The notes under the pieces: generated by a model | What the model was told of the DNA's origin: nothing | Seen by the model: only the letters and a program-made list of their open reading frames with translations | Databases searched by the model: none | Source of the DNA: Patescibacteria group bacterium | Lineage (GTDB): Bacteria > Patescibacteriota > Patescibacteriia > UBA9934 > GWF2-40-263 | Assembly (NCBI GenBank): GCA_041661745.1 | Contig: JBAZTR010000005.1 | Span: forward strand, 3,283-67,282 | Length of the DNA: 64,000 nt | Reading direction: 5' to 3' | Shown here: positions 1-64,000 of the stretch, one piece after another | Layout: each line of letters opens with the position of its first letter | Position numbering within the stretch: position 1 is the stretch's first letter | Position numbers and translations under genes: made by a program

Positions 1-878
1 GATTCGTCATTACCAGCCGAAGTGCCAAGGAAAGTTATTGCGCCGTCACCATCAGTATCGATACTGACACCAGTTGTGTTGGAATCTAACTGCAACGAAG
101 CGAATTCAACTGCCGAAGAGGTCAGGACATTTTGATCCATGTCAAAAAGCTCATTGGCGCCTTGGCCCGTATCCAAAGTGAGTGAAGTTATCCCGGCGGC
201 CAAAGTAAGGGCCCCGGCCGAGGTCAAACTGTTGGACGAAGAAAAAAATTGAATATCACCAGAACCACCGCTTTGCAAAACAAGATTATTTGCCCCGGTA
301 ACATTAATTTGCGGATTAGTTCCACCCAAAACTAAATTTCCCGAGGTAAGAACCGGAATTTGATTACCCGAAGCGCTTTGAGCCGGAGTAAAGCCGCCAA
401 CCGTATTTGAGTTAAGAGCGTAAGGGCTAGCAAAGACACGATGGCGCGGACTTAGTGTTTCAAAACTTACCGCCGCACAAGAAGAAGAAACTTGCGAGGC
501 AACTTCAATGTTTAAATAAACTGTGTCACTGTCACTAAAATTATAGTTGAGGGTATCGCCACCGGCGCTGGTGTCGCCAATACCAACACTGAAGACACCG
601 TTAGTAACGTCAACGGTCATGGTCGAAGGTGTACCGCTTGGCCAGACTTTTGAACCAGCCGATTGCGCGTCATAAAACGAGAAGCGAAAACAATAATTTC
701 CATCAAGCAAATCTCCGGTGCTATCGAGTAACCGACCCTGGTGTCCGATTATTTCTGGAACCCCGGCTGCGGCAAAAACCGTGCTTGGGAAAAGAGAGGT
801 AAAGACAAAGCAAAAACTGGTAAGAATATAACATAACTTACCAAATGTATTTTGGTTTTTCTGCGTTCTACTTCGCAT
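1..878 (-). CDS. Secreted repetitive surface protein, N-terminal part only; the 3' end runs off the window edge
   Basis: Minus-strand ATG at 878-876 gives MRSRTQKNQ... with a hydrophobic signal peptide ([16 protein letters not shown]). The rest is Gly/Ser/Thr/Asn-rich and repetitive, like an adhesin or beta-helix protein. The frame stays open to position 1. It is absent from the ORF track because there is no stop in the window. Confidence 0.5.
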
Positions 879-989
879 GGCATAATTATATCATATTCAA
901 GCGAAAATTTTGGGGTTTATCCACAGTTTTTTTTGGTTTTTTTGCAAACAAAAAAAACCGGAAAACCAGTTTAAAAACTCTTTTTACTC

Positions 990-1754
990 TTAATTCCGTT
1001 TTTTTCTAAGTTTGATTAGAAAAAATATACCTCCCACCACCATTATGGCTCCAAAATATTGACCCGGTGTCAAGGACAAAAAACGAATTTCATCCACACG
1101 TAAAAAATCTAAAACGATTCTGGCCGCGCCGTATAAAATCAAGAAAGCAGCAAGCAAATTTCCCGTGGAGAATTTTCTTAAAAAAATAAACGCGATAAAA
1201 ATCACGAGACCTAACAACGAATGGTATAAACCAAGATCGTGACGAATGATTCCATCCGGATATTGAACCCCAAGGAAAAAATTTGTTGGCAGCCCCGGAT
1301 GATCATGAATCAAAAAACATCCAATACGACCAATAAAATATCCGAGCGGTAATCCAAAAATCAAAACATCGGTATATTCAAGAAGATCTAATTTTTTATA
1401 TTTTAGATATCCTAATCCGGCTATGGCCGCACCAACCAATCCTCCAATCATCGACATACCCCCATGCCACACAATAAAAATTTCTAAAGGGTTGGCCAAG
1501 TAAAACGCCGGCTCGTAAAAAACAATGTGAAAAATTCGCGCGCCAATCATGGCCCCAATAATTATAAAACCAAGCGTGTCCCAAATTATCACTGACTTTA
1601 AACCACGTTTTTTGGCTAACCAAGCGCTTGTCACTGCCCCGAAGATAAATCCAAGGGCAACAAAAAGTCCCCAAGTTTTAATAGCAATCGGAAAAATTTG
1701 AATTTCGGTGGAATTAAGATAAGGAATCACATTTTTGGCTGTTTTTTGTGCCAA
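990..1754 (-). CDS. lgt: Prolipoprotein diacylglyceryl transferase
   Basis: 254-aa polytopic membrane protein. It carries an HGG motif and a conserved C-terminal stretch (QYPDG...GLYHSLLG) typical of Lgt. Confidence 0.65.
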   Translation of the reverse strand: MAQKTAKNVIPYLNSTEIQIFPIAIKTWGLFVALGFIFGAVTSAWLAKKRGLKSVIIWDTLGFIIIGAMIGARIFHIVFYEPAFYLANPLEIFIVWHGGMSMIGGLVGAAIAGLGYLKYKKLDLLEYTDVLIFGLPLGYFIGRIGCFLIHDHPGLPTNFFLGVQYPDGIIRHDLGLYHSLLGLVIFIAFIFLRKFSTGNLLAAFLILYGAARIVLDFLRVDEIRFLSLTPGQYFGAIMVVGGIFFLIKLRKKRN

Positions 1755-3160
1755 TCTGTCACACTTTGGTAAAACTTCCCTGCCCTAAACAAACAAGTTT
1801 CATCAAAAGGCTTGGCCATTAACTGCAAACCAATTGGTAAGCCTTCGTCAAAGCCACAAGGCAAGGAAAGAGCCGGAATTCCCGCTAAATTAGCGGAAAC
1901 TGTGTATATATCCGAAAGATACATGGCTAAAGGATCGTTAAACTTATCCCCAATGTCCCAAGCCACGGTCGGCGAGGTTGGTGTGATGATAACATCAACG
2001 TGTTTAAAAGCTTCCTCAAAATCACGGCGAATCAATTCACGCACACGTAAGGCTTTTTTGTAGTAAGCATCAGAGTAACCTTTTGAGAGAGCAAAACTTC
2101 CTAACATAATGCGGCGCTTGGTTTCCGCACCAAAACCTTCGCCCCGGGCTTTTAGATAAGTTGTTAAAAGATTTTCTCCGTCAACGGCGTGACCAAAACG
2201 AATCCCGTCCATACGTGCCAAGTTTGAACTGACTTCACATGGCATAACGATGTAATAAGCAGCAATGGCGTACTCGGTGTGCGGCAAAGAAATTTCTTTA
2301 ACCTCGGCCCCGTTATTTCGTAAAACTTCGATTGCTTCGAGAACCGCTTTTTTAACTTCAACATCCATGCCTTTAACAAAATATTCTTTTGGAACACCGA
2401 CTCGCAGACCCTTGATGTCGTTCGGAATTAATTCGGGAATAACGACGTCTGTTTCAACGGCCGTGGCGTCCTTATCATCATTGCCGGCAATCACGGAAAA
2501 AACTTCGGCCACGTCTTCAACAGTGTGAGCACAGACACCAATTTGATCTAGCGAAGAGCCCAAAGCTATGGCCCCGTAACGACTAACGCGGCCGTAGGTG
2601 GGCTTTAAGCCCACCACGCCGCATAATGCGGCGGGCTGCCGGACCGAGCCGCCCGTATCGGTTCCCAGGGCGGCCGGCACAAAGCCGGCAGCCACGGCCG
2701 CGATTGATCCGCCAGACGAGCCGCCAGGCGTTTTTTTAATATTCCAAGGATTTTTGGTGGGAAAAAATGCTGAATTTTCAGTCGATGAACCCATGGCAAA
2801 TTCGTCCATGTTGGTTTCGCCGATAATTATGGCGCCAGCCTCACGTAATCTTTTAATAACCGTGGCGTCATAAACCGCTTCATATTCTTGGAGCATTTTA
2901 GAACCGGCCGTGGCTTTACGACCAGCTACAAGAATATTATTTTTAACAGCAATGGGAATGCCGGCCAAGCGTCCTTTTTTATTTTTTATATCATGAGCTT
3001 CGGCTAACGCCTCGTCATTAGCCACATGCAAAAAAGCATTGATCTCGTGATCGTGTTTTTTTATTCGTTCAAGTGAATTTTCTATAACCGCTTCGGCTGA
3101 AACTTTTTTATCAGCCAAAAGTTTTTTTATTTCACTAATCGTTAAAAAAGATGTGTCCAT
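1727..3160 (-). CDS. gatA: Glu-tRNA(Gln)/Asp-tRNA(Asn) amidotransferase subunit A
   Basis: 477 aa with the amidase signature GGSSGGSIAAVAAG. The conserved N-terminus (TISEIKKLL...) sits next to gatC. Confidence 0.9.
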   Translation of the reverse strand: MDTSFLTISEIKKLLADKKVSAEAVIENSLERIKKHDHEINAFLHVANDEALAEAHDIKNKKGRLAGIPIAVKNNILVAGRKATAGSKMLQEYEAVYDATVIKRLREAGAIIIGETNMDEFAMGSSTENSAFFPTKNPWNIKKTPGGSSGGSIAAVAAGFVPAALGTDTGGSVRQPAALCGVVGLKPTYGRVSRYGAIALGSSLDQIGVCAHTVEDVAEVFSVIAGNDDKDATAVETDVVIPELIPNDIKGLRVGVPKEYFVKGMDVEVKKAVLEAIEVLRNNGAEVKEISLPHTEYAIAAYYIVMPCEVSSNLARMDGIRFGHAVDGENLLTTYLKARGEGFGAETKRRIMLGSFALSKGYSDAYYKKALRVRELIRRDFEEAFKHVDVIITPTSPTVAWDIGDKFNDPLAMYLSDIYTVSANLAGIPALSLPCGFDEGLPIGLQLMAKPFDETCLFRAGKFYQSVTDWHKKQPKM

Positions 3161-3165
3161 ATTTT

Positions 3166-3471
3166 CTATTCTGTTCGGCTCTCAAAAACCGCGGGCACTT
3201 CAAGCAACGCACCAGACTTTCGCGGAAAAGAATTAATGGCCGCGTCGCGTTCGTCCGGGTCAACCGCCTGCGCTTCATCGACACGCCAAACGTTATTAGA
3301 AATCGCTCCAGTCGCCATTTCTGGAACATTGGTTGTATCGACTTCGGCCAGTTTATCAACATAACCGATAATTGACTCAAAATAACCGCGATAGGCTTCA
3401 ACCTCGTCATTAGCGATCTCCAAACGCGAAAGTTTGGCTATATGTTTAATGTCATCTGTGGAAAACTCCAT
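3166..3471 (-). CDS. gatC: Glu-tRNA(Gln) amidotransferase subunit C
   Basis: 101-aa protein with the GatC N-terminal region (IKHIAKLSRLEI...). It lies directly upstream of gatA. Confidence 0.8.
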   Translation of the reverse strand: MEFSTDDIKHIAKLSRLEIANDEVEAYRGYFESIIGYVDKLAEVDTTNVPEMATGAISNNVWRVDEAQAVDPDERDAAINSFPRKSGALLEVPAVFESRTE

Positions 3472-3472
3472 A

Positions 3473-6053
<2,581 letters not shown>

Positions 6054-6064
6054 ATTTCATTGAT

Positions 6065-6442
6065 TTAGTGGGCGAGTAATAAATTTATTTGCTCGGCCAG
6101 TTGATGTGGGGTAATTTGGCTTTTAAGAAAATATTTGCTAGCGCCGTTTTCCAAAGCTTCGGTAATTTGTTTTCGGTCGCTTAAGCCGGTTAAAACAATA
6201 ATCGGAATATTAACCAAACTTTCGACTGAACGCAGACCTTTAATCCAACGTAAGCCGGACTGTTCTTCCAAAGCGATATCAACAATTATTATATCAGGAA
6301 CGGCCAGTTTAATCTTTTTATCAGCTTCGGAAAAATTTTTAACCGCCTTGGTTTGAAATTTATGAACGGTAAAATGCCGGGCGCAAATATCAGCAAAAAA
6401 GGCATCGTCTTCAATCATTAAAACAACTGGTTTCCGACGCAT
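6065..6442 (-). CDS. Response regulator receiver-domain protein (CheY-like, single domain)
   Basis: 125 aa. The acidic pocket (IEDD...D) and the beta5 region (IIVLTG) are typical of a REC domain. Confidence 0.65.
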   Translation of the reverse strand: MRRKPVVLMIEDDAFFADICARHFTVHKFQTKAVKNFSEADKKIKLAVPDIIIVDIALEEQSGLRWIKGLRSVESLVNIPIIVLTGLSDRKQITEALENGASKYFLKSQITPHQLAEQINLLLAH

Positions 6443-6444
6443 AC

Positions 6445-7554
6445 TTAATCGATTTCGCGCATGGCTAAACCAATAGCCACGGCCAGCTTAGGCCCAATTT
6501 CTTCAAGAGCCGGGCGAAGTTCATCAGGCGCGACTACCCGAGCCCAAGGATCACCAACATAAACATTTACATTCATAGCCTTGGTCAACTCCTCAATTAA
6601 CGATGGCAAATGAGCTGAACCGCCGGTCAAAATTATTTTTTCAATTTTTTTGCCATCAGTCAATTCCATTTTGGAGTAAGATTCAGCGGCAAATTTTATT
6701 TCGTTTAGCATGGGCTGGAGAATTGAACCAAGAACGTTAGACAACCCGTTCGGCGGCGCGGCCCCGGCTTCTGAGACATTACCTAAATCTTGTTTAAAGC
6801 GCTCAGCCTCGGCTTCGGAAACATGAAGTAACTCCATGATTTTTTTTGTAACCGTACCACCACCGACATTAATACTGCGCGTTAAAAATGGTACGCCTTT
6901 TTCGACAACCATTAAATTAGTGCGAACATACCCCATGTCAACAATCATGACTGTGCTTTTATCCTTACCAACCAAAGCGCGAATCAAAGCAAACGCTTCG
7001 GTGTCTAAAGCAACCAATTCAATTTTCGACAACTTAAAAATTTCAATATATTTTTGCACCAACGATTTGGCCGCGCCAGTCACCAACACCCGAACATATT
7101 CTTGTTTTTTTGGTTGATTTGGTAAAACCGGAGCAACGGGAGCAATCGGCTTTTCAATTTTAATTGGATCAATAAAAGTGGAGTAAGTAATCATGTCCTC
7201 GAGCGGCATGGGGGTAAGCTTTTTTACCTGCTCATTAACTGCGGCTTTAATTTCTTTTTCATCCTTGCCGCGCGGCACAGCCACGATTGCTGAAAACACA
7301 CTCGAAAGTGGCAATGCCCCGATAGCCCGTACCGAGGTCATACCCGACTGTTTGAAAATAGAAGTGATCATTTCGCTTGTCCCTTTAGGATCTTCAAGCG
7401 GATGCAAAACATCAGCCGAGCTGCGCTCGGAATATCCATAGGTAATAAGCCGCCCACGGCCCTTTTCGTTCATGAGTTCGACAATTTTAATTCCCCCGGC
7501 CCCGATGTCGATGCCCAAATAATTTTTGGTTTGTTTTTTTCCAAAGCCGAACAT
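6445..7554 (-). CDS. pilM: Type IV pilus assembly ATPase-like protein
   Basis: 369 aa with an actin/FtsA-like fold. The N-terminus (LGIDIGAGGIKIVEL) is characteristic of PilM. Confidence 0.7.
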   Translation of the reverse strand: MFGFGKKQTKNYLGIDIGAGGIKIVELMNEKGRGRLITYGYSERSSADVLHPLEDPKGTSEMITSIFKQSGMTSVRAIGALPLSSVFSAIVAVPRGKDEKEIKAAVNEQVKKLTPMPLEDMITYSTFIDPIKIEKPIAPVAPVLPNQPKKQEYVRVLVTGAAKSLVQKYIEIFKLSKIELVALDTEAFALIRALVGKDKSTVMIVDMGYVRTNLMVVEKGVPFLTRSINVGGGTVTKKIMELLHVSEAEAERFKQDLGNVSEAGAAPPNGLSNVLGSILQPMLNEIKFAAESYSKMELTDGKKIEKIILTGGSAHLPSLIEELTKAMNVNVYVGDPWARVVAPDELRPALEEIGPKLAVAIGLAMREID

Positions 7555-7635
7555 AGCTTGCTACGCCGAAGCTTAATTGCGAAGGCGAGTGCGTTAATTA
7601 TAACACAAGTCAAGAGAGAGGTTAAGGTGTTTAAA

Positions 7636-7662
7636 AAGAATAAAAAAGGCCGCTTGGAAGCG
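7636..7662 (-). terminator. Rho-independent terminator of the island-1 gene
   Basis: On the minus strand, a GCCGCTTCCAAGCGGC hairpin is followed by TTTTTTATTCTTTTT. Confidence 0.55.
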
Positions 7663-7691
7663 GCAGGAGGTGACGAAGTCGAGGTAGCCGA

Positions 7692-8222
7692 CTATTCGGG
7701 CAGGTCGACCAGGGCGAAGCCGCCGTAGTCGTGGTAGTAAACCGTGTGGGGAGATTTGTTCTCCCAAACGTTGACGAGATCGTGGCCACGAAAATCCGTG
7801 AAGGTTTTCTCGAGGTCCCACAGATCGTCGTAGGCGTTCGTGTAGCTCATGCCGTCGCCCTCCCTAAAAAATCCCGGCCCACGACCACCGCGGAATTCCG
7901 TTGCTGCCGCCAGGGCGCGACGCAAGAAGTTGAGCACACCGGGCACATTCGACCGCCACCATCCCTGGTACCACATGAGCCAGATCGGCTTTCCGCGGTA
8001 GAAGATGACGGTGATGCCGAAGGAGTACCGGATCGAGTACTTGTTGGGCTTTCCGTAGGAGAGCCATGTGTCGATGTACCGGAAGTCGCCCTCACCGAAG
8101 GTCATCATCTTGGCCTTGGGAAAGAACGGAAGCCTCTTCGACTCCTTGCCAGAAGCGTAGGTTTCGTTCTTGGCCATCATGAAGAAGGCCATGGTCTCGG
8201 CAACAGTCGGCAGAGCAGACAT
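7692..8222 (-). CDS. Hypothetical protein, high-GC island 1 (176 aa)
   Basis: Local GC is far above the flanks. The minus-frame protein has balanced composition, whereas the plus-frame ORFs are R/G/P-rich antisense artifacts. It has its own promoter and terminator. I could not reconcile the start codon with the track coordinate; it may be off by 1 nt. Confidence 0.45.
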   Translation of the reverse strand: MSALPTVAETMAFFMMAKNETYASGKESKRLPFFPKAKMMTFGEGDFRYIDTWLSYGKPNKYSIRYSFGITVIFYRGKPIWLMWYQGWWRSNVPGVLNFLRRALAAATEFRGGRGPGFFREGDGMSYTNAYDDLWDLEKTFTDFRGHDLVNVWENKSPHTVYYHDYGGFALVDLPE

Positions 8223-8259
8223 TTTCCTATCCTCCTGAAAGGAACGGGTTACGGCGAGA

Positions 8260-8288
8260 CCTTAACACGAAACAAAAAAGGCGGCAAA
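8260..8288 (-). promoter_or_regulatory. Sigma70-type promoter of island 1 (TTGCCG-N17-TAAGGT)
   Basis: On the minus strand the sequence reads TTGCCG + 17 nt + TAAGGT, about 37 nt upstream of the start. Confidence 0.35.
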
Positions 8289-8341
8289 CCAAAACCCGCG
8301 CCTTTTTTTTGACGCGGGATTGGCTGGTGTCGGCTTTTTTA

Positions 8342-8418
8342 TGGTGGACTCGACGGGACTTGAACCCGTAACTCTAGGTACCAACCCTAAGCGAGGTTAT
8401 CATTACCTCCACGAGCCC
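8342..8418 (-). tRNA. tRNA, probable Pro(UGG), with an atypical anticodon arm
   Basis: The minus-strand sequence is GGGCTCGTGGAGGTAATGATAACCTCGCTTAGGGTTGGTACCTAGAGTTACGGGTTCAAGTCCCGTCGAGTCCACCA. It has a 7-bp acceptor stem, a D arm, a T arm (GGGTTCAAGTCCC) and an encoded CCA. The best anticodon-arm fold is TTAGG/CCTAG with loop GTTGGTA. That fold needs 2 nt between the D and anticodon stems and puts T at position 37. Confidence 0.55.
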
Positions 8419-8490
8419 ATAAACCGACGTTTTGATAAAACAAAACAGCTCCCAAAAAGACACGTTTAAATGTCTAAAGGGGAGCTGTTT

Positions 8491-8538
8491 AGTTGGTACC
8501 TAGAGTTAAGGTTCTTAATTTAGAACCTCGCTTAGATG
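8491..8538 (+). repeat. Inverted partial copy of the adjacent tRNA (anticodon and D-arm segments)
   Basis: GGTACCTAGAGTT (8496-8508) and CCTCGCTTAG (8526-8535) are exact reverse complements of internal segments of the tRNA at 8342-8418. A perfect hairpin GGTTCT-TAATTT-AGAACC lies between them. Confidence 0.5.
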
Positions 8539-8634
8539 TTTTTATTTCATCACAAAATTAATTTTTTGTCAACCCTTCGACCAAGCTCAGGGTTGACCCC
8601 GAGCCTGTCGAGAGGGTCAATGATGTTTTGTGGA

Positions 8635-9708
8635 TTATTTTTCATCTAAATCAAATTCCTCAATCATCTGTTTTTGTTTCTTAGACAGATTCTTTGGAGT
8701 TGCTACTTTTACCAAAACTAATTGATCACCACGGCCGCGACGATTAGGCACACCTCTCCCCCGCAGGCGAAATTCGGTATGTGACTGTGTACCAGCGGGA
8801 ATTTTAAGTTCAACTTTACCTTCAACTGTTTCCACCTCAACCGTACCGCCCAAAGTAGCTGTGACAAAATTAATTGTCGTCTCAGAATGAATGTCGTATC
8901 CATCACGAATAAAGCGATCGTCGTCGCGCACCCGCAAACGAATAAACAAATCGCCCGACTGGCCGCCTTTAATTGCTTCACCTTGACCAGACAAACGTAA
9001 AGTATTGCCGTCCTCCACACCAGCCGGAATATCAACGGTTAAAGTTTTTTTATTTTTTTGTAAACCGGAACCACGACATTCACTACAGGTTTTTTCCGGC
9101 GTCTCCCCCGCCCCATCGCAAGCTGAACAATTTACTTTACTCTGAATTGCCCCGAGAATAGTGCGTTGGACACGAACCTGATAACCAGCCCCGTTGCATT
9201 CGCCGCATTTTTTCATTTTGCTGCCCGGTTCAGCGCCAATTCCGCCACAACGAGGGCAAGCTTCGGTTTTATTAAAACTAACATCTTTGGAAGCACCAAA
9301 AACACTTTCTTCAAAAGTTAAAGTTAAATCAACTTGTAAATCACGTCCGCGGTTACTTCGTTTGCGCCCGCCACCACCAAAACCAAAAGCACTGCCAAAC
9401 AAATCGCCCAAGTCGCCAATGTCGCCAAAATCAAAATTAACGCCACCTTGATTGAAACCGCCAAAACCGCCACCACCAGGAAAACCTTGCGCACCGTCAA
9501 AACCGGCCGCGCCAAACTGGTCGTAGCGCTGGCGCTTTTCCGGATCACCAAGAACTTGGTAGGCTTCGTTGATTTCCTTAAACTTGGCTTCATCACCACC
9601 GACTTTATCCGGGTGATGTTGGTGAGCCAAGGTCCGAAAAGCTTTTTTAATTTCTTCGGCTGAAGCATTTTTCTCCACCCCGAGAACTTTGTAATAATCT
9701 TTGGACAT
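8635..9708 (-). CDS. dnaJ: Chaperone DnaJ
   Basis: J domain with HPD (YYKVLGV...HHPDK), a G/F-rich region and four CxxCxGxG zinc-finger repeats. Confidence 0.9.
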
Positions 9709-9714
9709 GAAATT

Positions 9715-10368
9715 TTATTTGATCATTTTTTCCAATCGCTCTACCGATAAGTCAAGGTAAGATTCTGTTACATCATCAACGCCAGGTAATTCATCGTTAT
9801 AACGTTTATCAATAATTCCGAGCACCGGTAACCCGGCCGCTTTGGCACTGGCCGCGCCATTTGGCGAATCCTCCACAGCCACACAACCATCTTTGTCACA
9901 ACCAAGTTTTTCAACAGCTTTCAAATAAACATCCGGGGCCGGTTTGCCGTTAGGCACTTCCTCGGTCGAAACAATCGTATCGAACATTGAGGTCCAACCG
10001 AGTCGATCGAATAAACGTTCGACGTAAGCCCGCGAAGCACTGGTAGCCACAGCGATTTTGGCACCAGCCGCTTTAAGCGCTCGCAAAAAATCTTCAACAC
10101 CGGGTTTCGGACTAACTCCTTCACTCTCTTCGATTTCTTTATATGCCGCAACCACATCCCGACCAAATTCATCAGGCTCTATAGACAAATCATAAGTTTG
10201 TGTCAGAAAAGAAAAATTTTCTTTCGCTGGTTTACTCATCAAGTGCTTCTGCAAAGCCGGGTCATATTGTTTCTCGTGCTTTTTCAAAGCCTTGGTCCAA
10301 GCCTTAGTCCAAACTGCTTCGCTGTCGACCAAAGTTCCGTCAAGATCGAAAATTACCGCTTTAAGCAT
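9715..10368 (-). CDS. HAD-superfamily hydrolase (beta-phosphoglucomutase/phosphatase-like)
   Basis: Motif I FDLDGTLVDSE is at the N-terminus, with a downstream K and D/D motifs of the HAD family. Confidence 0.75.
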   Translation of the reverse strand: MLKAVIFDLDGTLVDSEAVWTKAWTKALKKHEKQYDPALQKHLMSKPAKENFSFLTQTYDLSIEPDEFGRDVVAAYKEIEESEGVSPKPGVEDFLRALKAAGAKIAVATSASRAYVERLFDRLGWTSMFDTIVSTEEVPNGKPAPDVYLKAVEKLGCDKDGCVAVEDSPNGAASAKAAGLPVLGIIDKRYNDELPGVDDVTESYLDLSVERLEKMIK

Positions 10369-10371
10369 ATT

Positions 10372-10605
10372 TTAATAATCGCGTTTTTCTAACACCAAAC
10401 CAATGAATAAACAAACAATGATAACAGCCAGGCCGGCGGTGACCACGTGCCAATCAGCGGCTGAAGCCAGAGTTTTGTAGTAACCCGGACACAACTCTTT
10501 GCCCGGCACTTGTTCCATAGAGCAATCATTAGTGCGAACGGCGGACTGAAAAAACCATGACTCAATAGACTCCGTTTCCGCGGAGCCACTTGTTTTATGC
10601 GTCAT
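10372..10605 (-). CDS. Small hypothetical membrane protein (77 aa)
   Basis: The ORF lies between HAD and dnaK in the same orientation with a C-terminal TM helix. It has no recognisable motif. Confidence 0.3.
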   Translation of the reverse strand: MTHKTSGSAETESIESWFFQSAVRTNDCSMEQVPGKELCPGYYKTLASAADWHVVTAGLAVIIVCLFIGLVLEKRDY

Positions 10606-10607
10606 AA

Positions 10608-12512
10608 TTATTCGTCCTTCTTTTCTTTGAACTCAGCATCAACCGGACCATCTTGCTTTGGCGGTTCCTGATTTGGCGCGCTGTCTGTTTTGTTCGAAGA
10701 GTCTGAGCTTGTCGAAGACTGGTACATTTTGGTGGCAACTTTTTGCGCAGCGTTGGTTAACTCATCAGCCGCTTTCTTAATAGCTTCGTGATCATCGCCG
10801 TCTTTCACCTTCTTAAGTGCTTCAATTTTTTCTTCGATTTCTTTTTTCTCTTCGGCCGTGGCTTTATCACCGGCATCCTTTAACATTTTTTCAGCCGTGT
10901 AAATCATGGTCTCAGCCATGTTCTTGTGTTCGATCTGTTCTTTTTTCTTGGCATCTTCGACAGCATGTGCTTCAGCTTCGCGTTTCATGCGTTCGACTTC
11001 GTCTTTATTCAAACCAGTCGAAGCGGTAATGGTAATGCTTTGTTTTTGATTGGTGGCTTTGTCAGTTGCCGAAACACTCAATATACCGTTGGCATCAATA
11101 TCAAAAGAAACTTCAATCTGCGGAATACCACGCGGGGCCGGCGGCAGACCGGAAAGCATAAACTTTCCAAGAGTCTTGTTGTCAGAAGCCATGGGGCGTT
11201 CACCTTGAAGGACATGAATTTCCACGCTCGGCTGATTATCGCCAGCAGTGGAAAAAATTTGTGACTTGGAAGTCGGCACTGTGGTGTTACGAGTAATTAA
11301 CGGGGTCATGACACCGCCCAAAGTTTCGATACCAAGGGAAAGCGGAGTGACGTCGAGTAACAAAACATCTTTTACTTCGCCAGCCAGAACACCGCCTTGA
11401 ACAGCCGCGCCAATGGCCACGACTTCATCAGGGTTAACGCTAATGTTTGGTTTCTTACCAAAAAATTCTTCAACTTTTTTTAACACCAGCGGCATGCGGG
11501 TCATACCACCAACCATAACGATTTCTTCGATTTCGTTTTTGGAAAGTTTAGCATCACGAAGTGCGGCTTCGACTGGGCCAAAAGTTTTATCAACCAAATC
11601 CATTACCAATTCTTCCAACTTGGCGCGCGTCATGCTCAAAGCCAAATGTTTTGGGCCGTTGGCATCGCTGGTAATGAAAGGCTGGTTGATTTCCGTTTGC
11701 TGGGTGGTAGAAAGTTCGATCTTGGCTTTTTCTGCGGCATCCTTAATGCGTTGCAAAGCCAACGGATCCTTTGAGAGATCGATTCCTTCTTGCTTTTTGA
11801 ATTCACCAATAATCCAATCGATTAAAACGCGATCAAAATCATCGCCACCAAGGTGGGTATCGCCATTAGTCGACTTAACTTCAACTGTGTCAGCGGAAAC
11901 ATCAAGCACGGAAACGTCGAAAGTGCCGCCGCCCAGATCGTAAATTAAAATTTGTTGACCGACTTTTTTATCAAAGCCATAAGCCAAAGCCGCGGCTGTT
12001 GGTTCGTTGATAATACGCTTAACAGTGAGACCAGCGATTTCGCCAGCCGTTTTGGTGGCCGCGCGTTGTGCATCGTCAAAATAAGCCGGCACAGTAATAA
12101 CCGCTTCGGTAATTTTTTCACCAAGTTTTTCTTCGGCATCCTCTTTAAGCTTACGCAAAATCATGGCCGAAATTTCTTCAGGAGTCTGTTCCTTGCCACC
12201 CATCATTATGGCCACACCATCACCACGACGTTGAATTTTGTAAGGCAAAACCTTCAGGTCGCGTTGCACTTCGGCATCCTCCCAACGGCGGCCGATTAAG
12301 CGCTTAATGGAATACAAAGTATTTTCGGGATTAGTAACTGCCTGGCGTTTGGCCGTGGCGCCAACGGTGCGCTCACCGGTTTTGGAAATAGCCACAACCG
12401 ACGGCGTGGTCCGCGCGCCTTCCTTATTTTCTAAAACTTTTGGTTGTCCGCCCTCGATTACGGACATACAGGAGTTGGTGGTGCCGAGGTCGATTCCTAA
12501 TATTTTTGACAT
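10608..12512 (-). CDS. dnaK: Chaperone DnaK (Hsp70)
   Basis: N-terminus [15 protein letters not shown] and full-length Hsp70 signatures (DLGGGTFD, the substrate-binding domain and an acidic C-terminus). Confidence 0.95.
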
Positions 12513-12522
12513 ATTTATTTTT

Positions 12523-12612
12523 AGCTTGTAGCTGGTAGGAGGTAGCTTGTAGGGTTGCTTGGTTTGAATTATTCCAAACCGGCAAATCCTACAAGCTACA
12601 AGCTACTTCCTA
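12523..12612. repeat. Palindromic intergenic element, copy A (AGCTTGTAG family)
   Basis: TTTAGCTTGTAG...TAGCTTGTAGG ... CCTACAAGCTACAAGCTACTTCCTACAAGCT with an internal hairpin GGTTTGAATTATTCCAAACC. A near-identical copy lies at 37307-37404. Confidence 0.6.
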
Positions 12613-12620
12613 CAAGCTGG

Positions 12621-13130
12621 TTACAAACTATTAATAATTACTTTCGCCGGACAAACCACTTTTCCGTCCACCTTCCAGCCGCGGCGGACAACTTCCAACA
12701 CGATTCCATCTTCACGCTCTTCCTCGCGTCGACTGCCGGCGGATTCGTGAAGTTCGGGATTGAATTTTTCACCGGTGCCATCGAATGATTCAGCTCCCAA
12801 ATCTTTGAGAGCGACTTCGAGTTGGGCTTTAATTTGCAGCGCCCCGGCAATCCATTTATCTGCGGCTTCGTCGTCAGTGTGTGGACGGTGTTTACCGGCG
12901 GCGTCGAAATTATTCATGATTGGCAGAAGCGAGATTAAAAGTTCAACCGTGGTGGCCCGACGCATTTCGCCACGTTCGCGCGATAAATCTTTTTTTAAAT
13001 TGTCGTAGTCGGCCAGTGCCCGTTTCCAGCCGGCAAGATATTCATCGCGTTGGCTTTCTGTCTGAGAGGCTTGAGAGGCTGGAGATGCCGGAGAGGCATT
13101 TTGTTTTTCTTCTTCTTTTTTGTCTGTCAT
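12621..13130 (-). CDS. grpE: Nucleotide exchange factor GrpE
   Basis: The acidic N-terminus and the GrpE core and C-terminus (RGWKVDGKVV...AKVII) are present. The likely true start is MTDKKEEE at 13130; the ORF track extends to 13223. Confidence 0.8.
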   Translation of the reverse strand: MTDKKEEEKQNASPASPASQASQTESQRDEYLAGWKRALADYDNLKKDLSRERGEMRRATTVELLISLLPIMNNFDAAGKHRPHTDDEAADKWIAGALQIKAQLEVALKDLGAESFDGTGEKFNPELHESAGSRREEEREDGIVLEVVRRGWKVDGKVVCPAKVIINSL

Positions 13131-13167
13131 AAAATAAATTAATTTTTTACAAAGCCTTTCCGGCCTT

Positions 13168-13884
13168 TCAGTCCTTTCCGGCCTCTCCAGCATCAAGATC
13201 CAACAATTCTTTTGCCTCCTCAATCAACGCGATATTTTTTTCGTAATCCATGCGGAGCGGCCCAAGCAGGCCGAGGAAACCGGTAACTTTGTTTGGCAAC
13301 TGATATTTAACAAGAATTGCCGCCATGTCTTCGCCAAAAGGATTTTCTTTACCAATCATGACTTGCGGTTCAGACGAAATGGAGTCGAAAATCTCCCCAG
13401 CCACATCGTCGAAGCGATCGACAATGGACGACAAATTGCGCAAGACTTCAAGATCGCGAAATTCCGGTTTTTGGAAAAGGTTAGCCACCCCGGTGTAAAA
13501 ACTGCGGCGCGGATCGAAAGCGACAATGGCGGTTTCGCCGGAAAGGTCAACCAACTTTCTGGCCAGTGAACGCAAAGCGTCTTCGCCATCAAACGCCCCG
13601 ACCATGGACTGACGCAACTTGGCACTGCCACGATTAGCATGTTTGGACGGAACAAAGTTGCGCAAATAGAATTCGTAAGCCTTCTCAGTCGGCACGCGGC
13701 CAGCTGAAGCGTGCGGCGAGCGCAAGTAACCCTCATCCTCCAACACCATCATTTCGTTGCGAATAGTGGCCGGCGAAACGTCGAAACCGCAATTTTCACA
13801 AAGATACTTTGAACCAACCGGCTCAGCCGTTCGGACATATTCTTCAATTATGGCGCGCAAAATGCGCTGGCAACGTTCGTCCAT
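13168..13884 (-). CDS. hrcA: Heat-inducible transcription repressor HrcA
   Basis: N-terminal winged helix (RILRAIIEEYVRTAEPVGSKYL). It is first in an hrcA-grpE-dnaK-dnaJ array, with CIRCE immediately upstream. Confidence 0.85.
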   Translation of the reverse strand: MDERCQRILRAIIEEYVRTAEPVGSKYLCENCGFDVSPATIRNEMMVLEDEGYLRSPHASAGRVPTEKAYEFYLRNFVPSKHANRGSAKLRQSMVGAFDGEDALRSLARKLVDLSGETAIVAFDPRRSFYTGVANLFQKPEFRDLEVLRNLSSIVDRFDDVAGEIFDSISSEPQVMIGKENPFGEDMAAILVKYQLPNKVTGFLGLLGPLRMDYEKNIALIEEAKELLDLDAGEAGKD

Positions 13885-13894
13885 AAATTAAAAA

Positions 13895-13921
13895 CTAGCA
13901 CTCCCTATTATAGAGTGCTAA
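13895..13921. promoter_or_regulatory. CIRCE operator (HrcA binding site)
   Basis: CTAGCACTC-CCTATTATA-GAGTGCTAA matches TTAGCACTC-N9-GAGTGCTAA with one mismatch. It sits about 10 nt upstream of the hrcA start. Confidence 0.85.
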
Positions 13922-13934
13922 TTTATAGTGTCAA
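13907..13934 (-). promoter_or_regulatory. hrcA promoter overlapping CIRCE
   Basis: The minus strand reads TTGACA + 16-17 nt + TATAAT, and the -10 hexamer lies inside the CIRCE spacer. Confidence 0.55.
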
Positions 13935-13964
13935 GGCCTTTTTAAGCCGCAATTTTTTAGATCC

Positions 13965-15218
13965 TTATTTCCCTGTCCTTTCGGCGAGTTCCTTAGCGCG
14001 GGCTTGGGCTTCGGAAATTTTTTCAGGCGAGGCCACCGAATCCCTAAAAAGTATTCTTTTCATCTTACCAAGAAGCCCTTGCGGTCGCGCCGGCGGTCTG
14101 ACTGGCGCGATTTCTACTTTTTTCTCTCCCGGTACTTCAATAGCAACCGCGGTAATGTCGTCTGATTTGCGGCGCATATTATACGGGTCACGCGAAGCGT
14201 CTAATGCGGTGTCTCGCAAATTTTCCAGTTGAGCTTGTAGATTGTCTCCCTTCATGGCCTTACCGATTTTTCTAGTGGGCAAATTATCAGACACGCCATC
14301 GGAAACAAGAATAATACGATCGCCTTTTCTAAGATTGGGAACAAAAGCGGTGTGAACAGCAAAGTCTTTTCTAAAAGTCAGATCCTCTTTACTCATTCCA
14401 ACCATTTGCGTTACCTTGCTTCGAAAATGTCCGTCAAAATACAATTTGAAAGCGCGGACGGTTTGGACTAATCGCAACAGACGCCGATCTTCAAGTGAGT
14501 TCTTTTTTGTCTTTTTAAGATCAGGTATGGCTTTTTCAATTTCTTCCCCGTTGTTCACAACAGCTATTCTAAACGCCTCCAAAATCTGATGATCAGTGCC
14601 AAAATTTTTCCTCAATAATTCCGCGGCAAAATCAGCGCCCCCGGTTGCTTCGGAAATCAATTCAGCGGCCTCAAGATCGATAATATCTTTCTTAACCCAT
14701 AAGTCCAGCATGCCGTCATCTTCCATTTTTACCCGCTCGATTGTTCCATCGGCGCGTTGAATAAAAGCCTGCGAATCGCCGACACTTTTAATTATAGCTT
14801 GGCAACCGCTCGGAGTTTCCAACATTCTAGCTATCATTAATGTGGCTGAGGCAGTTTTTCCGCCGGGTGAAGTTAATTTTTTGGAAAACTTTTCGCCCTC
14901 CTCAATTATTTTACGAAATTCGGCTTCCATGGATCTGTTTAATTCGTCCAAATTTCGGCCAACCATGTGTGGCGCGGCCTCACGTGCCAAACGTACAGCC
15001 TCGCGGCTCATCTTTTCACCAGATTCTTGACCACCGGCGCCATCGGACAAAATAATCAAACCGTTTTCCGCGTCAACAAAAGAAGCGTCTTCATTACGTT
15101 CAGGATGTTTTTCCGAAGCTCTGGTGGCCTCGGCCGTAACAAAAGGAATATGCTCGCGTTCTCTTTGCTCGGTTTTGATAGGTGGATGATAAGACCTTCT
15201 GTCTTCTAAGGATGACAT
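13965..15218 (-). CDS. PP2C-family Ser/Thr protein phosphatase (paralog 1)
   Basis: RxxNED motif (PERNEDA), a metal-binding SDGAGG, and a C-terminal VSDGVSDNL. It aligns along its length with the adjacent 408-aa paralog. Confidence 0.65.
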   Translation of the reverse strand: MSSLEDRRSYHPPIKTEQREREHIPFVTAEATRASEKHPERNEDASFVDAENGLIILSDGAGGQESGEKMSREAVRLAREAAPHMVGRNLDELNRSMEAEFRKIIEEGEKFSKKLTSPGGKTASATLMIARMLETPSGCQAIIKSVGDSQAFIQRADGTIERVKMEDDGMLDLWVKKDIIDLEAAELISEATGGADFAAELLRKNFGTDHQILEAFRIAVVNNGEEIEKAIPDLKKTKKNSLEDRRLLRLVQTVRAFKLYFDGHFRSKVTQMVGMSKEDLTFRKDFAVHTAFVPNLRKGDRIILVSDGVSDNLPTRKIGKAMKGDNLQAQLENLRDTALDASRDPYNMRRKSDDITAVAIEVPGEKKVEIAPVRPPARPQGLLGKMKRILFRDSVASPEKISEAQARAKELAERTGK

Positions 15219-15222
15219 AATA

Positions 15223-16449
15223 TTAGCTAACTTTTTCTAATTCTTTGGTTTCATTACTTCCTTTGGCAAGGCCCAGAGCGCGGGCTTGGGCTTCAGAAAT
15301 TTCAGCTGGAAGAGCTGCTGCGGATTTCCTTGTCAGTATGCCTCTTAGCCGCCCAAAAAAACTGGACGAGGGGGCCGGAGATTTAGCTGGTGTTGTTTCA
15401 ACTATTGCCGCTTCCGGCACTTCAATACCAATCGATGTTATATCATCGGCCTTGTGCCGCATATGGTTCTGGTCGCGTGAGCGAGCCAGGGCAGTGTCTC
15501 GCAAATTTTCCAACTGATCTTGAAAATCGGTACCAACAGCGGCCGCATCAATTTGTTCGGTATTTAAATTATCAGACACGCCGTCAGAAACAAGAAAAAG
15601 CCGATCGCCCGGACGCAAATTGGCAACAATGGCAGTATGAATAACGAACTCCCCACCCTCCATTTGTTTTCTGTCCGCCCCAACCGATTGAGTCACGGCA
15701 CCACGTTTCTCGTTGGAAAAATATCGTTTAAAAGCGGTTACAATTTGAAACAGCAGCAAATTTTCTTTTCTTAAATCATCTGAGTTCGCGTCTAAATCCC
15801 ACAAACCCATGCCAAAAAATTTAGTTATTTGTTCCACGGAACCAAAATTACGTGCCAATAATTCAGCAGAAAAACTGTTTACATCAGTTGCTTCGGAAAT
15901 TAAGTTAGCCACTTCTGGCGAAAATCTTTGCATTTCCACCAGTAAGTTTAAATAGCCGTCTTCAAATAATTCAACTTTTTCAAGTTGCCCGTTAGCCCGT
16001 TTAATATAGGCGCGCGAGTCGCCAAGACCCTTAACAACGGCACTATAACGGCCGTTGACTTCAATTAGTTTGGCTAAAATTAAAGTGGCCATGGCCTCTT
16101 TACTGCCCTTGGGGGTAAGTTGCCTAGAAATTTTTTCACCTTTTTTAAGTATGAGATTAATTTCTGCATCCATGGCCTGGCTTAGCTCGTCGATTGTATT
16201 GCCAGTCATGCGTGGAGCGCTTTCCTTAACAAGTTGAATGGTGGCCCGACTCATTTTATCACCAGAAGCATGACCGCCAGCACCATCAGACAAAGCAACC
16301 AAGCCGTTTTCAGCGTCAGAAAAAGTGGAATCTTCGTTTCTATCAGGATGTTTTTCCGAGGCAATGGTGGTTTCAGCTGTAACAAAACGTCGTTGTTCGC
16401 GTTTTTCACGAACCATGGTTGGACTGAAAAAAAATTCTGGGCTAGCCAT
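15223..16449 (-). CDS. PP2C-family Ser/Thr protein phosphatase (paralog 2)
   Basis: Same motifs as paralog 1 (PDRNEDS, LSDGAGGHASG, LVSDGVSDNL). The two genes are tandem and separated by 4 nt. Confidence 0.65.
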   Translation of the reverse strand: MASPEFFFSPTMVREKREQRRFVTAETTIASEKHPDRNEDSTFSDAENGLVALSDGAGGHASGDKMSRATIQLVKESAPRMTGNTIDELSQAMDAEINLILKKGEKISRQLTPKGSKEAMATLILAKLIEVNGRYSAVVKGLGDSRAYIKRANGQLEKVELFEDGYLNLLVEMQRFSPEVANLISEATDVNSFSAELLARNFGSVEQITKFFGMGLWDLDANSDDLRKENLLLFQIVTAFKRYFSNEKRGAVTQSVGADRKQMEGGEFVIHTAIVANLRPGDRLFLVSDGVSDNLNTEQIDAAAVGTDFQDQLENLRDTALARSRDQNHMRHKADDITSIGIEVPEAAIVETTPAKSPAPSSSFFGRLRGILTRKSAAALPAEISEAQARALGLAKGSNETKELEKVS

Positions 16450-16493
16450 ACAAAATAAATTTTACCAAAAAAATTGACCGCTGGAAAGAGCGA

Positions 16494-16895
16494 TCAAAGA
16501 AGGTCAACGACACAAGCGGCCGCCGAGGTCGCGAGGACAGCATGCCGGCCATCGTCCAGCTCGGGAAAGTCCTCCTCTTCCGAACCGCTGAGGAGATGCG
16601 TCCGAATCCGTACAGCACATCCGTACCGAGCCTGCTTAAACTGGGAAACCTCGTGTCGCTCGATCCAGCCGTCACGCGACACGACGAACTGTAGGCCGGC
16701 TATCCAGTCGGCCGACATTTCTACCCCGAAAGCGACGACGAAGAAAGTCAGCGTGCCGTCGTCATTACGGCTCATCGCCACGCTTTCGATGCTGTCGAAC
16801 AGGTAGAAGTCGAACGCTTCCTGGTTCAGGAAGGTGATGTTGCCAACGGAGATGGTTTCCCTTCTCCGTTGACGACGCAACGAGAAGGGATCCAT
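16494..16895 (-). CDS. Hypothetical protein, high-GC island 2 (133 aa)
   Basis: A high-GC block with ORFs open on both strands. The minus-frame protein has normal composition and is preceded by a consensus promoter. Confidence 0.4.
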   Translation of the reverse strand: MDPFSLRRQRRRETISVGNITFLNQEAFDFYLFDSIESVAMSRNDDGTLTFFVVAFGVEMSADWIAGLQFVVSRDGWIERHEVSQFKQARYGCAVRIRTHLLSGSEEEDFPELDDGRHAVLATSAAACVVDLL

Positions 16896-16924
16896 GGTGT
16901 CTCCGGGGGTGGAAGGAACAACGC

Positions 16925-16953
16925 ACCTTAGCCTTATTTTCAGTCCGTGTCAA
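16925..16953 (-). promoter_or_regulatory. Sigma70-type promoter of island 2 (TTGACA-N17-TAAGGT)
   Basis: On the minus strand, TTGACA lies at 16953-16948 and TAAGGT at 16930-16925 with an exact 17-nt spacer. The -35 hexamer falls within the last codons (GLDTD) of the antiporter gene. Confidence 0.45.
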
Positions 16954-18667
16954 GGCCAATGTCTTCATCGGCCTCTTTTTTACCGGTTTTCTTTATCTTC
17001 TCCCATTGTTTAGCCTTATCTTTATTGCGCCGCAAGAGTTCACTAAAACGCTCGGCTCCCAAAATACTGGGGACAATTACATAGGCCGCCCCGGCCGTAT
17101 AACATTCTAAAGCTTCTTCGGCTGACCGCGCCGCGACAATGGCCGTGCCTTTAAATTTTTCTTCACGCAAATAAGTTAACAATTCCAAGCTGGTGGTGAC
17201 ATCGGGAATAGTGGAAAGAATTAGTCGTGTTTTTTCAGCACGCAGTTCTTTAAGAAAATCTTCGTCGCCAGCATCGCCGTAAATTGCCGGAATTCTTTTT
17301 GCTTTAAGTTCTTCGATTACATTAGGATCATAATCAACCACCAAATATTTGTGACCGATTTTCTTTACCTCATTCAACAAAACCTCGCCGGTACGATGAC
17401 AACCAAAAAGAATCGTGTTAGGCGAATTTAAAGTTCGCGCGCGCGCCGCGTGTCTAACACGACCGTTTTCCAAAAAGCGAAGAACCGGCCGCAACCATTC
17501 ATAAATTCGCTCGTTTTCTTTAACCAAGTAAGTCGAACCGGCAATGGTAATTAAACCAACGACCGTGGCCAAGGTAAGAGCCGCGGGAGAAACAAATCCC
17601 AGTGAAATGCCGGCCCCCAACATAATAAAAGAAAATTCCGAAACCTGAGCCGCCGTGGTACCGGTCAAAAAGCCGGTTTGGGGGTGGTAACCAAGAGCCC
17701 GCAAAACCAACATCATGATAATGGGATTACCAATAAGCACGTAAAGCGAAAAAATTATGATTGGCCAAAGCAAGGTTGAGGCCGTCGACAACTGAAGCTG
17801 CGAACCCAGAACGATAAAAAACAAAATTAAAAAGAAATCGCGAAGCGGTTTAATCCGCGCGTTAATTTCCCGCTCGTAGTGCGTTCCGGAAAGAGCGACA
17901 CCGGCAATAAGCGCGCCAATTTCCACACCAAAACCAAAGTAATAAAGCAGGCCGGCCACGGTAAAACACCAACCCAATGAAAAAACCAACAAAAGTTCTT
18001 GTGATGACGCGGCAAACTTAACTAAATGTGGCACCACCTTGGCCGAAAGAAACCAAAAAACCACCACCACTACCAAACCCTTGGCCAACGATAACCATAA
18101 AATATCAATTGGTGTCTGGCCTTTCCCAACCGCTCCCAGCACCAACAAAATAATCATGGCCACCAAATCCTGTACGATCAAAAAACCGACAGCAATTTTT
18201 CCGTAAAGGGTATCAAGATCTTCCTTGTCCATGAGCATCTTAACAATGATGATGGTACTGGAAAAAGAAAAGGCAATGGAAATAAATAAACTGGTAGTGA
18301 TGTCAAAGCCCAAGGCGTGAGCAATAAGGAAACCAACAGCTGAAGTAAAAAATACTTGGCCCAAACCACTGGCCACGGCCACGGTGCCGACTTCCCTAAT
18401 GCGCCGCCAATTAAGACCCAAGCCAACGGTAAACAAAAGAAAAGCCACGCCTAATTTTCCCAAAGAATCTAAAACTTCGGTTTCGTGGGTTAAGGCCAAA
18501 AAAGCCGGACCAACTAAAATTCCGGCCACCAAGTAGGCAATTACCAACGGCTGTTTAAAAACCCTAACCAAAAAAGACAACGCCGCGGCAATGACAATTA
18601 CTCCACCAATCTGAAAAAATAAACTTTCTGGCATATCCTCCTTTTGATTGAATTTATTATAGCACAA
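16940..18667 (-). CDS. CPA2-family monovalent cation:proton antiporter with a C-terminal RCK/TrkA-N domain (KefB-like)
   Basis: About 12 TM helices with CPA2-like motifs, followed by a Rossmann NAD-binding TrkA-N domain (ILFGCHRTG...DAGDEDFL). Confidence 0.8.
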   Translation of the reverse strand: MCYNKFNQKEDMPESLFFQIGGVIVIAAALSFLVRVFKQPLVIAYLVAGILVGPAFLALTHETEVLDSLGKLGVAFLLFTVGLGLNWRRIREVGTVAVASGLGQVFFTSAVGFLIAHALGFDITTSLFISIAFSFSSTIIIVKMLMDKEDLDTLYGKIAVGFLIVQDLVAMIILLVLGAVGKGQTPIDILWLSLAKGLVVVVVFWFLSAKVVPHLVKFAASSQELLLVFSLGWCFTVAGLLYYFGFGVEIGALIAGVALSGTHYEREINARIKPLRDFFLILFFIVLGSQLQLSTASTLLWPIIIFSLYVLIGNPIIMMLVLRALGYHPQTGFLTGTTAAQVSEFSFIMLGAGISLGFVSPAALTLATVVGLITIAGSTYLVKENERIYEWLRPVLRFLENGRVRHAARARTLNSPNTILFGCHRTGEVLLNEVKKIGHKYLVVDYDPNVIEELKAKRIPAIYGDAGDEDFLKELRAEKTRLILSTIPDVTTSLELLTYLREEKFKGTAIVAARSAEEALECYTAGAAYVIVPSILGAERFSELLRRNKDKAKQWEKIKKTGKKEADEDIGLDTD

Positions 18668-18783
18668 AAAAATATTAGATTGAATAAATTATTTGTCGGA
18701 TAAATCCAGACAAGTTGCGTGTTGCCACTTTTGGCTAAGAATAGTACAGTTTTCTTACAACAAAAAATATTGTAATTATTTTT

Positions 18784-19548
18784 TTGACTGATATGAAGAC
18801 GAATATTAATCTAAAACCACAGACCCTTGAACTTTTGGGGTTAAAAGCCAAGGATCTTGATGTCTATCTGGCCGTCTTAAAACTGGGTTCGGCCCCGCTC
18901 CGTCGGGTGGCCGAGGCCTCTGGTTACAATCGCGGCACCTCATACGATGCTATCAAGCGTTTAATCGCCGCCGGACTTATAAGCTATGTCGATGCCAAAC
19001 CGCATCGTTACTTCACGGCCGAAGATCCGCAAAAGCTTCGGGGTCTGGCCACCCGTCGCGAAGTAGCCCTTCAAGAAGCGCGACAACAACTCGATTCCCT
19101 TCTCCCGGATTTTCAGGCCTTGGCCGGCTCGGCGACATATCGTCCGACAGTACGTTATTACGAAGGCAAGGATGGCATAAAAGATATTTTAAAAGATGTT
19201 TTAAAAACCACCGAACGAACAAAAAACAAAACTTATCGCATTTATTCTTCGTCAAAATTACGAGAACTTATTGCCGCGGCGTGGCCAAGCTTTCTTAAAA
19301 CTCGCATTGAGCTCGGCGTTCACGTCAAAGCCATTTCCATCGGACCGGGTGGTGAAACCGCCGGACTTGATGAAAGAAAATGGTTAAGCAAAGAAAAAAG
19401 TTCATCGGCTTATATTTTCATCTATGGCAAAAAAACCGCTTACGTTTCGGCTGACGAATTCAACAAATTATTCGGAGCGATTATTGATGATGAAAATATT
19501 ACTTCGTCACAGACTATGATTTTTGACGCTTTGTGGAAATCACTTTAA
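18784..19548 (+). CDS. TrmB-family transcriptional regulator
   Basis: N-terminal wHTH (LDVYLAVLKLGSAPLRRVAEASGYNRGTSYDAIKRLIAAGLI), typical of the TrmB sugar-regulator family. Confidence 0.55.
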   Translation: MTDMKTNINLKPQTLELLGLKAKDLDVYLAVLKLGSAPLRRVAEASGYNRGTSYDAIKRLIAAGLISYVDAKPHRYFTAEDPQKLRGLATRREVALQEARQQLDSLLPDFQALAGSATYRPTVRYYEGKDGIKDILKDVLKTTERTKNKTYRIYSSSKLRELIAAAWPSFLKTRIELGVHVKAISIGPGGETAGLDERKWLSKEKSSSAYIFIYGKKTAYVSADEFNKLFGAIIDDENITSSQTMIFDALWKSL

Positions 19549-19564
19549 CTCACAAAAAAACAAT

Positions 19565-21394
19565 ATGTGTGGAATAATCGGCTACATTGGTCCTAGAAAA
19601 AACATTGTAAAAGACATTATCTTACCCGGACTAACTGCCCTCGAAGAACGCGGTTATGATTCGGCCGGTGTTTGTTCATTAAATAATGGCGAATTAAAAT
19701 TAGTTAAAACTGTTGGCAAGCTCGAAGCTTTGCGCGGCCACGAAGGTTTGGAACAAATGAATGAGGCTGATGTGGCTATTGGCCACACGCGCTGGGCCAC
19801 TCATGGCGGCGTGACCGTGCCTAACACTCACCCGCATACCGACTGCTCGGGCGAATTGGCAATTGTTCATAATGGCATTATTGAAAATTATCTTGAGCTA
19901 AAAAAAGAATTGGAAAATTCCGGCCACACCTTTCGTTCGGAAACCGATTCCGAAGTTGTGGCCCATTTAATTGAGCAGGCTTTAACTGATGGCACACAAA
20001 CGCTTGAAGTGGCCGTAACTACAGCTGTCGGAAAAATGCGCGGTACCTGGGGACTGGCGGTTTTAAGCAAACGTTTCCCCAAAGAAATTGTCGTGGCTCG
20101 TCATGGTAGCCCAATTTTAATCGGCCTGGGACAAGATGAAATTTTCGTCGCCTCGCTCGAAGATGCTTTCACTTCTTTTACCAAAAGATTTTTTGTTTTG
20201 CCCGAAGGAAAAGTTTGTACTATACACGCCGATGGTTGTGGGGAAATTGCCGAAACTATTTTAACTGCCGACAGCGACGAACAAGTTACAGCCGCTCCGT
20301 TTCCTCATTTCATGTTAAAAGAAATTCACGAACAACCCGAAACTATTCTTAGAGCTTTAAATAATGGCGGACGTTTATTTTTAGAAGACGGCTCGGCCAA
20401 ACTTGGCGGCTTAGAAGGACGAAAGCAGGAATTGTTATCAACCAAACATCTGCGTTCAGTCGCTTGCGGCACAGCTAAATACGCGTCTGAACTTGGCGGC
20501 TGGTGGCTAACCAAATACGGCGGCTTTGACACAGTTGTGACTGAAGCGGCCTCAGAGGCCAGGCCAGCCCATTACCCGGCGGCCACGGCGGTTTTAGCCG
20601 TCAGTCAGTCCGGTGAAACTCACGACACCTTACAAAAAATAAAAGAAGCCAAGGAACTTGGCCATAATGTTTTTTCCATTATCAATCGCGTTGGTAAAGC
20701 CATTGCCCGGGAAACCGGTTGCGGGGTTTACACTAATGCCGGGCCAGAAAAAGCCGTGGCTTCGACTAAAGTTTTTTTGGCGCAATCAACAATCTTCTTG
20801 TTGTTAACTTTGTGGTTTGGCCGAGGCCGCGAAAAAATTAATAAAGATTTTGGCCGGGCTTTGGGACGGGCCCTCCTTGCTTTGTCCGAAGATGTTCGAC
20901 GAACAATTAATAAAACCGACGAAGCCGCGCGCCGCATTGGCAATGACATATCACAAAAACCCAATGCTTATTTTATTGGGCGCAATGCCGGAGCGATGGT
21001 GGCCAAGGAAGGAGCGCTTAAATTAAAAGAAGTCGCCTATATTCACGCCGAAGCATATGAAGCCGGCGAACTTAAACACGGGGCCATTGCTTTGATTGAA
21101 GAAAATTTTCCGGTGATTGGAATTATTTTGTCCGAAGACGAAAAAGACGCCATGATTAGCAACCTGACCGAGGTCAAAGCGCGCGGCGCCAAAACCATTG
21201 TCATCACTCCGGAAAGTTTAAATGTGCCAGCCACGGCGGCCGATGAAGTAATTCACTTCCCTGACGCGCATTCTATGACAGCACCACTTTTGGCAGTTAT
21301 CCCCCTGCAACTTCTGGCTTATTACACGGCCGTGGCTCGCGGCTTTAATCCGGATCGACCAAGAAATTTAGCTAAAAGCGTAACCGTTGGTTAA
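19565..21394 (+). CDS. glmS: Glutamine--fructose-6-phosphate aminotransferase (isomerizing)
   Basis: Starts MCGIIGY with the Ntn Cys2, and carries two SIS domains with the C-terminal ...PRNLAKSVTVG. The true ATG is at 19565; the ORF track starts upstream. Confidence 0.9.
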   Translation: MCGIIGYIGPRKNIVKDIILPGLTALEERGYDSAGVCSLNNGELKLVKTVGKLEALRGHEGLEQMNEADVAIGHTRWATHGGVTVPNTHPHTDCSGELAIVHNGIIENYLELKKELENSGHTFRSETDSEVVAHLIEQALTDGTQTLEVAVTTAVGKMRGTWGLAVLSKRFPKEIVVARHGSPILIGLGQDEIFVASLEDAFTSFTKRFFVLPEGKVCTIHADGCGEIAETILTADSDEQVTAAPFPHFMLKEIHEQPETILRALNNGGRLFLEDGSAKLGGLEGRKQELLSTKHLRSVACGTAKYASELGGWWLTKYGGFDTVVTEAASEARPAHYPAATAVLAVSQSGETHDTLQKIKEAKELGHNVFSIINRVGKAIARETGCGVYTNAGPEKAVASTKVFLAQSTIFLLLTLWFGRGREKINKDFGRALGRALLALSEDVRRTINKTDEAARRIGNDISQKPNAYFIGRNAGAMVAKEGALKLKEVAYIHAEAYEAGELKHGAIALIEENFPVIGIILSEDEKDAMISNLTEVKARGAKTIVITPESLNVPATAADEVIHFPDAHSMTAPLLAVIPLQLLAYYTAVARGFNPDRPRNLAKSVTVG

Positions 21395-21398
21395 AAAG

Positions 21399-21428
21399 AA
21401 AAAACCGGCTGAGGTCAGCCGGCTTTTT
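21399..21428. terminator. Bidirectional terminator between convergent glmS and the GT4 transferase
   Basis: AAAAAACCGGCTGAGGTCAGCCGGCTTTTTT: a GC stem flanked by an A tract on one side and a T tract on the other. Confidence 0.7.
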
Positions 21429-22491
21429 TATTTTCTTTTAGACTAAGGCCCACGGCCAGAATCAGACCCAGAAGACATAAAAGGCCAAAAGCAATTAATT
21501 TTTCTTTGCTTTGTAAAAATAAAGTTAAAACACCAAAACAACCGGCCACCACATAAAAAAACAAAACGGTTTTTCGTTCCGACAAACCGGCCAGCAACAA
21601 ACGATGATGCAAGTGAGTGCGATCACCGTGCACCGCGGCTTTAAGACCGCCTTGCAAAACCCGACGAGAAATAACAAAAACCAAATCAACAAGTGGAATA
21701 CCAATAACCAACAAAGCCGTGGCCAATTTGCCGCCAGAAATAACGGCCAGAGTGCCGATTAAAAATCCAACAAAGGTACTTCCCCCTTCCCCAAGAAAAA
21801 TTGAAGCCGGATGAAAATTAAAAACCAAAAAGCCAAGTAAGGCCCCGCATGAAATTACCGAAAGCAAAGCCACGTCGGGTTGAAAATATGCCGCGGTCAG
21901 CGACAAAGCCAAAATCATGAGCGTTCCAATGGAAGCGACGCCGGTGGCCAAACCGTCTAAGCCGTCCAAAAATTTCATTGTAAACATTACTACCATAAGC
22001 CAAACAAAAACCAAAAGATCCGATTGCCACGCGGCCAAATAAATTACCCCGCCAAAAGGATTGGTTAATTTTTCCACCTCAACCCCAAACAAAATAACGG
22101 TAAGAGCCGCCAGAACCGGAGCGATAATGGCAAATTTTGGCGGCAAAGAATATTTGTCATCAAAAAACCCGCCAATCATTAAAATCAAGCCACCTAAAAA
22201 GAAACCAAGATAATGTTGCCAACTAATTTCCCCACTGGTTAAAGCGTTAGAAACCAATAAAACAAAAAAGATCACCAAAACCAGTGGTGTAAAAATAGCT
22301 AAGCCACCAAAAAGCGGCGTGGGTTTGCTGTGCAGCTTGCGCGGCGCGGCCGGCAAATCAAGTAAACCAAAACGCGGGGCAAATTTTCGAACCAACCAAG
22401 TGGCCATTAGTGCCAAAACAAAAGACGCGACAAACCAAGGGGTCAAATAAATCGCGTCTTGAAAAATTATTTTTAGGAGTTCAACGCTCAT
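21415..22491 (-). CDS. Polyprenyl-phosphate N-acetylhexosamine-1-phosphate transferase (MraY/WecA family, GT4)
   Basis: About 10 TM helices. PRKLHSKPTPLFGG and the DD..D cytoplasmic-loop motifs are typical of WecA/MraY. Confidence 0.7.
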   Translation of the reverse strand: MSVELLKIIFQDAIYLTPWFVASFVLALMATWLVRKFAPRFGLLDLPAAPRKLHSKPTPLFGGLAIFTPLVLVIFFVLLVSNALTSGEISWQHYLGFFLGGLILMIGGFFDDKYSLPPKFAIIAPVLAALTVILFGVEVEKLTNPFGGVIYLAAWQSDLLVFVWLMVVMFTMKFLDGLDGLATGVASIGTLMILALSLTAAYFQPDVALLSVISCGALLGFLVFNFHPASIFLGEGGSTFVGFLIGTLAVISGGKLATALLVIGIPLVDLVFVISRRVLQGGLKAAVHGDRTHLHHRLLLAGLSERKTVLFFYVVAGCFGVLTLFLQSKEKLIAFGLLCLLGLILAVGLSLKENKKAG

Positions 22492-25106
22492 ACCGCTTTT
22501 TCTACTTCAACCTGTCCACCAGTTTTTAAAACAATGGTATCGCGCGGCTTAACCTCGCCGGACAGCAAAACATTGGCCGCGGCGTTTTCCACATTCTCTT
22601 GAATTACACGGCGAAGCGGTCGAGCCCCAAACAACGGATCAAAACCTTTTTTGGCCAACTCTTCGACCACGGCGTCTTCGGCCCGCAATTTTATTCCCTT
22701 CATTTCTAAACGTTCGGCCACCTGTTTAATCATAAGGTAGGCAATCTGCCGAACGTCATCAAGCGTCAACGGTTTAAAAACAATGACCGCGTCAAAACGA
22801 TTCAAAAACTCCGGACGATAAATTCCTTTTAATTCTTGTTCTAACAATTCGGTTTTGATTTCCTCCAGCGGCCGGTTGGCTTTAACCGCGTCCTGAATAA
22901 AAGAGGTCCCGGCATTGGACGTGGCAATTAAAATAGTGCTGGTAAAATCAATCGTCCGCCCGGCGGCATCAGTTAAACGACCGTCGTCCATGACTTGCAG
23001 AAAAAGATTTAAAATTTCCGGACTGGCTTTTTCAAGCTCGTCAAGCAAAATAATTGAAAAAGGTTCTTGCCGCACAGCCTCCGTTAACAAGCCGCCTTCT
23101 TTTGAATCAGGGTTACCGATTAAGCGATGGATACTGGCGGTGTCCTGATATTCGGACATATCAAAACGTTGCATGGCCCCTTCGCTACCAAAATAAGCTT
23201 CGGCCACGGCTTTAGCCAATTCGGTTTTACCAACGCCGGTCGGCCCCAGAAAAAGAAAATTAGCAATTGGCCGTTTACCACTGCGAAGTTCGGCTCGCGA
23301 CCGGCGCAGGGCCGAGGAAACGGCTTTAACCGCTTCCTCTTGGCCAATCACCCGACCGTGCAAACGATCTTCGAAATGTAAAAGTTTTTCTTTTTCGTCT
23401 TCGGTTACTTTATTTAAAGGAATACCGGTTTTTTCTGACATGACTTTGGAAACATCTTCGCCGGTCACCAAAGTGTTTGAGCCCTTCTTTTGTCTGGCTT
23501 CCAAAGCCACTTCTTTAGCTAATTCAATGGCCTTTTCCGGTAAATAACTTTCGTGCAAATACCGGTCGGAAAAAATAACCGATTTTTCCAAAGCTTCAAA
23601 AGAAAAAATAATGTTATTTTGACCTTCGATCTCGGCCATTTTTGATTCCAAAATATTAATTGCCTCGGAGGTCGTTGGTTCGGGGATATTTATTTTCTGT
23701 AAAATTCGACCAAGGGCCGAAGGTTCAACGGCTTCAGAAAAAGCTTCAGGGGTGGTTGTGGCAATAAGCCAAGTAACCCCGCGCGCCAAAGCATCGGCCA
23801 AAACCGAAGCTAAATCCATGGTGTGCTCACTACCAGAAGTGATACCGGTTATTTTTTCAATATCGTTAACCACTAAAATAATATTGCGAGAACGAGCCAC
23901 TTCGGACAAAATCGACATTAATCTTTCTTCAGCCTCGGATGGGTTAGCTCCAGACAAAAGCGTTGAAATGGAAAGCGAAACCAAGCGCTTGTCTTTTAAA
24001 ACCTCGGGCACGTCTTCCTCAACCATTTTTTGGGCAATACCAGCAATAATCGTTTTCTTACCAATCCCGGGCGGCCCAACTAAAATCACGCTCTGCCCGC
24101 CACCTTCAATCGCTCGAAAAATTTCACGAATTTCTTTTTCGCGATCAATCAGCATGGGCAAACGGCCATAAACCGCTTCAACGGTCAAATCGTCGGCCAC
24201 ACGGTCCAAAAGCGGCGTGGCCACGCTGGTCATGGCCCGGTTCATATCACCAACCGGCTTATGCAAAGCCGCCCGACGAAATTTTTCGTAACGAAGGCGA
24301 AGTTCTTCGTTAATGCGAACCCATTCCACGGCGTGATCAAATTGTTCTTTAGTAATTTCTTTAGAGGTTAACCAATCAGCCAAAAGCGGCTCGGCGTGAA
24401 AGGCTTTTTGAAAAAGTTCGAGAATAGAAACTGTTCTTTGACCTCGTTCGTAAGCCGAAATAAATGACTGAAAAATCACGTCTTGGCCGACGGCTGATAA
24501 AGCCGTGCTTTCACCAACCGTTAAAGCGGCCAAACTTTTTTCAATCGCTGGTTTTAAATCGTCAAAGCGTATGCCTAACCGAGCCAAAACAACCCGCGGT
24601 TTTTCCGCTGACAAACAACCGGAAAATAAATGAATCGCGGCCACCTCGGCATGATGAAAGCGTTCGGAAAATTCAAAAGCCTCTTCCACGGCCCGACGCG
24701 CGGCGTTTTCAAAAGTTTCGGCAATATTTTCGGTTCGACCAATGGCCGGGCCGATGGTTGGTGGTTCGTTGTTATAAAGTCGCTTTGGTAAATAGTGAGA
24801 GCGTCGAGACGATTCGCTTAAACGATAAATAACAAATTCACCACAAAGCAAAACAAAGAAAAGCAAACCGGCCGTTAAATTCGGTTCAAACCAAAAAGGC
24901 GAGGTTAACATTTCGTGACCTTGACCGCGGATAAACAAATCGAAAAAAGCTTTACCTAAAGCCGCAAGACCCAAAAGCATTACCCCAACGGTCAAAGCCT
25001 GATCAGTCCGTTCGCGAACAAGCGAAACCGCCCGCGAAACACGATCCAGCTTTTCCGACCAAAGATATGATTTTCCGTTAATGATGACGGAATTTTGTGG
25101 AGACAT
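22488..25106 (-). CDS. ClpC/ClpB-like AAA+ chaperone with an N-terminal transmembrane extension
   Basis: Two AAA+ modules (VILVGPPGIGKKT ; FLFLGPTGVGKTELAKA) and a ClpB_D2-small C-terminus. The first ~90 aa contain two predicted TM helices, which is unusual for this family. Confidence 0.85.
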   Translation of the reverse strand: MSPQNSVIINGKSYLWSEKLDRVSRAVSLVRERTDQALTVGVMLLGLAALGKAFFDLFIRGQGHEMLTSPFWFEPNLTAGLLFFVLLCGEFVIYRLSESSRRSHYLPKRLYNNEPPTIGPAIGRTENIAETFENAARRAVEEAFEFSERFHHAEVAAIHLFSGCLSAEKPRVVLARLGIRFDDLKPAIEKSLAALTVGESTALSAVGQDVIFQSFISAYERGQRTVSILELFQKAFHAEPLLADWLTSKEITKEQFDHAVEWVRINEELRLRYEKFRRAALHKPVGDMNRAMTSVATPLLDRVADDLTVEAVYGRLPMLIDREKEIREIFRAIEGGGQSVILVGPPGIGKKTIIAGIAQKMVEEDVPEVLKDKRLVSLSISTLLSGANPSEAEERLMSILSEVARSRNIILVVNDIEKITGITSGSEHTMDLASVLADALARGVTWLIATTTPEAFSEAVEPSALGRILQKINIPEPTTSEAINILESKMAEIEGQNNIIFSFEALEKSVIFSDRYLHESYLPEKAIELAKEVALEARQKKGSNTLVTGEDVSKVMSEKTGIPLNKVTEDEKEKLLHFEDRLHGRVIGQEEAVKAVSSALRRSRAELRSGKRPIANFLFLGPTGVGKTELAKAVAEAYFGSEGAMQRFDMSEYQDTASIHRLIGNPDSKEGGLLTEAVRQEPFSIILLDELEKASPEILNLFLQVMDDGRLTDAAGRTIDFTSTILIATSNAGTSFIQDAVKANRPLEEIKTELLEQELKGIYRPEFLNRFDAVIVFKPLTLDDVRQIAYLMIKQVAERLEMKGIKLRAEDAVVEELAKKGFDPLFGARPLRRVIQENVENAAANVLLSGEVKPRDTIVLKTGGQVEVEKAV

Positions 25107-25130
25107 AAAAAAATAAAAACCAAGCTAGCT

Positions 25131-25496
25131 TCAAAAAAATAAATGATACGCAAAACCAAAGACGGAAAAAGGCAAGAAAAGAAGATAGGCCAACAAAAAT
25201 AACAAAACTAAAACCAACCAAAGCAGCAGGGCTATCCCCCGGACAATAACCACAACCAAACGAACAAAAAAACTAATAATCCGACCGGTTATATCTGTCG
25301 TGCCATACATTGGCACAAAGAGATTTGTTAACCAAACCCCAAGTCCCAAATTGGTGTATTTATTTTTTATTGATTGACCACTACCCTCTAAAACAGAAAC
25401 TAACCCGCGGGTGTACCACCAAACCGGAAAAAACAAAATCCAACCGATCGCCTCGCCGATCAGTTTGGCCCCGTCCAAAGGAATTGTACTGGTCAT
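25131..25496 (-). CDS. Hypothetical small membrane protein
   Basis: Three to four TM helices. The likely start is the internal MTSTIPLD; the track ORF overlaps the ftsI 3' end by 85 nt. Confidence 0.35.
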   Translation of the reverse strand: MTSTIPLDGAKLIGEAIGWILFFPVWWYTRGLVSVLEGSGQSIKNKYTNLGLGVWLTNLFVPMYGTTDITGRIISFFVRLVVVIVRGIALLLWLVLVLLFLLAYLLFLPFSVFGFAYHLFF

Positions 25497-25507
25497 AACG
25501 TTTAAAA

Positions 25508-27313
25508 TTACCGCTCTGGTGGTATCTCGTAATATTTTAGCAAGAAATCGGCGATTTCGCCAAAAAGCGGTGCAGCCGAAGATTCGGCCCATTCCACATC
25601 ACGCGGATGGTCCAAACGAACCAACATGGCAAACCGCGGATTAGAGACCGGGGCAAAACCGGCAAATGAGCCGATATTATTATCAGTTTGATAGCCACCA
25701 TCAGCACTAGCCACCTGTGCCGTGCCGGTTTTACCAGCCACATAATAACCGGGCACACCGGCTTTTTTGCCGTGGCCGTTTTCCACCACCGAGACCAACA
25801 TGGCTCCGATGAGACTGGCACTCTTTTCGCTAATTACCCGACGAACTTCTTTTTTACCTTTTGTTTCGACGGTTCCATCGGAATATTTTATTTGATCAAT
25901 GATTTGCGGCTCTAACAAAACCCCGTTATTAGCCAAAGCCGCATAAGCCATGACCAGCTGAAGCGGCGTAACGGAAATTCCTTGACCAAAAGACGCTGTG
26001 GCCGAATAAACTTCAGCACTTTTGTTTAAGGAAGAAACATCGCCAAAAACTTCGGTGTCCAAATCAATACCGGTTGATTCGCCAAAACCGAAATTTTTGA
26101 CGTATTCTTTAAATTTTTCCTGGCCGGTTTGTTGCATGGCAAAAACCGTGCCGGTGTTAACTGAATTTTCAAGAATCTGCGTTAAGGTCACGGTGCCATA
26201 AACTTTATTTTCCGCATTAGACAGCGGCTTATCCCAACCACCAACCATAATCGAACCGGTATCATTATAAGTTGAGGACGGCTCGAGCACGCCGGAATCT
26301 AAAGCCGCGACTAAAGTAAACGGTTTAAAAACCGAACCCGGTTCGTAAGCATCAAAAGTCACCGGATTGTTAAAGTCATTAATACTTGAAACACTGCCAT
26401 AATTGGCCGGATCAAAATCCGGCGAGCCACACATGGCCAAAATTTTTCCTGTGCTTGGTTCAACAATAACGACCGAACCGCCATCAGCTCCGTGTTTTTG
26501 TACGGCCGTCTTTAAACGATCACAGGCAAAAAACTGAATATTGCGATCAATGGTCAAGACAACATCGGCCCCATCAATGGCTGGTTGGAAAGCGCGATCA
26601 GCCGCGGCAATCAAGCGGCCGGCAATATCCCCCTCGGAACGTAAAAAACCAGGTGTCCCGGCCAAGAGATCATCAAAATAACCTTCAATACCGTATTTAC
26701 CAGATAACGAACCGTCGGAGTTGGAACCTAAAAAACCAAAAAGATGTCCGCCCAAACCGGCTTCGGGATAAAATCTAGACGATTCGCGAACATAAGAAAT
26801 ACCGGTTATGTCGGCCGCTTCAAGTTCGACCAAAACATCGTCAGGTACATGACGCTGGATTGGTTCGTATGGATCAGTCTTATTAGAAAGCTTAACGGTA
26901 AAATCAGCCTTAGTCGTATCGTCCCAATCAAACAGCGTCGCTAATTTTTCCACGGTTTCGCCGGGGTTATCAATCTGACGTGGATCAGCATAAACATAAG
27001 CCAACTTTTGATTAGTAACCACGGCCACTAAATTATTGTCTTTGCCGTCATGAACCAAAATGTCACCACGCTCGGCAAACAATTCTTGAAACAATTCGTG
27101 CTGACCACTGGCCACGGCTTCATAAAAAGAATGGTCGAAAATTTGTAAAATAAAAAGTTTGCCGATTATCGCGCCAGCCAGCAAAACCAAAAGAACCGAC
27201 AAAATTTGTAGCCGAAAATCACGAGGCTGCACTCGTTTTTTGTCGCCCTTCCAACGGTTGGACTGTTCGTCCATATTTTTTTTAGTTTTCCACCACGACC
27301 GTTTCTTCCTCAA
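25508..27313 (-). CDS. Peptidoglycan D,D-transpeptidase (PBP2/FtsI-like class B PBP)
   Basis: An N-terminal TM helix, then SxxK (GSVFKP), SxN and KTGTA motifs. Confidence 0.85.
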   Translation of the reverse strand: MRKKRSWWKTKKNMDEQSNRWKGDKKRVQPRDFRLQILSVLLVLLAGAIIGKLFILQIFDHSFYEAVASGQHELFQELFAERGDILVHDGKDNNLVAVVTNQKLAYVYADPRQIDNPGETVEKLATLFDWDDTTKADFTVKLSNKTDPYEPIQRHVPDDVLVELEAADITGISYVRESSRFYPEAGLGGHLFGFLGSNSDGSLSGKYGIEGYFDDLLAGTPGFLRSEGDIAGRLIAAADRAFQPAIDGADVVLTIDRNIQFFACDRLKTAVQKHGADGGSVVIVEPSTGKILAMCGSPDFDPANYGSVSSINDFNNPVTFDAYEPGSVFKPFTLVAALDSGVLEPSSTYNDTGSIMVGGWDKPLSNAENKVYGTVTLTQILENSVNTGTVFAMQQTGQEKFKEYVKNFGFGESTGIDLDTEVFGDVSSLNKSAEVYSATASFGQGISVTPLQLVMAYAALANNGVLLEPQIIDQIKYSDGTVETKGKKEVRRVISEKSASLIGAMLVSVVENGHGKKAGVPGYYVAGKTGTAQVASADGGYQTDNNIGSFAGFAPVSNPRFAMLVRLDHPRDVEWAESSAAPLFGEIADFLLKYYEIPPER

Positions 27314-27731
27314 CTAAAACCGTGCCAACAAAAACCTGGCTTTCGCCGGTTGATTCGTTTTCTTGAGCGCGAATCAAACGACCAACATTATTTTCGTAAT
27401 CAGTAAAATTAAAAACATCACCTTCCTCCACTGCCGTCTCGTCAAAAACTGCGGTAACGGTTCCGCGATCTTCGGTTGAAAGTTCGTAGGGTTCGCCTTC
27501 GTAAACTGCTCCCTCTTCATCGGTTTCAAGATCACTTTCCGCCGGCCGATAAAAAATTGTTTCGTCGGTTTTAGGATTTAAATAAATAAACGCTCCCTCG
27601 TCGGAAAAAAGCCAATAAACAAGCTCACTCCCTTCAAGAGTTACTTCAGCTCGACCCTTGTATTCAAACGGGTCATTTTTTACGAGTAAAGTAGTGTTAG
27701 TTTTAAGAGCGAGAAGTTGATCGGTTGTCAT
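27282..27731 (-). CDS. Hypothetical acidic protein (149 aa)
   Basis: The ORF is in an operon position between rarA and ftsI. It has no recognisable motif. Confidence 0.35.
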   Translation of the reverse strand: MTTDQLLALKTNTTLLVKNDPFEYKGRAEVTLEGSELVYWLFSDEGAFIYLNPKTDETIFYRPAESDLETDEEGAVYEGEPYELSTEDRGTVTAVFDETAVEEGDVFNFTDYENNVGRLIRAQENESTGESQVFVGTVLVEEETVVVEN

Positions 27732-28981
27732 AGAAACTTTTTATTTTTTAATTCTTCGGGAAGATAAGTTTGGTTAGTAGCGTCTTCTTCGGGCGGATAC
27801 AAATAATCTTTTCCGTAATCCAAGTCTTTCATCAATTTGGTTGGCGCGTTACGCAAATGAATCGGCACCGGCGGATTTGGCCCTTCATGAATTGTCGAAG
27901 CTACTTCGCCATAAGCCTTATACAGCTCAATCGACTTTGGGGCGCGAGCGAGATAAACCACTACCTGTGCCAAATTGACATTACACTCAGGTAAACCAAT
28001 GGAATGAGCTGCTTGGTAAGCTGCCGTGGCTTGCAAAAGGGCCTGTGGATCAGCTAACCCGACATCCTCGGAAGCAAAGCGTATCAGACGCCGGGCAATA
28101 TACAACGGATCCTCGCCGGCTTCAAGCATGCGGCCAAGCCAGTACAAGGCAGCGTTAGCATCACCACCGCGCATGGACTTATGAAGCGCCGAAATAATAT
28201 TGTAATGTTCCTCGCCGGCGCGGTCGTAAAGTAAATGTGATTTTTGAAAAGCCTCCCGAATTTCCGTCGCGGATAATTTTAGCACATTTTCGTCTTGCGT
28301 TGTTGTGAAAGAATCCACAGCAACCTCAAGGGCATTCAAAGCTGATCGCGCGTCACCATCAGCCAGGCCGGAAAGTAACGATTCCGCCTCCAAAGATAAT
28401 TCAATTTTCTTTTTTCCCAAACCCCTAACCTCATCTTTAAGCGCGGCCCGCACAATAACCAAAATATTTTCCGGCGTCAACTTTTCCAAAACAAAAACTC
28501 TAGAGCGAGAAAGCAAAGCCGAGTTAACTTCAAACGAAGGATTTTCCGTGGTCGCTCCAATAAGAGTAATAGTGCCATCTTCCACGGCTGGCAAAAAAGC
28601 GTCTTGCTGACTTTTGTTAAAGCGATGAATTTCATCGATAAAAACGATGGTTCTTTTTTTAAAAAACTTAATTTGCTCGCGAGCCTCCTTAATTGCTTCA
28701 CGAACCTCGGCCACACTCGACGAGGTGGCCGAAAGAGCAACAAAACGCGACTTGGTTTCGCCGGCAATAATCCGAGCCAAAGTGGTTTTACCCGTGCCTG
28801 GCGGACCCCAAAAAATCATGGATGGCAATTTATCCTGCGCAATAAGCCGGCGAAGCAAACCGGTTACCCCTAAAATTTTGTCCTGTCCAACAAATTCAAC
28901 CAAAGTCCGCGGCCGCATGCGTTCGGCCAAGGGGGCGTTAGCTAAACGGTTTGTGTTTTCTTGAGATGAAAATAAATCCAT
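27728..28981 (-). CDS. rarA: Replication-associated recombination protein A (AAA+ ATPase RarA/MgsA)
   Basis: MRPRTLVEFVGQD...WGPPGTGKTTLARIIA, plus sensor motifs and a MgsA C-terminal domain. Confidence 0.85.
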   Translation of the reverse strand: MDLFSSQENTNRLANAPLAERMRPRTLVEFVGQDKILGVTGLLRRLIAQDKLPSMIFWGPPGTGKTTLARIIAGETKSRFVALSATSSSVAEVREAIKEAREQIKFFKKRTIVFIDEIHRFNKSQQDAFLPAVEDGTITLIGATTENPSFEVNSALLSRSRVFVLEKLTPENILVIVRAALKDEVRGLGKKKIELSLEAESLLSGLADGDARSALNALEVAVDSFTTTQDENVLKLSATEIREAFQKSHLLYDRAGEEHYNIISALHKSMRGGDANAALYWLGRMLEAGEDPLYIARRLIRFASEDVGLADPQALLQATAAYQAAHSIGLPECNVNLAQVVVYLARAPKSIELYKAYGEVASTIHEGPNPPVPIHLRNAPTKLMKDLDYGKDYLYPPEEDATNQTYLPEELKNKKFL

Positions 28982-28984
28982 ATT

Positions 28985-29495
28985 TTTCAGACCCCTCACC
29001 CCTTTCCCCCGCTACTTGCAGATGAGCGGGGCTCTTCCCCTCCCCCAAGGCTGGGAGGGGAGAAAATTTCGGTTTTAATTATTTTAATTACAGAATCAAT
29101 GTCCTTTAAGACTTGTTCGTTTGTAAATCTCAAAATTTTATACCCAAATCCTTCTAAAACATCGCTCCTAAATTTGTCGTGTTCGGAAAAATCTTTCTTT
29201 TGATGAATCGGCCCATCAACCTCAATAATCAATTTAAGAGTGCGGCTACAAAAATCCGTTATAAAATTTTCTATTCCGACTTGCCGAGAAAACTTAACAC
29301 CCAACCTACTGTTTCTTAAACGACGCCAAAGAACTTCTTCAGCCTCCGTACTTTTTTCCCTTAATTCCCTTCGACTCTCTTTAAGTTTAGAAGGGTTCAT
29401 TTTTGGTACTTCTAACATAAAAATCTTGCCCCCTCTCAGCCCCGGGAGAGGGGGATGGCCTCTCTTGATTTGGAGAGGGGTGAGGGATTCGCTAA
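28985..29495. mobile_element. Miniature DUF559 element: the gene is flanked by GC hairpins and ~20-nt terminal inverted repeats
   Basis: Left end CAGACCCCTCACCCCTTTCC (28985-) versus the reverse complement of the right end, GAATCCCTCACCCCTCTCC (-29495). CCCCTCCC...GGGAGGGG hairpins lie inside both flanks. Confidence 0.45.
28996..29418 (-). CDS. DUF559 endonuclease-domain protein (Vsr/restriction-endonuclease-like fold)
   Basis: EEVLWRRLRN...FSRQVGIENFITDF...IIEVDG..H...D..R...L...G..ILRF matches the DUF559 family. A paralog is at 45577-45954. Confidence 0.75.
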   Translation of the reverse strand: MLEVPKMNPSKLKESRRELREKSTEAEEVLWRRLRNSRLGVKFSRQVGIENFITDFCSRTLKLIIEVDGPIHQKKDFSEHDKFRSDVLEGFGYKILRFTNEQVLKDIDSVIKIIKTEIFSPPSLGGGEEPRSSASSGGKG

Positions 29496-29521
29496 CTTGA
29501 TTCTAAACCTATCTAACACCC

Positions 29522-29550
29522 TTGACAAACGGCAATTTTTTTGCTAATCT
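29522..29550 (+). promoter_or_regulatory. Sigma70-type promoter of island 3 (TTGACA-N17-TAATCT)
   Basis: TTGACA lies at 29522-29527 and TAATCT at 29545-29550 with an exact 17-nt spacer. It is followed by a GGCCTGA-GTGAAA-TCAGGCC hairpin in the leader. Confidence 0.5.
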
Positions 29551-29608
29551 AACCCTCCTTGGCCTGAGTGAAATCAGGCCTAAACGTTCCTTGAGACAGG
29601 AGCTGGTC

Positions 29609-29830
29609 ATGCGAGGAAACTTTGGCTGGACCCCAGAGCAGAGAGAAGTGGCCAGGCGTAACGATGCCTGGCGGCGAGAACTGCGGCGCCGCGGAACCCA
29701 GGAAGGTGGCATCGTCGAAAGCGCCGACGATGTCCGGGCCATGCTCGGCAGCGGCGGCCGCTTCCTCGCCCGCTTCTTCCCAGATCGCCCCTCCGATCGT
29801 CTGCCCCCTACTTCACCCGACGATGAGTAG
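29609..29830 (+). CDS. Small hypothetical protein, high-GC island 3 (73 aa, Arg-rich)
   Basis: The ATG at 29609 is preceded by AGGAGCTGG. The GC-rich body reads MRGNFGWTPEQREVARRNDAWRRELRRRG..., and the antisense ORFs look like artifacts. GGGCTTTTTT follows the stop. Confidence 0.4.
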   Translation: MRGNFGWTPEQREVARRNDAWRRELRRRGTQEGGIVESADDVRAMLGSGGRFLARFFPDRPSDRLPPTSPDDE

Positions 29831-29882
29831 AGGGCTTTTTTAATTTTCAATATTCGCTCTTCGATGATAATATATTAACCGT

Positions 29883-31319
29883 ATGCAAACCTCGACTGAT
29901 CAAAAAATCTGGGAAGAAGAACAGCTAATTATTGCTGCAGAAAAACAAAAAACCCCCGAACTTTTTGTAACTTCAAAAAAAGAGCCAGGACAACTTTTTA
30001 CGCGTATCGGTATTCTTGATTATCCAACTTCCTTGCCCAAAGGTTATATAAAATACTCGCCGCTTGATTTTATTGTCGAAGAAATATTACCCGACGACAC
30101 AGTTGTTGATGTAGACAGTTTTAAAACTGACTCAAAGGCGATTATGTCCGGCCAAGGCACAATTTATGCCGATATTGTTAAAGTTGGCATTTCCACGCTT
30201 GATGCGGTTAATCGCATTGCCGAGGCTTTGAACCTTGATCCAAAACAAATCGGCTACGCCGGAATTAAAGATGCTGTTGCCCTAACTTCGCAAACTGTCA
30301 GTTTCCGTGGCGGTGTTACGGTTGAAGAAATTAAAAAACTTTCAGTTCAAGGAGTTATTATAAAAAACGTGGTGGAAGGAAAAGGGGCCGTCCAAATCGG
30401 CGCGCTTAAGGGAAACCATTTTACTTTATTCGTTAGAACGGAAAAACAGATTGACGAAGTCGCTTTTCAAAAAAATATCTCTCTTATCAACGAAAAAGGC
30501 ATTCCCAATTACTTTGGCCCGCAACGTTTTGGCAGTCCGCGCTTTTTGTCGCACTTATTCGGCATGCATTTGCTGCGTGGTGAGCCAAAAGAAGTGGTAA
30601 AAACTTATTTCTTTAAAACCAGTGAATTTGAATATCCATTCGTCACCAATTTACGAAACGAAGCCGCCAAACACTGGGGCGACTGGCCAGCGGTGGAGAA
30701 AATCTTTTCCACACTTCCCTACACCTTTCGTCATGAATTGAAGATATTGGAAACTTTAAAAGAACCGGGCAAACAAGATTCGTTTGTCGAAGCCTTATCA
30801 ACTATCGATCGCCAAGTTGATTTGTGGGCCCGCGCTTACGCCAGTTTTTTAAACAATCTTATTTTTTCCGAAGCCGAAACTGCCAGTCTTCCCTTGCCCG
30901 AGACAACTATTCAACTTTTAACGGAAAATCCCGAAGCACAAAATTTATATGGTAAATGGCTGGCAACACACGGCACCAAAAAATTCGTGGAAAATTTAAA
31001 ACAATTTCGTTTTACCAATTTTATTCACTTGGGCAATGCGGCTATTCCATCGCGCGTTAGGCCACATGTGCATAACTATAAAATTGTCCCCGAAGGCGTG
31101 GCTATTTGTTTTGATTTGCCCAAAGGGGCCTATGCCACCACGGTTTTAATGTTTCTATTCGACACCGTTACCGGCCAGCCTTTTCCTGAATGGATGAGCC
31201 GGACTGATTTTGATTCAAAAGAATTATTAAGTCTTGGTTCAATTGCAGAAATTAAAAAAGCCCTCGGGCCTTCTGTTGAACAGTTGATGTCCAAAAAACA
31301 GGAAGTTGAGGGGGATTAA
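29883..31319 (+). CDS. truD: tRNA pseudouridine(13) synthase TruD/Pus7 family (long form)
   Basis: The TruD signature YAGIKDAVALTSQ (GxKD..A.T.Q) is present. At 478 aa it resembles archaeal/eukaryotic Pus7-like forms rather than the ~350-aa bacterial TruD. Confidence 0.7.
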   Translation: MQTSTDQKIWEEEQLIIAAEKQKTPELFVTSKKEPGQLFTRIGILDYPTSLPKGYIKYSPLDFIVEEILPDDTVVDVDSFKTDSKAIMSGQGTIYADIVKVGISTLDAVNRIAEALNLDPKQIGYAGIKDAVALTSQTVSFRGGVTVEEIKKLSVQGVIIKNVVEGKGAVQIGALKGNHFTLFVRTEKQIDEVAFQKNISLINEKGIPNYFGPQRFGSPRFLSHLFGMHLLRGEPKEVVKTYFFKTSEFEYPFVTNLRNEAAKHWGDWPAVEKIFSTLPYTFRHELKILETLKEPGKQDSFVEALSTIDRQVDLWARAYASFLNNLIFSEAETASLPLPETTIQLLTENPEAQNLYGKWLATHGTKKFVENLKQFRFTNFIHLGNAAIPSRVRPHVHNYKIVPEGVAICFDLPKGAYATTVLMFLFDTVTGQPFPEWMSRTDFDSKELLSLGSIAEIKKALGPSVEQLMSKKQEVEGD

Positions 31320-31326
31320 TTGGTTG

Positions 31327-31360
31327 GGGACTAAGGGACTGGGATACTGAGGGACTGAGT
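31327..31360. repeat. Short tandem repeat, (GGGACTxx) x4
   Basis: GGGACTAAGGGACTGGGATACTGAGGGACTGAG lies immediately after the truD stop. Confidence 0.5.
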
Positions 31361-31380
31361 TTTTGAAAACTTCGTAGATA

Positions 31381-31428
31381 CGCGAACGCCGTGTAGACTG
31401 GTTCCACCCAAGAGGGGTGGGTCTACAC
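31381..31428. terminator. Large bidirectional hairpin between convergent truD and the island-4 gene
   Basis: CGCCGTGTAGAC-tggttccacccaagaggggtgg-GTCTACACGGCG: a 12-bp stem whose loop holds a nested CCACCC/GGGTGG hairpin. Confidence 0.55.
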
Positions 31429-31459
31429 GGCGTGAGTGCGGCTGCGTCTGCTAGTGTGA

Positions 31460-32041
31460 CTAGCGGGGGACGCACCGCATGTGGGCCTCGGTGTCCAGGA
31501 CGCGGAGGTCCCGGATCTCCCCGACCTCGTCGTCGTTGAGGGCGTGGGCCGGATTCACCGTCACACTGCCGTCCGGGTTCCGGAAGCAGTGGACGTGCCC
31601 GAAGGTCCGCCCGAGGATCTCGGTGAGCTTGGCCTGGAGGGCCGGGGACATGTCCAGGGCGGGCTTTCCTGCCTCGAGGACGACGACCAGGAAGTACATC
31701 CGGTCGCCCTCCTTCTGGAACATGGTCAGCCCGGTCACGGACCATCCGAACACCCTGGTCACGTCCGCGAGGACGCAGCGCAGGGAGACGGACTGGCGTC
31801 CCTCGGCCTTCCAACCGAACACCGGCGTGCCGGAGTCGGCCTGGCGGTTGCCGACGGCATCGGTGCGATCGCCGCGGAGGCCGTCGCGGCCGGCGGCACT
31901 GGCGCGCTCGATGTTGCGCTCGGTCAGCTCGGTCTGGCGCTGGGTGGAGCGCACGGTGCAGACGACTCCGAGTCCCTTGAGCATCGCGGCCGCCCGGTCG
32001 TTGATGCGGGGCTTGACGATGAACCTGACGATCTGCGACAT
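31460..32041 (-). CDS. Hypothetical protein, high-GC island 4 (~193 aa)
   Basis: The ATG at 32041-32039 is preceded by GGAGGTTCAA. The protein MSQIVRFIVKPRINDRAAAMLKGLGV... has two VFGW repeats. The overlapping 295-aa (-) and 188/217-aa (+) ORFs are R/G/P-rich antisense artifacts. Confidence 0.45.
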   Translation of the reverse strand: MSQIVRFIVKPRINDRAAAMLKGLGVVCTVRSTQRQTELTERNIERASAAGRDGLRGDRTDAVGNRQADSGTPVFGWKAEGRQSVSLRCVLADVTRVFGWSVTGLTMFQKEGDRMYFLVVVLEAGKPALDMSPALQAKLTEILGRTFGHVHCFRNPDGSVTVNPAHALNDDEVGEIRDLRVLDTEAHMRCVPR

Positions 32042-32133
32042 TTGAACCTCCTGGCGTTGAGCCAGAGTGGTGGGGGGGGGCTGGGTGGAACGAACACTCA
32101 ATCGGACCCTTTCGGATCAGAATCAAGCGTATA

Positions 32134-32162
32134 AATATATCATAAAAACACCCTTATGTCAA
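32134..32162 (-). promoter_or_regulatory. Sigma70-type promoter of island 4 (TTGACA-N17-TATATT)
   Basis: On the minus strand, TTGACA lies at 32162-32157 and TATATT at 32139-32134 with a 17-nt spacer. The -35 hexamer sits inside the AACACCCTT-GACAT-AAGGGTGTT hairpin that terminates the upstream methyltransferase gene. Confidence 0.45.
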
Positions 32163-32187
32163 GGGTGTTTTGCCTATTTAAGCCAAA

Positions 32188-32691
32188 TTATCGCCTATAT
32201 AAGTACATTTTAAGTTTACCTTCCACGTCATCAACCTTATCTGCCTCCCAGCCGACAATTGGCCAAACGTACGCAACCACACGCGCCCCAGGCTTTAGTT
32301 CCCTTTCCAACTTGGGCTTTATTTTGGCATAAGGCTCGGGCATGAGAAAAAGATAAACAATGTCAGCATCAGACAAATCAACTTTATATAAATTAGCCCA
32401 TTTAATTTTGACGTCGGTTTTGGCCAACCAGTTTCTAACAATCGCCACAATAATTTGGGGAATTGATAATTCAACACCAATGGCCTTAACCCCAAACCTC
32501 TTAGCCGCGGCTACGGACAGTCGAGCGTCACCGCATCCAAGATCGTAAAACTTCTCGCCAGGCTTCATTTCGACAAAATTCAAAAACCTCTCGATATCCT
32601 TCTTTTTAGTTGGCACCCACGGCGCACCCTGATTGGCGGCATAAGCCGTGGAGGCAATAAGAATAAGAATGATTAAAAGCACAACATACAT
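32188..32691 (-). CDS. Membrane-anchored class I SAM-dependent methyltransferase (small)
   Basis: An N-terminal TM helix, then WVPT, motif I LGCGDARL and a downstream acidic motif. A paralog is at 38469-39035. Confidence 0.55.
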   Translation of the reverse strand: MYVVLLIILILIASTAYAANQGAPWVPTKKKDIERFLNFVEMKPGEKFYDLGCGDARLSVAAAKRFGVKAIGVELSIPQIIVAIVRNWLAKTDVKIKWANLYKVDLSDADIVYLFLMPEPYAKIKPKLERELKPGARVVAYVWPIVGWEADKVDDVEGKLKMYLYRR

Positions 32692-32763
32692 AGTCGCTAT
32701 ATTATATTCGAATTAATGATTATTGCCAAAACAAAAACACGCGAATCGTTTTCGTGTGTTTTT

Positions 32764-32838
32764 GGTCGGGCTGGCGGGACTTGAACCCACGGCCTCTACG
32801 TCCCGAACGTAGCGCTCTACCTACTGAGCTACAGCCCG
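32764..32838 (-). tRNA. tRNA-Pro (anticodon CGG)
   Basis: The minus-strand sequence is CGGGCTGTAGCTCAGTAGGTAGAGCGCTACGTTCGGGACGTAGAGGCCGTGGGTTCAAGTCCCGCCAGCCCGACCA. It folds into a canonical cloverleaf with a C1-G72 pair, anticodon loop TTCGGGA and an encoded CCA. Confidence 0.85.
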
Positions 32839-32845
32839 ATATTTT

Positions 32846-32919
32846 TGGTGGCTGTAGCGAAGTATAAACTACTGCCCCGCCTCTGGCGGGGTCCCGCTAT
32901 AAGCGGGAAGCTACAGCCC
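32846..32919 (-). ncRNA. tRNA-like structured element adjacent to tRNA-Pro (non-canonical; possible tRNA remnant or regulatory RNA)
   Basis: The minus-strand sequence is GGGCTGTAGC-TTCCCGCTTATAGCGGGA-CCCCGCCAGAGGCGGGG-CAGTAGTTTATACTTC-GCTACAGCC-ACCA. It has a 9-10-bp closing stem identical to the tRNA-Pro 5' end, two perfect internal hairpins, and a 3' ACCA. There is no GTTC T-loop. Confidence 0.35.
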
Positions 32920-33033
32920 GATGCGAAAAAAGTATATATAACTTTACGGTTTTTGGCAAGATTACAAACTTCCATCCTTGCCACTTTTAAATTTTTATGT
33001 TTCAATCTCCCCAACATAAGACGACGGAGGCTT

Positions 33034-33266
33034 GTGTGAAAAACGCTCTTTTGATTGCCGTCGGCATCGGACTGTTCTCCCTTGGCACGGTCATCCACGA
33101 ATTATCCGTGTTCTTCAATACCTTTATCGGCTTCACAGCTCTCATGTACAAATGGCCACTTGAAGCTTTTGAATGCTTCAGTCTAATCATGATCCTAGCA
33201 CTAGGCGTTGCTTCTTCGACCAAGGCGCGCACTTATGAAGACGAAAAGGATGACGACCCAGGCTAG
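33034..33266 (+). CDS. Small hypothetical membrane protein (~77 aa)
   Basis: A GTG start at 33034 is preceded by GGAGGCTTGT. Two TM helices and an acidic tail. A CCAGC-cac-CAGCTGG+T6 terminator follows. Confidence 0.35.
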
Positions 33267-33343
33267 TACTCCTCTCCAGCCACCAGCTGGATTTTTTAAA
33301 TTATCTTATTTTTTCTTGCATAACTTTAAAAAGAAAGCCCGGA

Positions 33344-33895
33344 CTAGAAGTCCAGGCCTTCGCGGGCTTTCACCCCTTTGTAATAATAATGTTTTACCAT
33401 CTTCATTTCCGTAACCAGGTCAACTTTTTCCAAGACACTCGGCAAGGCGTGACGGCCGGTTAAAACCAATTCCATGTGCGCCGGCTTTTCGTCCAAAAAA
33501 CTCAGCGCATCTTTTTCTGGCAAAAGCCCCAAGGCGGCCACGGTATTGAATTCATCAAGAACAATTAAATCGTAACCATCGGCAAACATAACTCGCGCTT
33601 CGTTTAAACCACGCTGAACCTCGGCCTTGTCTTCATCAGTCACAGAAAAATCAAAGCGCCCAGTGACCGAATCAATACGGTCACGACCGGTCACAACAAA
33701 ATCAATGAGGTGACTTAACTTTTCCTGCAACGACTGCCGCTCGGAATAATGAACTCCGCCTTTGTCGAAAAAAATTATTCCAACTTTCTTCCCCGCTCCA
33801 ACGGCGCGCAAAGCAAGCCCTAGCGAGGCTGTGGTTTTGCCTTTGCCATCGCCGGTATAAACTTGAATCATGCCAAAAGTTTGATCTGGTGACAT
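33344..33895 (-). CDS. cobO: ATP:cob(I)alamin adenosyltransferase (CobO/BtuR family)
   Basis: P-loop YTGDGKGKTTA is followed by a CobA/BtuR-like core. It lies immediately downstream of the B12-dependent RNR. Confidence 0.75.
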   Translation of the reverse strand: MSPDQTFGMIQVYTGDGKGKTTASLGLALRAVGAGKKVGIIFFDKGGVHYSERQSLQEKLSHLIDFVVTGRDRIDSVTGRFDFSVTDEDKAEVQRGLNEARVMFADGYDLIVLDEFNTVAALGLLPEKDALSFLDEKPAHMELVLTGRHALPSVLEKVDLVTEMKMVKHYYYKGVKAREGLDF

Positions 33896-33912
33896 AGTCC
33901 TCCGTTATTTTT

Positions 33913-36900
33913 TTAACTACAACCCGAGGTTGCCCCGCAATTTAAGCATTTGTAACACGAGGCATTACGCACCATAATCGAACCGCAGGTGGGACAGGCT
34001 GGGGCATCAGACTGGTTATCAAAAGTTGAGGTCAAGCTCGCTTTTTTTTCGCCGGTAAACAAAGTCGGCTGTGGTTCCTCTTTACTACTGTCGGCCAGAG
34101 CAGGAACAGCAATGACAGTTTCTTCGACGCCATTATTTTCCACATTCATGACCCCGACAGCTCGTTGTTCTTCCGGTGTCATAAACTTCATGGCCATCCA
34201 GCGGAAAATGTAATCAACTAATGATTTGGCAATACGGATATTTGGGTTGTTGGTATAACCGGAAGGTTCAAAACGCATATGAACAAACCTGTTGACCAGT
34301 GACTGTAACGGCACACCATACTGCAAACCAACAGAAACTGAGGTGGCAAAGGCATCGGCCAAGCCACTAATGACCGAACCTTCTTTAGACATGGTTATAA
34401 ACATTTCACCCGGCGTGCCATCATCATATAAACCGACAGTGAGATAACCTTTGTGCGTACCCACTTGGAATTTATGAGTAATAGCTTTGCGCTCATCTGG
34501 CAAGCGACGACGCAACGGTTTGAAGGTTTCGTTGCGGCCATCGCCAACAGCCACCTCGGCTTTTTTGGCAACTTTCTTTGATTGGTCTTTATCAAGCGAA
34601 GTGGTTAAAGCCTGCTGACGTTTGGAACCGTCACGATAAACAGCCACGGCTTTAATGCCCATCTTCCAGGCTTCCACATAAACTTTTTCAATATCCTCAA
34701 CCGTGGCGCTGTTGGGCAAGTTAACGGTTTTGGAAATGGCGCCTGACAAAAACGGCTGAACCGCGGCCATCATGCGCAGGTGCCCCATGTACTGAATTGA
34801 ACGTGTGCCGTTAGCTGGTTTGAAAGCGCAATCAAAAACCGACAAATGTTCTTCTTTAAAATGCGGCGCGCCTTCAATGGTATCTTTTTCATTGATGTAA
34901 GCAAGGATATCTTTCTTTTCATCTTCGGTGTAGCCAAGGCGAGTTAAGGCTTCGGGAACGGTTTTGTTTACAATCTTAATCATGCCGCCGCCAACCAACC
35001 ACTTGTATTTAACCAAGGCAATGTCCGGTTCAACACCGGTGGTGTCGCAGTCCATTAAGAAAGCAATGGTACCAGTGGGGGCCAAAAGAGAAATTTGCGA
35101 GTTCCTAAAACCAAAGCGCGCGCCGCGTTCAACCACTTCACGCCAGGCTTCGCGGGCTTCGGAAAGCATTTGGCCAGAAACACCCTGGGCAGGAAGCTTA
35201 TCAGTTTCGTCACGATGACGACGCATGACATCAAGCATTGATTCGGCATTTTCTTGATACGAAATAAACGGCCCTTTCTTTTCGGCAATACGCGTTGACT
35301 GCGCGTAGCACACGCCGCTTTGGAGCGAAGTAATGGCCGCGGCCAAATTGCGCCCATTGTCGGAATCATAAGCCAAACCAAAACTCATGAGTAGCGCTCC
35401 GAGGTTGGCGTACCCAATACCCAAAGGACGGAAAATTAAACTGTTTTCTTCAATGGCCGGCGTTGGATAACTGGAATTGCCGACAATAATTTCCATGGCC
35501 GTAATCATGATTTCGTTGGCTTGTTTAAAAGCCGCCAGATCAAATTCAGATAAGCCGTTAACTTCTTTACGGAAGCGCATTAGGTTTAATGAAGACAAAT
35601 TGCAAGCCGAGTCATCAAGAAACATAAACTCCGAGCAAGGATTGGAAGCATTAATGCGACCGCTCTTTTTACAAGTGTGCCATTTGTTGGATTCGGTGTC
35701 GTATTGCAAACCAGGGTCACCGCATTGCCAAGCCGCTTCGCAGATTTTTTTCATGAGATCGGCGGCTTTAAAAGAAGTTGAAGGATTGCCGCTAATAACT
35801 TCTTTTGTAACCCAATCACCGCCGTTAATTATGGCGTTCATGAAATCATCGTTAACCCGCACTGAGTTGTTGGCGTTTTGAAAATAAATGGAGGAGTAAG
35901 CCGAACCATCAATGGAACCATCATACCCGGCGTCCATTAAAGCCCAGGCTTTCTTTTCTTCCTCGGCTTTGCAGATGATAAATTCTTCAATGTCAGGATG
36001 ATCGACGTTTAAAACCACCATTTTGGCGGCCCGACGAGTTTTGCCGCCACTCTTGATAACCCCGGCAAACGAGTCCAGTCCTTTCATGAAAGAGACAGGG
36101 CCAGAAGCACGACCATTGGAACCACCCAAATATTCTTTAGAGGAACGCAAAGTAGAAAAATTAGTCCCAGTGCCAGAACCACCTTTAAACAGCATACCCT
36201 CGGTAACCGCCAAGTTGAGAATGGAACGCATGTCGTCCTGCACGGAATTAATGAAACAAGCCGAACACTGCGGATTGTTTACCACTCCGACATTAAACCA
36301 CACCGGCGAATTAAACGCGGCCATTTGATTAATCAAAATATGCGTTAATTCGTGTTCAAAAACCGTGCCATCATCAGCGGTTTGAAAATAACCATCCTGT
36401 CGGCCCCAGCCGGCAATTGTTTTGGCCACGCGATCAATTAACTGGCGAGCCGATTGTTCGCGATCGGCCTGACCAACCTTACCGCGAAAATATTTTGAAG
36501 CCATGATGTTGGTGGCGGTTTGCGACCAAAATTCAGGCACCTCAACACCGGTTTGTTCAAAAACCACTTTACCCTTTTCGTTATTAATTCGAGCATCACG
36601 CAATTCCCACTTTATTTTTTCGTAAGGATGAACCCCGGCTTCGGTAAAATATCGTTTAATTTGCAAACCATGACCATAAACCGCTTCGCCGGCCTGGTGT
36701 GCACGATGTAGCGAACCAGCCCGGAAAGACATGTATTTTTTGGCAGCATGAATTAAATTATGATCAATCAGAGTCAGGTTAATCATTTCCCGAACATCCA
36801 TGGTGGTTGGCTGGCCATCGCCCTCAAAAGCCCGCTGTAGACGCGAAACCGCATGGCGAGTAATCTTGTCGATTAACTTCATGTCTTTAACCCCCGCTTC

Positions 36901-37071
36901 CACCATGGCCGCGCCGACGGAACGTTTAATTTTTTCGGCCTGAAACGGTTCGGTAATACCACTACGCTTTGTAACGATCTTTAACGAAGTAACAAAAGAC
37001 CAGGCAGCGTCGGAAACGCCGTCTGGCGATGAAACCGCTACGACTTTTGGGCCAAAGGAGGAATCGGACAT
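33913..37071 (-). CDS. nrdJ: Adenosylcobalamin-dependent ribonucleoside-triphosphate/diphosphate reductase (class II, NrdJ) with an N-terminal ATP cone
   Basis: ATP cone (VTKRSGITEPFQAEKIKRSV), the active-site region NPCSEFMFLDDSACNL and a C-terminal CxxC...CxxC zinc ribbon. The track ORF begins at a TTG at 37146; the ATG candidates are at 37071 and 37062. Confidence 0.85.
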   Translation of the reverse strand: MSDSSFGPKVVAVSSPDGVSDAAWSFVTSLKIVTKRSGITEPFQAEKIKRSVGAAMVEAGVKDMKLIDKITRHAVSRLQRAFEGDGQPTTMDVREMINLTLIDHNLIHAAKKYMSFRAGSLHRAHQAGEAVYGHGLQIKRYFTEAGVHPYEKIKWELRDARINNEKGKVVFEQTGVEVPEFWSQTATNIMASKYFRGKVGQADREQSARQLIDRVAKTIAGWGRQDGYFQTADDGTVFEHELTHILINQMAAFNSPVWFNVGVVNNPQCSACFINSVQDDMRSILNLAVTEGMLFKGGSGTGTNFSTLRSSKEYLGGSNGRASGPVSFMKGLDSFAGVIKSGGKTRRAAKMVVLNVDHPDIEEFIICKAEEEKKAWALMDAGYDGSIDGSAYSSIYFQNANNSVRVNDDFMNAIINGGDWVTKEVISGNPSTSFKAADLMKKICEAAWQCGDPGLQYDTESNKWHTCKKSGRINASNPCSEFMFLDDSACNLSSLNLMRFRKEVNGLSEFDLAAFKQANEIMITAMEIIVGNSSYPTPAIEENSLIFRPLGIGYANLGALLMSFGLAYDSDNGRNLAAAITSLQSGVCYAQSTRIAEKKGPFISYQENAESMLDVMRRHRDETDKLPAQGVSGQMLSEAREAWREVVERGARFGFRNSQISLLAPTGTIAFLMDCDTTGVEPDIALVKYKWLVGGGMIKIVNKTVPEALTRLGYTEDEKKDILAYINEKDTIEGAPHFKEEHLSVFDCAFKPANGTRSIQYMGHLRMMAAVQPFLSGAISKTVNLPNSATVEDIEKVYVEAWKMGIKAVAVYRDGSKRQQALTTSLDKDQSKKVAKKAEVAVGDGRNETFKPLRRRLPDERKAITHKFQVGTHKGYLTVGLYDDGTPGEMFITMSKEGSVISGLADAFATSVSVGLQYGVPLQSLVNRFVHMRFEPSGYTNNPNIRIAKSLVDYIFRWMAMKFMTPEEQRAVGVMNVENNGVEETVIAVPALADSSKEEPQPTLFTGEKKASLTSTFDNQSDAPACPTCGSIMVRNASCYKCLNCGATSGCS

Positions 37072-37306
37072 AAGAAGCATGGGGTTAAGGGCCAGTCCTT
37101 TTTTTAGGACAAGAAAAGACAATCCGCTGGGATTATCTTTTCGCAAAGACGCCCGTTATTGACGGTCTTTGCGCCCACTGAAACGAATCCGAAATGGTCC
37201 TCCTTTCCATTTCGTGGTGCTTATATTTTATGTCTTCCGAGGGGGTGTGTCAAAGACAAAGTTGTCCACAGAATTTATAAAAAAACGACACTTATTTTTG
37301 GCTTTG

Positions 37307-37404
37307 TTTAGCTTGTAGTCTGCAGAAATTAGCTTGTAGGATTTTGGAACAAAAAAACTTGTAACTTTGAATCCACCTACAAGCTACAAGCTACTTCCTA
37401 CAAC
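37307..37404. repeat. Palindromic intergenic element, copy B (AGCTTGTAG family)
   Basis: TTTAGCTTGTAG...TAGCTTGTAGG...CCTACAAGCTACAAGCTACTTCCTACAA. Its 3' arm is identical over ~29 nt to copy A at 12584-12612. Confidence 0.6.
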
Positions 37405-37980
37405 CTAAAAAGGCATTGTAAAATTTATCGCTGTCTTTTCCGTCTTCAAACGAAAGTCAACCGGAATCGCCTTACGCTCCCCGGAACGATCTTCGTAGGC
37501 CAAAGCTTTATATTTTAAGCCGTATTCATAAACAGCTTTGGTCACCCGCACGTCGTCGAGACAATATTGTTTTACTTTGTCCTTCTCCCCCTTTTTCCAC
37601 CACTCAATGGCCTGCAAACCATGGCCGGTCTTCCCCTGCCCGACTGTTGCCATTGCGACATGATCAAGCTTTAAACGAAAACCAAGAGCTTTTTGAATTT
37701 CTTCCAAAATATCCAAATTGGGAAAAGCTAAAAAATCTCCGGGATAATAATTATTCATGATCGGCAAATCAAAACCCTTGCTATTGTAACCGATTAAACG
37801 GTCGGCTCGTTCCAGGCGCGGCCATAATTCACCAAACTCGTGTTCCTCGAAAGCGCGATACTCGTCGTTTTCGTAAAAATATGCCCCGATCACGGAAATT
37901 TTGAATTCCGAGCGATCGCGGCTGTTAATATCATCAAAGGTATTTTTTGTTTCAATATCGAAGACTACTTCTTTGGACAT
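37405..37980 (-). CDS. DEDD-type 3'-5' exonuclease (RNase H-like fold, PolB-exonuclease-like)
   Basis: Exo I VVFDIETKN, Exo II YNSKGFDLP and a C-terminal Y...D motif. Confidence 0.55.
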   Translation of the reverse strand: MSKEVVFDIETKNTFDDINSRDRSEFKISVIGAYFYENDEYRAFEEHEFGELWPRLERADRLIGYNSKGFDLPIMNNYYPGDFLAFPNLDILEEIQKALGFRLKLDHVAMATVGQGKTGHGLQAIEWWKKGEKDKVKQYCLDDVRVTKAVYEYGLKYKALAYEDRSGERKAIPVDFRLKTEKTAINFTMPF

Positions 37981-37983
37981 ATG

Positions 37984-38466
37984 TTACGAAACTACGAAAG
38001 ACTACTAAACTACGAAAGTTTTTGGTCGACGTTAATTATTTTTGGTTTTAAAATTCTTTGGTAAGTCACACCTTTTTCTGAAAAACGGATTAACAAACCT
38101 AATTCTGTTTTAGTATTAGCCAAATATTGCTTAATTTGTTCAAAATCTGATGTTTTAAATTGTCCAGAAGATTTTATTTCAACCACGACCGTATCTTCCA
38201 CTATAAAATCCAAAATATATTTTCCAACCACCACTTCTTGATATTTAAGAGGAATACTTACCTCTCGTTTAAATTTCAAGTCCCTCTTTCCAAAAGCAAC
38301 CATCAAGGCTTTTTGTAAATATCTTTCTTTGTGTTGACCGCCGATCTCTTTAAAAACATCGAAACATGCGCCAACTATTTCATAGCTTAAATCCGGTTGT
38401 ATAAGGTCATCTCTTTTAAGCTTCGACACAATTTCGTAGTTTCGTATTTTTTCGTTGTTTCGTAAC
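37984..38466. mobile_element. Miniature element: GxxExxY-family gene bounded by ~35-nt terminal inverted repeats
   Basis: Left end GTTACGAAACTACGAAAGACTACTAAACTACGAAAG versus the reverse complement of the right end, GTTACGAAACAACGAAAAAATACGAAACTACGAAAAT. Confidence 0.5.
38010..38429 (-). CDS. GxxExxY-family protein (PD-(D/E)xK-like small selfish-element protein)
   Basis: EIVGACFDVFKEIGGQHKERYLQKAL...LDFIVEDTVVVEIKS...GLLIRF fits the GxxExxY family pattern. The motif is a GxxxExY variant. Confidence 0.65.
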   Translation of the reverse strand: MSKLKRDDLIQPDLSYEIVGACFDVFKEIGGQHKERYLQKALMVAFGKRDLKFKREVSIPLKYQEVVVGKYILDFIVEDTVVVEIKSSGQFKTSDFEQIKQYLANTKTELGLLIRFSEKGVTYQRILKPKIINVDQKLS

Positions 38467-38468
38467 CC

Positions 38469-39035
38469 CTAAGGGATTAAATAAAGATACAGTTTTTCTC
38501 CCCGGGCTTCATCGGTCTTAATTAATGGCAAGGACGGGTATTTAAAGGTTCGGGAAATGACACGTGTGCCAGAAGGATAATATTTTTTTAGAAGCGGTTC
38601 AAGCCTTTGCTGAGTTTCTGGAAAAAGATAAGTGGCAATAACATCAGCCTTGGGCAATTCGGCCTTAAAAAAATTTCCACCACGTAAATCAATCTTGTCG
38701 GACAAACCGGCTATTTTGGCACGAAGTAAACCGAGCCAACGGACGCCCGGATGATGTTCGTAACCAATTCCTTTGGCCGCATTAAAATTTTTAACGGCCG
38801 TTAAAAGAAGTGAGCCGTCGCCGCAACCAAAATCAACCACGGTTTCGCCCGGCTTCAATTCGGCCATTTCAAACATCTTTTTACCAATTTTTCCGCGGGT
38901 TGGCACCCAAGGCACACTGACCAAACCGGAAATAAGCAAGGTAACTAAAAAAGCCAAGGACAAAAGAAGTAAAAATTGTATAAAAAGAATTAATAACACT
39001 AAGAATGAATACATAAGATTATTTTTCGTTACCAA
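38469..39035 (-). CDS. Membrane-anchored class I SAM-dependent methyltransferase (paralog of 32188-32691)
   Basis: An N-terminal TM helix, then VPWVPT and motif I FGCGDGSL. It is collinear with the other methyltransferase (APWVPT...LGCGDARL). Confidence 0.55.
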   Translation of the reverse strand: MVTKNNLMYSFLVLLILFIQFLLLLSLAFLVTLLISGLVSVPWVPTRGKIGKKMFEMAELKPGETVVDFGCGDGSLLLTAVKNFNAAKGIGYEHHPGVRWLGLLRAKIAGLSDKIDLRGGNFFKAELPKADVIATYLFPETQQRLEPLLKKYYPSGTRVISRTFKYPSLPLIKTDEARGEKLYLYLIP

Positions 39036-40002
39036 AAATTAACTTTCCGGCTGTCCACAAATCAGTACGCCCCAATTCCTTTTCGGCATACCACCACTCA
39101 ACTCCCCACAAATACGCTTCGGAAAACCCGGCATATTTGGCAAAGGAAATATTGTCAGCCAAATCTTCAGAAGTAAAAGCCTCGGCTCGTTCTTCGCCCG
39201 ACAATTCGTTAATCGGTTCGGAAAACCACGGTTCAGCCTGAAGTTCGGAAATAATAATTTCTTTTGTAAACAAACCGGCAACCATGGCTCGAAAACGATA
39301 AACCAATGGTTTCAATGGATAAGGCATAAGGCCGGTAGCCGGACTATAACTGACGCGATACATTGAAATACCCAAAACGTCAGAAATTTTGGCTGAAGGA
39401 ATCCAAGGATCCAGTTCCCCGCTAACCGTTAGCATAATTGGCTTGTTATCAAGCGATTTGACCAAGGAAATTTCTTTATCCAATAATTCCGCGCTGGGTG
39501 ACGGACAAATTCCAAAAGGAAAAAACGGTTCGTTTTCCACTTGCCAACGTTCTACGGCCGGACTGTCTTTATATCTTTCCACAACTGTCTTTTCCATGTT
39601 CAATACTGCCGCCTCAGTTTCAGAACCAACCAGCCCTTCGGCCCAATCGGGGGTATAACACTCTGGCCAACGTGGCACCTTATTACCAATAACTAAAATT
39701 AATTCAACGCCGCGTTTTTCGGCTTCGTTCACAAAAAAATCATTGAGTGACCAATCGTATTGTCCTTTTTCGGTTTCGATTTGCGACCAATAAATAGGCA
39801 GGCGGATTTTTCTCACCCCCAAATCTTCAAGAACAGCAATATAAGCTTCCCGCGGATCAAGACCTAAACCATAGGCGTAGGCCGCACTAAAAGTTACTCC
39901 TAGTTCCGGCTGTTTTGGTTCGAAAAAAAACTTTATTGAACAAAAAATCGCCCCGACCAAGCAAAAAAACAAAACCGCCGTGACGATAATTCGTTTCGTC
40001 AT
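39019..40002 (-). CDS. Glycoside hydrolase, GH5-like (beta/alpha)8 barrel, secreted or membrane-anchored
   Basis: A signal/TM N-terminus, an (R)LPIYW motif, and ENEP (catalytic acid) in the characteristic GH5 context. Confidence 0.5.
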   Translation of the reverse strand: MTKRIIVTAVLFFCLVGAIFCSIKFFFEPKQPELGVTFSAAYAYGLGLDPREAYIAVLEDLGVRKIRLPIYWSQIETEKGQYDWSLNDFFVNEAEKRGVELILVIGNKVPRWPECYTPDWAEGLVGSETEAAVLNMEKTVVERYKDSPAVERWQVENEPFFPFGICPSPSAELLDKEISLVKSLDNKPIMLTVSGELDPWIPSAKISDVLGISMYRVSYSPATGLMPYPLKPLVYRFRAMVAGLFTKEIIISELQAEPWFSEPINELSGEERAEAFTSEDLADNISFAKYAGFSEAYLWGVEWWYAEKELGRTDLWTAGKLIFGNEK

Positions 40003-41573
40003 ATTTCTTCTTTCTTTTCTCGTAAAAATGCCAACCAACCTTCAATAAGTTTTATGGCCGCTTTAAACGGCGCTTCAATAATAAAATCTAAAAAGAAAAG
40101 AAGAATGTTTACGCGCGGGGCGCGCATACTAATCCAACGACCGGCCCGAACAATCGGCAAAAAGAAAATGTCAAAAATGGCGCTGCCCACCCCACCCGAA
40201 CCCTCGACCATAACCAGCTCGCGACGACTGCCGCGAATTCGGAAGCCAAAAAAGGTGACCAGAGACAAAAAGAACAAAAAGAAAAAAATGGAAACCGCAT
40301 TAAAACCAAAGGATTGGAGGAAATATGAGATTACGCCGACGAACAACAAAAACATTAGAGCGTACAAAATACCAAAAATTATGCCCATGCCACCCTTGGC
40401 CCACGGTCGCCGCAAAGAAAACTTTAAAGGCTTGGGTGAATCAAAACCAAGCACCGAGCGCAACTCGCCAATTAAAAGTTCAGTGTTCTTTTTTTCCGGA
40501 ATATTAATGGTCATGCTGATAATAACCAACAACATCGGATGGAATAAAATATTGGTTAAAAGTGGCGTCCACCCGGCATCTTTGGCAACCAAACGATCAT
40601 ACGGCAATTCAACTAGTAAAGCTAAAATTGATTTTGTTAGTAAAATGAAAACAACGGCCCGCAAAATACTGCGACCGATGCGGGTACGAAAATAATCATA
40701 ACGCTTGGCCGCAGCTTCGGCCACGACCGCGCTAAAACGTGCCTCGTCGGCCAAAACCTCGTCAATTTCATCAATATACTTTTCGGCCACATCGCGGAAA
40801 ATTTTAAAAGCCACGGAACGTTGGCGAACAAAACGGAATAAACGTTCACTGGCCGGATGTGACAATTGTTTTTCAACCGCTTCAATAACTTGAGGAAGTC
40901 GATTGGCCACGCGATTAACCAACTCTGGGGTAGGATTTTTAGACCATTCTGGAAAATACAGCGAAAAAACGCGATACCTTAAGGTGGCTAAATTTGATTT
41001 TAAAACAGCTCGGTGAACAGCAATGTACAGCTGTAATTCCTGATCCTCTGATTTAACCACGCCGGTTGACCAAGTCATGCGGCCTTTCAAATTTTGGTAA
41101 GCCAAACTAACCAAAGCTTCATCAACCGTAGGCTGACAGAGTTTGTATTCAATTTCCGTGGAAAGAACATCAAGAAGCCACAAGTTAAAACGTTGTGTAT
41201 CACGACCAGCCTCTTCGGCCTGCGCGAAAAGCGGCTGAAATTTACGAAAGACACTGGCCACTTCGTCCAAAATTTTTGTTGAAACAAAATTATTGGGAAA
41301 ATAACGGGCCCAAATAAGTTCGTGAATCAAATCCGAAGATAACGCCACCACATCTTCCTCGCCAAAACGTCTTTTTAAAATACGACGAATAGCATTGCGT
41401 CTAAGCAAATGCTCTTCATCGTATTCCAAAGCATTTCTAACATTTTCGTAAACACTGGCGGCCGCGGAAACCGTGTCGCTAACCGCAATGACTTCACCCT
41501 CGGGTTTAGTCTCTTTGGCGATTTTAGCTTCGCGCACCGTGGCAAAAAAAGCACGTAAATATGTGTCTTCCAT
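39999..41573 (-). CDS. Hypothetical protein with a C-terminal polytopic membrane domain (524 aa)
   Basis: A long soluble N-terminal region, then ~4-5 TM helices. No recognisable catalytic motif. Confidence 0.4.
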   Translation of the reverse strand: MEDTYLRAFFATVREAKIAKETKPEGEVIAVSDTVSAAASVYENVRNALEYDEEHLLRRNAIRRILKRRFGEEDVVALSSDLIHELIWARYFPNNFVSTKILDEVASVFRKFQPLFAQAEEAGRDTQRFNLWLLDVLSTEIEYKLCQPTVDEALVSLAYQNLKGRMTWSTGVVKSEDQELQLYIAVHRAVLKSNLATLRYRVFSLYFPEWSKNPTPELVNRVANRLPQVIEAVEKQLSHPASERLFRFVRQRSVAFKIFRDVAEKYIDEIDEVLADEARFSAVVAEAAAKRYDYFRTRIGRSILRAVVFILLTKSILALLVELPYDRLVAKDAGWTPLLTNILFHPMLLVIISMTINIPEKKNTELLIGELRSVLGFDSPKPLKFSLRRPWAKGGMGIIFGILYALMFLLFVGVISYFLQSFGFNAVSIFFFLFFLSLVTFFGFRIRGSRRELVMVEGSGGVGSAIFDIFFLPIVRAGRWISMRAPRVNILLFFLDFIIEAPFKAAIKLIEGWLAFLREKKEEI

Positions 41574-41620
41574 AGCGGCTAATATTGTACCTCGTTTCCA
41601 AATTTGGTGGAAGTCTTAAT

Positions 41621-42379
41621 TTATTTTATGAAGGCGTAATCACTCCACCACTTCTTGTTGTATTCCAGGGCTTCGGCCGACTGTTCCGACGGTCTGGGTG
41701 GCAAAGCTGTGGCAATCCCAGTAAAAGCAGTGTAAAGAACCGGAGGTCTGTCAGGTCTCTTCTTAACAGTAATAATCAAGTTGTCGGTCATCGGCACTTC
41801 AACTCCCGAAACAACGTTAACTTTTATTCTATCAACCGCCTGCCCAGCCCCGCGCCACTCTTCAGACACTCTATCAGCAATCTCGGGAGTAATTTTTACA
41901 AGCGAAGCTGTGCCTAATTTTTCGGCCACGGGAATACCAAAATTGTCTTTATCTTCTGGAGTTACAACAACTCTAAAATCAACGCTCATGTTCCCGGTAA
42001 TTGGATCTTTTATCCAAAACGGAATTTGACCGGTGGCTAAGATTGTCTTAATTTTCTCTAAACAAAAAGAAACAATTTTTTCCGGATTATTTATGGTCGG
42101 ATTGAATTTTGAACCAGCCGTCGCTAATTGACTAGCTAAAAAGTCGTCATCAATCGTTCGATGTTCAGAACCATCTAAAAAATCTTGACCAATCAACCTT
42201 GACTGTGCCTCTCGGGAAAGTGAAACCAGATGCCTAGCAATATGAATTAGACTTTCGGTGGTAATTTTAATACTTTCCAAATCAGCCTGCTCAAAAACTC
42301 CAACTTTTTCGCCATACTGACGAATACCGTCTTGCTCAAAGTAATCTTCTGGTCTATTTGTTTGTTCCTTTTCCACCAT
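41621..42379 (-). CDS. Hypothetical protein (~253 aa)
   Basis: The likely start is MVEKEQ at 42379; the track ORF extends 32 codons upstream and overlaps the preceding gene. No recognised domain. Confidence 0.35.
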   Translation of the reverse strand: MVEKEQTNRPEDYFEQDGIRQYGEKVGVFEQADLESIKITTESLIHIARHLVSLSREAQSRLIGQDFLDGSEHRTIDDDFLASQLATAGSKFNPTINNPEKIVSFCLEKIKTILATGQIPFWIKDPITGNMSVDFRVVVTPEDKDNFGIPVAEKLGTASLVKITPEIADRVSEEWRGAGQAVDRIKVNVVSGVEVPMTDNLIITVKKRPDRPPVLYTAFTGIATALPPRPSEQSAEALEYNKKWWSDYAFIK

Positions 42380-42383
42380 ATTT

Positions 42384-43721
42384 CTAAACAATGAGCGGCA
42401 ACCTTTCCAATTCGCTCTGACGACGTCCCAAAACAATTTCTTCAATGCGATAAGTACCGTGCGTTGGAGCTTCAATATAACCGCTCCAGGCCATGCGGGC
42501 TAAACCACCGGAGTTAATCCAGTCAAACAGCCATTCGTCGGTATAACGCGGGTCGTCTTGAGCCACGCCGCCACCGACATAGCGAAGCCACAAGCGATTG
42601 AACTCTTCTTGACTGCCAATTGGCGGCGCCATAACTAAAGCTAAACCTAAACCGGTATAGAAAGAAAGTTCACTTGGTTTAGTCCAAAGAATATCGGTGT
42701 TTTTAAGAATTTCGGTAAAGCCGTCAAAATATTTGGCCCGTGAATCAAAGGTTGGAATATAAAGTCCGTCGCCCTGGTGTTGTTTAAGGCCAATTTCCTC
42801 GGCTGCCTCACGATAATACTTAGCCACGTCGTGTCTGGTTCCGGCAATCAAGTTTAAACGAATTTCATCTTTTAAAATATGCTTCTTTAAACTTTTTAAA
42901 ACTTGCACGCCAAGCGCCTTTTGTGCCCCGGCTCCGCCGACTGAATAAGTTATGGTTAAAGGATGATTAGGACGGCGGCGTAAGCGATTCCAACCAAACT
43001 CTTTTAACAAAACATTTTTATAACGTGAACGGAAAATGTTTTTCGGATCAAGGTTAACCAAACGCTCGGCTAATAAATCTTTAAGTGCCCCGGATTTGGA
43101 ACCGCCAATTAATTCCTTAGGCAAAGGAAAACCAGTGAGAAAAATATTCTCCTCACGCACACCGTAAAGTTTTAAGCGTTCAACCACCCGACCGTTGCTA
43201 GCAAAATATTTAATCCGCGACTTTTGGGGATTAAGCGGGGCCCAAGTCCGCGAAATATCAGCGTCGCAAGTAACACAATAAATTTCCCCGGGGTAATCAA
43301 AATGTTCAGCCGCGAAAGCCGGCAAAAAGAAAGTGGTAACTAAAGGCAGTGGATTTTTAGCCAAGGTTTCAACAAGATCACGCCCCATTTCGTGTTTTTG
43401 GATATACCGATAGAGCTGTTTTAATTGTAGGTTTGGTTCAGATAAGTCTCGTCGCGGATAAAAAGACGGGATTTCCTGTAAATAATCCATGGCCTCAAAC
43501 AAAAACTTTCCAAACAACGGAATTGGTTTAAGACGAGAAATGGTTTCGTATAATTCGCGACTTTGCCGCCAAAGTTTTTTATCCTCGGTTGGTATGCCCC
43601 GATATTCATTGGCGGAAATTACTTCACCGCCCGAAAGATCACGGAGCGGCCAGGCGGCTCGCGAATGACCGTAACCCATGTTTACATCAACAACGTGAGC
43701 TTTTTTTGTTTCGGTTTTCAT
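42384..43721 (-). CDS. GT-B fold glycosyltransferase-like protein (MurG/UgtP/MGDG-synthase-like C-terminal half)
   Basis: ITYSVGGAGAQKALG (like the MurG GGSQGA loop) and a C-terminal ...TKPSELSFYTGLGLALVMAPPIGSQEEFN (like the MurG E/NA..L region). The N-terminal half is not recognisable. Confidence 0.4.
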   Translation of the reverse strand: MKTETKKAHVVDVNMGYGHSRAAWPLRDLSGGEVISANEYRGIPTEDKKLWRQSRELYETISRLKPIPLFGKFLFEAMDYLQEIPSFYPRRDLSEPNLQLKQLYRYIQKHEMGRDLVETLAKNPLPLVTTFFLPAFAAEHFDYPGEIYCVTCDADISRTWAPLNPQKSRIKYFASNGRVVERLKLYGVREENIFLTGFPLPKELIGGSKSGALKDLLAERLVNLDPKNIFRSRYKNVLLKEFGWNRLRRRPNHPLTITYSVGGAGAQKALGVQVLKSLKKHILKDEIRLNLIAGTRHDVAKYYREAAEEIGLKQHQGDGLYIPTFDSRAKYFDGFTEILKNTDILWTKPSELSFYTGLGLALVMAPPIGSQEEFNRLWLRYVGGGVAQDDPRYTDEWLFDWINSGGLARMAWSGYIEAPTHGTYRIEEIVLGRRQSELERLPLIV

Positions 43722-43724
43722 ATT

Positions 43725-44438
43725 TTAAAAAATCGTTCTTTCTTTTGAGTTCTTAATCAAGGCGTAAGCTTCTTCGGCCGTATCAACAACAGTGAAGAGT
43801 TTGGTGTCATTGACATCAATGGCGTCAAACTTTTCGCAAACATCTTTTTTGATCCAATTGACCAGCGGATCCCAAAACTCGTGGCCTAAACAAATCATGG
43901 GAACCTTTTGCGCTTTTCCGGTTTGAATTAACATGACCATTTCAAAAAATTCATCAAGCGTGCCAAAACCACCGGGGCAAAAAACATAAGCCTGAGCCGA
44001 AGCGGCCATCATGACTTTTCGGGTGAAAAAATAATAGAAAGCCCGACCTTCTTTAACATAATCATTCATGCGCTGTTTGGTTGGCAATTGAATATTTAAA
44101 CCAATTGATTGTCCGCCGGCTTCAAAAGCCCCCTTGTTGGCGGCTTCCATAATTCCCGGACCACCACCGGTAATGACGGCAAATTTATTTTTAGCCAAAA
44201 GTCGACCCAGTTTTTCGGTTTCCTTATACCAACGATTATTTTTATCAAGCCGTGCTGAACCAAAAATTGTCACCTCGCGTGAAGTTTCCGACAAAAACTG
44301 AAAACCTTCAACAAATTCGGCCATAATGCGAAAAACGCGCCAAGGAATGTCGGCCATGGTCGCCGGCGGCCGGCCGTCGTTCATAGCATCGGGAAAACGA
44401 CAGGTGTTGTCATTATTTTTTTGTTTCTTTGTCGCCAT
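43725..44438 (-). CDS. LOG-family / TIGR00730 Rossmann-fold nucleotide-binding protein (cytokinin riboside 5'-monophosphate phosphoribohydrolase-like)
   Basis: ITGGGPGIMEAANKGA...PGGFGTLDEFFE are the signature motifs. Confidence 0.8.
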   Translation of the reverse strand: MATKKQKNNDNTCRFPDAMNDGRPPATMADIPWRVFRIMAEFVEGFQFLSETSREVTIFGSARLDKNNRWYKETEKLGRLLAKNKFAVITGGGPGIMEAANKGAFEAGGQSIGLNIQLPTKQRMNDYVKEGRAFYYFFTRKVMMAASAQAYVFCPGGFGTLDEFFEMVMLIQTGKAQKVPMICLGHEFWDPLVNWIKKDVCEKFDAIDVNDTKLFTVVDTAEEAYALIKNSKERTIF

Positions 44439-44450
44439 AATTTCTATTTT

Positions 44451-45032
44451 TTAAATTTTTAAGAATTGATGAAGAATTTTATCGGCAGCCGCGGCCACTT
44501 CGGGAAACGGCGGTGATCCATCTATAATAGCATCGGCCGACGATCGATACGGTGTTATGAACTGCCGCGCGGCCGGCACCACTACCCGCCAATGATATTC
44601 CGTGTCGTAACCGGGCTGGCGAAGCAATCGCCGGCGCAAAGCTTCTTCTTCGGAAACTTCGAGCCACAAACGAAGATCAAACAAGTTTCGAATTCGCTCA
44701 TCGGAAAAAAGCATTATTCCTTCGGCAAAAATTATCGGGAAAGGGGTAAAAATTGTTTTTCCAACGCGTCGACTTTCTTTACGACTGTAAAGTGGCGACC
44801 AGATTTCGTTTCCCTTCTTTAATTCCACCAATGCCTCATAAGCCTCATCAAGATGAAAACTTTCAGGAATGTCCCAATGCGGCCGGTTTTCAACTCTTGG
44901 ACATTCGTCTTCGTCCTTATAAAAATCATCGAAACGAAAACGCTTGACTCCACCCTGGCTTTCTAAATGCTGAGCCAAAGTTGATTTGCCTGCCCCAGAG
45001 AAACCGGCTAGTCCGACAAGAAATGGAATCAT
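44451..45032 (-). CDS. P-loop nucleoside/nucleotide kinase (uridine kinase/PRK family-like)
   Basis: Walker A GLAGFSGAGKSTLA with a uridine-kinase-like architecture. Confidence 0.55.
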   Translation of the reverse strand: MIPFLVGLAGFSGAGKSTLAQHLESQGGVKRFRFDDFYKDEDECPRVENRPHWDIPESFHLDEAYEALVELKKGNEIWSPLYSRKESRRVGKTIFTPFPIIFAEGIMLFSDERIRNLFDLRLWLEVSEEEALRRRLLRQPGYDTEYHWRVVVPAARQFITPYRSSADAIIDGSPPFPEVAAAADKILHQFLKI

Positions 45033-45038
45033 AAACGT

Positions 45039-45470
45039 TTACTTCCTCCGATATTTTCCAATAAGTTCGGCTTTCCCCAACATGTTTTGTTCCATAACGG
45101 AAACAAAATTTTCCTTAGTGATATTTTCCACGTGTCCAGTCTTCAGGGCATACACAGTAAAAACGTAATGGTGGGTACCTTTCATGGGACAAGGCCCGCC
45201 ATAGCCGCGACCAGAAAAATCGTTTTTTAAATCATCACCACCGGTTTTTCCACCTTGCGAAATTTCTCGCGTCATCGCTGGAACATTAACGACTAACCAA
45301 TGCAAAAAGTTTCCCGAAGGCGAATCAGGGTCAAAACAGGATAAAGCAAAACTTTTCGTGCCCTCGGGAACATCGCTCCACTCCAAATGTGGCGAGACAT
45401 TGGCCCCATCACAAGTATGCAGAGCCGGGATAGCACCATCGGGTTTAATATCAACACTTTCTAAAATCAT
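45039..45470 (-). CDS. YbhB/YbcL-family phosphatidylethanolamine-binding protein (PEBP/RKIP-like)
   Basis: SPHLEWSDVPEGTKSFALSCFDPDSPSG...HWLV and GY.GP.P...HHYVFTVYAL are the PEBP signatures. The likely start is the internal MILESVD. Confidence 0.8.
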   Translation of the reverse strand: MILESVDIKPDGAIPALHTCDGANVSPHLEWSDVPEGTKSFALSCFDPDSPSGNFLHWLVVNVPAMTREISQGGKTGGDDLKNDFSGRGYGGPCPMKGTHHYVFTVYALKTGHVENITKENFVSVMEQNMLGKAELIGKYRRK

Positions 45471-45502
45471 AGCGACTTTATTGTACCTTGTTGGACAGGG
45501 TG

Positions 45503-45570
45503 TGTTCAATAGCAATCCTCCACCCCAACCCTCCCCCAATAGGGGAGGGAGAACCAGTTTCAGAGGAAGG
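45503..45570. repeat. GC hairpin repeat, left flank of DUF559 gene 2 (direct copy of 45943-46000)
   Basis: AATCCTCCACCCCAACCCTCCCCCAATAGGGGAGGGAGAACCAGTTTCAGA matches the right-flank copy at about 90%. Confidence 0.55.
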
Positions 45571-45576
45571 ACTAAA

Positions 45577-45954
45577 CTAAAGATTTTCCTTTATTTTCTT
45601 GACTACTGCTTCTGGATTATCCAAAACTTCTTCGTTCTTAAAGTGCAGAATCTTAAAACCCAAACCTTTTAAGTCTTCACTTCGGATTAAATCGTATTCG
45701 GCAATATCTTTCTTTAAATGAATCTTTCCATCTAATTCAATGACTAATTTTTTGCTTCGACAACAAAAATCAACAATATATCTGCCAATACCAACTTGCC
45801 GATAAAAAATAGCCCCCAGCTCTTTACGACGCAAATACTGCCAAAGAACAACTTCGGCGTCGGTTTGGTTATTTCTTAAAACTCTCCGAGTTTCTTTAAG
45901 CTTACTAGAATTAAAAACCTGTTTGTCGGACATAATATTAATCCTCCTCCCCAT
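45577..45954 (-). CDS. DUF559 endonuclease-domain protein (paralog of 28996-29418)
   Basis: AEVVLWQYLRRKELGAIFYRQVGIGRYIVDFCCRSKKLVIELDGKIH...GFKILHF is collinear with the first DUF559 protein. Confidence 0.75.
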   Translation of the reverse strand: MGRRINIMSDKQVFNSSKLKETRRVLRNNQTDAEVVLWQYLRRKELGAIFYRQVGIGRYIVDFCCRSKKLVIELDGKIHLKKDIAEYDLIRSEDLKGLGFKILHFKNEEVLDNPEAVVKKIKENL

Positions 45955-46033
45955 CCCTCCCCCAATGGGGGAGGGAGAGCTGATTTCAGACGCCGGTCTT
46001 CCCCTCCCTTTGGGAGGGGATAAGAGAGGAAGG
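45943..46033. repeat. GC hairpin repeat, right flank of DUF559 gene 2, plus a second TCTTCCCCTCCC-TTT-GGGAGGGGA hairpin
   Basis: AATCCTCCTCCCCATCCCTCCCCCAATGGGGGAGGGAGAGCTGATTTCAGA is followed by CGGTCTTCCCCTCCCTTTGGGAGGGGATAAGAG. Confidence 0.55.
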
Positions 46034-46035
46034 AT

Positions 46036-47163
46036 TTAAAATTCTTCCTCAATGGCCTGAATTAAGGTTTTCATCCCCAGGCCCTTCTCGGCCGAAACAA
46101 AGACCGGGTTATAGGTTTTCCATCTTTTAGCAATAGTACTGAAATCTGTTTTTGAACAAAGGTCGATTTTGTTAAAAACGTAAAGTTTGGGCGTTTTTTC
46201 CACACCCAATTCACACAAAACTTTTTCCACCACGGCTATTTTGAAACGCATCATGGGGTCGGAAACATCAATAACATGGAGCAGTAGATCAGATTCGACA
46301 GCTTCGGACAAAGTTGATTTGAAAGCATGAAGAAGTTCGGGTGGAAGATTTTTAATAAAACCAATAGTGTCGGAAACCAAGGCCTGTTCGTGGCGCTCGG
46401 GTAAATACAATTGACCAACGCGGGTGTCGAGAGTGGCAAAAAGTTTATTAGCCACGTATTCATGGCGGCCGGTAAGGGTATTCAAAAGCGAAGTTTTACC
46501 GGCATTGGTATAACCAACAACCGAAATCGTTTTTAAACCGCGACGCCGACGATCTTGACGATGTCCGGCCCGAACGTTTTCGTATTGCTTAATTTTTTCG
46601 ACAATAGTACGTTCGCGTTCTTTTAAGTGGCGCTTCATGCGTTCGATGTTGGTTTCGCCAATACCGCTGGTACCAATACCGCCACCTTGGCGCGATAATT
46701 CTAGCCCCATGCGAAAAATGCGCGGCCCCATGTGGCGAATGCCGGCCAATTCGATTTCCAATCGCGCTTCAGTGGTTTGAGCGTGTTTGGCAAAAATTTT
46801 CAAAATCAAATCCAGCCGGTCCCAAACCTCTACCCCGGCTGGTTTTAAAATTTCCTGGAGTTCGTACATTTGCCTGGGCTTTAGACGGTCGTTGACAATC
46901 AAAAATTTGGCGCCCAAGGTTCGACCCTCGTCGCTTAATTCGGCAGCCTTGCCCGGACCAATGAAAGTGCGTGGATGCGGGGCAAAACGCCGTTGATATT
47001 TTTTAACAATTACCAAACCGCCGAAAGTGTTAACCAACTCTTCCAGCTCACGCAAACGCTCCTCACTCTGCGCCGCCCGCATGCGCGGGTGAATCAGATC
47101 GATAAGAATGGCCTTTCCGGCGAAGCCGGATCCGGCTCCGCCGGATTTCTTTTCTGGAGTCAT
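46036..47163 (-). CDS. hflX: GTPase HflX
   Basis: The HflX N-terminal domain is followed by a G domain (ISVVGYTNAGKTSLLN, DTIGF, NKID). Confidence 0.85.
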   Translation of the reverse strand: MTPEKKSGGAGSGFAGKAILIDLIHPRMRAAQSEERLRELEELVNTFGGLVIVKKYQRRFAPHPRTFIGPGKAAELSDEGRTLGAKFLIVNDRLKPRQMYELQEILKPAGVEVWDRLDLILKIFAKHAQTTEARLEIELAGIRHMGPRIFRMGLELSRQGGGIGTSGIGETNIERMKRHLKERERTIVEKIKQYENVRAGHRQDRRRRGLKTISVVGYTNAGKTSLLNTLTGRHEYVANKLFATLDTRVGQLYLPERHEQALVSDTIGFIKNLPPELLHAFKSTLSEAVESDLLLHVIDVSDPMMRFKIAVVEKVLCELGVEKTPKLYVFNKIDLCSKTDFSTIAKRWKTYNPVFVSAEKGLGMKTLIQAIEEEF

Positions 47164-47180
47164 GGCTCCATGATATCACA

Positions 47181-47209
47181 TTGACAATTATAGATAATTA
47201 TACTAATAT
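47181..47209 (+). promoter_or_regulatory. Sigma70-type promoter of island-5 gene A (TTGACA-N17-TAATAT)
   Basis: TTGACA lies at 47181-47186 and TAATAT at 47204-47209 with an exact 17-nt spacer in an AT-rich block. The GC-rich leader begins right after the -10 hexamer. Confidence 0.5.
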
Positions 47210-47283
47210 TCTCTTCCTTGCCATTCAGGGTCTGGCTGGGATTTGTTCTCTTAACAACGACCCTATACAACACAGGTGAATAA

Positions 47284-48132
47284 ATGCGAGGCAACGCCGC
47301 GGCCCTCAAGAAACTCGTTCCCACCGTCTTCGCCGACAGCAAGGTCCGGTTCGACGAGAACACCGGCGAGCCCATCCTGGTCGTCAGGATCGTGAAGAAG
47401 GTCACCACCCAGCTCGCGAGGGAGATCAGGGTTCTGGTCATCACGACCGAGCCCGAACTCAACACCAAGGGCATGGCCGAGAAGCTCAACTCCTTCGCCT
47501 TCGACGACGAGAAGATCTACGAGCTCCACTTCGACCGGGACGGCCTCAAGACCTGCCTGGTCGATGACGTGGTCGTCGAGGCCACCAAGAACCCGGGGCT
47601 CCGGGAATTCCTCTCGCACTACTTCCACAACTGCTGCACCGCGGTCAGCGACCTCGACAAGACGCTGGGACGCCTCCCCTCGGTGGAGCAGCTCACCGGG
47701 GACATCGAACGCGAAGTCGAGCCGCGACTCGTGGAAGCCTTCACCAAGGGCAACCCGGTCGCCTTCGTCACCGGCCCGACCAACATCGTGCCGATCTGCC
47801 CCTGCAAGGCAACGATGCTCGACCCCTTGTTCCTCGACGTCCTCGGCATGGTCGGCGGCGAGGAGCTCAAGACCCTCAACAAGAAGCGAGCCGAGCTCGA
47901 GGCGATGGCCCGGGACAAGGCGACTCTCGTTACCATCGTCCCTGTGGAGTGCCGCAACATCTTCTTCAACCTCGCCGCCACGATCATCGTCGCAGCGATC
48001 GAGGCCCTGCTCCCGGACATCGTCCAGGCCGAGCAGGACAAGATCGCGGTCAACGCGGGGGCGGCCATCGCGGCCCTCCACGACGCACGGCGCGCGACCG
48101 CCGAGGCCAGCACCGACATGACCGAGGCCTAG
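47284..48132 (+). CDS. Hypothetical protein, high-GC island 5 paralog A (282 aa; HNCC and PICPCK Cys motifs)
   Basis: The ATG is preceded by AGGTGAATAA. Composition is balanced and third-codon positions are almost all G/C. It is homologous over most of its length to the next gene. The antisense ORFs (47263-48174 minus, 47564-48121 plus) are artifacts. Confidence 0.5.
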   Translation: MRGNAAALKKLVPTVFADSKVRFDENTGEPILVVRIVKKVTTQLAREIRVLVITTEPELNTKGMAEKLNSFAFDDEKIYELHFDRDGLKTCLVDDVVVEATKNPGLREFLSHYFHNCCTAVSDLDKTLGRLPSVEQLTGDIEREVEPRLVEAFTKGNPVAFVTGPTNIVPICPCKATMLDPLFLDVLGMVGGEELKTLNKKRAELEAMARDKATLVTIVPVECRNIFFNLAATIIVAAIEALLPDIVQAEQDKIAVNAGAAIAALHDARRATAEASTDMTEA

Positions 48133-48233
48133 CCCAGGCCCACGTTCCCGCTTCTTCAGAAGAAGCCACGGCAACTCTTGCCGCGCGCTCTATGGAGAAG
48201 TGGTTTTTTATTTTAGAAAACAACAACGCGGCG

Positions 48234-48262
48234 TTGACAAGGCCGGGGAAATATTATAATCT
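48234..48262 (+). promoter_or_regulatory. Sigma70-type promoter of island-5 gene B (TTGACA-N17-TAATCT)
   Basis: TTGACA lies at 48234-48239 and TAATCT at 48257-48262 with a 17-nt spacer. The leader that follows is homologous to the gene A leader (GCCATAAGGGGTCTGGCGTGGGTTGTTCC versus GCCATTCAGGGTCTGGCTGGGATTTGTTC). Confidence 0.5.
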
Positions 48263-48340
48263 TTTCCTCCTGCCATAAGGGGTCTGGCGTGGGTTGTTCC
48301 TAAAAATTTGACTGACCCCAACCTTTGTTCGGAGGTTCCC

Positions 48341-49072
48341 GTGCTAACTTCCCTAGCGTCGCTCGTTGCTCTCGTCCCGGAGGTCTTCACCAACCTCGGG
48401 ATCACCTTCGATCCCGAGACCAACGCGCCTCTCCTGGTCGTCAAGATCGTGAAGCGGGACGGTGTCCTGACTCTCACGACCGAACCCGAATTCGACACCA
48501 AGGGCATGACCGAGAAGCTCGACCCCACATCCTTCGAGGAGGGAGTCGTCTACGAACTCCAGTTCGGCCCGAAAGAAATGGGAATCTACTCAGTCGACGG
48601 CGTGGTCACCAACTCCAGTATCAACCCCGGTCTCCAAGAACTGGGCGTGCACCTCTACTACCACGGCTGTTGCGCGGCCGGCGACCTCGACAAAACACTG
48701 AGATGTCTCCCGTCGGTTGAGAATCTCACCGAGAGTCTCGGCGTCAGCGTCGAGAGATACCTCATGAAGGCCCTCAACGAGAACGACACGGATGCCTTCG
48801 TCACCGGACCGATCGGCAACTGGGCGATCTTCGAGAAGGAGGCAGTGGACGGGGATATGGAGGCTATCACCATCCCCATCCCACTGGAGCGCGAGAACAT
48901 GTTCTACAGCCTCGCAGTCACGATCCTCGTCGCGGTGTTCGAAGCTTTGTTTCCAGACATCGTCCGAGCGCAGCAGATGGCCATCATAGACAGGACCGAG
49001 AGGATCCTCGTGGCCGCGCGGAAGAAGCTCTGCCCGCATCCGCCGGACGACACACCGTACCGCGTCAGATGA
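48341..49072 (+). CDS. Hypothetical protein, high-GC island 5 paralog B (~243 aa; HGCC Cys motif)
   Basis: A GTG at 48341 is preceded by GGAGG 5 nt upstream, and from there the product aligns with the paralog A N-terminus (LVPEVF/LVPTVF ... LLVVKIVK/ILVVRIVK ... GDLDKTLRCLPSVENLT/SDLDKTLGRLPSVEQLT). The track ORF starts at a TTG at 48308. Confidence 0.5.
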   Translation: MLTSLASLVALVPEVFTNLGITFDPETNAPLLVVKIVKRDGVLTLTTEPEFDTKGMTEKLDPTSFEEGVVYELQFGPKEMGIYSVDGVVTNSSINPGLQELGVHLYYHGCCAAGDLDKTLRCLPSVENLTESLGVSVERYLMKALNENDTDAFVTGPIGNWAIFEKEAVDGDMEAITIPIPLERENMFYSLAVTILVAVFEALFPDIVRAQQMAIIDRTERILVAARKKLCPHPPDDTPYRVR

Positions 49073-49111
49073 GCGGCTCCCGACCGCGTGTTCGGCACCC
49101 TCGCCTCCCCC

Positions 49112-49140
49112 AAACTCGGGAGGCTTTTAAAAAACCAAAA
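49112..49140 (+). terminator. Terminator after island 5 (GCCTCCC-ccaaact-CGGGAGGC + TTTT)
   Basis: The hairpin is followed by TTTTAAAAAA and belongs to the same CCCTCCCCC..GGGAGGG hairpin family seen near the DUF559 genes. Confidence 0.5.
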
Positions 49141-49162
49141 AATAAGGCACAATAGCACCGTT

Positions 49163-50227
49163 ATGAATAAAACTCGCCACGAACAGTTTTCCGAATTATT
49201 TCCCAATGAACCAAAATATCGCTGGAAGCAAGTCGAGTTAGCTTTGTTTCAAGAAAAAAATCACGGTTGGAATGACGCCACTTCCCTGCCCGCGGCTATG
49301 CGGGCCAGCTTGGCGGAAAAAATTTCTTGGCTATCTTTTGAAAAAGTAACCGAGGTGGCCGAACAAGACGGTTCGGTTAGGAAGGTCTTACTTGAAGCCG
49401 AAGATGGCAGCCGGATTGAATCGGTTTTAATGCAAAATAAATCCGGAAAATATTCGGTTTGTGTTTCGACTCAAGTTGGTTGTGCCATGGGCTGTGCTTT
49501 TTGTTCAACTGGCAAACTTGGTTTGAAACGAAGTTTAACGGCCGATGAAATTGTTGATCAACTACGCTATTGGCAGTTGTCACAAAATCCAATCACTATT
49601 CCCGCCCCGAACGGCGACACTGAAGGAAAAGAAATAATTACCAATATTGTTTTGATGGGTATGGGCGAACCCATGAACAATTACGAAAATGTTCGCGAAG
49701 CTTTAAATACAATTCTTGCCAACACTGGCATTGGCCCCACCCACATCACCGTGTCTTCGGCCGGCGTGCTGCCGCGCCTTAAAAAGATTTTGGAAGATAA
49801 AGAATGGCCACCGGTGTGTATTGCTATTTCTCTTCACAGTGCTGATCCGATTATCAGAAAAAAAATCATGCCTTCGTCTAGCCCAAACTTTTTACCAGAG
49901 CTCTACGAATGGGCCGAGGAATATTTAAGTAAATTCGGCAATCGCAGCCACTATCTGACTTTTGAATACATAATGCTGGACGGCGTAAACGATAGTGTCG
50001 AGGATGCTAAAAAACTGGCGGCTTATGCCAAGCCACTCAGTCACGCCAAAATAAATTTGATTCCCTACAACGACGCGGCTGGCGAATTCCAAACCAGTTC
50101 ACAAGAAAAAATCTTCGCCTTCATGGAAGTTTTACAAGATGCCGGACTTGATGTAACGCGCCGACAGTCACTAGGTGGATCGATTAAAGCGGCTTGCGGA
50201 CAGTTGGCCGCTGGGGTTGTTCGCTAA
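49163..50227 (+). CDS. rlmN: 23S rRNA (adenine2503-C2)-methyltransferase, radical SAM
   Basis: The radical-SAM CAMGCAFCSTG cluster and RlmN-specific N- and C-terminal regions (MGMGEP, SSAG) are present. The likely start is the internal MNKTRHEQF. Confidence 0.85.
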   Translation: MNKTRHEQFSELFPNEPKYRWKQVELALFQEKNHGWNDATSLPAAMRASLAEKISWLSFEKVTEVAEQDGSVRKVLLEAEDGSRIESVLMQNKSGKYSVCVSTQVGCAMGCAFCSTGKLGLKRSLTADEIVDQLRYWQLSQNPITIPAPNGDTEGKEIITNIVLMGMGEPMNNYENVREALNTILANTGIGPTHITVSSAGVLPRLKKILEDKEWPPVCIAISLHSADPIIRKKIMPSSSPNFLPELYEWAEEYLSKFGNRSHYLTFEYIMLDGVNDSVEDAKKLAAYAKPLSHAKINLIPYNDAAGEFQTSSQEKIFAFMEVLQDAGLDVTRRQSLGGSIKAACGQLAAGVVR

Positions 50228-50289
50228 GAAATCTGATATAATAAGACAGTCCCCACCGTAGCTCGTCTCGAGCGAAGGGGGACTGTTTT

Positions 50290-51621
50290 ATGAAATTCGC
50301 AAAAAAAATGGAGCCTGTATCCTCAAGCGACATCCGTCCGAAGTCGAGCTTAGCTCGACGAAGGCGGATAAAAAATCTTTTTAAAATCATTGGCCCGGGT
50401 TTTATTACCGGTGCCTCTGACGATGACCCGTCGGGCATTGCCACTTATTCGCAATCCGGCGCGCGTTTTGGTTACACTCAACTCTGGACAGCTCTCTTTA
50501 CCACCCCGTTCATGATCGTTATTCAAGAAATGTGCGGACGAATAGGAATGGTTAAGGGTCGTGGCCTGGCTTTAGCCATTAAGGAACGTTATGGCCGAAA
50601 GATTCTTTTCCCGATTGTTTTGCTTTTGGTTATTGCCAACACTATCAATATCGGTGCCGACCTTGGAGCTATGGCCGCCTCGGCGCAGTTGATTATTGGC
50701 TTACCGTTTATTTTTCTGTTAATTGGCATGACTATTTTGACTTTAGTTTTAGAAATTTTTGTCAGTTACAAAGTCTATGCCAAATATTTAAAATATCTCG
50801 CCTTGTCCCTGTTCGCTTACGTTATTGTCGTCTTTATCGTTAAGCAAGATTGGAACGCCATTGCTGTCGCAACTTTTATTCCAAAGATAAGTTTTAATCA
50901 AGATTATCTGATGGCTATTGTCGCCATCCTTGGCACCACTATTTCCCCTTATCTTTTCTTTTGGCAATCAAACGAGGAGGTGGAAGAAGAAGTGGCTGAC
51001 GGAAAACTCAAGTCCATGGATCATGGTACGCCCAAAGTAACCTCAATCGACATTCGCCGCATGCGCTGGGACACGATTATTGGTATGATTTTTTCCAACT
51101 TAATCATGTTTTTTATTATCGCTACGGCCGCTTCAACACTTTTTGCCAACGGAATTACCAATGTTGAAACCGCCGAGCAAGCCGCTTTGGCCTTGCGCCC
51201 CTTGGCCGGAAACTTTGCTTCCCTGCTCTTTCTTATTGGCATTATGGGCGTCGGCCTCTTAGGCGTGCCAGTTCTGGCCGGTTCAGCTTCATATGCCGTG
51301 GCCGAATTATTTGGTTGGAAATCCGGTTTGTATCGAAAATTCAAAGCCGCTCACGGCTTTTATGGCATTATAACTCTGGCTACTTTGGTTGGCCTTTTAG
51401 TAAACTTTCTCGGTATTCAATCATTTACCATGCTTTATTATGCGGCCATTATTAATGGAATCGTTGCCCCAATTCTAATGGTGGCAATAGTCATGTTGGC
51501 TGGTGATAAAAAAACAATGGGAAAATTTGCCAGTCCCAAAGTTTTATCAATCGCCGGTTGGTTAATTACGGCCTTTATGGCCGCGGCGGCCGGTTTGTTA
51601 ATTTACAGTTTACTCACATAA
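50290..51621 (+). CDS. mntH: Nramp-family divalent metal cation transporter (MntH-like)
   Basis: GPGFITGASDDDPSGIATYSQSGARFGY is the Nramp consensus. The protein has 11-12 TM helices. Confidence 0.85.
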   Translation: MKFAKKMEPVSSSDIRPKSSLARRRRIKNLFKIIGPGFITGASDDDPSGIATYSQSGARFGYTQLWTALFTTPFMIVIQEMCGRIGMVKGRGLALAIKERYGRKILFPIVLLLVIANTINIGADLGAMAASAQLIIGLPFIFLLIGMTILTLVLEIFVSYKVYAKYLKYLALSLFAYVIVVFIVKQDWNAIAVATFIPKISFNQDYLMAIVAILGTTISPYLFFWQSNEEVEEEVADGKLKSMDHGTPKVTSIDIRRMRWDTIIGMIFSNLIMFFIIATAASTLFANGITNVETAEQAALALRPLAGNFASLLFLIGIMGVGLLGVPVLAGSASYAVAELFGWKSGLYRKFKAAHGFYGIITLATLVGLLVNFLGIQSFTMLYYAAIINGIVAPILMVAIVMLAGDKKTMGKFASPKVLSIAGWLITAFMAAAAGLLIYSLLT

Positions 51622-52238
51622 TCCACCAACCACGGATCACAAATTGTGTTGGTATGAAAATTGATTGGACGAACTAACGGGACAAAAACATTTTTTACTG
51701 AAGTTTGGCGCGCTGGCCACAAACCGGCGCGTTGTTTTTTATGGTAAAGACAAGAAACCCATAAAGTTGGATCCCATGGACAATATAAATTGTGAATGAA
51801 GGGGGATGAAGGGTTTGAGGGGGACGAAGAGGACGAAGGGAACGGAAAGTCGGTATCATCTGATTGAGAGAAGACGATGGCTTTAACCGACTTCGGCAAA
51901 GAAAAATTTTCCAAATAATTATTCAAAAGGAAACAACCCATGGAATGGCAAATAATTTTTTCCGGTTGGATCTGTTCCAAAAAAGTCTTTAGACGTTCGT
52001 GCGTTTCTCGAGCTTGAGCCAAAGCTCTTTCTTTTTCGTAATGACCGAGAAGAAAAAGTGGGTTAAGAAGTTTAAGCGGATTAACTTGTTGTTCTATTCC
52101 CCAGGGGAAAGAAACCGCTTCACCTTTCTCTACCAATTCCTTAAACGCCTCAAAAGACGCGCTTGGCCCAAAAGGCGGACGAATAAACGGAGCGGTTAAA
52201 CCCGCGGCAAAACCGTGGATTAAAACTATTTTTGGCAT
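51603..52238 (-). CDS. Alpha/beta-hydrolase-fold protein (putative esterase)
   Basis: N-terminus IVLIHGF, a nucleophile elbow CHSMGC (GxSxG variant), and a low-complexity Ser/Pro linker. Confidence 0.45.
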   Translation of the reverse strand: MPKIVLIHGFAAGLTAPFIRPPFGPSASFEAFKELVEKGEAVSFPWGIEQQVNPLKLLNPLFLLGHYEKERALAQARETHERLKTFLEQIQPEKIICHSMGCFLLNNYLENFSLPKSVKAIVFSQSDDTDFPFPSSSSSPSNPSSPFIHNLYCPWDPTLWVSCLYHKKQRAGLWPARQTSVKNVFVPLVRPINFHTNTICDPWLVDYVSKL

Positions 52239-52296
52239 ATTGTTTATCAGTGTAGCATAAAAAATGAATAGAAAAATAAAAAGTCTTTTTTCCTCT

Positions 52297-52560
52297 CCCC
52301 CAAACCCCCTCCCCTCCGGGAGGGGGCTTTACGCCCCGTGTCTCCGCTCCTCGGACAGCTAACCGTCTTCAGCGGCCTGGCTCGCTAACTCGCTGGCCAA
52401 CTGCGCCGAGTAATTGGCGCTCACTCCTCGGCTTGTTGGCTGCACTCGAACAGAGGCTCGCCTTCCGACCTACGGAACCGGCCGCTTCAGCCGGGCTGTC
52501 CTCCGGGGCTCGACGCGGGGCGGTTTTATTTTTTAAAAGAAAAACCACCGAAGCAAATCA
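52297..52560. other. GC-rich non-coding block (candidate ncRNA or decayed high-GC cassette)
   Basis: About 260 nt at over 60% GC with no ORF of 60 aa or more in any frame. It starts with a CCCCCTCCCCTCC-GGGAGGGGG hairpin and ends with a GC hairpin + T tract and an AAAAACCAC...GTGGTTTTT hairpin. Confidence 0.3.
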
Positions 52561-52578
52561 GTGGTTTTTATTTTAAGA

Positions 52579-54441
52579 TTATCTCAACACCCCACCCCAC
52601 TCAACAACCGTAAAGCCGTCGCGTTCTGGTGTTGTCGGCAAGGCCGGCGGATTGGCTTTGATTGGAGCATCAAGTGGTTCGTAATCCATGAGAATACGAA
52701 TTAAGGTATCAGGTGTTTCCGAAATCGATAATGGAGCCAACTGGTTCATAACACTTGTGCCGTAAAAACCGATTTTATAATACGCAGCACTTTGCATACG
52801 CGGTTCCCAGAATTCAATAAAGTCAGTTGTCTCTTTTGTGTTCAGACCAAGACGTGCCAAGGTGGAAACCAAAAAGTCATGAACACCGGATTGTTTCACT
52901 ACCCAATAACGATTAGGTGAAACATAGATGCCACCACGGCCTTCCCAGAACAGATACGGATAATCTTCGCCATCGTCGCGATTGATCAATGTGCCATCAG
53001 GCGAAGCGGTAACTCGCCAACCGTTTTTATAAACCGGCTCGGTATAAGTGAAACCACCTTGCGGATAAAGGGCAACATCAAGATCAGTTGTGGTTTCCGG
53101 GTACAAATAAATCACCGGTTTACCACATTCAGCCATTGGCAAAATGGAAGAGTTTTTAAATTCAATCCAACGACCAAGTGAATCTTGAACATAAAAGAAA
53201 GGATGCGCGGCGGCAAACTGCTCCAAGGTTTCGTGAGTTTCGCCTTCTTGCGGCCAAGCTCTCCAGCCTTCAAAACTGGAAGTGTAGTAATCGCCTTCAT
53301 AAGACTTTGGCTCGTAAACTTTTTCTCCGTTTGCCGTTAGGCCGGCTTCAACCAAATCAAATTCATCGCTATCAACATCAACCACGTTTAATCCGGCGGT
53401 TGTTCCGCAGCCACCCATTTTACCACCAAAATATGAAGCAGAATTTACTGTTCCATCGCTCCAAGTAATTGTTGGTACGCCGGTAACCGAACTGGTCAAA
53501 TCCCCTTGAATCCCCGTAGTTTCATTGTTATCTGTCCACAAACCCAGGTCTAAATTATACCAAACGGTTCGACCGTCTTGACGGACGTAATAGAAAAGTT
53601 CGTTAGCAAAGGGGATGTCAAAATCAGACCCATTATAAAGAGACAAAACATTACCGTTTTCAAGTTCCACCTCAGTTTCAGAATCAGAAAAAGAAATTTC
53701 ATTGGGATAATCAACGCGTTGCCACACGCCGATAAGACTATAACTTTGTCCATCTTTATCTTTCGCTTTGTCAGTTTCCAGTTCGGCAATCTTTGCTCCA
53801 GTATCAAGAATAATTACCTGGGCTCCCGGCGATGGGGCTTCTTGATTGTTTAAACCTAAAGAAGCCAAACCTTCTTCACCCAAAAATGAACTTGCTGTAG
53901 CTTGTCGAACCGGAGCTGTAAAGGAACTACTTACCTCGCTTGCATATTTATCCAAAACCACAATCTCACCGGTTGGAGCAACCAATAAATAAAAATTTCG
54001 GTAGGTTACGCCTAAGCCGGAAATACCACCAATATAACTTTGCAGTTCGTAACCATCGTAAGTTCCACCTTTAACTGTCCCTAGACCAAAGGCTTTAGGA
54101 CCAACTCCGTCTTCCGGAAGAAGCTCTTGGCCGCCGAACACAATATTGTTCCAACCAGAATCGGTTTCCCGTTTTTTTTGATCACCAACTTCAGTCCACT
54201 CAATTGTTAAAGTATTAGGATCGGTGACAATGGTTGGCTCTGGTTTGGTTGTTTCTTCGACGACCACTTCTTCAGTCGGTGGCACTTCAACCGGTTCGAC
54301 TTTAAATTTATTCCAGGCCCAACCGACGGCAAAAGCCAAGGCCACGATCACAACGACAATCGACACCCAAACCACTGGCGAATGCTCGGCCCGAGCTGGA
54401 CGCGGCGGTGGGGCGAGATTTGTTTTAATTGTTTTCCTCAT
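52579..54441 (-). CDS. Hypothetical secreted or membrane-anchored protein (620 aa)
   Basis: An N-terminal TM/signal anchor, a Thr/Gly/Asp-rich beta-rich body with a KMGGCGTTAGL segment. No recognised family. Confidence 0.4.
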   Translation of the reverse strand: MRKTIKTNLAPPPRPARAEHSPVVWVSIVVVIVALAFAVGWAWNKFKVEPVEVPPTEEVVVEETTKPEPTIVTDPNTLTIEWTEVGDQKKRETDSGWNNIVFGGQELLPEDGVGPKAFGLGTVKGGTYDGYELQSYIGGISGLGVTYRNFYLLVAPTGEIVVLDKYASEVSSSFTAPVRQATASSFLGEEGLASLGLNNQEAPSPGAQVIILDTGAKIAELETDKAKDKDGQSYSLIGVWQRVDYPNEISFSDSETEVELENGNVLSLYNGSDFDIPFANELFYYVRQDGRTVWYNLDLGLWTDNNETTGIQGDLTSSVTGVPTITWSDGTVNSASYFGGKMGGCGTTAGLNVVDVDSDEFDLVEAGLTANGEKVYEPKSYEGDYYTSSFEGWRAWPQEGETHETLEQFAAAHPFFYVQDSLGRWIEFKNSSILPMAECGKPVIYLYPETTTDLDVALYPQGGFTYTEPVYKNGWRVTASPDGTLINRDDGEDYPYLFWEGRGGIYVSPNRYWVVKQSGVHDFLVSTLARLGLNTKETTDFIEFWEPRMQSAAYYKIGFYGTSVMNQLAPLSISETPDTLIRILMDYEPLDAPIKANPPALPTTPERDGFTVVEWGGVLR

Positions 54442-56167
54442 ATCTTGGAATGATAATTATTCCGTTTTTAATTTGTTCTTTAAGGTCATTGGATGTCGAG
54501 CTTAGCTCGGTTTCGGCCAAAGCCGCCAAAACTTTCTGCGCGGCCGTGTCGCTCATCGGTGTCGGTTGGCTGTTTTTGGTAAAAACCGGCAAAAGATGAA
54601 TTTCAATCTGACTATCGGAAATTATGACACCAGCTGTGAGTCCTGTCCATGTCTCGGGAATACTTTGATCAAAAACGAAATTGCCAAGCGAGTACCAAAC
54701 CGGCGTATCGCCGATAACTTCACCGCCCTGTGGCACGTGCGGATGGCCGCCAATAACTAAATCAGCTCCGGCCTCAACAATCAGTTTAGCTAAACGTTTT
54801 TCCGAAGAATCAGGCGAAGTCACATACTCCGTACCCCAATGTGGCATGACAATAACAAAATTCCCATCAGCTTTGGCCGCGGCAATTTCAGCAAGCAAAG
54901 CCTTTTCGTTTGGCTGAAAAGCATGATATCCAATAAAAGAAATCGGCCAATCGCCAATCGTTGTATCGTAACGCATGGTGGAATTCAAATAGGAACCGAG
55001 CCATGGCAAACCAATCTTTTCCAACCAAGTGTGGGTTTCCAACTCTCCGGCTGAACCAACATCCGAAGCATGATTGTTGGCCAAACTCACGGCGTCAAGA
55101 TATTTTTTCGCTTCCTCGACATAAGTTGGATCGAAAACAAAACGGAACGGCGGATCATAAGTGTAAGTGCTCGGCTGCTCATTGACTGTGCCTTCAAGAT
55201 TACCAACAACAAAATCAGTTCCGTCTAAAAACCTATCCATTTTAGCCCATGGATAACCAACATCATCGGCCGCATCAATTTGTTTCCTGGTGCCGCGATC
55301 GAGCATGATATCACCGACAAAATGAAGGGAAATAAAATCATCATCTGCTGGTTCACCTTTTGTAAAGTAGCCAAGAAGATGACTGGTGTTTTCTTCCCAA
55401 TTATCTGAACCGGTTAAGGTCAAGGCGTCGGTGTGACCGGTTAAAGAAAAAATTTCTGTGCCACGAGCACGATTAATTTGCATGAGCATGGAAATAACAT
55501 TATTGGAATCGACTTCAAGATCAACCTGGCAGAGTTCGTCTTGGCAACCGCGGGCGATTGTTCGTTCAGTTATTTCATCATGAAAAATCGCGGCATAATG
55601 CGGCAAGTAATGCGACATGTCGGCGCTCCCAATAACGAAAGCGCTTGGTAAATCGTTGGCAATGGCTTCGGTCAAAACTTTTGCCTCTTCGGCCGATAAT
55701 TTGTCGTGAATGGCCAAAGCGACAATTTTGGCATTGGGAAAATATTCTTTAATGAAAGGTGTTAAGGCCGTGACCCCATGTTCTTTTTCAAAAGTCTTTT
55801 CCTCGTTTTTTAAAACAGAGACGTCGGCCAAAAGTTTCTCAACGGCATTTTGATCGGTTTCCAAATCACCATAGGGCGTCGGCCAACTTCCCAAAGAAAT
55901 CTGGGCCGGCGAATGGCCGGTGGAAAAATGATTCGGCGAAATAACGACCACGGTTTTTACATCAAGGGAACCGACGACCGAAAACAAATCAGTTATCCCA
56001 TCAATCGCCAACAAATGATGCGGACTAACAGCACTTAAAATCGGAATCTCACCGATTGGTTCAAGCTCAGTCGGACAGCTACCGCACAGTTGGCCAAACA
56101 AAAAAGCTATGGCAAGTAGCCAAACAACACTGATTCCAACAATAATCCGAAGGATCACCGAACGCAT
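54425..56167 (-). CDS. Fusion protein: N-terminal Memo/LigB-like (extradiol-dioxygenase-fold) domain + C-terminal CapA/PgsA-type metallophosphoesterase
   Basis: The N-terminal half has VVISPNHFSTGHS and SADMSHY (Memo/LigB-like). The C-terminal half has FVGDIMLDRG, NLEG, ANNHASD and GGHPH (the CapA signature). Confidence 0.55.
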   Translation of the reverse strand: MRSVILRIIVGISVVWLLAIAFLFGQLCGSCPTELEPIGEIPILSAVSPHHLLAIDGITDLFSVVGSLDVKTVVVISPNHFSTGHSPAQISLGSWPTPYGDLETDQNAVEKLLADVSVLKNEEKTFEKEHGVTALTPFIKEYFPNAKIVALAIHDKLSAEEAKVLTEAIANDLPSAFVIGSADMSHYLPHYAAIFHDEITERTIARGCQDELCQVDLEVDSNNVISMLMQINRARGTEIFSLTGHTDALTLTGSDNWEENTSHLLGYFTKGEPADDDFISLHFVGDIMLDRGTRKQIDAADDVGYPWAKMDRFLDGTDFVVGNLEGTVNEQPSTYTYDPPFRFVFDPTYVEEAKKYLDAVSLANNHASDVGSAGELETHTWLEKIGLPWLGSYLNSTMRYDTTIGDWPISFIGYHAFQPNEKALLAEIAAAKADGNFVIVMPHWGTEYVTSPDSSEKRLAKLIVEAGADLVIGGHPHVPQGGEVIGDTPVWYSLGNFVFDQSIPETWTGLTAGVIISDSQIEIHLLPVFTKNSQPTPMSDTAAQKVLAALAETELSSTSNDLKEQIKNGIIIIPRYEENN

Positions 56168-56197
56168 AATGGTTAATCAACCGCGATTTCTCTTTTT

Positions 56198-57175
56198 CTA
56201 TTTAACTATCGTCGGGGCCGGGTACAAAGCCGGATCAATTGTTCGCGAGAAACAAACCCGACCGGCCTCGTGATTCCAGTTCTGGCCATACGGGCCGCTG
56301 TCGTAATAAATCGGGTAAGAGGTATTTTGACCTTCGGCCGACACTCTATCAAAAGTCGCGCACAGTTCGAATTCCAAATCTGATTTAAGATTGTACTCGT
56401 AAGCCGCCTTAGTGGATGGATCGACCGGCACGGTAAAACCGGAAATGGAATTGGTTAAAACGTTCAATGTGGCCGGCAATTCTCTCTTTAATGAAAAATA
56501 ATTAATCGCTTCGTTTTGAATGGAAGATAAATCACTGACTCTTTGCGCATCAAGACGAACGGCTCTTTGTTCGGCCGGTGAACCGACAAAAACAAAGCCG
56601 AGAACAATTGTTGCCAGGGCCACCACAGCCGTGATAATGGCCACGTTTCTAGCCATCACGGTTTTGTTTGTCACATCACGCCGCAAATCCCAAAGGTAAT
56701 AAGCAAACACGGCCGCGGCAACAAGCAAAACAACAATCACTTTCAAAATGAACCGTGTGGTTATTTCGCCGTTTAAAAAATAATTAACTAAAGTAATTAG
56801 GTCAACGATAATCGTAATGGAAGCGATAAAAAGCGTTAGGTACAACAACCATTTACGAATGGCAATATTGGTTTTGGCCGGTTCGCTTTTCATGTCCTTA
56901 TAAATCATCCAGGAAATCAGAATAAATACTGGCCAAGCAATAATCAACACTGACATTGAAAGGCGGATAGTGTCCAAAGCCGAGGTGTAATAAAAATTCA
57001 GAATATCGGGAAACTTAACATTGATGTATTGAAAATACAGAGCGATGAAACTGGTAACGCCCATGTAAAGCGTCACAATAGCTAGGAGGTGTGAAAACAC
57101 ATCCTTGGCCGTGCTGCGTGATTTTTCCATATTAAAATTTTTAGTTTTTTTACAAAAGAAGCAAAAGTCTGGCAA
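56198..57175 (-). CDS. Hypothetical polytopic membrane protein (325 aa)
   Basis: About 6 TM helices followed by an extracytoplasmic C-terminal domain. Confidence 0.4.
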   Translation of the reverse strand: MPDFCFFCKKTKNFNMEKSRSTAKDVFSHLLAIVTLYMGVTSFIALYFQYINVKFPDILNFYYTSALDTIRLSMSVLIIAWPVFILISWMIYKDMKSEPAKTNIAIRKWLLYLTLFIASITIIVDLITLVNYFLNGEITTRFILKVIVVLLVAAAVFAYYLWDLRRDVTNKTVMARNVAIITAVVALATIVLGFVFVGSPAEQRAVRLDAQRVSDLSSIQNEAINYFSLKRELPATLNVLTNSISGFTVPVDPSTKAAYEYNLKSDLEFELCATFDRVSAEGQNTSYPIYYDSGPYGQNWNHEAGRVCFSRTIDPALYPAPTIVK

Positions 57176-57833
57176 TTGATTCTTTAAGATCGCCGTGACA
57201 TGGTTCCAAATTAAAAATCAAACTATTAACCCATTGCGAATCGAATTGGTTTTGTTCATAATCACAAGTTAGCCCCTGCCCTTCCAAAACTTTTTTCATT
57301 CCGCTGCTTTCGTTACCGGTAATCGCCACAAGTTTTTTGTCGAAACGACAGTACGGCGAGGAATAAAACAACCATTTCATACCAGCGCTATCGGTAGTTT
57401 GCCACTTAACGGCCGTACAAACATTAGCTTTGGCCAAAAAACATTCGACGTTGTCGCAGGTTCTTGCTCCAAGGTGAAGACTGTTTACAATGCTGAAAAA
57501 AATTATTGCGGCCGTGGCAAAGGCCAAACCGACAAAAAACCAAATTTTTGTTTTTTTCTTTTCAACCGCGGTCATTTTAGGCAAACCCTTACGCACGGCC
57601 AGCCAATAAAATCCGGCAATCGGCAAACAAAGCAAAAAGAGCAAACCGGAAAAGAAACTGACCTGACCGATCATGACCGTAAAAAACTGGATGATTCCCG
57701 ACGGAGCTTTAACTGTAAAAATTTGTGAAAGACCGACCAAAATCAGTAAGCTTCCCCCAGCAATAAAGAAAGCCATCAAAAATTTAAACAAAGCAATTCT
57801 GAAGCTTATAAATTTTTCAAATTTATTGCCCAT
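57150..57833 (-). CDS. Hypothetical membrane protein (227 aa)
   Basis: Four TM helices and a Cys-containing C-terminal domain. It is translationally coupled to the flanking genes. Confidence 0.4.
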   Translation of the reverse strand: MGNKFEKFISFRIALFKFLMAFFIAGGSLLILVGLSQIFTVKAPSGIIQFFTVMIGQVSFFSGLLFLLCLPIAGFYWLAVRKGLPKMTAVEKKKTKIWFFVGLAFATAAIIFFSIVNSLHLGARTCDNVECFLAKANVCTAVKWQTTDSAGMKWLFYSSPYCRFDKKLVAITGNESSGMKKVLEGQGLTCDYEQNQFDSQWVNSLIFNLEPCHGDLKESIARLLLLL

Positions 57834-58875
57834 AAGCAGCTTGGTTAATTATGGTGTTGTCAACGTGAAAAATGTCGCTGGAGAAGCCACGGAAAAAACC
57901 ACGAACCTCCTCGGAATAAGTCTCGGCACGAACATAAGCATCAGTCTGCTTTAACCAATCAACCGATTCGTCTTTCACGTAAGAAAATTGATTACCAATT
58001 TCGTTTTGCATGGTAGTTAAAAAAGTGGATTCTTCCGGCTTGGGGTTATAAAACGCTTTAGCAAAACCATTGCGTTCGGCTTCCTCCTTGGCTCTGGCAT
58101 CTAAAGTTTGCCTCTCCAGCGCGTCTAAATTAACAAAAGCCCGCGATTCCAACTGTCGCGCAACAACCGAGCTGTCTACAGTTCCATCATTAAAAAACTG
58201 TTGAGCTAATTCGTGGTTAGCTGTTGAATCTCTAGGATTTACTTCCAGAACATTGACCAAAGCTTCTCGATAGTCAAAATTGGCGTCTTTTATTAAATCT
58301 TGCAAAGCACGAATAGTGCCCCGATCAAGTCCGTTATCGATCGCGTCAAGCCAAGCTTGTGTGGCTTGAGCCAGCTGATTATGCATTGTCTGGGCCCTGC
58401 CGGTTAAACCTAACTCGTCTTCCTCGTAAGTTGGTCGATAATAAGATTTAACCCAATCTTCATCAATTGGTTGATTAACTATGAAATCGCCTGAGCTTAA
58501 ATTTAAATAATCAAGCCAGTCTTCCACGGCCTGGGCTTGGGCCGCGGCCTTTTTTTCCTCAGCTGTCGGTTCATCAGTTGGTGTAGTTGTTTGATTGGTT
58601 GGTGGAGTATAATCCTGTTTTGTCTCGTAATAATCTTCCACATCGGATCCGGAATAAGATGATTGACCAGAACACTCGGCAATAATTTCGTTACAATTAT
58701 AGCCGGACAGACCACCGGTGTAAATTCCTTGTGACTCGGCATATGCTCCGAGTTCCCTTGCTTGCAGACAAAGTTGATACGCCTGACCACAATAATCTTC
58801 GGCGCGAATGATCCCGACAGAAAGCAAGGCCGAGACAACCACCAGACTACTGATAATTAAAAACTTATTTTTCAT
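57823..58875 (-). CDS. Hypothetical secreted protein (350 aa)
   Basis: A signal peptide followed by an acidic, Q/E/D-rich coiled region. Confidence 0.4.
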   Translation of the reverse strand: MKNKFLIISSLVVVSALLSVGIIRAEDYCGQAYQLCLQARELGAYAESQGIYTGGLSGYNCNEIIAECSGQSSYSGSDVEDYYETKQDYTPPTNQTTTPTDEPTAEEKKAAAQAQAVEDWLDYLNLSSGDFIVNQPIDEDWVKSYYRPTYEEDELGLTGRAQTMHNQLAQATQAWLDAIDNGLDRGTIRALQDLIKDANFDYREALVNVLEVNPRDSTANHELAQQFFNDGTVDSSVVARQLESRAFVNLDALERQTLDARAKEEAERNGFAKAFYNPKPEESTFLTTMQNEIGNQFSYVKDESVDWLKQTDAYVRAETYSEEVRGFFRGFSSDIFHVDNTIINQAAYGQ

Positions 58876-58886
58876 ATTTTGAAAAA

Positions 58887-59093
58887 TTAGTTAGAAGCGC
58901 TGGCAAAAACCACAATCATCACGGCAAAAATTATGATGATGGAGAAAATAATGGCAATAGTACTGGCGGCCTTGTTCTGATTACTGATCGGTTGAACCGG
59001 GTCAACATTATTTACGCCGGATAAATTTTCTTGACAGCGTGGACAAGAATTTGTGTTGTTTGGCACCGGGGTGCCGCAATTTGGGCAAAACAT
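58887..59093 (-). CDS. Zinc-ribbon + TM small protein (68 aa)
   Basis: MFCPNCGTPV...CPRCQ zinc ribbon followed by a C-terminal TM helix. Confidence 0.4.
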   Translation of the reverse strand: MFCPNCGTPVPNNTNSCPRCQENLSGVNNVDPVQPISNQNKAASTIAIIFSIIIIFAVMIVVFASASN

Positions 59094-59421
59094 ATTTTTT
59101 AAAACCTATAAAAAGTATAGGGATAATCGTCGCAACAAGAAAAAGCGCGGTCAGGGTTTCAAAGGTGTAAATAAGTGAAAGAGTAAAATCAAATTGCACG
59201 CGATCGGGACCGGTCACCAACAAATAAGAAACAACAACAATTAAAGCAAGCAAAATTAAAAAGGCAAGCGTTAAAAACGAATTGCCTTTTTTATTTGGCT
59301 TAGTTGATACGGCCGACGTCGGAACAGCTGCCACCCCAGCGACCGAAGTAACGGCCCGACCGCAGTTTGTACAAAAACGCGTCCCCTTTGGAAAACTCGC
59401 TCCGCAACTTATGCAGAACAT
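59008..59421 (-). CDS. Zinc-ribbon + TM protein (137 aa), paralog of the previous gene
   Basis: MFCISCGASF...CTNCG zinc ribbon, a TM helix and a basic tail. Its 3' end overlaps the next gene's start by 86 nt in a different frame. Confidence 0.4.
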   Translation of the reverse strand: MFCISCGASFPKGTRFCTNCGRAVTSVAGVAAVPTSAVSTKPNKKGNSFLTLAFLILLALIVVVSYLLVTGPDRVQFDFTLSLIYTFETLTALFLVATIIPILFIGFKKYVLPKLRHPGAKQHKFLSTLSRKFIRRK

Positions 59422-59514
59422 ATGTTTAAAATTTTAAATTCCTCCTTTGTCCGGCGAATACAATAAAAGCACCACTGTGGATAATTATAGCAGAAAAAGG
59501 ATTTGACAGCACTT

Positions 59515-61014
59515 CTAATAAGCCTTAGCAAAAATAACTCTTCGCTCGGATTTCTTACCGCAAACAATACATTTTCCGGCTTCGTCTTTTTGATTAAGAG
59601 GTAAACAGCGAATGGCCGCTTTGGTTTCTTCGTTGATTTTTTCTTCGCATTCTTGATTTCCGCACCAGTGACTATAAACATAACCACCGTCGGCTTTCAA
59701 AATTTCTATAAGTTTGTTGTAGTCATCGACTTCAAAAGAATTTTTCTCTCTGAACTCCTTAGCTTTAGCAAATAAAGTTTTTTGAAGATCAAGCAACTCG
59801 TCAGTCGCAACTTTCTTTAAATCAGTCATGGAAACAATCTTCTTTTCCCCGGAATCACGGCGAACCAACACCACCTGATCCTTCGCCACATCCTTAGGAC
59901 CGACCTCGAGTCTTAACGGAACGCCCTTTTTCTCCCATTCATTAAATTTAAATCCGGCGCTAATGTTGTCGCGATAATCAACCTCAATTTCAAGATTAGC
60001 ACTTAGCAAATCTTTTTGAATCATTTCGACCTTCTCGACAACTGCTTTCTTTTCTTCTTCAGTCTTAAAGATGGGGACAATGACTATTTTTATTGGGGCG
60101 ATTTCCGGCGGCAAAACCAAACCCTTATCATCACTGTGCGTCATAATCAATCCGCCGATTAATCGAGTACTAACGCCCCAGCTGGTTTGCCAGGCAAATT
60201 GTTTGTTTCCTTCTCTGTCGACAAATTCAATATCAAAAGCTTTGGAAAAATTCTGTCCCAAATGATGGGAAGTTCCAGCTTGCAAAGATTTTTTATCCTG
60301 CATCATGGCCTCGATACAATAAGTGTGCAAAGCCCCGGGAAACTTGTCGTGCTCCGGTTTGCGACCGACAATTACCGGCATGGCCAAATAATTTTCGGAA
60401 AAATCCCGATAAACTTCAAGCATTTTTTGGGCTTCGGCCTCGGCCTCGGCTTCGGTTTCGTGAACCGTATGCCCTTCCTGCCACAAAAACTCCGTGGTGC
60501 GTAAAAACAAACGTGTTCGCATTTCCCACCTAACCACATTGGCCCACTGGTTAATTAAAATCGGCAAATCACGCCAAGACTGAACCCAGCGCGAGTAGGC
60601 ATCGTAAATAATCGTTTCCGAAGTTGGCCTGATAATCAATTCTTCTTCTAATTTAGACTTGGGATCGGCCATGAGCCCTGAACCATCGGGATTATCGACT
60701 AAGCGATAATGAGTGACCACGGCGCATTCCTTAGCAAACCCCTTAACATGGCTGGCTTCTTTATTCAAAAAAGATTTCGGTATGAGTAAAGGAAAGTAAG
60801 CATTTTTGTGGCCCGTGGCTTTAAACTTTTGATCCAATATTTTTTGGATATTTTCCCAAATGGCATAGCCGTATGGTTTTATAACCATACAACCCTTTAC
60901 CACCGAATGTTCGGCCAAATCGGCCTTTTCAATGACATCAAGATACCACTCAGAAAAATCCTCGGCTCGAGAAGTAAGGCTTTGCTGTTTTGCTTTTGCG
61001 TTTTGCTCGTTCAT
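59515..61014 (-). CDS. proS: Proline--tRNA ligase (archaeal/eukaryotic-type class II ProRS)
   Basis: Class II motifs and a ProRS anticodon-binding domain. The C-terminal zinc-binding extension (CGNQECE...CIVCGKK...AKAY) is typical of archaeal-type ProRS. Confidence 0.9.
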   Translation of the reverse strand: MNEQNAKAKQQSLTSRAEDFSEWYLDVIEKADLAEHSVVKGCMVIKPYGYAIWENIQKILDQKFKATGHKNAYFPLLIPKSFLNKEASHVKGFAKECAVVTHYRLVDNPDGSGLMADPKSKLEEELIIRPTSETIIYDAYSRWVQSWRDLPILINQWANVVRWEMRTRLFLRTTEFLWQEGHTVHETEAEAEAEAQKMLEVYRDFSENYLAMPVIVGRKPEHDKFPGALHTYCIEAMMQDKKSLQAGTSHHLGQNFSKAFDIEFVDREGNKQFAWQTSWGVSTRLIGGLIMTHSDDKGLVLPPEIAPIKIVIVPIFKTEEEKKAVVEKVEMIQKDLLSANLEIEVDYRDNISAGFKFNEWEKKGVPLRLEVGPKDVAKDQVVLVRRDSGEKKIVSMTDLKKVATDELLDLQKTLFAKAKEFREKNSFEVDDYNKLIEILKADGGYVYSHWCGNQECEEKINEETKAAIRCLPLNQKDEAGKCIVCGKKSERRVIFAKAY

Positions 61015-61129
61015 ATATTTATTAAAAAAGTCCTTATAAAGCCTATCTTAAAAAAGACTTTTTGACTAGCCCATAATTAAAAACCATAAATGACAATAAA
61101 GATACCCAAGGTCTGCTATAATAAAAGAT

Positions 61130-61786
61130 ATGAAACTAATCCTGCCCATTCTTATTGGTATATCGGTTTTCCTCTCCGGTTGCGGTTTAACCTTACCATC
61201 AAAAAAAGAAATCGAAGTTCCCTTCACCTCGCAAGCCCCGGCTGGCGACTGGTCTGAACCCTGGCAGAACGCCTGCGAGGAAACCTCGATCTACATGGTC
61301 AGCAGTTTTTACGCTGGCGATGAAATAAAACAAACAGAAGCAACAAAACGCATTCGCGAAATTTTTGCCGTTAAGGCCGAAGATCTAAAAATCAGCAAGG
61401 ACGAGTCTTTGCAAACAATTGCCGACCTTATCGCCGCCCTCGACCTTCCTTGGAAAACGCACATTTTTTACGACCCGACTATGGATGATTTAAAAACTGA
61501 GTTAGCTCTTAATAACCCAATCATTGTTCCGGTGTATGCCCCGGCCCTTTCCTCAATCTACTCCATCGCCAGCAGTGCGGACTATCACGTCATTGTCCTG
61601 ACCGGTTATGATGACAAAGACGGCGTCTTCATTATAAACGATCCCGGCACTTCGGAAGGTGAAGGGGTACGCATTCCCTACAAAACCTTCATGAACGCCA
61701 TTCATGATTTGAATACTGCCGATTATCAAGCTGGCAAAAAGGCCGTTCTCTTCACCGAGCAACAAAGCTGGTTGGATTTTAATTAA
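61130..61786 (+). CDS. Lipoprotein with a C39-like peptidase (BtrH-like) domain
   Basis: Lipobox LSGC, with Cys (NACEE), His (YHVIVLTGYDD) and downstream FIINDP spaced as in C39-like papain-fold domains. Confidence 0.4.
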   Translation: MKLILPILIGISVFLSGCGLTLPSKKEIEVPFTSQAPAGDWSEPWQNACEETSIYMVSSFYAGDEIKQTEATKRIREIFAVKAEDLKISKDESLQTIADLIAALDLPWKTHIFYDPTMDDLKTELALNNPIIVPVYAPALSSIYSIASSADYHVIVLTGYDDKDGVFIINDPGTSEGEGVRIPYKTFMNAIHDLNTADYQAGKKAVLFTEQQSWLDFN

Positions 61787-61866
61787 AGTTAGATAGGTAT
61801 AATAAAAACGGCCAAGCATTACTTGGTCGTTTTTTGTTTGTTATTAATAAAAGCGGCACAATGATT

Positions 61867-62418
61867 TTATAATTCTTGCTCAAAGCTAGAAACCGTGAAC
61901 CAAAACTCATCTTGTTGTTTCCCGTTGTACCATTGATCTTCTTTTTGCTCCAAAATTCCTTCAAGAGAATATCCATTTCCCGGAACAAGGCCAGAGGTGC
62001 ATTCGCTTGTTTCGTAATCAACACTGAAACCGTCGATTTCTTTAATATAAATTTCCTTCGCGTTACAAACATATCCCTTTAACCAAATCACTGTTCCGTC
62101 ATCCGTGAGAACCGAAAGATTTACGCTTCCACTATTGCAAGTGATACGGTCCTCGACCTTTGCGTTTTCAGCAAATTCACAGGCCATCTCTGTCCCGGCA
62201 AATCTTCCTGATCCAATCGTGCCGAAAATAGTTGTTGTATCCAAACCCGGTTCGTTTGGTCCAGACACGTCAGAGATTGATGGAAAATCCGTCCCTGTTG
62301 TTTGATCAACAGTCGTGCATCCTGCTCCCAAAAGAAAGAGAATAGAGACGAGGCAGTAAAATGAGTATTTCATATTTTTTAAAAGAATTTTAGAACTAAT
62401 TTTCACTACACGCCCCAT
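61867..62418 (-). CDS. Hypothetical lipoprotein (183 aa)
   Basis: Signal peptide with lipobox LLGAGC and a Cys-rich mature region. Confidence 0.4.
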   Translation of the reverse strand: MGRVVKISSKILLKNMKYSFYCLVSILFLLGAGCTTVDQTTGTDFPSISDVSGPNEPGLDTTTIFGTIGSGRFAGTEMACEFAENAKVEDRITCNSGSVNLSVLTDDGTVIWLKGYVCNAKEIYIKEIDGFSVDYETSECTSGLVPGNGYSLEGILEQKEDQWYNGKQQDEFWFTVSSFEQEL

Positions 62419-62829
62419 TTATCGACACTGCCCCGTGGTTTTATCGTAAGTCTTTTCCAAAGGACAAATACAGGCTATGCCGGAAATTTCTCCATCACTT
62501 TCTTCACAAAGTTTTACGATAATTTGATTCCAATAAGAATATTCTCCCCATGGCAAACCAATCGAAGCATTGAAAGCATCACCAGCCGGACCGCCGACAT
62601 CTGACTGGCAAAAACCAGTTTCCTTGTCGTACATTTCGTCCTGTGTCTGAAACGAGGCGATTGGACACACACATTCGCCATTAGTGAAGGCTCCGCCGCT
62701 CAATTCGCAATTATAACTAATTGGACCAGTAAGCTGAGTTTGTTCTTCCTGCTGAGTAGTCGGCCCGAAAAAGAAAAGAGCTCCGACCCCGATTATTACT
62801 CCGATTATGATAAAGATAATATTTTTCAT
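62419..62829 (-). CDS. Hypothetical secreted Cys-rich small protein (136 aa)
   Basis: A TM/signal N-terminus and eight Cys in the mature part. It lies directly upstream of the previous gene. Confidence 0.4.
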   Translation of the reverse strand: MKNIIFIIIGVIIGVGALFFFGPTTQQEEQTQLTGPISYNCELSGGAFTNGECVCPIASFQTQDEMYDKETGFCQSDVGGPAGDAFNASIGLPWGEYSYWNQIIVKLCEESDGEISGIACICPLEKTYDKTTGQCR

Positions 62830-63005
62830 ACTTTAAGGTTGTATCATAGCTTCAAAAAAATCGCCAGATAATCTGGTGATTTTTTGGCAGGGGTTCGTTA
62901 TGGATGTTAGAACACTTATAGTTAATAAAGGTACACATGCTATAACAATCTAAGACTAGACTTTGAGACTATATCGAGAGGTGGTAATATTTTTGTAGTT
63001 TCAAT

Positions 63006-63926
63006 ATGAAAGATGAAAATAAGCCAAAAAAACAGCATTGGGTTCCCCAGAGCTATTTGCGATACTTCCGAGATCCTGCCACGACTATTGAAAAGCCATT
63101 TGTTTGGCTTTTCAAGAAGGACAGGGCTTTTCGTTCCCCAAATTTGGTTCCGACCAGAACCATCTTTTACGAGGAACACTTGTACACCTTGGAAACTCCG
63201 AACGGTGACAAACATTATGAAGTTGAGGAGGCCTACGCAAAAAGCATTGACGCGAAGTATCCTCCCGTCATCCAAAAAATTGAAAGTCGAGAGCCGCTAA
63301 ATGAAGAGGAACATAAGCTTCTTTGTACCTTTGTCGCCGCGCAATTGCTGCGCACCCCGCACGTCCGAGATTCATTTATTCAATTTACGAATCAGGTTGC
63401 CGCTATGGGTAGGCAGATGGCCGCCACACACGATACTGAGTCGAAGTTGGCTGATAAAACGCGAAATTGGCACACGATTAGCATTATTAAGCTAATTCCA
63501 GAGATCGCAAAAGTGTTATACCAAATGAATGTTGCCTTCGGATGTGCTCCCTTTACTGGGAAACGCTTCATTACCACAGACAACCCAGTATTCATGCGCA
63601 ACCCAGATCTTCAATGGCAACGATTCTATGGACCCGGTCTTGGCCAGAAACATATTGAGGTATATTTTGCTGCATCGCCTTCAACTCTCGTGACATTCAC
63701 TTGGCAAAACTACAGAGGGTATGTTCGTCTCAACAATGGTTGGGTTAGCGAAATGAATCGATGGATACAGGGTCACGCCGTAGATTGGTTTGTGTCTGCT
63801 TCAAAAAAGCCAGAGCTTTATTGGTTCAGTAAGTATCCAGCAGACCCATTCTTTTTGTTCAAGATCATCAGGTTCCGCCTCGCTTTGTTGCGGAACTGGA
63901 TTAAACAACGATATGAGAAAAGATAG
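63006..63926 (+). CDS. DUF4238-family protein
   Basis: The N-terminal HWVPQSYLRYF is the hallmark HxVPQxYLxxF motif of DUF4238. Confidence 0.65.
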   Translation: MKDENKPKKQHWVPQSYLRYFRDPATTIEKPFVWLFKKDRAFRSPNLVPTRTIFYEEHLYTLETPNGDKHYEVEEAYAKSIDAKYPPVIQKIESREPLNEEEHKLLCTFVAAQLLRTPHVRDSFIQFTNQVAAMGRQMAATHDTESKLADKTRNWHTISIIKLIPEIAKVLYQMNVAFGCAPFTGKRFITTDNPVFMRNPDLQWQRFYGPGLGQKHIEVYFAASPSTLVTFTWQNYRGYVRLNNGWVSEMNRWIQGHAVDWFVSASKKPELYWFSKYPADPFFLFKIIRFRLALLRNWIKQRYEKR

Positions 63927-64000
63927 CCGCAAATTAAAGAAAGCTCACGATGCTTTTAATAAAGGCGGAATAGAAAAGGCTCGAAAGATGCTTCTAGAAT
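63913..64000 (+). CDS. Hypothetical protein, N-terminal fragment; the 3' end runs off the window edge
   Basis: ATG at 63913 gives MRKDSRKLKKAHDAFNKGGIEKARKMLLE. It overlaps the stop of the DUF4238 gene and the frame stays open to the window end. Confidence 0.25.
   Translation, partial: MRKDSRKLKKAHDAFNKGGIEKARKMLLE

Follow-up and report, generated by a model that had tools for sequence, protein, structure and literature searches.

The tRNA-Pro(CGG) gene on the minus strand of the window (the whole stretch of 64,000 nucleotides analysed here) is preceded by a stably folded element built from copies of the start of the gene itself. Our best reading, held with moderate confidence, is that a tandem duplicate of the tRNA gene was remodelled and has been kept as a self-closing 5' leader, the helices of which are constrained through their effect on the folding of the pre-tRNA. 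The element is neither a tRNA nor a conserved tRNA mimic, and its cloverleaf look and ACCA in the window genome are proposed to be lineage-specific accidents of its duplication history.

Sequence and fold of the element

The sequence motif ATCGGGCTGTAGCT, which consists of two leader nucleotides (-2, -1) and nt 1-12 of the tRNA, occurs at 32922-32909 and again at 32840-32827. By our own arithmetic, the chance of a 14-nt exact repeat at a spacing of 82 nt is ~5e-4 per 500-nt region; the 10-mer shared by the two, taken by itself, did not reach window-wide significance. The MFE fold of the element is a four-way junction with two perfect 7-bp GC hairpins (3-nt loops) and one 4-bp hairpin, closed by a 9-bp stem in which GGCTGTAGC pairs with GCTACAGCC (32918-32910 with 32858-32850) and which leaves the first G unpaired. 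The folding energy is -44.1 kcal/mol compared to -23.7 +/- 2.9 kcal/mol for 200 dinucleotide shuffles (z = -6.98), none of which was as stable. The initial annotation had read the letters of the minus strand exactly, and the structure that it had drawn, with two perfect GC hairpins in place of the D and anticodon arms, is borne out by the MFE fold. It was also right that the closing stem shares its sequence with the start of the tRNA, although the stem is 9 bp long and the shared run 14 nt, not 10.

The 3' strand of the closing stem, hereafter the anti-strand, can pair with the upstream copy (9/9) or with the genuine tRNA 5' strand, and complementarity between the element's 3' strand and the genuine 5' part of the tRNA extends over 15 nt (87%). 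The 5' strand of the closing stem is paired in 6/6 homologues, and the counterpart of hairpin 3 in homologues is AGTAGG/CCTACT. GC hairpin 2 has no counterpart in the homologues and no second copy within the 64-kb window. A coding reading of the ORF at 32829-33098 on the minus strand was dismissed, as this ORF takes in both promoter and element and extends into the beginning of the tRNA.

Table 1. Features of the tRNA-Pro(CGG) locus in the window, in the order of the minus strand
Feature	Position	Strand	Description or basis
Promoter-like site, sigma-70-like	32931-32959	minus	-35 TTGCCA 32959-32954, 17-nt spacer, -10 TATACT 32936-32931
Element	32922-32846	minus	14-nt copy of the tRNA-Pro(CGG) start, 9-bp closing stem, three hairpins, terminal ACCA
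Distal direct-repeat copy ATCGGGCTGTAGCT	32909-32922	minus	100% identity to 32827-32840; duplicate of the tRNA 5' strand
Closing-stem 5' strand GGCTGTAGC (tRNA nt 3-11)	32910-32918	minus	MFE fold and inverted-repeat search
GC hairpin 1, TCCCGCT-TAT-AGCGGGA	32892-32908	minus	MFE fold; sits where homologues have the nested HP-A
GC hairpin 2, CCCCGCC-AGA-GGCGGGG	32875-32891	minus	MFE fold; lineage-specific
Hairpin 3, AGTA-GTTTA-TACT	32861-32873	minus	5' strand is the tRNA D-loop sequence (C)AGTAG; 3' strand its complement
Anti-strand GCTACAGCC (closing-stem 3' strand)	32850-32858	minus	Reverse complement of tRNA nt 3-11
ACCA (32849-32846) and A/U-rich spacer AAAATAT	32839-32849	minus	Ends in U(-1), followed by tRNA nt 1
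Genuine tRNA-Pro(CGG)	32763-32838	minus	ARAGORN; Rfam RF00005, 70.8 bits; C1-G72, A73, encoded CCA
Intrinsic-terminator-like hairpin and T-run, ending the element and tRNA transcript	32727-32762	minus	Inverted repeat, sequence reading

A putative pre-tRNA leader

The promoter-like site was called by pattern match only (10/12 positions), with a predicted transcription start at about 32924, 4-6 nt ahead of the closing stem. The same arrangement, TTGCCA-17-TATACT/TATAGT, also precedes the element in four homologous loci (L010, L024, L008, L035) and directly precedes the tRNA in three loci that have no element (L025, L034, L030). As the promoter lies immediately upstream of the element, the element would be part of the tRNA leader. 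From the conserved promoter-like site and the one terminator, we infer that the tRNA's own promoter drives the element, which would form the 5' leader of the pre-tRNA; promoter, start site and RNase P cleavage of this leader are all assigned from sequence. The "processing signal" of the initial annotation is possible in a weaker sense only, as a structured 5' leader that RNase P must remove. No terminator-like site was found between the element and the tRNA and no cis-regulatory family of Rfam was matched in the window or in L024, L027 and L035, which argues against an attenuation leader or a riboswitch of the T-box type; the alternative pairing of the leader is predicted to alter tRNA folding, not termination.

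The element is neither a tRNA nor a conserved tRNA mimic

ARAGORN called a single tRNA at the locus (32763-32838) and not the element, and the Rfam tRNA model RF00005 gave no second match at the gathering score or at E <= 10. The loops of the element are 3 nt long, its closing stem has 9 bp, and the T-loop and the anticodon loop are both absent. These results exclude a canonical tRNA or a pseudogene detectable as a tRNA, in agreement with the initial annotation, which had seen neither a canonical tRNA nor a canonical T-loop. No known Rfam RNA family was matched in the window or in the three homologous loci L024, L027 and L035. The YrlA model scored 20.1 bits against a gathering score of 69 bits, the bulk of it contributed by the D arm of the real tRNA.

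The 3' end of the element reads CCACCA in the window. In the DNA an A-CCA is indeed present, as had been annotated, but it is at most a putative RNA 3' end, and ACCA is absent from L010, L024, L008, L027 and L035, the homologues ending in GCC-AAAAAG, GCC-ATAAAA, GCU-UCAAAA, GCU-AAGAUA or GCC-GGAAAA. ACCA and the four-arm shape are restricted to the window genome; the homologues form three-way junctions or a bulged hairpin. The missing T-loop, the confinement of ACCA to this genome and the low YrlA score speak against a CCA-ended mimic of the TLS, tmRNA TLD, YrlA or mascRNA type. The suggestion of a tRNA-mimic regulatory RNA finds no support either, as the anticodon loop and a match to the tRNA model are likewise wanting.

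Origin from a duplicated tRNA start

That the element is the remnant of a tandem tRNA-Pro(CGG) gene duplicate is largely shown by sequence comparison. The 14-nt exact identity at the 5' end includes the leader, and the 3' end is collinear with the 3' end and trailer of the tRNA: TTCGC-TA-CAGCC--ACCAAAAA in the element aligns with CCCGC--CAGCCCGACCAAAAA. A fuller upstream pseudo-tRNA is found in L002, retaining the 3' strand of the D-stem, the anticodon arm and the 5' strand of the T-stem. The annotated "degenerate tRNA copy" was thus correct as to origin. Since ACCAAAAA matches the tRNA's own 3' end and trailer, ACCA is probably left over from the duplicate and not a functional CCA end. What is retained from the duplicate is the first 12-18 nt of the tRNA with the leader, and a GC-rich nested hairpin at the position of the D-loop; in place of the remainder stands the tRNA's own 5' end in reverse complement. 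The resulting layout is copy a, hairpins, inverted a', an A-rich spacer, and then a with the rest of the tRNA. The order a/a'/a and the perfect 9/9 stem are those of an inverted-duplication hairpin, and the inverted self-copy is consistent with template switching.

The initial annotation had further considered that the copy could have been left by a mobile element, a proposal that the locus does not support. The repeated part is the 5' end of the tRNA, so that the annotation was right in refusing a simple 3'-end duplication, and only 68 nt separate the repeats. The neighbouring genes are housekeeping genes (TruD, SAM-methyltransferase, CobO, class II RNR), no integrase or transposase occurs among the flanking ORFs, no island was found, the window has no further tRNA-Pro(CGG) fragment that would mark a distant border, and the element has no match in viral contigs. 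An att-site remnant of a tRNA-targeting element was rejected on these grounds.

Nested hairpins similar to the GC hairpin module, considered as a possible dispersed REP/MITE-like repeat, occur at other sites, among them downstream of the tRNA in L022, and have a common plan (outer GC stem, UUC, covarying inner stem, U(U/A)C, outer stem). A strict scan gave only one further copy in 64 kb, against a high-copy hairpin repeat; in all, only ~1-2 extra copies are present per 64 kb, and no features of mobility were seen.

Distribution and constraint

At least five other Uhrbacteria lineages (L010, L008, L024, L027, L035-38) carry homologous elements, flanked as in the window by this promoter and this tRNA, and more decayed forms occur in four further lineages of Uhrbacteria/Patescibacteria (L003, L015, L013, L002); the comparison with related genomes that the initial annotation had recommended thus finds the element beside tRNA-Pro. 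The layout common to the homologues begins with tRNA nt 1-12(-18) in direct orientation, continues with a nested, GC-rich hairpin and closes with tRNA nt 3-11(-18) in reverse complement. Their anti-strand, CCTAC(T)TCGCTACAGCC, is the reverse complement of tRNA nt 3-19 except for a 2-nt internal loop. In the distant forms L003 and L015, the duplicated 5' end is closed by another partner (ATCGG/CCGAT). The window copy has lost the UUC/UUC internal loop and the CAAG linker that homologues keep. Clean empty sites in close relatives (L034, L025/26, L030, L017-20) show the element to be dispensable, and with its absence from several of them any benefit would be small. Homologues of the methyltransferase gene (P0013, P0021) and one CobO homologue have no tRNA nearby.

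Upstream of the other tRNA-Pro gene of the window (TGG), inverted self-copies are also present. They hint that "anti-tRNA" leaders may be more widespread in these bacteria.

Despite near-saturated synonymous sites, the helices are retained, and compensatory changes are seen in them: among the window, L010 and L008, dS of CobO is 0.95-1.45 and identity at 4-fold sites is 47-60%, and loops and spacers are fully diverged. The outer stem of hairpin 1, TCCCGC/GCGGGA in the window, is TCCCAC/GCGGGA in L008, TCCGCC/GGCGGA in L010, TCCACC/GGTGGA in L024 and TCCTCC/GGAGGA in L035, so that position 4 of the HP-A outer stem is C-G, G-C, A-U or U-A depending on the lineage. In an alignment of five sequences, complemented by a manual segmentation, standard pairs occupied 94% of pair cells (29-46% in slid controls), four pairs had changed on both sides, and the covariation score was reached by 1/500 shuffles; the covariation rests on 5-6 sequences, the window sequence having been left out of the alignment as MAFFT misplaced its hairpins. 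In L027, the U6-to-C change of the tRNA is mirrored in the upstream copy and in the anti-strand. Folding energy did not discriminate between sense and antisense as the structured strand, and the strand signal is mixed, with G.U pairs (L008/L027) favouring the tRNA strand and one A.C in a hairpin of L008 favouring the opposite one. Template switching or conversion with the selected tRNA gene could keep stems and repeats without function.

Predicted folding of the pre-tRNA

Modelling predicts a bistable precursor in which the genuine 5' strand of the tRNA can be swapped. In the window the strand-swapped fold is about equal in energy (-76.8 vs -77.9 kcal/mol; 81% of the ensemble), and in L010, L008 and L035 it is favoured by 4-6 kcal/mol. 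With the anti-strand shuffled, the genuine acceptor stem is predicted to form with a probability of 0.02 instead of 0.18, and a "naked" duplicate is predicted to capture the 3' strand of the tRNA (P = 0.98). The helices of the element probably matter because of their effect on pre-tRNA folding. The fold in which the duplicate is sequestered is not favoured at nearest-neighbour equilibrium, so that a protective role would depend on the order of co-transcriptional folding and on tRNA tertiary structure, neither of which the nearest-neighbour model captures.

Discussion

If the element is a retained leader, its action may be pictured as follows. During transcription, the upstream copy would zip onto the inverted strand and form a very stable hairpin or junction; the leader, once closed, would keep the duplicated 5' strand from displacing the genuine one in the acceptor stem. 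The tRNA would then fold and RNase P would cut at U(-1)/C(+1), freeing a structured leader of ~85 nt. Constraint on the helices would come from deciding the folding of the pre-tRNA and not from tRNA identity. Deletion of the whole element between the direct repeats would be equally workable, which would explain the patchy distribution.

The same origin, a partial tandem and inverted duplication of the tRNA start, might instead have left a neutral relic, functionless and heading for loss, in which stems and identity with the tRNA are kept by short-range template switching, gene conversion or re-duplication from the selected tRNA gene. We regard this as a serious possibility, though on balance an unlikely one. 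Template switching is a documented source of RNA stems and of their repair (PMC8794818), and a relic would suit the patchy distribution with clean deletions at direct repeats, the graded series of decay that runs from an extra decayed unit in L008 to L003, L015, L013 and L002, the loss of conserved unpaired motifs from the window copy, and the concerted change at leader positions -1 to -3 of the two repeats (CAT/CAT; TTT/TTT in L027). Yet the helices are intact across dS ~1-1.4 in small, gene-dense genomes, and the element survives although direct repeats that flank a hairpin are prone to deletion. Four Watson-Crick pairs at one HP-A position and covarying inner stems are not explained by conversion from the tRNA, and unpaired UUC/UUC and CAAG are conserved in most homologues. 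A more ambitious reading makes the bistable leader a conformational gate, or riboregulator, that sets the supply of tRNA-Pro(CGG). In one state, the anti-strand would hold the upstream copy and the tRNA would mature normally; in the swapped state, the anti-strand would hold genuine tRNA nt 3-18, the upstream copy would build the acceptor stem, and the proper RNase P site would be hidden, yielding a long, inactive or differently processed precursor, with the ratio of states set by a factor, temperature or Mg2+. The closeness of the two states in the window (~1 kcal/mol) and the preference of three homologues for the swapped one speak for such a gate, as does the conservation of nt 1-2 and of leader nt -1 to -3 in the upstream copy, positions that are unpaired in the closed form and are needed only for a swapped acceptor stem or an RNase P site. 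We nevertheless find it improbable: bistability comes automatically with any a/a'/a arrangement and does not speak for design, no ligand or sensor element can be made out, no known RNA family is matched and close relatives dispense with the element. We grant no better prospects to a selected strand-swap device, in which capture of the genuine 5' strand by the inverted strand and substitution of the duplicate in the acceptor stem would gate maturation by RNase P; in its extreme version, if true, the gene would be a tRNA with an excisable ~82-nt D-loop insertion.

Two further readings are weaker still. The repeats could be a scar, attL/attR-like remnants of a mostly deleted integrative element or of a small hairpin transposon, which we judge very unlikely. 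A direct repeat does flank a short insert; GC hairpins of the same family are found at other intergenic sites (50248-50286 and 50345-50385 in the window; L007 7838; L010 3176; L022) and at the T-loop position of partial tRNA copies (L002, L004); in L004/L014, 21 nt of the tRNA 3' end recur exactly, 63 nt downstream; and selfish genes (GIY-YIG, 23S_rRNA_IVP) have a hot spot at this locus in relatives. Integrases, however, duplicate the 3' part of a tRNA, whereas the repeat here is the 5' end with its leader, is variable in length (14-19 nt) and reaches into the leader. Transposition moreover leaves unexplained why the insert carries its own target in inverted form. Copies of the hairpin family are few, and the neighbourhood offers neither an integrase or transposase nearby, nor a distal tRNA fragment in the window, nor a viral-contig match. 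Least credible, and in our estimate extremely improbable, is a functional tRNA mimic or stand-alone small RNA, where RNase P and 3' trimming would release a cloverleaf-like RNA of ~74 nt ending in ACCA, bound by tRNA enzymes (CCA-adding enzyme, synthetase) or acting as a decoy. Its attractions are the very stable fold, the CCACCA at the 3' end, and the 9-bp stem followed by A-CCA, which in the window is a plausible RNase P model substrate. They are outweighed by the absence of the D-loop, the T-loop and the 7-nt anticodon loop, by C1 and G2 without a pairing partner, by a tRNA model silent at E <= 10 and a YrlA score of 20 bits where 69 are required, and by homologues that all do without ACCA, the four-way junction and hairpin 2.

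A tempting false lead is thereby removed, as the element is neither a novel tRNA nor a CCA-ended mimic. The retained-leader reading implies that a duplicated tRNA-gene start can be remodelled, by insertion of hairpins and addition of an inverted self-copy, into a stable conserved leader rather than simply decaying. An 85-nt structure kept through saturating synonymous divergence is unusual in small, gene-dense CPR genomes, and so is a pre-tRNA predicted to choose between two 5' strands. If the choice of fold affects maturation, the locus would represent a simple, testable case of a leader that controls one tRNA, its own, in cis; otherwise, it would be a clean natural case of RNA-like stems mutationally maintained without function.

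Comparison with known systems

With tRNA-like RNAs (the tRNA-like domain of tmRNA, YrlA/Y RNA-like RNAs, viral TLS) the element shares, in the window genome only, a closed multi-arm fold, an acceptor-like stem and ACCA; it differs in having no T-arm or T-loop mimic and in that its CCA end and junction are not conserved. In E. coli, 3'ETS-leuZ is a tRNA external transcribed spacer with an independent role, and the tyrT operon contains tRNA-linked repeats, partial tRNA repeats being found in operon spacers. As in these cases, a non-tRNA sequence would be co-transcribed with a tRNA and released by processing, but there the sequences are spacers on the 3' side or repeat a 3' end, and the element shows no evident base-pairing target or sponge role. 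Related to the a/a'/a order of the element is the tandem inversion duplication known from Salmonella (a / a-inverted / a). In our literature search, we found no description of a bacterial tRNA leader that contains an inverted self-copy.

Partial non-canonical tRNA fragments are found beside intact tRNA genes in prokaryotes, and are mostly 3' parts that stem from integration of genetic elements or from CRISPR activity (van der Gulik et al. 2023, PMC9897764). The element resembles them as a piece of a tRNA gene that lies beside the intact gene and can be mistaken for a tRNA. In contrast to them, it is a 5' part with its leader, joined to an inverted self-copy, has no integrated element and is conserved as a folded leader in several lineages. 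Short-range template switching creates and maintains RNA hairpins (Monttinen & Loytynoja 2022, PMC8794818), and the products have much in common with the element: a reverse-complement copy that adjoins its source, a perfect stem, multi-base "compensatory" changes and the order a/a'/a. What sets the element apart is its tiny scale (~18-22 nt), its source in the start of a tRNA gene, and the location of the product inside a pre-tRNA leader.

The element upstream of tRNA-Pro(CGG)

The first 14 nt of the element, ATCGGGCTGTAGCT, repeat leader nucleotides -2/-1 and tRNA nucleotides 1-12 exactly. Three hairpins lie within a closing stem of 9 bp (GGCTGTAGC/GCTACAGCC), and ACCA follows this stem directly. 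The initial annotation had described this closing stem, the GC hairpins and the ACCA correctly, and the fold (-44.1 kcal/mol) lies far beyond chance (z = -6.98 against dinucleotide shuffles). It had overlooked that the 3' strand of the element is also complementary to the 5' part of the genuine tRNA (15 nt, 87%) and that the element is located within the tRNA's own predicted transcription unit.

Features of the window, in window positions
Feature	Position	Strand	Description
Promoter-like site	32959-32931	minus	TTGCCA-17-TATACT; pattern match only
Element	32922-32846	minus	then 7-nt A/U spacer before the tRNA
Element hairpin 1			TCCCGCT-TAT-AGCGGGA; inside closing stem
Element hairpin 2			CCCCGCC-AGA-GGCGGGG; inside closing stem
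Element hairpin 3			AGTA-GTTTA-TACT; inside closing stem
tRNA-Pro(CGG)	32838-32763	minus	ARAGORN; Rfam 70.8 bits
Terminator-like hairpin and T-run		minus	3' of tRNA-Pro(CGG)
Inverted repeat	32723-32731 / 32951-32959		TTGCCAAAA/TTTTGGCAA; 9 nt, perfect
GC island	31300-32130		67-70% GC vs ~45% in genome; between TruD and methyltransferase
ORF in GC island	32040-31460	minus	~193 aa (MSQIVRFIVKPRIND...); no Pfam match; then a hairpin
GC patch	29500-29850		smaller, 59% GC
DUF559 gene	28996-29418		Pfam match
PD-(D/E)XK nuclease gene	38010-38429
ORF between direct repeats	45577-45954	minus	125 aa; ~45-nt repeats (45510-45995)
Nested GC hairpins	50248-50286; 50345-50385	minus
ORF at nested GC hairpins	50290-51621	plus
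tRNA-Pro(TGG)	8342-8418	minus	37 bits Rfam; G1-C72; U at position 37
Inverted self-copy	8492-8511 vs 8366-8385		20 nt, 95% complementary
Inverted self-copy	8524-8535 vs 8387-8398		12 nt, perfect
Terminator-like hairpin	8439-8494		then TTTTGTTTT; only 18 nt before tRNA-Pro(TGG) nt 1
Promoter-like site	about 8571-8541		TTGACA-17-TGAAAT; upstream of tRNA-Pro(TGG)

Homologous elements and empty sites

The opening 25-28 nt of the tRNA, a probe unbiased regarding the element, served to scan species-representative genomes and metagenome contigs. This gave 15 loci in MAGs of Candidatus Uhrbacteria and other Patescibacteria, and 24 further loci were added through the neighbouring methyltransferase and CobO genes. 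Occurrence of the element beside tRNA-Pro in related genomes, a point raised by the initial annotation, was borne out: an element of the same architecture, at the same position between promoter and tRNA, is present in five further lineages (loci L010, L008, L024, L027 and L035-38). The shared plan consists, in order, of CGGGCTGTAGCT, a copy of tRNA nt 1-12; HP-A, a nested GC-rich hairpin whose outer 6-bp stem is separated from the inner stem by UUC on either side; a linker of the CAAG type; CAGTAGG-loop-CCTAC(T), which is the tRNA D-loop sequence with its complement and is missing in L035; UC; GCTACAGCC, the complement of tRNA nt 3-11; and an A-rich spacer with CAU at its end. The conserved design thus amounts to the first ~18 nt of the tRNA in a direct copy paired with an inverted one, and a GC hairpin sits where the two meet.

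Versions in more distant genomes are more decayed. The duplicated 5' end is closed by ATCGG/CCGAT instead in L003 and L015, only a stub is left in L013, and L008 carries an additional decayed hairpin unit upstream of the main element. The 3' end of the window element (TTCGC-TA-CAGCC--ACCAAAAA) can be aligned to that of the tRNA together with its trailer (CCCGC--CAGCCCGACCAAAAA), and for this reason the ACCA is best read as a relic of a formerly complete tandem tRNA copy. In locus L002 a long upstream pseudo-tRNA has GC hairpins inserted in its D loop but retains the whole anticodon arm and half of the T arm; this locus resembles an intermediate step.

The suggestion that the element is a tRNA mimic was not sustained: the ACCA and the four-way cloverleaf-like junction are confined to this genome, the homologues ending in GCC-AAAAAG, GCC-AUAAAA, GCU-UCAAAA, GCU-AAGAUA or GCC-GGAAAA and forming three-way junctions or a bulged hairpin; window hairpin 2 has no counterpart in them. 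Neither ARAGORN nor the Rfam tRNA model matched the element, even at E <= 10, and it was rejected as a tRNA. The best other Rfam match to the element, YrlA, reached 20 bits against a 69-bit threshold and came mostly from the real tRNA's D arm; no RNA family matched in three homologous loci. The element was also rejected as an attenuator.

Clean empty sites occur in several close relatives. In L034, where CobO is 89% identical and the first 50 nt of the tRNA match the window's, the leader TTCTTCGCGAT is joined straight to CGGG, and in L025/26 the leader is as in L010 through ...AAAAACAT, with the tRNA immediately after. The element is also missing from L030 and L017-20, and is never present at loci with the second allelic tRNA form (CGGGCTGTGGCGCAGTTGG...). 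The direct repeats, 14-19 nt depending on lineage, are the obvious end points for deletion or duplication.

Closely related genomes carry two clearly different tRNA-Pro(CGG) sequences at this one locus, behind the same promoter and leader (D arm GCTCAGTAGGTAGAGC in one form and GGCGCAGTTGGTAGCGCG in the other, plus further differences; L016, L021, L022/23 and L025/26 versus the window, L010, L008 and others), which suggests allelic replacement of the gene. Alleles lacking an encoded CCA show ~10 bp of leader-trailer complementarity extending the acceptor stem (L002, L007/L009, L013 and L016; for example GGATATTGTGT/tRNA/ACACAATATC in L002 and TATACTCTGT/tRNA/ACAGAGTATA in L016), and CCA-encoding alleles lack this complementarity. 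In L013 stubs of an older tRNA-Pro gene flank the CCA-less cassette, one from that gene's 5' end and one from its 3' end (GTCCCGCTAGCCCGACCA).

Constraint on the helices

Among the window, L010 and L008, synonymous divergence in CobO is 0.95-1.45, with identity at four-fold sites of only 47-60%. Within the element, the loops, linkers and spacers have become scrambled but the helices have not. In a five-sequence alignment, standard pairs occupied 94% of pair cells, compared to 29-46% with partners slid, and four pairs had changed on both sides; the covariation score was matched by 1 of 500 shuffles, a weak control as the sequences are few and related. With manual segmentation the closing stem was paired in 54 of 54 cells. 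Comparison by hand showed position 4 of the HP-A outer stem as C-G, G-C, A-U or U-A depending on lineage, and inner stems that vary yet remain paired (GCC/GGC, GCCU/AGGC, GCUC/GAGC). The tRNA of L027 has C6 for U6, and both the upstream copy and the anti-strand (the 3' strand of the closing stem) match the change: the element tracks its own tRNA.

Proposed working and predicted folding

We propose that the element would be transcribed as a pre-tRNA leader, close on itself while emerging and be removed by the RNase P cut at U(-1)/C(+1). By nearest-neighbour calculation, the acceptor stem is captured by a "naked" duplicate with P = 0.98, and the probability that the genuine acceptor stem forms falls from 0.18 to 0.02 once the anti-strand is shuffled. 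A second copy of the tRNA 5' strand within one transcript is thereby predicted to be a hazard, because of which selection may keep the duplicate locked in a hairpin. The need for a lock would also explain the different closing partners in distant lineages, and on this protective reading complete deletion would be equally acceptable.

The same calculations make the transcript bistable, as in an alternative, swapped fold the anti-strand pairs with genuine tRNA nt 3-11(-18) and the upstream copy enters the acceptor stem. In the window the two folds have nearly equal energies (-76.8 vs -77.9 kcal/mol), the swapped one making up 81% of the ensemble, and in L010, L008 and L035 the swapped fold is preferred by 4-6 kcal/mol. 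These energies are indecisive because tertiary structure of the tRNA and the order of folding lie outside the model, and the protective role stays a proposal. Bistability may leave room for a gating role; by itself it is no evidence of design, since any succession of direct copy, inverted copy and genuine tRNA start is bistable.

Both tRNA genes of the window have upstream self-complementary leaders. The other one, tRNA-Pro(TGG), is atypical, and the minimum free energy structure of its region (8342-8575) places an upstream anti-segment on the tRNA body (z = -7.4). Its inverted self-copies slightly encourage the reading of a strand-swap gate on tRNA maturation, which, as a selected function, we consider unlikely.

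Neighbourhood and hairpin relatives

The initial annotation had also raised a mobile-element remnant. An att remnant was rejected, as the repeat consists of the tRNA 5' end and leader with only 68 nt between copies; ORFs near the element include no integrase, and neither the tRNA start nor the junction was found in viral contigs. The flanking genes encode TruD, a SAM-methyltransferase, a small membrane ORF, CobO and a class II ribonucleotide reductase, and the window holds no other fragment of tRNA-Pro(CGG).

The GC hairpin module is low-copy. Relatives of it occur twice elsewhere in the window, in L007 (7838-7876) and L010 (3176-3200), 3' of the tRNA in L022 and, in L002 and L004, within partial tRNA copies where the T loop would be. 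Those in the window, L007 and L010 are nested like HP-A, with UUC and U(U/A)C setting off the outer GC stem from an inner stem that covaries. In the window, one lies immediately 5' of an ORF and the other within its beginning, both antisense to it, so hairpin orientation relative to transcription is unfixed. L004 (3668-3827) equals L014 (6090-6249): the tRNA is identical to the window's, there is no upstream element, and an exact 21-nt copy of the tRNA 3' end (CAAGTCCCGCCAGCCCGACCA) lies 63 nt downstream, preceded by GTGGGTT and a double GC hairpin (TCCGGCCTAAAGGCCGGA CCCGGCCTTTAGGCCAGG) with the form of the two window hairpins. The arrangement is a partial 3' tRNA copy with hairpins at the T-loop position.

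The promoter-element-tRNA unit is inverted in the window and L003 relative to L010 (6830-6990), L008 (1830-1995) and L004, with the orientation of the flanking methyltransferase and CobO genes unchanged; in the window it is bounded by the 9-nt inverted repeat, whose two arms are the -35 regions of the promoters for the tRNA and the methyltransferase. The interval between TruD and methyltransferase, 3 kb in L010, contains the GC island of the window, whose ORF looks like a foreign gene. Relatives carry a GIY-YIG endonuclease gene between tRNA and methyltransferase (L028-30) or 23S_rRNA_IVP/bAvd-like genes by the methyltransferase locus (L021, L027), and the neighbourhood is therefore an insertion hot spot for small selfish-type genes. 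Each direct repeat around the 125-aa ORF holds a TCCCTCCCCCAAT(A/G)GGGGAGGGA hairpin, which gives the appearance of a small selfish gene inserted with duplication of the hairpin site.

Origin of the element and comparison with known systems

The element has the properties of a remodelled tandem duplicate with an inverted self-copy, and its anatomy, homology, helix constraint and dispensability are established. The main rival is a functionless relic, in which template switching, together with conversion from the tRNA gene under selection, would maintain the stems and the identity to the tRNA; template switching has been documented both to generate RNA stems and to repair them (PMC8794818). The element's patchy distribution and its range of decayed forms agree with a relic, but the covariation in HP-A and the conservation of the unpaired UUC and CAAG motifs argue against it, as does the survival of a deletion-prone structure through saturating divergence. 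A regulatory switch, an att scar and a true tRNA mimic rank lower.

Processed tRNA spacers with roles of their own are among the closest known categories. Template-switch hairpins are another (PMC8794818). tRNA gene fragments beside intact genes are mostly 3' fragments originating from integrating elements (PMC9897764), whereas the element repeats the tRNA 5' end and leader.

Follow-up and report, generated by a model that had tools for sequence, protein, structure and literature searches.

The window (the whole 64-kb stretch of DNA analyzed here) carries an operon of Candidatus Uhrbacteria (CPR/Patescibacteria), an affiliation given by the names of exonuclease homologues. In this operon, three co-directional genes follow each other on the minus strand in the order methyltransferase, nuclease, exonuclease. 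The first encodes a 188-aa methyltransferase (38469–39035, stop codon 38469–38471) and the last a 191-aa exonuclease of the RNase H-fold/PolB-exo-like type (37405–37980). Between them lies a cassette of 484 bp (37983–38466, minus strand), with ends defined by the comparison of two sites, which consists of a 5' arm, the nuclease ORF, and a 3' arm. The 5' arm (38432–38466) reads GTTACGAAAC AACGAAAAAA TACGAAAC TACGAAA in gene sense and is built of four tandem units of 8–10 nt, with a best period of 8. The nuclease ORF (38010–38429) encodes a 139-aa protein of the PF13366/GxxExxY family from a GTG start and ends with a TAG stop within the 3' arm (37983–38017), which reads TTTCGTAGTTTAGTAGTCTTTCGTAGTTTCGTAAC in gene sense and is the reverse complement of the 5' arm at 31 of 35 positions. 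The junctions are tight. Upstream (38467–38471), the TAG stop of the methyltransferase is followed by GG and then by the cassette, whose 5' arm begins 2 nt past that stop and terminates 2 nt short of the nuclease GTG; downstream (37978–37982), the 3' arm terminates 2 nt short of the exonuclease ATG (37978–37980), with AT in between. The GC content of the cassette is 32.4%, versus 45.3% for the window, a difference of 13 points. The position between exonuclease and methyltransferase genes agrees with the original prediction, and its description of the methyltransferase as a paralog is plausible, a second methyltransferase-like gene being located near the cassette in the window.

A repeat search identified the arms as a 35-nt inverted repeat, 89% complementary (31/35), with 414 nt between the two copies, and both arms are made of tandem TACGAAA(C) units (repeat families D4 and D5, spacing 18). 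For each ORF of 100–220 aa, the two flanks were compared with each other and their best inverted repeat was given a score (flank-IR score). The cassette obtained 25, the top value among the 63 window ORFs (mean 9.2, standard deviation 2.7), and the repeat is perfect (35/35) in the relatives L002 and L003, so that the terminal inverted repeats of ~35 nt proposed from the sequence are borne out by the aligned flanks. A/T-rich and internally repetitive arms do inflate chance matching, and a 15-mer search with three mismatches was not significant alone; nevertheless, the idea that chance or low sequence complexity alone produced the repeat is refuted by the rank of the score, by the perfect repeat in a relative, by the preservation of the repeat at two genomic sites and by the recurrence of the arm pattern across the family, and we give it practically no credence. 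The 5' arm is preserved in L002, L005, and L176, and the junction CGTAAC-AT(T)-ATG is common to the window, L002, L172, and L176. In the predicted RNA fold of the cassette, the arms are paired in both the minimum free energy and the centroid structures (z = −3.1).

The protein matches PF13366 (PDDEXK_3; E = 6.5e-28, 97.9 bits, curated cut-off 22) and TIGR04256 (GxxExxY; E = 6e-27, 94.3 bits, curated cut-off 35), which confirms its earlier assignment as a 139-aa GxxExxY/PD-(D/E)XK-like gene product. The predicted catalytic residues E35, D74, E84, K86, and Q98 show no or almost no variation in alignments of 13 and 78 sequences. The motif of the window protein reads GGQHKERY, in which the Glu aligns with the invariant E35 and the Tyr lies one position off the G-x-x-E-x-x-Y pattern. 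An AlphaFold2 model built with the 78-sequence alignment predicts a PD-(D/E)XK core (pLDDT 92, pTM 0.83). Its best Foldseek match is weak (Cas4 SSO0001, 4ic1; E = 3e-4, TM 0.52), and further weak matches are lambda-exonuclease-like enzymes (LHK-Exo), MGME1, tRNA-splicing endonucleases, and Hjc; none of these weak matches says anything about the substrate of the nuclease. Sequence searches against solved structures returned only spurious matches to ketol-acid reductoisomerase, and no solved homing endonuclease was matched. Membership in a defense system was considered and rejected: PADLOC gave only a weak Cas4-like similarity (E = 7.5e-5), and PHROGs a single weak family of unknown function. 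The gene evolves under purifying selection (dN/dS 0.12–0.16). It belongs to a large family: a single-sequence query yielded 4,327 or more clusters at 50% identity. In a 2012 survey of PD-(D/E)XK proteins, the function of PF13366 was given as "Unknown" and multiple transfers were remarked upon (PMC3424549). We found no description of an arm-ORF-arm architecture for GxxExxY/PF13366 in the searchable literature, although a remark in a database entry is possible.

Our survey covered 21 GxxExxY loci (28–88% identity) taken from metagenomes, GTDB genomes, and plasmids and spanning at least seven phyla, with Uhrbacteria, Bacteroidota, Planctomycetota, Verrucomicrobiota, Gemmatimonadota, and Spirochaetota among the taxa; some of these loci are orthologous pairs, which leaves closer to 15 independent cases. 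A genome scan by a single peptide pattern returned nine GxxExxY loci. The median flank-IR score was 19 for the 21 loci and 8.7 for 36 control ORFs from the same loci (Mann-Whitney p = 4e-9), with 17 of the 21 above the 95th percentile of the controls and 15 above their maximum. The remaining four lack a clear inverted repeat, which counts against a mobile cassette. The arms are diverse in sequence and common in construction, with two to four tandem units at a best period of 7–10 nt. Observed units are TACGAAA, CACGAAT, CGCGAAT, CGCGGAT, CACAGAG(G/A), CAGGATT, and CACTAAA. The string ACGAA is present in 10 of 15 5' arms, and the core is often ACGAA(T/A). The units of the 5' arm are read on the sense strand of the ORF in all listed arms except that of L013, and at several loci the mismatches between arms are located in the spacers between unit cores. 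The arms mostly abut the stop and start codons of neighboring genes, and in ~17 of 19 loci the ORF and the upstream gene point in the same direction. Across phyla, the arm-ORF-arm anatomy is the rule for the GxxExxY family.

The family had been described in the original prediction as often found in tRNA and rRNA introns. This was not borne out: Rfam gave no rRNA, tRNA, or intron match in the window region 36000–40500, where the one match (IS009, E = 0.75) is far below the gathering threshold, and none in or adjoining the GxxExxY loci (0/18), so that an intron, rRNA, or tRNA context is rejected. Nor could the repeats be established as TIRs in the transposon sense. No target-site duplication was found at the window, L002, L005, L020, L024, L176, or L018, and no recognized transposase (DDE, HUH, serine, or tyrosine) is present, the 139-aa PD-(D/E)XK nuclease being the sole ORF of the cassette. 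Further copies of the repeat or of the gene, for which the original prediction had proposed to look, are absent from the 64-kb window, both in a pattern search allowing three mismatches and in tblastn/blastn self-searches. We found no sigma-70-like promoter 5' of the nuclease ORF on its strand. The absence of a Shine-Dalgarno sequence was rejected as a clue, only 6 of 37 long window genes having one.

The junction between methyltransferase and exonuclease genes takes several forms in related genomes. The cassette is present at the orthologous site, with identical gene order, in three relatives (L002/L003/L004, L005). The flanking genes of these cassette-bearing genomes are only 77%–80% identical in nucleotide sequence, and the insertion is therefore old and vertically inherited, over genus-scale time. 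Empty sites, which the original prediction had proposed to look for, do exist: L039/L040 (exonuclease 85% identical to that of the window) have a spacer of a single nucleotide, TGA-T-ATG, and L022/L023 (72%) have a 35-nt spacer without repeat. In L020 (86%) the junction holds an ORF-less palindrome of 169 bp with a predicted RNA fold of −68 kcal/mol (z = −7.8), and in L018/L019 (89%) a hairpin of ~370 bp made of CGTAGAA(A/T) units in tandem (−172 kcal/mol, z = −16.4). No ORF remnants were found in these ORF-less palindromes. In L037/L038 (89%) the junction is occupied by an unrelated gene of 357–368 aa. The cassette is thus a discrete insertion into an otherwise 1-nt stop/start junction of a co-directional operon, and ORF-less palindromes occupy the same site in sister lineages, one of them being present twice in its genome.

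The history of the cassette departs from that of the host. A tree of the methyltransferase and exonuclease pairs the empty L039 with L020 as sisters (bootstrap 82), and likewise L002 with L005 (bootstrap 90). The element tree is at odds with this host tree, the elements of the window and L002 forming the closest pair, and the dS of the nuclease gene between the two (0.52) is below that of the flanking genes (1.2–3.1). Moreover, the termini of the L020 palindrome match the L024 element and not those of the window. Site states and tree discordance together require either precise loss or independent gains at one junction, and hint at lateral exchange.

The same element is found at other operon junctions. 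The nearest non-orthologous relatives of the protein, P0006 (70% aa identity) and P0007 (61%), are encoded in an operon with the order secY-adk-map-[GxxExxY]-ruvX-recO, and the cassette lies at the map-ruvX junction in L176/177/178 (70%) and L172-175 (61%). The arms at this junction are nearly identical to those of the window. In L176/177/178 they are GTTACGAAACAACGAAATTGTTACGAAACTACGAAA and its complement, with a flank-IR score of 31; L172-175 are 5'-truncated copies which kept the 3' arm. When the window is aligned with L176, the homology runs from GTTACGAAAC to GTTTCGTAAC and is followed by A(T)T-ATG, both flanks being unrelated. The boundaries of homology coincide with the termini of the repeats, so that the inverted repeats mark the precise ends of the unit, and the geometry is alike at both sites: a stop codon, 1–3 nt, the element, AT(T), and the ATG of the next gene. 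A further copy, in another Uhrbacteria genome (L024, 52% identity), lies between a membrane-protein gene and gatB, with termini TGTTACGAAT...ATTCGTAACA. In the L018 genome, two copies of the ORF-less palindrome lie <2 kb apart, in different spacers and in opposite orientation, the second separating two genes whose counterparts in the window overlap. Related copies with equal termini are therefore present at another operon junction in other genomes. Together with the empty and ORF-less alleles, these copies give the classical picture of a mobile element, except that no target-site duplication is visible at any junction. We regard the equal arms and termini at map-ruvX as the decisive result for mobility.

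Could the nuclease nonetheless be a resident host gene? Its arms would then form a regulatory RNA stem, such as a hok-like fold-back or an RNase III site separating cistrons, and its absence elsewhere would reflect gene loss. Such a gene would be expected to show what we see in part: synteny kept in three genomes whose flanking genes are ~78% identical in nucleotide sequence, purifying selection, a single copy in the 64-kb window, no target-site duplication, and arms that lie directly against both start codons and form a stem in the predicted RNA. We nevertheless consider this explanation quite unlikely, given that the same arms and termini occur at another operon junction where homology stops exactly at the termini, that the spacer of an empty allele is just 1 nt, and that L020 carries another arm type at the same site. 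The duplication of ORF-less palindromes in L018, the GC content of the cassette, 13 points under that of the host, and the discordance of element and host trees also speak against it. The arms bear no wobble-pair signature either: counts of arm mismatches on the sense strand gave no signal of selection on the stem at the RNA level, with no preference for G.U (11) over A.C (13).

The original prediction of a mobile unit rather than a resident gene therefore holds for the cassette as a foreign, discrete unit with the same termini at map-ruvX; it does not extend to recent movement, as the window copy is an old vertical insertion under purifying selection, with no recent hop. The prediction also took conservation of the gene at this position across relatives with divergent flanks as evidence against mobility. 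The position is indeed conserved in three relatives, with flanks at ~77%–80% nucleotide identity, and in this respect the prediction is partly contradicted. That these three orthologous copies bear no trace of recent movement does count against a mobile cassette. Overall, the mobile-unit reading is largely supported, and the window copy is an ordinary, long-resident member of its type.

A different division of roles would make the palindrome itself the mobile unit, of the REP, MITE, or foldback kind and moved or kept by a factor of the host or of an element acting in trans, with the GxxExxY gene as passenger, cargo, or settler. The ORF-less palindromes fit this well, since they persist and multiply without any remnant of the ORF, and so do five loci (L009, L013, L025, L028, L034) with compact ORF-less hairpins of the same units, which stand beside the ORF, either in place of enclosing arms or together with them. 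Arrays of three CACGAAT units point the same way: they occur in at least 120 IMG/VR stretches, versus 11 for a reversed-heptamer control (an excess of at least 10-fold), and none of the stretches with these arrays carries a GxxExxY ORF. Because the arrays are frequent in viral contigs lacking the gene, another reader of the units is possible, and the arm units may be read by something other than the GxxExxY protein. Still, against a passenger stand the arms of 17 of the 21 family members, drawn from at least seven phyla, and the tracking of the protein lineage by the type of unit; the window-type arms accompany the ORF to its new site, and no other candidate mobilizing gene adjoins the ORF-less copies in the DNA examined. 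We thus see the passenger explanation as rather improbable, if somewhat less so than a resident gene. Two proposals concerning the viral arrays were discarded. As start-codon elements they show no real enrichment (31% forward, 28% reverse, 24% at random positions), and the pairs of inverted partners enclose unrelated genes, which provides no evidence for alternative cargo. No four-helix-bundle (S23p) gene was found in 50 kb of an annotated Bernardetia replicon.

We therefore suggest, with a probability of roughly 0.6 for the explanation as a whole, that 37983–38466 is a palindromic (foldback-type) mobile nuclease cassette, expressed by read-through, whose arms are the ends recognized by the nuclease. 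Cassettes of this type are widespread and apparently undescribed. Transcription would come from read-through of the host operon, since no promoter-like site lies upstream on the strand and the cassette runs in the same direction as the operon. At the RNA level, the arms would form a duplex of ~31–35 bp touching the start of the nuclease as well as the start codon for the next gene. As the host barely uses Shine-Dalgarno sequences (6/37 genes) and the duplex would sit at the start, translation of the nuclease should be limited, the duplex throttling it once the 3' arm is made. By analogy with 23S rRNA intervening sequences, the same duplex may also be a site of RNase III-type processing. In the DNA, the arms would act in cis as the ends of the unit, their tandem units being recognized by a multimer of the nuclease. 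Breaks made by this protein might then start the copying or moving of the cassette into stop/start junctions, aided by host repair, and the ORF-less palindromes would be non-autonomous derivatives. The mode of movement is thus one that we infer, and the DNA-level step (multimer binding, cuts, movement) is the weakest, as it has neither a joining activity nor a target-site duplication to support it, nor any wobble signal that would separate selection on RNA from selection on DNA. The joining of DNA is beyond a PD-(D/E)XK nuclease on its own, so that the chemistry of a self-sufficient transposition is not evident.

The pattern of junction occupancy, with its empty and ORF-less alleles and its recurring termini, gives PF13366/GxxExxY a concrete and testable biology. 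It also connects three kinds of sequence: rRNA intervening sequences, with questions about how they arose and spread going back to ~1990, tandem heptamers at start codons, and small palindromic intergenic repeats. For the streamlined CPR genomes, it shows that selfish DNA can persist in essential operons, at gene junctions of a single nucleotide. A broader and doubtful extension would unite GxxExxY cassettes, ORF-less foldbacks, and rRNA intervening sequences in one superfamily of very small palindromic elements (~0.45–0.55 kb), which would insert into transcribed spacers, preferentially at stop/start junctions, and be mobilized by a multimeric PD-(D/E)XK nuclease, or another cargo protein, that reads the tandem 8–10-nt units of the arms. 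If this were true, no autonomous mobile DNA element known in bacteria would be smaller, and the large, uncharacterized PF13366 family would gain a function.

Among known systems, homing endonuclease genes share several features with the cassette. They are free-standing or intron-encoded, and I-Ssp6803I is an example with the PD-(D/E)XK fold. As in those genes, a small nuclease gene occurs in filled (window, L002, L005) and empty (L039/40, L022/23) alleles of one precise, conserved site, with a history discordant with that of the host and a need for host expression and presumably host repair. Unlike them, the cassette has no intron or intein context (Rfam negative), and related cassettes occupy unrelated targets (map-ruvX, before gatB), at variance with strict homing. 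To our knowledge, homing endonuclease genes carry no terminal arrays of inverted repeats.

The resemblance to REPIN-RAYT systems, MITEs, and foldback elements lies in a single-copy gene between inverted short repeats that are also present as ORF-less hairpin doublets, in ORF-less forms that can be multi-copy and in the location in intergenic operon spacers; the long L018 arms of tandem sub-repeats recall eukaryotic foldback elements in particular. The protein, however, has a PD-(D/E)XK fold and is neither an HUH/Y1 nor a DDE transposase as in REPIN-RAYT systems and transposons. The arms are arrays of 8–10-nt units and not a REP palindrome. There is no target-site duplication as in TIR transposons and MITEs, and within the 64-kb window we saw no dispersal of the genome-wide kind known from REPIN-RAYT systems and MITEs. 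Intergenic TAACTGA heptamers abut start codons in Beggiatoaceae, cyanobacteria, and Bacteroidetes (PMC4679880). Like the cassette arms, they form two to six forward tandem copies ending one to a few nucleotides before a start codon, lie inside operons, and spread horizontally with no known vehicle. They differ in the sequence of the unit and are direct repeats only, with no inverted partner or enclosed nuclease described.

The nearest known analogue is the intervening sequence (IVS) of 23S rRNA in Coxiella and Leptospira, whose stem is built of tandem heptamers and whose loop holds an ORF. The IVS of Coxiella burnetii is 428 nt long and has three tandem GACAGAT heptamers before its ORF, with an RNase III cut at the first repeat (PMC4990558). 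The cassette, with its 484 bp, is of the same size class and likewise has terminal inverted repeats as a long closing stem, an ORF of 120–140 aa in the loop, and short tandem repeats of variable number directly before the ORF (GACAGAT three times in Coxiella, TACGAAAC four times here). Both would be part of a host transcript, as we infer for the cassette, and both lack a transposase; both are sporadically distributed, with ORF-less versions in related taxa (here L018 and L020). They differ in location, the IVS being in helix 25 or 45 of 23S rRNA and the cassette in the spacer of an mRNA operon, and in the protein, a four-helix-bundle S23p (PF05635) in the IVS and a PD-(D/E)XK nuclease (PF13366) here. 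Purifying selection acts on the cassette ORF, while that of Coxiella is in decay, and excision by RNase III, demonstrated for the IVS, is only presumed for the cassette. Since the cassette departs from the defining features of IVSs, REPIN-RAYT systems, MITEs and foldback elements, and homing genes, we file it under none of these; by analogy, it would seem to work most like an rRNA intervening sequence relocated into an mRNA operon.

The junction between the methyltransferase and exonuclease genes that holds the GxxExxY cassette (window positions 37981-38468) is occupied by an unrelated gene in another Uhrbacteria lineage. There, on the contigs L037 (1388-2494) and L038, a gene of 357-368 aa without a Pfam match follows on in the arrangement TAA-T-ATG, so this junction appears to be an insertion hot spot. 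The class II ribonucleotide reductase gene in this neighbourhood provides a second case of selfish-element polymorphism. In the lineage of the relative L018 (L018/L019:4904-6576), this protein has 1469 aa and matches intein-splicing and LAGLIDADG_3 domains, whereas its window orthologue (33913-37146; 1055-1077 aa) matches neither. Furthermore, L018, a contig resembling Uhrbacteria GW2011_GWE2_45_35, contains two copies of one foldback element (830-1090 and 2627-3000) in opposite orientations and in separate intergenic spacers 1.7 kb apart, both composed of tandem CGTAGAA(A/T) units and devoid of an ORF. For the copy outside the methyltransferase-exonuclease junction, the counterpart site in the window is empty, since the corresponding genes overlap.

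Some copies of these elements have GC-rich mini-hairpins, for example GCCCTTCGAAGCCC and TCGGCCTGTTGGCC, embedded in their A/T-rich arms (L005:3434-3463 and L018:2700-2780), which suggests secondary insertions or expansions there. At five loci of distant family members, compact hairpins lacking an ORF adjoin the GxxExxY ORF (L009:1090-1225; L013:3402-3480; L025:2385-2440 and 2860-3040; L028:2915-3040; L034:1930-2000). These are built from the same repeat units as the arms and run from a 5'-type arm through a short loop to a 3'-type arm; such loci are composite arrangements, not simple arm-ORF-arm units. Arrays of three CACGAAT units spaced by 9-10 nt were found in at least 120 viral-contig stretches of IMG/VR (L041-L160), against 11 for the reversed-heptamer control. 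About 63% of these arrays lie outside long ORFs, and several contigs carry four to eight of them, all pointing the same way. An inverted partner is present for only 26 of 143 arrays at these loci, and none of the loci contains a GxxExxY gene.

Across the whole window, a GGAG, GAGG or AGGA motif precedes the first ATG by 5-20 nt in only 6 of the 37 ORFs that encode 200 aa or more, and the upstream regions are A/T-rich; this genome thus makes little use of Shine-Dalgarno sequences.

The window contains a second small gene of the PD-(D/E)XK superfamily, encoding a DUF559/Vsr-like protein of 125 aa (PF04480, E = 2e-33; ORF 45577-45954, minus strand). It is flanked on both sides by a hairpin-containing repeat of ~38 nt, in two direct copies reading CTCCCTCCCC[C/T]ATTGGGGGAGGG[A/T]TGGGG..GGAGGATT, with the whole unit spanning 45529-45975 and an additional hairpin (CCCCTCCC/GGGAGGGG) immediately upstream. 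Its flank inverted-repeat score of 17 ranks second in the window.

Follow-up and report, generated by a model that had tools for sequence, protein, structure and literature searches.

Two adjacent genes in a Patescibacteria genome, each preceded by a similar promoter and leader, raise the question of whether they form a duplicated expression module and what such a module might do. Patescibacteria are abundant, mostly uncultured epibionts; to our knowledge, their host-interaction genes and gene regulation are almost entirely uncharacterised, and hardly any cis-regulatory RNAs have been described in the phylum. We analysed the locus within a 64-kb stretch of DNA, hereafter the window.

Two paralogs in a conserved slot

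Gene A (47284–48132, forward strand, NCBI locus tag WC702_04760) encodes a 282-aa protein with a pI of 5.1, and gene B (48341–49072, forward strand, WC702_04765) starts with GTG and encodes a 243-aa protein with a pI of 4.5. BLASTP aligned A (47284–48129) with B (48341–49069) at 39% identity over 255 columns (E = 1e-50), and the pair was also aligned with MAFFT. These alignments identify A and B as paralogs, as a preliminary description of this DNA had stated, and all of the matching blocks that it listed fall inside the BLASTP alignment. The similarity extends to the DNA, where direct repeats of 126–139 nt with 71–72% identity lie in register at a spacing of 1033, and the leader core is repeated at a spacing of 1052. 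Alignment of the 130 nt upstream of each gene gave 74% column identity, in agreement with the proposed homology of promoter and leader. The preliminary description also saw an extra segment in copy A. A 31-residue segment without counterpart in B is indeed present there; it is, however, not a gain specific to A, because most family members carry it in the family alignment, so that B has lost it.

Both ORFs are real coding frames as judged from their sequence, with GC contents at codon positions 1, 2 and 3 of 0.63/0.39/0.93 in A and 0.60/0.38/0.80 in B. In the family alignment, both span the full length of their homologues, so the two are not pieces of a single frameshifted gene, a possibility that had been raised at the outset, and the GTG start of B agrees with the family N-terminus M-x-x-S-L-A-S-L. 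An antisense ORF of 303 aa over gene A (47263–48174) is explained by the scarcity of A at third positions; it is not preserved over B. A chimeric assembly with artefactual junctions was ruled out by an independent Logan assembly of SRR6484324, which matches with 100% identity over the 3852 bp between the hflX start and the Nramp gene.

The slot is bounded on its left side, which is conserved, by hflX (46036–47163, reverse strand), which encodes the GTPase HflX (TIGR03156, 363 bits, cutoff 217), and on the right by an rlmN-like gene for a radical SAM RNA methyltransferase (49163–50227, forward strand; TIGR00048, 267 bits, below the cutoff of 290). The hflX product shares 82% amino acid identity with its orthologue on contig L003 and the rlmN product 87% with those on L009 and L008.

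A rare and rapidly diverging family

When 1.84 billion representatives were searched exhaustively with a profile, only nine clusters were retrieved, each holding one or two sequences among 15 billion proteins, and all nine came from AT-rich Patescibacteria-type contigs. Word-indexed searches with A alone or with the nine-sequence alignment returned only A itself and the member P0008, and are too insensitive for this family. A look for homologues in high-GC bacteria and phages had been suggested; none was found among the 1.84 billion representatives or, by tblastn, in the phage and plasmid collections, and the viral contigs likewise contained no family homologue. The proteins matched no family in Pfam-A, NCBIfam, PHROG or PADLOC.

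In relatives, the family occupies the same place. Contig L002 carries P0008 and a further gene upstream of rlmN, L008 carries two family genes upstream of rlmN, L009 has the order family genes, rlmN, Nramp, and on L003 the family lies near hflX; four genomes conserve rlmN as the neighbour to the right of the array. Contigs L101, L020 and L009, which derive from one sample, together hold J_1 to about J_6. Two of these paralogs, J_3 and J_5, are mosaics with a near-identical leader and 5′ half and a differing 3′ half. On this comparative sequence evidence, the A/B duplication is old and belongs to a head-to-tail array that varies from two to about six copies in the same slot upstream of rlmN. 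Within the collections searched, the family is restricted to one Patescibacteria group, and neither its protein nor its leader is catalogued.

Between genomes, identity is 87% for rlmN, 82% for hflX and 86% for Nramp but only 25–39% for the positional orthologues of A and B, and between two closer genomes dN is 0.38–0.39 for family orthologues versus 0.03 for a PBP gene. The family proteins thus diverge, by these estimates, about ten times faster than neighbouring housekeeping genes. Relaxed constraint could account for such rapid divergence. Family dN/dS is about 0.55 or lower, and by this measure the genes remain under purifying selection.

Predicted autonomous transcription units

The predicted promoter of A (47181–47209, forward strand) consists of a −35 element TTGACA (47181–47186), a 17-nt spacer and a −10 element TAATAT (47204–47209), matches the consensus at 10 of 12 positions in a consensus scan and stands back to back with the start codon of hflX (47163). 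That of B (48234–48262, forward strand) has the same organization, with TTGACA at 48234–48239, a 17-nt spacer and TAATCT at 48257–48262. About seven intergenic TTGAC-N17-19-TAnnnT sites occur in the window, including the A promoter, and five of them precede GC3-rich genes.

Each gene is also followed by a predicted intrinsic terminator. The terminator of A (48148–48209, forward strand) is a long interrupted hairpin followed by UUUUUU, with an MFE of −38 kcal/mol (z −4.84; none of 200 shuffles was as stable), and is homologous to array-member terminators in a related genome, as seen on alignment to the J_1 and J_2 3′ UTRs. The terminator of B (49103–49134, forward strand), GCCUCCC-loop-GGGAGGC followed by UUUU (z −2.0), is homologous to the L008 region that lies 3′ of the final array gene, and it is followed by the promoter region of rlmN and the rlmN ATG (49163). 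The proposal that a complete expression module of promoter, leader and gene was duplicated in tandem is thus supported, and it can be extended by a terminator belonging to each copy. The best reading is that each unit, comprising a predicted near-consensus sigma-70 promoter, a leader, an ORF with almost exclusively C/G-ending codons and an intrinsic terminator, is an autonomous transcription unit. The units do not resemble integron cassettes, which are promoterless ORFs between attC sites: each ORF has its own promoter and terminator, and no attC-like imperfect palindromes were found.

An acidic soluble protein

The product of gene A appears from its sequence and AlphaFold model to be an acidic soluble alpha/beta protein with a 54-residue C-terminal helix. 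The model is confident (pLDDT 89.8, pTM 0.81) and matched no structure in PDB or BFVD. The protein matched no defence or phage family. Nine columns are invariant among the nine members (D24, L32, V34, P57, E80, L124, P132, L149 and G164).

None of the invariant or near-invariant columns is a cysteine. The preliminary description took a CC pair and dispersed cysteines as signs of metal or disulfide chemistry, and A and B do contain the CC pair and 4–6 cysteines. Across the nine members, however, no Cys column is conserved, the CC position is occupied by other residues in six of nine, and counts range from one to six, with a single Cys in J_4 and L9_b. Without conserved cysteines in the family, the cysteine-based reading fails, and we regard Cys-dependent metal-binding or disulfide proteins as hardly credible.

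The architecture of the array brings to mind phase- or antigen-variable surface proteins of the Mycoplasma vlp/vsa kind, with its tandem divergent paralogs, conserved 5′ region, changing copy number and mosaics in an obligate symbiont. Against this, no signal peptide, lipobox or transmembrane segment was detected: the N-termini (MxPSLASLLALVP..F..) have no n-region, h-region or Cys lipobox, and the maximum 19-residue hydropathy of 1.0–2.05 is located in the amphipathic C-terminal helix. The promoter spacers are 17 nt of mixed sequence with no homopolymer or simple repeat, there are no invertible or flanking inverted repeats, and every copy retains an intact consensus promoter. A variable surface protein family is therefore very improbable.

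A conserved 5′ leader with a predicted pseudoknot

The leader is about 75 nt long, with a core of about 50 nt that is conserved among eight family leaders. In A (47210–47283, forward strand), a hairpin with arms CCUUGCCA (47216–47223) and UGGCUGGG (47233–47240) is followed by a GUUC/pyrimidine tract (47242–47252), and the hairpin loop AGGGUC (47227–47232) is predicted to pair with GACCCU (47259–47264) in an H-type pseudoknot upstream of the Shine–Dalgarno (SD) sequence AGGUGA (47274–47279). In B (48263–48340, forward strand), the corresponding elements are hairpin arms CCUGCCA (48269–48275) and UGGCGUGGG (48285–48293), a loop GGGGUC (48279–48284) predicted to pair with GACCCC (48314–48319), the segment GUUGUUCC (48293–48300) and the SD sequence GGAGGU (48331–48336). 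In both leaders, the hairpin begins 7 nt past the −10 hexamer, at the expected +1, with the start site placed from the −10 position only. The SD sequence lies 10–12 nt downstream of the 3′ strand of the long-range helix and is unpaired in the consensus fold.

The shared motif that had been noticed in both leaders, GGGTCTGGC..GG..TTGTTC, occurs within the window only upstream of A and B. A covariance model likewise matched only before these two genes in the 64 kb, at 58.5 bits for A and 61.5 bits for B, both of which were in its training set. Eighteen leader columns are invariant among the eight leaders and cluster in the core, which has an identity of 0.71 versus 0.35–0.45 for the remaining leader and about 0.5 for the coding sequence. 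RNAalifold arrived independently at the long-range helix GGGGUC/GACCCC, which is 95.8% paired and outperforms every slid control; its 6 bp include compensatory G-C to A-U changes at two pairs, which among eight related sequences may represent only one or two independent events. The 5′ hairpin shows one-sided changes only, with no double compensatory change, and two of its internal pairs are mostly mismatched in the eight leaders. Single leaders folded no better than shuffled sequences (z −0.2 and +0.7) in a program that cannot model pseudoknots. Together, the core appears to form a 5′ hairpin/pseudoknot in which the loop is predicted to pair with the downstream GACCC box.

We considered whether the core is instead a DNA element, either an operator, bound by a repressor or activator, with the palindrome TGCCA-N7-9-TGGCA or a tract homogenised by gene conversion. 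The arms are equally a DNA inverted repeat, perfect as TGCCA...TGGCA in J_4 and L008_b, the hairpin offers no double compensatory change, and J_3 and J_5, which share their 5′ part and differ in the 3′ part, are direct evidence for conversion or recombination of 5′ parts. However, the half-sites lie 7 to 9 nt apart depending on the leader, a variability that is unusual for a dimeric operator and fits an RNA loop better, and the helix to the GACCC box covaries (G-C, A-U, G-U) although its partner lies 30–36 nt away at a variable distance. Homogenisation also fits poorly with a core that is conserved between genomes too, while leaders within one genome are not homogenised (A/B core identity 0.69). 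An operator or converted tract is thus doubtful, and a structured RNA remains our preferred reading.

Searches for this element elsewhere were largely negative. Rfam 15 at gathering score found two tRNAs and no leader match in the whole window, a permissive scan of 47150–48400 gave chance-level matches only, and the related loci had no match. Pattern scans for the leader yielded 101 loci in JGI metagenomes, real only in contigs of one sample (3300028028), 91 loci in GTDB genomes, none of them true, and 27 loci in IMG/VR, all attributable to chance (15–20 bits versus 58–84 for real copies). The leaders of P0008 and P0009, more distant members of the family, are different.

A compact, conserved predicted pseudoknot in the 5′ UTR, with invariant single-stranded UCUGGC and GUUC and no Rfam counterpart, could suggest a small-molecule riboswitch of a new class controlling the family. 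Yet it precedes only one very rare, fast-evolving and non-enzymatic-looking family, shows no evident alternative pairing with the SD sequence or a terminator, and is replaced by other leaders in P0008 and P0009, all of which makes a riboswitch quite improbable. Two further readings were rejected. A 21-codon TTG-initiated ORF in the A leader ends at the ATG, and its equivalents in B and J_1 stop after 3–7 codons; a sigma-54 promoter reading of TGGC...TTG fits neither the spacing nor the GC dinucleotide.

Inverted codon usage

GC3 reaches 0.93 in A and 0.80 in B compared with 0.27–0.56 in the genes of the host genome, whereas GC2 (0.385) is host-like. In the A/B genes, TTC, ATC and AAG make up 95%, 97% and 89% of the choices for their amino acids versus 17%, 18% and 26% in the genome; by these counts, A/B codon choice mirrors genome usage in inverted form, with G/C-ending codons that are avoided elsewhere in the genome. 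The composition changes sharply at the start codon, and the leaders stay AT-rich. The excess is kept in relatives (0.56–0.80 versus 0.21–0.33 for the host genome in J), although host dS exceeds 1, and conserved columns have a slightly higher GC3 (pooled OR 1.23, p 0.03). Within one genome, paralogs spread from 0.56 to 0.80, a pattern that resembles decay from a GC-rich state more than uniform selection. All six GC3-rich cassettes in the window show a hairpin near the predicted 5′ end.

Two general causes were rejected. Codon optimisation for high expression does not account for the pattern, as GC3 is ordinary in the window's pilin and DnaK genes and Lys, Glu and Gln use G-ending codons. GC-biased gene conversion as the sole cause is at odds with the switch at the start codon, the AT-rich leaders and the same bias in unrelated single-copy cassettes.

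An import of GC-rich alleles by recombination, from GC-rich hosts or GC-rich Patescibacteria, into a hot-spot slot where they now decay towards AT was also considered. The GC3 of gene A lies far beyond the host-genome range, GC3 differs between paralogs and genomes (0.48–0.93) as different amelioration ages would predict, and the mosaic paralogs show that recombination is active in the array. A syntenic, more distant Patescibacteria-like relative, L230 (64% GC), has the codon-position profile of gene A in all of its genes (GC1 0.62–0.71, GC2 0.40–0.45, GC3 0.8–0.98). The composition thus deviates as in a recently acquired island; however, the family sits in the same slot in relatives, and no homologue was found beyond AT-rich Patescibacteria contigs in the 1.84 billion representatives or the phage and plasmid collections, nor any GC-rich donor. 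The slot, the AT-rich promoter and leader and the terminators are all kept in genomes whose housekeeping dS is above 1, a distance at which neutral amelioration should be complete. The sharp switch at the start codon also speaks against import, as does GC2: classical high-GC bacteria have a much higher GC2 than A and B under the usual relation of GC2 to genomic GC. Finally, 48% of Arg codons are AGA, AGG or CGA, unlike actinobacterial usage. We consider such an import unlikely.

Proposed role of the modules

Taking these observations together, we see an even chance that A and B are autonomous, co-regulated expression modules whose acidic soluble protein is diversifying, with a leader RNA that acts in cis and a synonymous G/C enrichment that is selected. 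The leader may act on its own mRNA by protecting the 5′ end, by docking a conserved trans-acting factor, or both, and sharing it would allow all paralogs to be strongly and coordinately expressed while their protein sequences diversify. The acidic, non-membrane protein would most likely be engaged in antagonism with the host bacterium or a phage, which could drive both the divergence of the family and the turnover of its copies. The absence of a signal peptide, a transmembrane segment and any defence- or phage-family match counts against this role. The G/C-ending codons would be kept by selection at the level of mRNA or translation rather than reflect recent GC-rich import.

A bolder proposal is that this genome and its relatives deliberately keep a small set of genes in the codon dialect of GC-rich hosts, to be translated efficiently only with host-derived components or inside the host cell, with the pseudoknotted leader as an expression handle. 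Alongside the tandem family, the set would include four or more single-gene cassettes that share its promoter, 5′ hairpin and GUUCC leader design, and the host-derived components would be tRNAs taken up together with host RNA. If true, codon usage itself would serve the parasitic phase as a sensor or address label; we hold this to be a long shot.

The locus thus offers an uncatalogued family with a confidently predicted fold, in which fast divergence and copy-number change are combined as in arms-race genes. Its leader would be a new compact conserved 5′ UTR element, probably a pseudoknot. A few vertically inherited genes are held at 80–93% synonymous G/C while other genes are near 40%, an anomaly poorly explained by simple horizontal transfer or by ordinary codon bias linked to expression.

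Comparison with known systems

The vlp genes of Mycoplasma hyorhinis and the vsa genes of M. pulmonis belong to multigene families of wall-less or host-dependent bacteria in which the 5′ non-coding region is conserved. The array resembles them in its tandem paralogs, a promoter and leader far better conserved than the coding sequence, strain-variable copy number and mosaics. Unlike them, it has no lipoprotein signal, phase-variable promoter repeat or invertible element, each copy has its own terminator, and the synonymous GC enrichment has no counterpart there.

Stabilising stem-loops at the 5′ terminus are known from the ompA 5′ UTR of E. coli and the aprE and ermC leaders of B. subtilis. The A/B hairpin is similarly located within a few nucleotides of the predicted 5′ end, before a gene with a strong promoter, but its loop is also predicted to pair with a downstream box, and the invariance of the loop and its flanks implies that a factor recognises them, in addition to end protection. 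Pseudoknotted cis-regulatory leaders include the rpsO/S15 autoregulatory pseudoknot and the SAM-II and preQ1-II riboswitches. With these the A/B leader shares a predicted H-type pseudoknot of about 50 nt in the 5′ UTR, conserved unpaired bases and a U-rich connecting strand; it differs in matching no Rfam model and in leaving the SD sequence outside the pseudoknot. Autoregulatory RNA binding by the A/B protein is unlikely because the protein is acidic and has no conserved basic residues.

The codon usage of AT-rich Patescibacteria has been described as opposite to that of their GC-rich hosts, from which RNA is taken up (bioRxiv 10.64898/2026.06.21.733656). That work concerns genome-wide usage rather than a minority of parasite genes in the opposite dialect, whereas the A/B cassettes use exactly the codons that the remaining genome avoids. 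If the codon anomaly is selected, it would bear on how parasites separate their own translation from that of imported host RNA.

Module duplication and array context

Genes A (47284–48132, 282 aa; MFA6132336.1, locus tag WC702_04760) and B (48341–49072, 243 aa, GTG start; WC702_04765) lie on a 70-kb contig of a Patescibacteria MAG (overall GC 45%). Their preliminary description as a tandem duplication of a complete expression module was confirmed, with a terminator added to each copy. BLASTP aligned the proteins at 39% identity (E 1e-50), with all previously named blocks inside the alignment; the proposed upstream homology also held (130 nt at 74%), and the modules form in-register direct DNA repeats of 126–139 nt with 71–72% identity. 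Each contains a near-consensus promoter (A, 47181–47209, TTGACA-N17-TAATAT; B, 48234–48262, TTGACA-N17-TAATCT), a Shine–Dalgarno sequence and an intrinsic terminator (A, 48148–48209, folding z −4.8; B, 49103–49134, z −2.0). Both ORFs are full length against homologues, which excludes a single frameshifted gene split in two, and 100% identity to an independent Logan assembly over the whole region rules out a chimeric contig as the source of the pair.

Every family member was found on an AT-rich contig in the gene neighbourhood of the window (LOG, uridine kinase, PBP, hflX, array, rlmN, Nramp), on which basis a recent origin from any sampled GC-rich donor was rejected. Ahead of rlmN, one relative (L002) has a single family gene plus a second gene that is unrelated or very divergent, and in another (L008) a small unrelated gene stands between two family genes. 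In one metagenome sample (J), contigs L101, L020/L005 and L009 chain through shared sequence into a tandem series of about six copies, bounded by the hflX region and rlmN. Arrays of differing size in the same slot make the duplication in the window one state of an old array: the A/B pair is ancient, and the autonomous expression modules of this array vary in copy number. Two J copies are near-identical over the leader and first ~115 codons, with only 40–72% identity in the 3′ half. The J contigs end exactly at this shared 5′-half repeat (L101, 12265–12640; L020, 1–800 and 2004–2118; L009, 1–760), which is evidence that array members recently recombined or underwent gene conversion.

A rare and fast-evolving protein family

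The A/B protein is uncatalogued, fast-evolving, acidic and soluble. No Pfam, NCBIfam, PHROG or PADLOC model matched it, and an exhaustive HMMER search of 1.84 billion representatives with an A+B profile returned only nine clusters, each of 1–2 sequences among ~15 billion proteins. The phage homologues that had been envisaged were absent from the phage, plasmid and viral-contig collections searched, and a phage or plasmid origin was rejected on this ground. Nine columns are invariant in the nine-sequence alignment, none of them Cys, and members carry 1 to 6 Cys residues; the metal or disulfide chemistry suggested for A and B is thus unsupported and was rejected. The segment described as extra in A does comprise 31 residues without a counterpart in B, but most members have it, indicating loss by B. 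The proteins are acidic (pI 4.3–6.5), with no TM segment or signal peptide found. AlphaFold2 gave a confident model from only nine sequences (pLDDT 89.8, pTM 0.81), predicting two N-terminal helices, a four-stranded antiparallel sheet and two long helices, then a small additional beta/alpha unit and, at the C terminus, a helix of 54 residues. Foldseek searches of PDB and BFVD with the model yielded nothing at E ≤ 0.001 and no convincing structural neighbour.

Between the window and its relatives, housekeeping neighbours share 73–89% identity (rlmN 87%, hflX 82%, Nramp 86%) with saturated synonymous sites (dS 1.15–2.6), and family genes at matching positions share 25–39%. In the two closest genomes compared, PBP showed dN 0.03 and dS 0.55, and family orthologues dN 0.38–0.39 with dN/dS of ~0.55 or lower. 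The family is therefore coding and constrained, yet diverges roughly ten times as fast as the genes around it.

Synonymous G/C enrichment

GC content by codon position is 0.63/0.39/0.93 in A and 0.60/0.38/0.80 in B; in the other ~55 window ORFs, GC3 lies within 0.27–0.56 and GC2 is near 0.39. As GC3 is high but GC2 host-like, the excess is almost purely synonymous. Family codon choice is close to a mirror image of the genome's (TTC, 95% versus 17%; ATC, 97% versus 18%; CTC, 75% versus 6%; AAG, 89% versus 26%; TAC, 100% versus 33%), and composition switches at the start codon, promoter and leader being AT-rich. An antisense 303-codon ORF (47263–48174, −) spans all of A, reflecting scarce adenine at sense third positions and hence few antisense codons starting with T; no such ORF is conserved across B.

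This strong enrichment persists in every relative (family versus host GC3: J, 0.56–0.80 versus 0.21–0.33; L008, 0.48–0.67 versus 0.31–0.38; L009, 0.67 versus 0.22–0.38). Ordinary expression-linked bias was rejected, because two highly expressed genes of the window, those for pilin (5547–6053) and DnaK (10608–12512), have ordinary GC3. Conserved alignment columns show slightly more G/C at third positions than variable ones do (pooled OR 1.23, p 0.03), a weak effect uncorrected for amino-acid content.

The GC-rich ORFs could possibly stem from introgression by GC-rich relatives or from a GC-rich ancestor. GC3 differs widely among paralogs, in line with such an origin, and on L230, a syntenic contig of a more distant relative (Logan SRR22387820, 11.6 kb, 64% GC), every gene has GC3 of 0.8–0.98 and resembles A in GC1 and GC2. 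This contig carries a methyltransferase, a homologue of the window gene 31460–32041, TruD (47% identical to the window's) and DUF4178, and its GC-rich composition throughout indicates that genomic GC swings widely within this group. The excess has been kept, however, although host synonymous sites are saturated between genomes, by which point a neutral import relic should have decayed.

A conserved leader, probably a structured RNA

The best-conserved part of the module is the 5′ UTR. In eight leaders (A, B, four from J and two from L008), the −10 hexamer is followed by CCUUGCYA, 2–4 nt, GRGUCUGGC, 2–3 nt, GG..GUUC, a pyrimidine tract and, in all eight, GACYCC. Eighteen columns are invariant; mean identity is 0.71 in the core, 0.35–0.45 elsewhere in the leader and ~0.5 in the CDS. 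RNAalifold predicted a 6-bp long-range helix (GGGGUC with GACCCC), paired in 95.8% of cells by explicit count, with two pairs changed on both sides (G-C/A-U/G-U); its score was reached by 0/500 shuffles, and all slid controls were clearly lower. A predicted hairpin (CCUUGCCA/UGGCNNGG) starts at the expected +1, and its loop holds the 5′ strand of this helix, which would create an H-type pseudoknot. Changes in the hairpin are one-sided only, with two internal pairs mostly mismatched; its putative pairing is consistent with the data.

A covariance model trained on all eight sequences scored the two window leaders, themselves part of the training set, at 58.5 and 61.5 bits, and found no further copy in the 64 kb and none in viral contigs. 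Rfam gave no match to the leader, either in the window or at related loci. The leaders of the most distant members, P0008 and P0009, differ from these but follow a similar design (5′ hairpin, then a UUCCUU-type tract). Judged from eight related sequences, the variable 7–9-nt hairpin loop and the covarying long-range helix make an RNA element more likely than a DNA operator. Together, these results define a conserved 5′ UTR element, new to Rfam and probably pseudoknotted.

Similar cassettes and other elements of the window

At least four further single-gene cassettes share the A/B design: 31460–32041 (−, GC3 0.94), 7692–8222 (−, 0.79), 16494–16895 (−, 0.70) and 29609–29830 (+). Each combines a TTGACA-N17-TAnnnT promoter with a GC-rich ORF (GC3 0.70–0.94 across the four) and its own terminator, and has a hairpin where the transcript is predicted to begin as well as a GUUCC/pyrimidine tract. 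The products are ORFans, except that 7692–8222 matches Pfam DUF5680. The 31460–32041 family, a rare ORFan adjoining truD in relatives, again has raised GC3 (0.82 versus 0.40). Such cassettes account for 5 of the window's ~7 intergenic consensus promoters, and all six, A and B included, carry GTTC(C) 20–50 nt past the −10, a shared sequence that may mark one regulon.

Elsewhere, a consensus promoter (13907–13934, −) followed by a CIRCE-type inverted repeat (TTAGCACTC-N9-GAGTGCTAG) precedes hrcA-grpE-dnaK-dnaJ, which by sequence is ordinary heat-shock control. A GC-rich, ORF-free region (52330–52522, −) is predicted to adopt a long rod-like fold of ~190 nt (MFE −128 kcal/mol, z −6.5, 0/200 shuffles); it had no Rfam match at gathering, contains GUAGGUCGGAAGG, which resembles the SRP RNA domain IV motif, and is probably an unannotated structured RNA. 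Short GC-rich palindromes (CCCCCTCTCC...GGAGAGGGGG) recur at gene ends (~29440–29480, ~45540–45560, ~45990–46030, ~52290–52345), read 'GEGWGGG' when translated in spurious ORFs, and are candidates for terminators or for a REP-like family of intergenic repeats.

Proposed role

We suggest that the leader acts in cis on the mRNA, where protecting the end and/or recruiting a conserved factor would give strong, coordinated expression; that an antagonistic interaction involving the protein drives its divergence; and that the codon bias is under selection. A 2026 preprint (bioRxiv 10.64898/2026.06.21.733656) reports uptake of host RNA by Patescibacteria and a codon usage that complements that of their GC-rich hosts. 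The codons preferred in the cassettes fall in the host-like half of the code, which prompts the speculative idea, to which we give very little credence, that a few genes are kept in host codons and translated via host-derived components. Among known systems, a vlp-like lipoprotein array was rejected because the proteins lack a signal peptide or TM segment, and integron cassettes because each ORF here has its own promoter and terminator.
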